From Paramecium tetraurelia (lineage: Eukaryota): DNA of 20,000 bases. The notes beneath the pieces were generated by a model. That model did no database searches. It worked only from the letters and a program-made list of their open reading frames with translations, and was not told the origin of the DNA. The position numbers and the translations under genes are program-made. The stretch covers positions 617,332 to 637,331 of the forward strand of contig CT868063.1 in assembly GCA_000165425.1 (NCBI GenBank), in the 5' to 3' direction. Shown piece after piece: positions 1 through 20,000 of the stretch (position 1 is its first letter; each line of letters begins with the position of its first letter).

Positions 1-1
1 A

Positions 2-298
2 GTGGTTATTGCAGACAGAGTCGTCTCATCTCATTTTGATTGTTTCATGATTGCATAATAAGTTCATTAAGGAACTGCTACTCCAACACATTATACAGTT
101 TTAGAAAATACCACTAATTGGAAAGAAGAATTATTTTGGAAATTTACATATTATTAATGTTATAATTATAAAAACTGGTGTGGACCAATCAAAATACTTG
201 CTTGTGTTTAGAATGCTCACACAGCTGCATACAGAACAGGGGAGGTTATCTAAGATAACGCATGTTCTTCTTTAGAATCAAAGCTATTTTATCTATGA
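2..298 (+). CDS. Piwi-clade Argonaute, C-terminal PIWI domain (5'-partial)
   Basis: Ciliate-code translation: VVIADRVVSSHFDCFMIAQQVHQGTATPTHYTVLENTTNWKEELFWKFTYYQCYNYKNWCGPIKILACVQNAHTAAYRTGEVIQDNACSSLESKLFYL*. It contains the QGT..PTHY, Y.NW.G.I...A..Q.AH and terminal LFYL motifs of Piwi proteins. TGA at 296-298. Which Ptiwi paralog cannot be assigned. Confidence 0.95.
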
Positions 299-379
299 GT
301 TTCTTTATTATTTTATTTTCATTTAATTTATAAATTTTAACTTCAAATATATTAATACACTTATTATCTAATATACTAC

Positions 380-1471
380 TCAAATATTTAATGACAATGC
401 TTATTAGGACATTTCAGAAAAACTATCAATGGAGATTTTAGCCAAACCATTAATTCCCCAAGTGTCTCCCCAAGTATTCTCAATGATCCAATACTATTAT
501 CCATTGTGTTCACCCCATCCTATTATTTTAACTGCTTGACCCCCATGAAAATGAGGCTACCCATCTAATACTTAATAAATTCCATCTTTATAGATTAAAA
601 AATCTTTGTAAACTGGCATAATCGCAACCGCTGGTCCTTTCATTAAAATATCCCTTTTGATATCCTATGATATGAATATTAGTACATCTTTATTCTATAA
701 TTAACAATAGGACTCAGCTTTAAATCGCTAACAATGATCAAGGGCATTGGTACACTCTTTAAATGTATCATCCCCTCTAAAAGGATGACATTCGTTTGTA
801 GTCAATCCATGTTTTATGATATAATCAGCTGATCTTGTTAAATGTCCTCCTTTGCATCCCAAATTTAATTTGCCATCACAAGACAATAAATTTTGAGCAG
901 ATAATTATTAGGTTTAATTTTATTTGCATACTCTGTCTGAGAATGAAGAAGAAACCGCAATAGAATAAGATGATGAACAATTTCCTTAATTATAAACTTG
1001 ATGATTGCACTATGGATAGAATTCTTTGAAGTTGTAATATACAGGTATTTCTTCGATAAAAGACAATTTGCATTTCTCTACATTTATTTATTATGTGAAA
1101 TCATTTTTAAATAAGGTTTTTGCTTACATTAACGTGATATTCTATTGTAATTATAATAATTAAAACATAGAAAAAAGCATTTGGGCCTAAGTTGTATGAA
1201 TGGCCTTACGAATTGTGTGACTTAATTTCAGATTCATTAATGATAATGTATTCTTTTGTTTACTTGGTAAAAGATAAATAAGAAATAATTAAAAACCCAA
1301 TCACAACTATAGGCTTTTTAGTATTATCTTACTTGATATTATGATATGAATTTTGTAGTTGGTCATAAAATCTGGTTTTGTTGTCCTTTTCTTAATTGCT
1401 GTCTATAAAAGCTTTAGTTTCTCAACTTATTGCTTAGTAGGACAAGGACTCGTTGAACGTGGTCCACGCAT
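380..1471 (-). CDS. Papain-family (C1A, cathepsin B-like) protein with N-terminal signal-anchor, predicted catalytically inactive
   Basis: ATG 1471, TGA 380-382. Introns at 1307-1332, 1142-1166 and 665-685. Motifs: IHIIISIVIGFLIISYLSF (TM), NQGNCSSSYSIAVSSSFSDRVC, LSAQNLLSC, GCKGG, GPAVA, YKDFLIYKDGIY, GGQAVKIIGWG, YWIIENTWGDTWGINGL. Confidence 0.93.
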
Positions 1472-1517
1472 TCTTAATTAATTAATAATTATTTAATCAT
1501 TATTTATCATAATTCAA

Positions 1518-2367
1518 ATGTCATAAGATCAACTGATTCTAGATGATATTTCAGTAATTAAAATTCTTTAAATTAGGACATCATGAGAAGCACAAGAATA
1601 ATTGATAAATATTTAGTTAAGGCTTTACATTGCATCATTAATGATTACCAATAAAATATGGACATAAATGCATTATTAGATAGCCTTAATAATTCTAAGC
1701 ACTTGGTTTGTAACAAGTATTGTTTGTTAGAATCTAAATCTAATCTTCTTAGATATGTAGTTAATACTGAAAATTACAATGTAATATTTATTGTTTAAAA
1801 TAATAAAGAATTACATAAAGATCATAGCCTTCTTGAGTTCCCTTATTTAATAATAAGAATTGAAGTCCATTTCCTAATTAAAATAAACTCATAAACCTAA
1901 TTGTATCCTTATCTAACCCAAAAAGACCAAGAATGTTCAAAATGACAAATCTCCGAAAAAATGTTTCGATATTAAACCTAAATATTTTCATTCCAAATCT
2001 TAGACCTGGATTTTTAATTCTAAATAGTACATTTCAAAAATATTAGTAATAAAAGTAACTCAATAATTTCAACTAGGACAGAGAATTATCAAAATTACAA
2101 CAATTGCAAACCCAACATGATGATTACTCTAGATATCGTTCATGGTCTATTCAGTAATAAGAATTACAATAAGAAAATAAATAAAGATTCAATTATCAGC
2201 AGAGATCAAGCAGAGAATTAAGATTTTCTATAACTACTTCTACATCGCCAAAATAAAAAAGTTAAATTCTACCCTAAACTAATAAGGAACATGATTATTC
2301 TATACAAGTAAAAAGGTTAAAAAACGAAATCTCATAGTTAGAATCAAAATTAAAACTTTATAATTGA
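1518..2367 (+). CDS. Hypothetical protein with C-terminal coiled-coil-like segment
   Basis: ATG 1518. An open frame results with GT-AG introns 1554-1576, 1781-1808 and 2055-2076 (third donor uncertain). MSQDQLILDDISDIMRSTRIIDKYLVKALHCII...VKRLKNEISQLESKLKLYN*. No family recognised. Confidence 0.6.
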
Positions 2368-2391
2368 ATTTTAAACTTATAATAAAATACT

Positions 2392-2934
2392 TCAAAAATT
2401 ATTTTTTTAATAATTACTCTTAGTTGTAAATTATTAATATTGATTCTAATTGTCTTTGAGAGAAAATTCTGTATTTAATCTAGTCGAAAAACTAGTTTTA
2501 GATTTTTTCTTTTGAATTTCTATTTTTTCCAATGTTTCATTTAATTCCTAAATCTATTCTTCCTTCTTTTTACACTCCAAACATTAATGTACAACAGGTA
2601 AAATGATTGGCTGCGAATTTTAGCGATAATGTTTTAAATCAAGTACTTTAGTTTCTATGTTACTAATTAAATTTGATAATTAAGTAGGTTCAATATGACT
2701 TTAGATTAAAGATATCTAATTTAAATTGAATTTGATCTTTTGTTCATCACTAAGTTGATTCCAAACTTATTGATATTTGTATTATAAGTTTTTATATTGT
2801 ATCTCTTATACTTATAAATTATCCATTAAACTATTTGATAACTTTGTGAGTTTTTAAATTTCTTATATCAACTATTCTAATTTACTCATCAAATGAGGGA
2901 TTAGTTTATTTGTTGAAATTGATAGTTGTTGCAT
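2392..2934 (-). CDS. Hypothetical 180-aa coiled-coil protein with a CxxC motif
   Basis: Intronless ORF in the ciliate code: MQQLSISTNKLIPHLMSKLEQLIQEIQKLTKLS...HQCLECKKKEEQIQELNETLEK...KNNF*. Heptad-like L/I pattern. Confidence 0.65.
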
Positions 2935-3367
2935 TTTAAATAATTAACCGTAATAAATTTTTAATCTAATTACTTACTTGTATATAAATGTAATTAACTA
3001 CAATTACTGTATTTTGAATATTTTTTCATTCACAACAATCTTGTACAATTTTGATATTATTATTGATTTAATTCATTATCTTAATTATATCATTAAAATC
3101 ACGATATTCACAATCCACTTTAGTTGAAAATCAAAAATAACCTCTAAATAATGCTCAAATAAAGGCGGAATAAAAAGTGATTTAGTGTTAACTTTGAGAA
3201 TAGCCATATTCTCTAAGAAATAACTAATAATAATTTCCTTAATTTGAATTCAGTTTCTATAAGTAAAAGCTCACTCGACGTTTAATTTATATTGGTAACT
3301 ATAATATCACATGAATTATTTAAAGCTAAATAGATATTATGAGAATATTTGTTAATAAAAATTAAAA

Positions 3368-3769
3368 ATGGATAATTAAAAGAAGTGTCTTTTTGAAAAA
3401 TTTGGAGGAGACCAATAAGTTTCAGAACTCATTGATCAATTCTATTATAAAGTTTTGTTTGATAAGCTACTTCGAGACAAATTTTTGAAGGCTGACATGA
3501 GTCGAGTTCGATATCAACAAAAACGATTTTTCGCTTAAATGATGGGTGATACTAATACCTAATACACTGGAAGGTATTTTATTTGGTTTAATAATTATAG
3601 AGATTTAATAGAGGTTCATAAAAATCTCAATATCACAAACTAATAATTTGATAAATTTAAAACCCATCTCAAAAATATTGCATTAGACATGGAAATACCA
3701 AATGTAGACTTAGAAGAGCTACTTCAACATGTTGAAAAACATAGAGACCTTATTGTATTCTAAAAATGA
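3368..3769 (+). CDS. Group I truncated (2/2) hemoglobin, 124 aa
   Basis: MDNQKKCLFEKFGGDQQVSELIDQFYYKVLFDKLLRDKFLKADMSRVRYQQKRFFAQMMGDTNTQYTGRDLIEVHKNLNITNQQFDKFKTHLKNIALDMEIPNVDLEELLQHVEKHRDLIVFQK*. Shows the LFE..GG start, B9-B10 FY, CD1 Phe, YTGR and proximal His (EVH). One intron at 3574-3600. Confidence 0.95.
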
Positions 3770-4715
3770 TAAAAAGATTTTGCGATTGGTTATTGTATTA
3801 TATTCTTTTCTAAATTGCATCATTTACGATATCATTTTATATAATCTGAAATATAAATAATACAAAAAGTTAATTATTACAAATTATCAACTAACAGAAA
3901 TAATTTGGATGAAAATGAATATATACTAATGCAAATAGAATTAGTTTTACATTGCATTATATTATATTGAATTAAAATCCAATTATAACTGTTATTTTTA
4001 CTTTAACCTTTTTTGACTTATGGTATTAGAATCTAAAGTTATTTACTAAAAGGATTAAGTTTTTAGATATTATATTCTAAGTATTGAATTTATTTAAATT
4101 TAAAAGCTAAGATTACTTTATTCGACGATAGATTGTAACTTTACCTTAGAGTTAGTGAAAAATATACTTGAACAGAAGTTTCATTGATTTAAGAATCTAC
4201 TTTGTCTTCAAAATGATAAAAAATATGATTTCTTTAGAAATGAAGATTCGGCAGCTCTAAAGTAAAATGATTGTTTTATTCTGTTAAATAAAATAAGGTT
4301 TTTGTTTTATAAAAAGCTAACCATTTATCCAAACTCCTATTCTAATCAATGTTGATTCAGTTTTTTAGTATTTGATTTTATTAGTTTTTTTCTTAACTAA
4401 TTTATCAAAAAAAATATATTAATAAATTTAAAAATACGAATAAACAATCCATATAAATCTAATACATTAATTCTGGTAAATAAGAATAAACGAATTTTGT
4501 GACTATCCAAGAACTAGTAGATGTAGAATAAGATGAGAAATCAATTCATTTTCCCAATCCATTTTTTGATATAAATTTAACAAATTTATTTAGTCGAAAT
4601 TGTTGAAAAAAACTTAACAATTTAGTAATTGATTTTTGAGGATAGCTAAGTTTATAAAAATGAATAATTTAATTTGTATATAAGATTTATTGGTATCGTA
4701 TAAATCAAATTAAAA

Positions 4716-7700
4716 TCATTTTAACAGTTGTTCTTCCTCTTTATTCCTAAAATATTATACTACATTAGTAAGATTAAACGTGTTTTTTAATTATTTCTGT
4801 TACTATGCTTATTTTATAACCTATAAGAATGTCATTCCAGTTGATTTTTTGTTAGGTTGAGGCTTAATAAGATAAAATCTGTACCATAGTAAGAATAGGT
4901 TGAACAACAATCGTGTTGAGTTGCTCTTCTAATAATTTTTCTTCTTATTAAGGCGTTATTTTTTCAGTATTATCCTCCTCTAAATCTGGGTTTGGTTGTT
5001 TAATTACTTGACCATAGGTTTTTTACATGCACTTATCAAAATCAGAAAGATCATCAGATTCACGAAATTATGCCTTTATAATCTCGCCCAATCTAATATA
5101 AATGAGGAATGTTAGTGCATCTAATTTCTTAAACAGGGGTTATTGTCTTCTATCATCAATTGTGATCTAATCATTAGTTCTTATCAAAGATAATTTTTCA
5201 GCACACCTAGCTAAAGCCTCTAAGAATTCATAAAATTCCATTTAGAAATGTTTAAGTAAGTAAAGTTCATCAACTGATGTCTACATAGCCAGCAAGTATG
5301 CAAGATAAGCATCTCTTTCAACAAAAATATCACAATACAAATCGCATTTGTTTAATAAATCTCTGAAATCTTTAAATTAAAGCCATATGTGTTTATAATA
5401 CTTTTATTTAGAATTTAATTTTGATGTGTATTTGAATAGTAATTTTAACATTGGCAATCTATCTTCTAATAGAATATTTAAATAATGAATTACTTAATAA
5501 AATGTCACATTATTCATTCCAATATCTCATGTCCCTCCAATCTTGACTACGGTCAATTTCTTATAGTTTTTATTTGATTCCATCTTCTTCAAACATTTTT
5601 CTCAAACTCTCTTTAATTGTTTTGCAAATTTATGTTCTCAAATATTTATCAATAGCAATTCTAACTAATACTTCCATTAGCTGGTATCTTACTAGAGCTT
5701 TCTCGTAAACATTAGGATAATTGATATCTTTAACATTTGAAGTGGCAATAAAATTTAAATCAATATCCCCAGATCTAAATTTTTCAGAAATAACTCCTGT
5801 TGTTGATAAAAAATCAGAGAAGGCATTAGATGAAATACAAGGAATCGTGGCCCCGATAAGAGTAGATGCTAAAAATTTATAAGCTGCAAAAATGTAAGGA
5901 TAATACTCTCTCATAATTTCTTTGACTTCATTATATTCAATTGGATCTTTAATAATTTTATTAATTTTTGAACTTCCATAATCATATTCAAAGCATTCAT
6001 CAATTAATTCATCATTATCAGGTTAATAGTTTTTAAAAATAGAAATTTCATAACTCCAAAATTTTTCAGTTTTTGTAAGAAATTAAGTTAAATCAAAAGT
6101 CTTTTCTTCTTCTCTTGGTTTGCTAAAGATTTTCGCAAAATATCTATCCATAATTGATTACTTATCATCCGTAAATAATTCATTGACAAATCCCATTTTA
6201 TTTCCTTCAATTAAGATATCTCCATTATATAAAAATGATTGTTTAGTTGAATATAAAGGGTCATCCTGAGGAGTTTAAGTAATTAACTAATTTTTAGCTG
6301 TAGTTTAAATTCCAAGCACAGGATTGCTAAAAAAATAAGTGACTTTGAAATTTGGAGGACACATTCTATAAACAGAATATTCTCCATTATGAAGTGTCAT
6401 TAGAACTGGTTTGTAATTTTCAAAATTTAAGTGTACAAATATTGGATCGTTGTTCATTCCACCTGATTTACCAGGAGTCCAAGTGAATTTCACTTCCTAC
6501 CACCCATCACATATCCAACAAGCATCTAATTCACTATCAGTATCATAATTTTATTTGATTGGCTTCATTCCTTAAATTCTTCGAAATCGAAAATTTCTAT
6601 ATAATTCTGAATCAGTTTTTAGATCTTTTATTCTTTTTTTTTAATACTATTAGTGTTATTGTTGTTCTTATATCTGTATTTCTGGACTTTAATAATCATC
6701 TACTAATTTTAAAGTTGTTTATGGGTTTTTTTAACACTCTTCGATTTTTCTTTGAATATCTGTAGCTTCTTAAATTCTATCTCTTAAGTGTCCAGTAGAA
6801 TCAACTGAATATTTTGGGCAATTCCCTTAATAATGAAATCCATATATATTCTAATTTTATTCTAATGCTTTTTTAATTTCGATTGATTATTCCTCATTAA
6901 AACCATTATATGAAATGTCTATATGCATAAGTTCTGGATACTATTTAATAATAACTTTGGCCATTTATTAAGAACATTCTATAGAGGCTGTTCGGTTATA
7001 TGAAATATCAAAGACCTTGACGCTAGAATTTTTATACAATGCTTTCCAAATATTAACAGCTCCAACACTATTTATTGAATTAAAATGAAGATATAATTCA
7101 AATAGAACTTGTGTTTTCTTTAGATAGTTGGCCAGTTCAACACAACAATGCTCTGTTAAATTATTTTTAGATAAATTTAAATATAACAAATAATCGTGAT
7201 CTTGAACTGCCTAACATAATGCATTACTTCCTATGTCACCTATTCGATTGTTTTCTAAATTAACTTTCTTTATTTATGAGTTTTAAATATATTTTGATAA
7301 CAATTAGCAAGATTTTGAATCTAATCCATTATTCATTAAATCTAATTCCTACAAATGTTATGGGAATGACTTAGTCAATTGTTAAATTCTAATAAAATAT
7401 GTTAATTGGTGAATACTTTAATGAATTCAGTTTATTGTGGTTCAACTTCAGATGTGTTAAAGTCTTACATTATTAAGTCTTGAGTGCATCAGAAAATACT
7501 TTAACTTATTAAGGGGATCTTATTTGTGCTTATGCATTGGCTAGTTGAATGTGGTTGCATTATTATACTAGTCCTAGACCGCTTTAAAATATTTGCTATT
7601 GGTGCGAGCTTTTATTCAATTGCATATACAAATTTGGAGTTTATTTATAAAATTGAGCATAATCATCCAATTTGTTAAATTGTTTGATGGTCTTTCTGAA

Positions 7701-8495
7701 ATCTTCTTAAGAGACTTTATTCAAATTTTTACTAATATAAAATAATATCAGCTTATTACTTTGCTAATCGAAATTTCCTCAAATATTTACCTCTATCTGT
7801 ATGTAATTCTTGATTGATATCTCCTTTATATTCTAGTTATTACATATATAGCTATTTTTATTCATCATATCTTTAATTATTCTTAAGATGAGATGGGTTA
7901 GATTTATGATGATGATGTTGATGCTTTTTAATTAAATTCATTCTTTGAGGACTGTAATCTTGATATGAAAACTATTTCATCGAGTTTGCGTGTGCCTCAT
8001 CATTTTGTCTTTCAATTTCTAATTAATCATTCTCCATCATAACATCATACTATTCGGGTTTGTAATTATCAATTAATTCTCTAATCATTTTATCTTCCTC
8101 TTATTCATTTAATCTCTCTAGAATACTCTTTTAGGGAGGCTGAGGAGTTGATATTCTATTGATAGTTATAATATTGAAACTGTTAACGGATGGGTATTTC
8201 AGTCATTCTTGTTATGTTCTAGTATCTTTCAAATGTGAGTGGCATTTTAATTTTTTCGATATCCATAATGCATTAAACTTTAGGAGATGTTGATAATCTA
8301 TTTAAACTATTCAAAGTTGTTCTTTATGATTAAGATGTCGAAACTAAATTATTTTCTCAAAATTTACATACAAGTTCTTTTAACCTTTTCTTTCATAGGT
8401 GTGTTCTTTTTCATCTCCTCCTCTTTCTTGATTTCTTTCAATCTTTCCAAAAGCTTCTCTTTTGTATTGAATATTTTTAGTTTCTCAAATAACAT
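4716..8495 (-). CDS. Large leucine-rich repeat (RNI-like) multidomain protein with C-terminal EF-hand-like region
   Basis: ATG 8495, TGA 4716-4718. Introns at 8344-8371, 8156-8180, 7732-7759, 7389-7416 and 5466-5493. LRRs: LTHLKLNHNKL, LQELDLMNNGL, IRKLNLENNRIGDIG, LLYLNLSKNNL, LFELYLHFNSI, VKVFDISYN, LMHIDISYNGF. The model links three ORF-track fragments (6968-7189, 6305-6493, 5630-5914). C-terminal MEFYEFLEALARCAE. Confidence 0.88.
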
Positions 8496-8532
8496 AATTT
8501 AATTGTTATTTTTAATATAATCGATTTCAACC

Positions 8533-9701
8533 ATGAATTCAAACTTCTTACCAAGATTTCGATACATGGATCAACTACAAAGATGTAAATCATACTAATA
8601 TGAAAGTCATATAAATCACAAGAAATACATCAAAATCAGAGCTAATCTCATTTAATACTTAATACAAAAGTTTATATAAGATAAAACCTATTACCTACTA
8701 ACTTCCTGGCTTCTACAATTACATAAAATAAGAAATTGTAATCATTTTTCTCATATAGATTTAAGGAGACATAGAATCTTTAAACAAGGCATCCACTCAC
8801 TATTTCAGCAAGGAAGGCAAACTTATTAGACCGATGTTAAATTTATTATATGCCAATCATATTGAAAAAAACAGTTAACATACAGAATAGTAAAGAATCT
8901 GGGCTGCAGTGATAGAAATTCTACATGTAGCCAGTCTAGTTCATGATGACATCTTAGATGCATCAGATACAAGAAGGGGAATCCCTTCATCTCACACAAT
9001 ATTTGGCAAACACAGAGCTACATTTTCAGCTAACTATTTAATTGGAAGAGCGTAATAATAATTATAAAAATATTAGTGGTCGAAAAATTTCTGAATTAGA
9101 TGACATCAGAATGTTCCAAATCTATTCACAAATTATGGACAACTTAACTAATGGTGAATATTTATAAGCTATGAAATAAAAGAGTTTTCATAACTTTGAG
9201 ATCACTCTTCAAAATTACATGATTAAAACCTATTACAAGACAGCAGCATTGATTGCGAATAGTTTATAAGGAGTGTGCTAGTTAACCAACATTAAAGATG
9301 AAATTTGTGAAAAATCATTCAACATTGGGTTGCATTTGGGCGTTGCCTTCTAAATAATTGATGATGTCTTAGATTATACTTCAAACTCTGAATAATTGGG
9401 TAAAGCTAGTTTAAATGACCTAAAGAGTGGTGTTTTGACTGGACCCGTTTTATTTGAATTATTCAATTAGTAAAAAAAGCAATCCCCAGAATACAAACTT
9501 ATGAACTCAGTTCTATTAGGCGAGTCTAATTAGTACGATACTGTTAATTAAATTGTTTTGGCTGGAGAAGGAATTGAGTAAAGCAAATATTTAGCTTATT
9601 AACACACCTAAGAGGCGTTGAAAATATTATAAAGCATCAATTCCTAACCAGATTAAGATTTAATTTCTTTGATCTTCATGTTCATTGACAGAAATAAATG
9701 A
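8533..9701 (+). CDS. COQ1: Long-chain trans-polyprenyl diphosphate synthase (COQ1/PDSS1-like, ubiquinone side chain)
   Basis: Introns at 8585-8606, 8738-8758 and 9052-9076. Motifs GKLIRP, EILHVASLVHDDILD..DTRRG (FARM), GEYLQ, KTYYKTA, FQIIDDVLD (SARM) and LGK...NDLKSG..TGP. Ala five residues before the FARM fits a long-chain product. The Arg-containing N-terminus is compatible with a mitochondrial presequence. Confidence 0.92.
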
Positions 9702-10669
9702 TAATAACAAGATAAATTTTATAGGATATTTATATAATTGCAAAATTATAGTAGAACATTTTTAATCTAAATTAAATTTTTTTTACACAATAAAGAATTA
9801 GGTGCTCTGTGTTAATCTAAACAAAAATATTAAATAATTTTAATAAAACTTTAATTGAAGAATAAAGTTTGTTTATGTGTATCTACTTACTTTGATTTTT
9901 AAATCTTCATAGTTTTCAATTTTGCTATTCTTACTTTTTATATTACTATTTTAAATTTTAACACAATATTTCTTTGCTGAGATTTCGAATCCCGCAAATT
10001 TAAGCACTTCATCAGTGTTATTGTTCATTACCGAATTCCATATCTCTAAAGGTATTAAAAGCAAAACCACAAATATTTCATAATTAAGAAATTTTCTTAA
10101 AATTTAGATTCTCTTCATTCTAAATTATAAACATACAAAATGCTTCTATCCATAGATTTGTTATATTATATATTTCATAAAAGAGAATTTATATACATCT
10201 CATCTAAAATTTTCAATATTATTCGATATCAAAAAAGTTAATGTTTTATTTCATTCAATAAATAAATAGTTGTAAAATTTAGAAAAATAGATTTATTGAT
10301 TTCATTACTCAATTTGAAAGATCTAATGTCCTAAAAATGCGCTAAAAACGAAGTGTAATTTCACTTCTATTTTTAAATTTTGATAGCTAGCAGAATTTAA
10401 TCTTATTTTTAAAAATAATCGAAAAAATTAATCTTTGGTTTAACGTTGATTATTAAAGAATTTAAACAATAAAAAAATATTTTATTTTAATTAAAATATT
10501 AAAATAGTGTATATTATTTCTATTTTTTTTATGTTACCTATGACTTTTTACTCAATTAATCTTACAGATTTAACTTATATGTTATAATCAGTATATTCTA
10601 TTTGTTTTAAATGAATTATGACTTTTTTCTCAATTTAAATTTGAGATTTAACTGAAATAAAAATTCAGT

Positions 10670-11351
10670 NNNNNNNNNNNNNNNNNNNNNNNNNNNNNNN
10701 NNNNNNNNNNNNNNNNNNNNNNNNNNNNNNNNNNNNNNNNNNNNNNNNNNNNNNNNNNNNNNNNNNNNNNNNNNNNNNNNNNNNNNNNNNNNNNNNNNNN
10801 NNNNNNNNNNNNNNNNNNNNNNNNNNNNNNNNNNNNNNNNNNNNNNNNNNNNNNNNNNNNNNNNNNNNNNNNNNNNNNNNNNNNNNNNNNNNNNNNNNNN
10901 NNNNNNNNNNNNNNNNNNNNNNNNNNNNNNNNNNNNNNNNNNNNNNNNNNNNNNNNNNNNNNNNNNNNNNNNNNNNNNNNNNNNNNNNNNNNNNNNNNNN
11001 NNNNNNNNNNNNNNNNNNNNNNNNNNNNNNNNNNNNNNNNNNNNNNNNNNNNNNNNNNNNNNNNNNNNNNNNNNNNNNNNNNNNNNNNNNNNNNNNNNNN
11101 NNNNNNNNNNNNNNNNNNNNNNNNNNNNNNNNNNNNNNNNNNNNNNNNNNNNNNNNNNNNNNNNNNNNNNNNNNNNNNNNNNNNNNNNNNNNNNNNNNNN
11201 NNNNNNNNNNNNNNNNNNNNNNNNNNNNNNNNNNNNNNNNNNNNNNNNNNNNNNNNNNNNNNNNNNNNNNNNNNNNNNNNNNNNNNNNNNNNNNNNNNNN
11301 NNNNNNNNNNNNNNNNNNNNNNNNNNNNNNNNNNNNNNNNNNNNNNNNNNN
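10670..11351. other. Assembly gap (N run)
   Basis: 682 N characters. It hides the 3' end of the WD40 gene. Confidence 1.
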
Positions 11352-12480
11352 NTTTTTGTTGATCAATAATTATTTGGAATTAATGAATTGTTTAGGGAAC
11401 AACCAATCACATCCATTACCACTTTTTACTTAAATTTATTTTGATAAATAAAATTATTGATTTTTCTAATTCAATTCATAAACTTACATCTCCAAACTCT
11501 TCATAGGTTGAACACTAAAACTTTAATTATTCAAAAAACATACTCTGTAGCCAACTTATTGAATCACTTACACCAAAACCCATGTATTATTGTTTTGACA
11601 TTAACTAACAAAGATTCGATCATCTTATGCAGCACAAGAAATCAATTAATTTTAACTTTAATTCAAACTTAAACTTCTCAGTCGACCACTATGATATGTT
11701 AAAGTCTAAGAATGGTTCCATAAACTTGATTTTACCCAAAATTTTATAGATTTATCATCACTCCCACTAATAATTAAATTAGCAGTATTATTGATAATCA
11801 TACATACTACCCAATCTGAATGAGCAACTAATTTTTATTATGCTTGCCAATTTGATTTGTCTTTCATAATCCAAATAATAATAGACATGTCCTTACTACC
11901 AGAAATAAATGACATTTATTTTTTCATAAAATTTAAACAAGTAATCATATTTCTATGTTCTTTCAGCTATTAAATTAATTTTAAGAATCCCAACTTAAAT
12001 TCATAAACATTTACTTCACCATTACAATATCCAGCTATCATAATCGCAGAATCAGAACTAAACGCAATTGCTTTACATTCACTTTCCTTAAAAGAATTGA
12101 TTAATTCATATCTCTTACTTGAAATCAAAATTTTGGCATCAATTAATGCTTTTTAATTACTCTCAATTTATAAGAGGGCACTTTAAGTTTAAGTTACATT
12201 TTGAATAGTTGTAAGTTGGTAGTTATATCTCATTTAATCAGTCAATTATATTTAATTTTAGCATAATTAACGTATTTGAATCTAATTTGCTTCTATTTCT
12301 GCTTAAATTGTGTCATCAATAATCAGATGATAATTTTTATTATTTATGACTTTGGCGATTGATAATATATCATCAGTTGTCATCCCTGACCAATCTTTTT
12401 GTATTAAATATTATGTTTTTTTCTGAATTTCATCCATTCTATCTTCATTTGGTTCAAACTCCCCTGTATCAACCTATGGT
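11352..12480 (-). CDS. WD40-repeat protein (expanded Paramecium-type family), partial between gaps
   Basis: Uninterrupted frame: ...CKAIAFSSDSAIMIAG...KEHRNMITCLNFMKKQMSFISGSKDMSIIIW...AHSDWVVCMIINNTANLIISGSDDKSIKFW...YHSGRLRSLSLNQSQNQLISC...GYRVCFL...CDWLFPKQFINSKQLLINK. Confidence 0.9.
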
Positions 12481-13274
12481 NNNNNNNNNNNNNNNNNNNN
12501 NNNNNNNNNNNNNNNNNNNNNNNNNNNNNNNNNNNNNNNNNNNNNNNNNNNNNNNNNNNNNNNNNNNNNNNNNNNNNNNNNNNNNNNNNNNNNNNNNNNN
12601 NNNNNNNNNNNNNNNNNNNNNNNNNNNNNNNNNNNNNNNNNNNNNNNNNNNNNNNNNNNNNNNNNNNNNNNNNNNNNNNNNNNNNNNNNNNNNNNNNNNN
12701 NNNNNNNNNNNNNNNNNNNNNNNNNNNNNNNNNNNNNNNNNNNNNNNNNNNNNNNNNNNNNNNNNNNNNNNNNNNNNNNNNNNNNNNNNNNNNNNNNNNN
12801 NNNNNNNNNNNNNNNNNNNNNNNNNNNNNNNNNNNNNNNNNNNNNNNNNNNNNNNNNNNNNNNNNNNNNNNNNNNNNNNNNNNNNNNNNNNNNNNNNNNN
12901 NNNNNNNNNNNNNNNNNNNNNNNNNNNNNNNNNNNNNNNNNNNNNNNNNNNNNNNNNNNNNNNNNNNNNNNNNNNNNNNNNNNNNNNNNNNNNNNNNNNN
13001 NNNNNNNNNNNNNNNNNNNNNNNNNNNNNNNNNNNNNNNNNNNNNNNNNNNNNNNNNNNNNNNNNNNNNNNNNNNNNNNNNNNNNNNNNNNNNNNNNNNN
13101 NNNNNNNNNNNNNNNNNNNNNNNNNNNNNNNNNNNNNNNNNNNNNNNNNNNNNNNNNNNNNNNNNNNNNNNNNNNNNNNNNNNNNNNNNNNNNNNNNNNN
13201 NNNNNNNNNNNNNNNNNNNNNNNNNNNNNNNNNNNNNNNNNNNNNNNNNNNNNNNNNNNNNNNNNNNNNNNNNN
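12481..13274. other. Assembly gap (N run)
   Basis: 794 N characters. Confidence 1.
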
Positions 13275-13955
13275 CATGCACCCTAAATGATATTGACCCT
13301 CTTAGTCAATGTTAACAATATCAATTTAAAGTTCATGAATCTGGCATCTATAGTTTCTAATTAATAATTTCTCCTTCTCTTACATGAAGAAATCTTTAAT
13401 TTATTCTAATGAGTTTGTATTATATTACAATCTAATTTCCTTTAGAAATTATTATTGTTATTCTCAAAAAGAGAGAACCTACATTGGCATTAATGAACAA
13501 GCAATTGTCTCTTTTATTGATTCATAATCTACCATTTCTTCAAAAAATATCTCAATATCATAATTCTCATAAATGAATCTAGATAATGCTTCTCTAGTTT
13601 TCTATTCCAAGAATTTATCAACCGTAATTATAACTTAAATCTGTTTATTGATCTCTTATATGTTTCCCTCAATATATTAAGATAGTTAAGATTAAAATTA
13701 AAACATCTATTCCTTTAATTTGAGAAGTAGTTCTAGGTTTTTAGAATTCATTATTTTTCCTTCTCCTAATATAACCTATTCATGCTTATGAATAAAAGAT
13801 TCAGCCTCTTTGATCAGCAATAAATTATGTGGATATTCAATTTTTTCAATGCACTTCTAGCAATATAATTTCCGTTGATTCCCTAACTTTCCTCTCTCTA
13901 AATAAATAGCTTGTTCATTATGTTACACACATTAATTATTGTGATTAACTTACAT
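13275..13955 (-). pseudogene. Probable 5' part of the WD40 gene (B-box-like Cys/His motifs plus coiled coil) with an in-frame TGA
   Basis: ATG 13955. MQVNHNNQCVQHNEQAIYL...KLYCQKCIEK...MQVLSF*EQQQQFLKEIRLQ...RCQIHELQIDIVNIDQEGQYHLGCM. TGA at 13464-13466 and the same frame continues afterwards. The link to the WD40 part across the gap is inferred. Confidence 0.6.
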
Positions 13956-15693
13956 AATAATTGGAAAAAATTTTAATAAATTATTAGATACACAAATGTA
14001 TAATATCTAAAATATATCTGAAAACAGAATTCATCAAATTTGCTGATTAGATATATCCAAGATTAATACTCAACTTTTCGAGAATCTCTTCAATATTTAT
14101 TAGAATATCATATCTAGCAACTATAGACACTAAAATAATAAATTCTTAGTGTATTCTGTTCTCAAAATAATAACTATTGAGTAAATTTAAATTAATATAA
14201 ATACAATTTCAGAGATCTAAGAATTTTTGTTGTGTAGAAAATTATTATGTGTTGATCTTATGTTATAAAAATATAACTTCAATATTACAATAGATGGACA
14301 CGACAACAATTGCAAATTGATGAAATGATTTGGTAAGTTATTTATTTCGGCAAGGTAATCAGACCCAAAATAATATAATTTACATTTCAAATAATAAGAT
14401 TGTATACATCATTAATAGAAAGATTACCTATTCGTTCTCAATTTTATATATTATCAGAACATTAAACGAATAAATTTATTAAGATGAAAAAAATTAATAC
14501 AAAAACAATATAGAATCAATTGATATCCAAATAGTTTAATGAATTTAAAAATTTACTCTCTTAATATTATTTAATTGAAATGAAGTGGATATTGATGATA
14601 CCATTGCTTTATGAGTGTATTTGTTTGATTTAGATCTATAATTTTGATGCTAGCCTATTGGTTTAAGATGGTATCAATTTTTAATAGTTATGAAGATTGG
14701 ATTATAAATAATGGAATAGGATCAATATTCTCAATCTGCAATTCATAAAATATTTTAGGAGGATTTAATAACTTTGGAGTTAGTACTTCAGTTACTAGAT
14801 TCTTTGGTAATTTAGATTCTCATTATGAATTGAAAATAGAGATGGAATTTTGGAGGTAGGCTTAATAATTATCTGTAGGATTGATAGATGGGGTTTTGAT
14901 CAATTAAAGATAGTTGTCGATGATGATTTGTAATTTTAACAAACATATCGAACAATGGGATCAGCACCTGATTATTGTGGTGGTGGGGGATATGATGATT
15001 AATATGAATTAATATCATTCAAGTTTCCTCATAAGAGAAAAACTGCTTGGGTTTATATTTATGTAAATTATAATACTGATTTTAACGTAATTATAATAAT
15101 TATTAATAGTAATCGTGGGGTTTTAGAACCTTTAAGATGAGTATAGAATAATGTCCTTAAGGATGTGGTATGTGTTCTAGTAATGATTATCCATAGTGTT
15201 TGAGATGGCATTATTAAGAATCCTTTTTTTCCCAAAAATTAATTTTAGGATAGGAATAGTGGGACGGAGAAGGATTTCCTTTATCATAATATCAATCAAT
15301 ACAATGCGCTAATTGCAATTACAAACAAGGAATGAGATTTCATCGAGAAATAGGTTTGGTTAATCATCTAGAAATGCGTTTAAGGTTTTATAGATAAGAC
15401 ACTAATAATATAAGAGTATCCTCAAATGGAATATGAAAATTCTATTATGTACAATCAGAACAGATTTGTAGAATTTGAAATTTTGGGAAAAGATGGAGGA
15501 ATAAGTGAGATATGTTTAGAAACCCTTTAATCAGAATTAAGAATTTAGGGATATTGAATTATATTATGCGGAATCTGAGAACTATGATATTATTCCATTT
15601 CATCCAGGCTGTGATTAATTTATTAATTCGAAATGTATTTCTTGTATTGATGGATGGATTTATGACCAAAAGGGAGAGAAGTGCTATTCAGAT

Positions 15694-16400
15694 TGTGGTG
15701 ATAAAGTAATTTAATTCTTAGAAGAATGTGATGATGGAAATGAGATACCTTATGATGGATGTTTTGAATGAAAATTCTAATGTGACGAGAATTGTTNNNN
15801 NNNNNNNNNNNNNNNNNNNNNNNNNNNNNNNNNNNNNNNNNNNNNNNNNNNNNNNNNNATTATCATATCAGATGAAGAATGCGATGATGGTAATTTAATA
15901 CCATTTGATGGTTGTTTTGAATGCAAATATTAATGTATTGATGGTTGTCATATATGTTACTAAGGAGAATGTCTATTAAGATGTGGGGAAGGATTTGAAT
16001 TTTAAGCTGATAGATGTTTATCAGTTTGTGGTGATCTTATTGTGACAAACGAAGAGTAATGCGATGATGGTAATATAATACCATTTGATGGTTGTTATGA
16101 ATGTTAAATCCAATGTCAAATAGGTCATGAATATATTAATTAGCAATGTGTATCCATTTGTGGAGACAGGATTACCTCAAATAATGAAGACTGCGATGAT
16201 GGAAATTCAATAGAATTCGATGGATGTCATTTATGTAAATACTCTTGTCCTTTGAATTGTCAAATTTGTTATTAGGGAGAATGTATTGTTTGTGATAATC
16301 ATTATGAATTAATCGATTCAGGACAGTGTTAAATATAGAATTTGATAAACGATCTTCAATGTAATGATTATAATGATTTTCCAAATGATGGCTGTTACAA
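15694..16400 (+). repeat. Tandem coding Cys-rich repeats
   Basis: At least four E.CDDGN....DGC units plus a degenerate fifth (QCNDYNDFPNDGC). 15881-15923 and 16061-16103 match at 41 of 43 nt and lie 180 nt apart. Confidence 0.9.
15797..15858. other. Assembly gap (N run) inside the Cys-rich repeat array
   Basis: 62 N characters. The true repeat number is unknown. Confidence 1.
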
Positions 16401-18759
16401 TTCTTAAATTGAATAACATTGGATATGTTAAACTATCTCTCAAATCAGCGAATGCACTTATTCATTAAACCCTTAAATAATCGTCACTTATCTTAACATG
16501 GCCTCAAATATTTAATATGTTAAGATCTCGTTTAACTAAGAAGTCAAGATACTAACCGATATATTACTATCTTAGAGTATCAAAACTCAAATACTGGAAG
16601 TCTCCAGTGATGACTAAATTATTAACGTTCAAATAATCTATGAGGCTGGTCATTAAATTGCTTTTGTTGAATATATATTAGAAATAGAAATCTTCAAACT
16701 CTTAGATTTTAAACCTATATTAGAAATTACATTAAATCAATAAGTTGTTAACATAAATGAGGTTGCTATAAATCCCAATTCATATTATTTAACATTAAAA
16801 AATCCAACTTACCTGGATGAATTACAATCTGATTTGGCTTAGAAGTTACTACAAATTAATAAATCCATAATCTATTCTCTAGGAGCAATTGGTCTAATGT
16901 CTTTGCTTTTGGGATTCTCCTCTATATTTTTAAATATACTTACTGTTTTACAATACTATTCATATTTAAGGTACATCAACCTTGAATTCCCTTCAAATCT
17001 AATGATCTATTTTGAAATTGGAGATCTATTAACTATGCAACCTTTATTAGATGTCATTCATTTTCAGGACCTATTGAATTTTTTTTCAGATGATCAATCA
17101 TTTTAACAATCATATGGGAAATTTTAGTTTTATAAATTAAATGCCGATCTACTTTAAAATATTCAAACCTAGATGTTACAATTCTTATTGATGGGATTAC
17201 TTTTTATAATACCACTAAATTACTTCAAAAGGATCGTCTATTATAAAATATTTACCTAATCATTTTTTGAGAAAATTTCTTGCAAATAATTACAAAAAAA
17301 AGATTGTATATTTAAATTTTACAAAATATTTTACACATTTATGAAAAGATTGATTTCTTGGGATGATCTATTGACTTATCAAGGTTTCCGATAGATATTA
17401 ATAATAAATGGATGGGATTTGGTTTTTAAAACACTGTTATTTATTCAATCTGCAAACGCTTTGAACTTTAAAGACATTATTTAAATTATTTTGGCATTAC
17501 TAATTCTATTTACCTATTTTTTAATTATCATTCAATCTTGCAATTAATCATAAAGTAAAAATTAACGTCTGCTAAATCTACTATTCGGGGACAAATTTGA
17601 AATATTTAATCTAATCAGAATCATCTATTTTTTTGTAATATTAATATTCTGTTAGAGAGAAAAAATTATTTAAATCATAATGATTTCATCCTCTTGCCTA
17701 TTTTCATTGACTCTTATTTATTGTTATCGTGATACTTTTGAGAATAAAAATTTAATTGTGCAATTAGTTATTGAAATAATCGTATTCATTTTTACATTAA
17801 CCTCAATTATATATATTCAAGAGTTTTCAATGGGAGAAGAACTAAAAATTATTTTTGGTTGGTTTCATATAGCCATACTTTCAATTGGTACCATAGTATA
17901 ATTTCTAGTGATAATATATGAAAAACTTAAAAAAGCATCTAATATCGAAAGTTTGTCAGATAAAAAATTGAAGTAACATAAGAATAATTCCCATTTAATT
18001 TTACATGAAGCAAGCAAACGTATTGTAATACAATAATCATGAAACATATTTCTAATTTATAATTTATAAATTTATTATTAAAGATATAGACTTTTTAGTT
18101 TATTCACTCATCCCCTAAATATTTTATCAATTATGGATTTTTAAATTGCAAATTATTCTCCTGCGAACTAAGTATTTGGTTTGTATTTTAACATTGAGTT
18201 TAGTCATTGTTCAATTTAATAGTAGGAATATAAAAAGTCTAAAAATAAATTTAATTTAGAAAATATATGGTTTAATTTCTCCTACGGATGACCGATAATT
18301 TTCTTTACCCTTATACCATTAGGATAATTATAACCATCATTTCACATTAATTGATAAATATATCAACTTGGAATTCATATTGGAAATGTGAAAGACTTTA
18401 GGCTTCTTCCACAAATATACCTTGATAATCACTTTTATATTTTTATTGAATGTTTATTGACACATATTCTTTTTGGTAGGCAACAACTAAGAAATTTAAA
18501 TGTCATTTGATTTAATGATGATATTAGTTTTTTTTTAATTCCAACTAATATGTTTGAATACAAATTATATTCAAGTTAAAATGGTTTTACCTTATTTTCA
18601 AAATAGATAAATATTTCTAATGTAAATTATAATTCTATGAAAGATTCAAAAAAAATTCCATTATCCCCACTGATTCATCCTTCGAAATTTAGATTGACAA
18701 TAACTTGCCAATCTTCCATAGAATGGATTTATCTCCTTCATCATTCTTTCAACATTAAA

Positions 18760-20000
18760 TCATAAGTTGATTAATTTTATTAATTATTCTTGTTTTTGCT
18801 TAGAATTTAATTGCTCACATTTGAAAACAATAAGCCTTCTGATTCTCTTGGATATCCTATCGATTTGGTTCTTCATGCTCATTTGTTTTTCGAGTAAAAC
18901 TTCTGTTCAATTCCTTTTATATTTCATGATTTTTTCCAGTTTTTCCACCCAGTTACCATCCTCTTCTCATAGGATCTAACATATGGTTCCAGGTCAAGTT
19001 CATACAATTTGTTTTACATATCCTCTAACTGAGTTTGAACGATTCAAAGTACTTGTAATCAGGAATTCTTGTGATTTTCTGGCAATTGTCTCTCTTCTTT
19101 TTTTACTCTCTTTTTTTATTTGATTGGTCCTCTCTTCCATTTATAGTTTCTTTTCCTTCTGATTTTCATAGTTCCTTAGATTAAATGGAAGTTTAAAAGA
19201 CTTAAAAATTTTCCTATATTTCAAGGATTTTTGAGGCACATCTTTAATGAATTTGTTGCTCAACAAGAAGTAAATGTACAGATTAATATATCGCTATTCC
19301 GACATATCCTGTGAATCATATTCATAGAATGTTTTCTGAATAGGTTAGTTTCCAATTACCTTTAATATAACCATTTTCCTTGATGTCAAATTTCAGTCTC
19401 CTTATCAAATTTATCAAAGATTTGTCAGGTTGACTTTAGAGGGTGGTCTCTTCATCTGTTCCATTTGAAATTTTATGCTCACTCTAACAATCTTCTAAAT
19501 CTCTAAGTATTTGAATCTCTCAACTCTCTTAATTCCAATTCTTTTTAACTCATCATCAGAACTAAAAGCAATATACATGATCTTTTTAGATTTAATTTAA
19601 GGCCGAAGTCTTTTTTTGCTCTTATGAAATCATCAGCAAATAATTTTGCAATTTTTTATCTAGTTCAGAATACAATATCGTCTGCATCAGCAAGGATTTC
19701 GGTTTCTTCAAACATCTTTTCGATTTTCCCCTTTTTTGAGGTAATTTCTCAATCTCTTCCTACATTATTGTATCATAAGTTTGTATCACATGGTCAAAGA
19801 AGATATTGAACAGGAATGGATTTTAAATAGATCCTTATTGTACCCCACTATTGAACCTGATCGTTTCTTTTGTTATTGGTTCAATAATATATAAGTCCTC
19901 ATTCACAAGAAAAAGAATCCAACAAAGATTCTTTTATCCCTTTTCTCATAGTTTTTACATTAAATTTCCTCTATGAACTTGAGATCCTAGTTTTTGAGCG
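18760..20000 (-). mobile_element. Decayed non-LTR (LINE-like) retrotransposon, RT domain and C-terminal region, 5'-partial
   Basis: RT motifs in correct order on the minus strand: QVHRGNLMQKL, IRFNSGVQQGSIQNPFLFNIFFD (GVQQGS at 19829-19846), ILADADDIVF (19671-19691, YADD remnant), FGLKLN and IKRVERFKYLEI (about 19500-19530, YLG remnant). There are frameshifts and TGAs (19946-19948, 19665-19667). The left boundary is approximate. Confidence 0.88.

Follow-up and report, generated by a model that had tools for sequence, protein, structure and literature searches.

The right-hand end of the 20,000-nt stretch of Paramecium tetraurelia DNA analysed here (the window) carries motifs of a reverse transcriptase (RT) on its minus strand. 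What kind of element left these motifs, and how does a transposable element (TE) come to lie in DNA that looks somatic? We think it probable (about 0.8) that the sequence running leftwards from position 20000 to ~18750 represents the 3' part of an old, now dead non-LTR (LINE) retrotransposon of the Paramecium Group 4 family. The relic continues past the window edge at 20000, and in a repeat search it was single-copy within 13300-20000. It lies 0.7 kb downstream of an expressed host gene that is convergent with it and spans an N gap at 15797-15858 (Table 1).

We found RT motifs B, C, D and E in that order on one strand, spread over three frames. The reading comes from a three-frame translation of the minus strand with genetic code table 6, and it bears out the original prediction that the RT motifs follow one another in order. 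The relic is heavily damaged. We counted ~7 frameshifts, three in-path TGA codons, two internal deletions and a Y>D change in YADD. The first deletion takes motif A (FFDLSDAYN) and with it the catalytic Asp, so the sequence is not that of an active enzyme with an open frame. The in-path TGA codons are at 19948-19946, right after the fingers region; at 19667-19665, after motif C, where the consensus sequences have Cys, Phe, Ile or Tyr; and at 18909-18907, in the ORF2 C-terminus. Downstream of the RT, the frame changes at ~19363, at ~19332 and once within 19165-19095. The relic has RIPDYKYFESFK upstream of its zinc finger, where the consensus counterpart is RIPGYEFFEPFK. The finger reads C-x2-N-x7-H-x4-M, with two of the four ligands of an intact CX2HX7HX4H finger remaining; it is homologous yet degenerate. 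At the 3' end, a TAA at 18786-18784 occupies the site of the consensus TGA stop. The possible tail is a decayed TTA-phased stretch by eye, and TRF reported no array at 18750-18800. The relic is unable to encode an enzyme and is without function of its own.

Table 1. Parts and lesions of the relic, and the neighboring host gene, in window coordinates.
Feature	Position	Strand	Description and basis
Host gene, cysteine-rich DUF4215-repeat membrane protein	14700..18042	+	DUF4215 E 9.3e-29, RNA contigs; start approximate
Entire visible relic	18750..20000	-	Probable Group-4-like ORF2 3' part (RT, C-terminal region, tail); translation, RT similarity, hand alignment
Short 3' UTR and possible degenerate (TTA)n tail	18750..18783	-	By-eye comparison with RT36327 consensus 3' end; boundary approximate, +/-15 nt
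ORF2 C-terminus ..GNWVEKLEKI..SKRIRRLI..CEQL..	18784..18967	-	Beyond another frame change
Degenerate zinc finger C-KT-N-CMNLTWN-H-MLDP-M	18968..19020	-	At site of consensus CX2HX7HX4H; Table S3 finger type
Post-RT region	19095..19438	-	Collinear with consensus: ..RLKFDIKENGYI / RQLETNLFRK / FYEY..LYIYFLL..; LFRKH and other words in Group 4 proteins
Second internal deletion junction, ~55-60 codons	19430..19449	-	Thumb region, with frame change; hand alignment
RT motif E FKYLEI	19498..19517	-	Consensus FRYLGT/V; Gly -> Glu
Second frameshift	~19578	-	At motif D
RT motif D GLKLNLKRS	19578..19604	-	Consensus FELKVNIKKTKY / FKLKTNLKKTKY
RT motif C LADADDIV	19671..19694	-	YADD -> DADD (DADD at 19688-19677); translation and consensus
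First frameshift, one base missing	19710..19716	-	Between ..LPQKRGKSKR and ..FEETEILADADD; consensus LPKKQKRRKRW-IEDGEILAYADD
RT motif B SGVQQGSIQNPFLFNI	19802..19849	-	Translation; RVT_1 matched residues 27-59 of piece; phmmer matches
First internal deletion junction, ~31-33 codons	19925..19930	-	Against Group 4 consensus; hand alignment
RT fingers region ..KLGSQVH..	19951..19999	-	Counterpart of consensus ..SKLGTQVHI..

We found that the motif B region matches LINE-type RTs. A 148-aa frame piece, compared with 1.84 billion proteins using phmmer, gave three matches at E<=0.001, all RT-type or from Paramecium. The strongest was to a LINE-type RT array (P0002; E 2.9e-19 with six repeat matches summed) that itself scores the Pfam family RVT_1 at 1.3e-136. 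The second was a Paramecium octaurelia protein (P0003, CAD8215313.1; E 4.2e-7, 44% identity over 63 aa), and the third (P0004; E 3.1e-4) scores RVT_1 at 1.4e-5. As a reverse control, we compared these three proteins with all six frames of the 20-kb window; the sole significant locus was 19649-19936 on the minus strand. A direct search with the RVT_1 profile, which the original prediction had called for, gave a weak match on the motif B piece (E 0.0054, 16.9 bits, below the 29.6-bit cut-off) and no RVT_1 match on the motif C-E pieces, on a shorter 66-aa read-through of motif B (19800-19999) or on the later ORFs. Telomerase and maturase families were also absent from the Pfam searches of the relic pieces.

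Other searches were silent. Two pieces compared with PDB chains by phmmer gave no RT, an Rfam search gave 0 matches, and word-index searches with frame A, alignment A1 and the 116-aa C-terminal ORF gave no match, which is weak evidence. A BLASTP comparison of the motif C/D piece with P0002 gave E 0.21, which is not significant, and a comparison of frame C with P0002 gave nothing. BLASTP paired a second ADD (KLFADD) with motif C. We rejected this pairing since the spacing to GLKLN (8 aa) is wrong; the Group 4 consensus decides the matter.

We assigned the relic to a family by hand alignment to the text of the published 61-element Paramecium TE library (PMC5405496, supplementary file 3), the comparison with germline TE consensus sequences that the original prediction had proposed. 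From ..KLGTQVH.. to the end of ORF2, ~10 blocks of the relic follow the Group 4 EEP-RVT consensus proteins RT36327 and RT4152 in collinear order, with approximately 40% of residues identical (~145/345, counted by hand). The word GVQQGS occurs eight times in the 287-kb library, as often as there are Group 4 consensus proteins in it (eight); all five of the places examined were in Group 4 proteins. The word FLFNIFF occurs four times, each time in a Group 4 protein. In two passages counted by hand, the Group 4 consensus matches 20/27 and 26/41 residues vs 14/27 and 13/41 for the Group 5 consensus. One Group 1/2 consensus passage is also clearly more distant than Group 4, the comparison with Groups 1-3 consisting of one passage and two word counts. 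A search of the TE consensus file with four exact 11-13-nt words from the relic gave 0 matches; the file breaks its lines every 50 nt, and the relic has diverged. The 470-nt distance from RT to finger had suggested membership in Groups 1-3 by Table S3. We rejected this, as the alignment is that of Group 4 minus ~58 codons.

The relic has much in common with Group 4 as the 2017 paper describes it (RT36327, RT4152, RT25765 and others; Guerin et al. 2017, PMC5405496, Table S3 and Text S1). By that account, Group 4 elements have one ORF, which encodes an APE endonuclease, an RT and, at the C-terminus, a CX2HX7HX4H finger, and they end in a (TTA)n tail; the published Group 4 elements are given as lacking ORF1. 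In the consensus sequences of that supplement, the order and sequence of the RT motifs are shared with the relic, as are GVQQGS and FLFNIFF, the post-RT string ..FDLKEDGYIRRQL..LFRK.., the position of RIPGYEFFEPFK ahead of the finger, the place of the finger itself, the ORF2 C-terminus (..GNWLEK..KRIKRLI..CEPF) and the use of TAA and TAG as Gln codons. In contrast to these consensus elements, the relic is only ~40% identical, has lost motif A and part of the thumb, and has a degenerate finger and a possible, degenerate tail in addition to its frameshifts and TGA codons. It is known from its 3' half; the 5' half, with the APE domain, would be beyond the window. The published Group 4 copies were, by the paper's account, assembled from germline contigs, whereas the relic lies in somatic-type DNA.

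The Gln of the QG motif in the relic is TAA (19837-19835, in GTA CAA TAA GGA), and this had been taken as proof that the element evolved under the ciliate code. The family is indeed written in that code: in Group 4 consensus DNA, VQQG is GTT TAA CAA GGA, and TAG stands for Gln nearby (PMC5405496 supplement). As proof, however, the single TAA was overstated: one transition (CAA>TAA) in a dead gene suffices to produce it. The ratio of TAA and TAG to TGA in the RT path (7:2) is uninformative when set against the ~3.7:1 that we roughly estimate from the AT-rich base composition.

We found RNA from part of the relic. In one RNA run (X17), unspliced contigs cover 18834-19160 (depth 18.7) and 19235-19546 (depth 7.0) and are letter-identical to the DNA. 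The relic is probably transcribed as non-coding RNA. The RNA evidence on the relic is from this one library, which bears a different organism label (B). The same run has a spliced intron at 664 and leaves 14/30 bins of the window without cover. A second RNA-like run (X20) had nothing on the relic.

These results bear on two other ways of reading the motifs. Transcription would be expected of a functional or domesticated RT gene, a telomerase RT (TERT) or a group II intron maturase, with the frameshifts being tiny introns or assembly errors. Paramecium introns are 20-30 nt long, and the window does have 1-nt assembly differences elsewhere (at 9759 and 9777). We nevertheless consider such a gene extremely unlikely. 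Motif A is deleted, YADD has become DADD and three TGA codons interrupt the path. The RNA contigs over the relic are not spliced, and we saw no intron-sized GT..AG interval at the first frame change. The relic is closest to RT proteins of LINE type and to the Group 4 LINE consensus rather than to TERTs or maturases, which agrees with the original prediction of a LINE-type fossil. Nor are the motifs a chance cluster in AT-rich non-coding DNA, to which we assign a negligible probability. The Pfam score under the cut-off and the empty PDB and word-index searches would fit such a cluster. It is refuted by phmmer E values down to 2.9e-19, by the single matching locus in the six-frame control and by ~1.2 kb of collinearity with Group 4 ORF2 that takes in the zinc finger and the stop.

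We found that the host DNA of the relic is somatic-type, as had been proposed: ~8.9 kb of coding sequence is free of IESs, and runs from many studies contain the stretch. The ORFs of the window give ~8.9 kb of open coding sequence without IES interruption. RNA contigs skip no more than three short interruptions (21, 21 and 25 nt) that the DNA contigs retain; these are introns. We saw no IES-like joints in the DNA contigs of two runs (X1 and X13), and no joints in these contigs that skip the relic or any gene piece of 26 nt or more, bearing in mind that rare forms can escape contigs. In the X1 and X13 contigs, the relic thus lacked the precise TA-bounded excision junction of an IES. Of the 24 listed runs, 16 contain half or more of the words sampled from 16000-20000. 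In 11 of these 16, from six studies not flagged as a possible source, the share was 0.94 or more (0.94-0.99). The types of most of the 24 runs, including X1 and X13, are not on record.

Some observations on these runs are neutral. Neither X1 nor X13 has a DNA contig over 19344-20000, though both contain 0.99 of the sampled words, so this hole proves nothing. Four runs (X21-X24) had a share of 0.00 and give no evidence either way. We attribute eleven long-range joints, whose sides are 20-23 letters long, to chance or repeats.

A transposon copy in macronuclear (MAC) DNA is not surprising in itself, and the original prediction started here from a wrong premise. According to the compartment figures in the 2017 paper (PMC5405496), RT sequences are retained in the MAC, and TEs make up 1.33% and LINEs 0.84% (0.62 Mb) of MAC-destined DNA; 8% of TE bases are in MAC-destined DNA and 92% are germline-limited. 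LINE RT relics in Paramecium macronuclear DNA, mentioned in the Methods of that paper, are like the present relic in being RT-coding and LINE-derived. Relics of this type in Paramecium somatic DNA are therefore already published, and the finding is an ordinary one, already known in kind. It is one more case of old, diverged TE copies persisting in Paramecium somatic DNA, a phenomenon already quantified.

Is the segment that carries the relic kept in all macronuclear copies? We lean slightly toward the view that the segment from 11353 rightwards is MAC-variable, that is, retained in a fraction of macronuclear copies. In X13, contig depth was 25.5-30.1 on the left (five contigs listed on 1-10669) vs 14.1 on the right (one 8,677-nt contig, 11353-18615), and in X1 it was 165-205 (eight contigs listed on the left) vs 6-47 in summed bins on the right, with one repeat bin at 104; these are per-contig word depths of assembled contigs, which represent neither copy number nor share of cells. 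The window contains three N gaps, all at or to the right of the depth step. We found 0 matches to the telomere repeat in the window and no telomeric contig ends among the 24 of 359 loose ends listed. The original prediction had suggested that the relic might belong to a germline segment that some of the macronuclear molecules retain; the contig depths give a hint of this and leave it unproven.

MAC-variable regions are already recognized as a compartment (Sellis et al. 2021, PMC8354472; PMC13085455), and the latter report puts "variable MAC-destined" DNA at 9.2 Mb. As characterized in these two reports, such regions resemble the relic segment: they bear genes, contain assembly gaps and include TE-derived sequence, and their depth is below that of their neighbor, as the contig depths hint for the relic segment. 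They are defined there by MAC read depth under a threshold, by scaffold extremity and by telomere-addition sites, whereas the relic segment is known from the contig word depths of two runs.

We regard it as quite possible, if not our preferred reading, that this dead Group-4-like LINE is part of constitutive MAC-destined DNA and present in all macronuclear copies, with the depth step an artefact of word depths, strain differences or assembly. The high shares (0.94-0.99) of the words of 16000-20000 in runs of at least six independent studies are consistent with this, as are the expressed genes in the segment, the 0.62 Mb of LINE sequence assigned to the MAC-destined compartment in PMC5405496, and the fact that contig depth is no copy number. 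Against it, two runs of different studies are both lower in contig depth to the right of the gap, and the N gaps cluster to the right of the step. We consider it very unlikely that a germline (MIC or elimination-deficient) assembly is the source of the window and that the relic is fully eliminated from normal macronuclei. The germline-limited 92% of TE bases reported in PMC5405496 would favor such an origin, as would the run types missing from the record and the N gaps, which are typical of fragmented assemblies. However, with IES densities of ~0.4-1 per kb given in PMC8354472 and PMC5405496, ~5 IESs would be expected in ~8.9 kb of coding sequence and we found 0 (P(0) <0.01, our own Poisson estimate). 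In addition, two runs have DNA contigs that follow the window collinearly, RNA contigs skip the 21-25 nt introns alone, and the stretch, relic included, is present in 16 runs.

If the depth step is real, the MAC-variable reading would make this locus a convenient, gene-bearing instance of a MAC-variable boundary whose far end carries a TE relic, which could serve studies of imprecise elimination. To judge from its family, the element probably entered an ancestral germline by target-primed reverse transcription. It has decayed since, losing motif A and part of the thumb and acquiring its ~7 frameshifts and three in-path TGA codons. Its tolerance in the macronucleus probably reflects the shielding of maternal-macronucleus sequences from RNA-guided elimination, and also its far divergence from active germline copies. 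Partial retention would arise via alternative or imprecise elimination. A bolder notion, which we think improbable, is that the transcribed LINE relic, at the edge of a partly retained segment of at least 9 kb, is a cis-determinant of alternative elimination. Residual targeting of the TE-derived stretch would extend imprecisely into the neighboring genes, and the level of retention, passed on epigenetically via maternal transcripts, would adjust the dose of the WD40 and DUF4215 genes. Were this so, the P. octaurelia relic with its similar motif-A deletion would imply that the arrangement is older than a species split or the whole-genome duplication.

The main use of these results is in annotation: the sequence should be masked as a Group-4-like LINE fragment, and treated neither as intergenic DNA nor as a gene. 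The REP non-LTR retrotransposons of Tetrahymena are reportedly restricted to the germline micronucleus, going by the title of Fillingham et al. 2004. They are likened here by description, as ciliate non-LTR elements in the ciliate code. The best specific match is nearer at hand. The P. octaurelia protein CAD8215313.1 has the same Group-4-like motif B region as the relic. Compared by eye, it has lost the motif A stretch in a similar way and shares the relic's derived residues (an S ahead of GVQQGS, plus NPF and FFDH). It differs from the relic in being an annotated 287-aa protein without a Pfam family, and it does not align outside the RT stretch. A relic resembling the present one carries a protein accession in P. 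octaurelia.

Three-frame translation of the minus strand from 18600 to 20000 in the ciliate code (table 6) revealed four reverse transcriptase (RT) motifs in the expected order, spread over three different frames (see table). The Gln adjoining the Gly of the QG motif is encoded by TAA (19837-19835). Both the order of the motifs and this TAA-encoded Gln, which had been read from the DNA alone, were thus confirmed.

We found that the relic belongs with the Group 4 non-LTR elements of Paramecium, as judged by hand alignment. Guerin et al. 2017 (PMC5405496) reported five groups of non-LTR elements, 38 elements in total, from the germline of P. tetraurelia. We compared the relic with the main text, Table S3, and the consensus DNA and proteins of Text S1 of that paper, including word searches in Text S1. 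The relic and the Group 4 ORF2 (EEP-RVT) consensus are collinear from ..SKLGTQVHI.. at the window end through the C-terminal end of ORF2, with approximately 145 identities in 345 aligned residues by our own count, in about ten blocks (five in the table). The closest members are RT36327 and RT4152. The word GVQQGS occurs 8 times and FLFNIFF 4 times in the library file, which holds 8 Group 4 consensus proteins; the places shown (5/8 and 4/4, respectively) are all in Group 4 proteins. In contrast, the Group 5 consensus and the single Group 1/2 passage compared were clearly more distant. The comparison with germline consensus sequences that the original prediction had proposed therefore placed the relic in a known family. 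The Group 4 elements, as published there, are without ORF1.

Features of the relic and blocks of its alignment with the Group 4 consensus
Feature	Position	Strand	Basis or remark
RT motif B SGVQQGSIQNPFLFNI	19849-19802	-	table 6 translation
RT motif C LADADDIV	19694-19671	-	table 6 translation; in-frame TGA next
RT motif D GLKLNLKRS	19604-19578	-	table 6 translation
RT motif E FKYLEI	19517-19498	-	table 6 translation
Deletion, ~31-33 codons	~19928	-	hand alignment; motif A and catalytic Asp lost
Deletion, ~55-60 codons, thumb	~19440	-	hand alignment
Frame changes	~19712, 19578, 19440, 19363, 19332, within 19165-19095, 18968	-	translation and hand alignment
In-path TGA codons	19948-19946, 19667-19665, 18909-18907	-	translation and hand alignment
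Zinc finger CX2HX7HX4H changed to C-x2-N-x7-H-x4-M	19020-18968	-	translation vs consensus
TAA at site of consensus TGA stop	18786-18784	-	hand alignment
Relic ITKETIRFNSGVQQGS.., consensus ITKKKVRFKNGVQQGS..			alignment block
Relic EILADADDIVF*TRQKIAKLFADDFIRAKKDFGLKLNLKRS, consensus EILAYADDVVIYTRKEVAKIWADAFIQGAKDFELKVNIKKT			alignment block
Relic RIPDYKYFESFK, consensus RIPGYEFFEPFK			alignment block
Relic GNWVEKLEKI, consensus GNWLEKMTKI			alignment block
Relic SKRIRRLI..CEQL, consensus AKRIKRLI..CEPF			alignment block

Database searches gave evidence on both sides for similarity to RT proteins. Pfam RVT_1 matched the first piece of the relic (148 aa) with E = 0.0054 and 16.9 bits, below the cut-off of 29.6 bits, and the other pieces had no Pfam match; taken alone, the Pfam evidence for an RT is weak. 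Phmmer searches of the relic pieces against PDB chains found no RT, and word-index searches found no match. However, an exhaustive HMMER search with the 148-aa piece (TGA read as X) against 1.84 billion representatives yielded three matches at E<=0.001. The best, an Artemia protein (P0002; E = 2.9e-19 summed over six repeated stretches), consists of tandemly repeated RVT_1 domains (Pfam E = 1.3e-136). The others are an unnamed Paramecium octaurelia protein (P0003; E = 4.2e-7, 44% identity over 63 aa) and P0004 (E = 3.1e-4), which has its own Pfam RVT_1 match (E = 1.4e-5). As a control, we compared these three proteins with six frames of the whole window; significant matches fell only at 19649-19936 on the minus strand.

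The P. octaurelia protein (CAD8215313.1, annotated as a 287-aa 'protein'; relevant residues ~100-185) itself reads as a relic of a Group-4-like RT. Comparison by eye shows that ~27 residues of the motif A stretch are missing from it, at the same place where the window relic lacks ~33. The two share derived residues: S before GVQQGS, NPF for SPF, and FFDH. Judged from these sequences, the two may be orthologues or ohnologues derived from a single copy that was already damaged.

The element had been assigned to the ciliate code from a single TAA. The conclusion held, but its basis was thin: in a dead gene, a CAA>TAA transition could account for a lone TAA at a conserved Gln. The RT path has 7 TAA/TAG codons, of which only 2 fall on a Gln of the consensus, and the ratio of TAA/TAG to TGA (7:2) is close to our rough prediction from base composition. 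Better evidence comes from the family, since the consensus itself has TAA and TAG as Gln codons: RT36327 has VQQG as GTT TAA CAA GGA, and TAG for Gln in ..PKKQKRR.. (PMC5405496, Text S1).

Besides the damage listed in the table, the relic has DADD in place of YADD and Glu in place of the Gly of FRYLG. Downstream of the ORF2 end lie a short UTR and what looks, by eye alone, like a degenerate TTA-phased tail to ~18750, in which TRF found no array. The relic continues beyond the window edge at 20000.

Under at least one condition, the relic probably gives rise to non-coding RNA. In RNA-seq run X17, contigs at 18834-19160 (depth 18.7) and 19235-19546 (depth 7.0) were unspliced, and an additional contig had a variant at 19895. 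These depths on a dead ORF2 tail equal or exceed those of neighbouring genes in the same run. X17 shows a spliced intron at 664 and leaves 14/30 bins without cover, which makes carry-over of bulk DNA unlikely. The other RNA-like run, X20, had no contig on the relic.

The DNA is of somatic type, as had been supposed, and the relic is reproducibly found in bulk DNA. The window reads in table 6 and is Paramecium-like. Three introns, at 664 (21 nt), 8738 (21 nt) and 9052 (25 nt, with the sequence GTAATAATAATTATAAAAATATTAG), are removed in RNA contigs and kept in DNA contigs. The genes are an ordinary host set (a papain-type protease, an LRR protein, a polyprenyl synthase, a WD40 protein and a DUF4215 cysteine-rich membrane protein), with ~8.9 kb of uninterrupted coding sequence. 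At published IES densities of ~0.4-1 per kb (passages of PMC5405496 and PMC8354472), a germline copy should carry several IESs over this length; our Poisson estimate for an IES-free one is P(0) < 0.01. The X1 and X13 DNA contigs were collinear with the window and had no IES-like joints. Of the 24 runs listed, 16 contained half or more of the words sampled from 16000-20000; 11 of those 16, each with a share of at least 0.94, came from 6 independent studies.

The prediction also held that the segment might be kept in only part of the macronuclear molecules. Contig word depth in X13 was 25.5-30.1 in the five contigs listed for 1-10669 vs 14.1 in one 8,677-nt contig at 11353-18615, and in X1 165-205 on the left (eight contigs listed) vs bin sums of 6-47 on the right (one repeat bin, 104), values that do not measure copy number or a share of cells. 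In both runs the step falls across the N gap at 10670-11352, where depth drops from 25.5 to 14.1 in X13 and from about 170-205 to about 20 in X1; none of the three N gaps lies to the left of the step. MAC-variable regions, as described in PMC8354472, are low-coverage DNA, typically at scaffold ends, present in a fraction of MAC copies via variable rearrangement; PMC13085455 puts their total at 9.2 Mb in P. tetraurelia. The lower depth and the N gaps match that pattern, but the window has no telomere repeat, and no junction was seen. The contig depths hint that the relic-bearing segment is MAC-variable, in only part of the macronuclear copies, to which we give a probability of roughly 0.55.

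The original interpretation was thus partly supported: the relic is a fossil LINE of a ciliate-code family in somatic-type DNA, on a segment possibly variably retained. Its ancestor would have entered the germline by target-primed reverse transcription, as expected for the family, and the copy then decayed. Being strongly diverged, it would share few exact small-RNA targets with active germline elements. In the maternal protection (genome scanning) model of Paramecium, the maternal macronucleus shields the sequences it contains from elimination in its successor, and the relic may persist in somatic DNA in this way. Nothing here is new in kind, as LINE remnants in MAC-destined DNA have been described: in PMC5405496, 237,838 bp of TE (8% of TE bases) lie in DNA with >=20x MAC depth, and TE make up 1.33% of the MAC-destined compartment by differential coverage (LINE 0.84%, 0.62 Mb).

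The scaffold is probably mis-assembled or collapsed about the DUF4215 repeat and an N gap. In all four runs (DNA and RNA), 15741 is joined to 15903 with 8 other letters between, within the DUF4215 repeat array (families D1 and D2). Two gaps are wrongly sized: an X13 contig has 184 letters for the 794 N of 12481-13274 and 272 for the 62 N of 15797-15858. At 10670-11352, the right X13 contig extends 1,839 nt left of 11353 and the left one 143 nt right of 10669, so the true gap exceeds 683 N or holds a branch point. One base is absent at both 9759 and 9777 in both DNA runs, just downstream of the polyprenyl synthase gene; these are likely single-base assembly errors. One X13 contig differs from the window in clusters at 13377-13566 and 15541-15959 (mostly C>T and G>A), with 17 other letters over 13275-15796, and some of the differences are common to X17; these clusters could be strain variants or poor assembly near gaps. 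Directly after the DUF4215 stop codon, at 18048-18079, the 7-nt unit ATTTATA is repeated in tandem (4.4 copies), along with a palindromic AT stretch.
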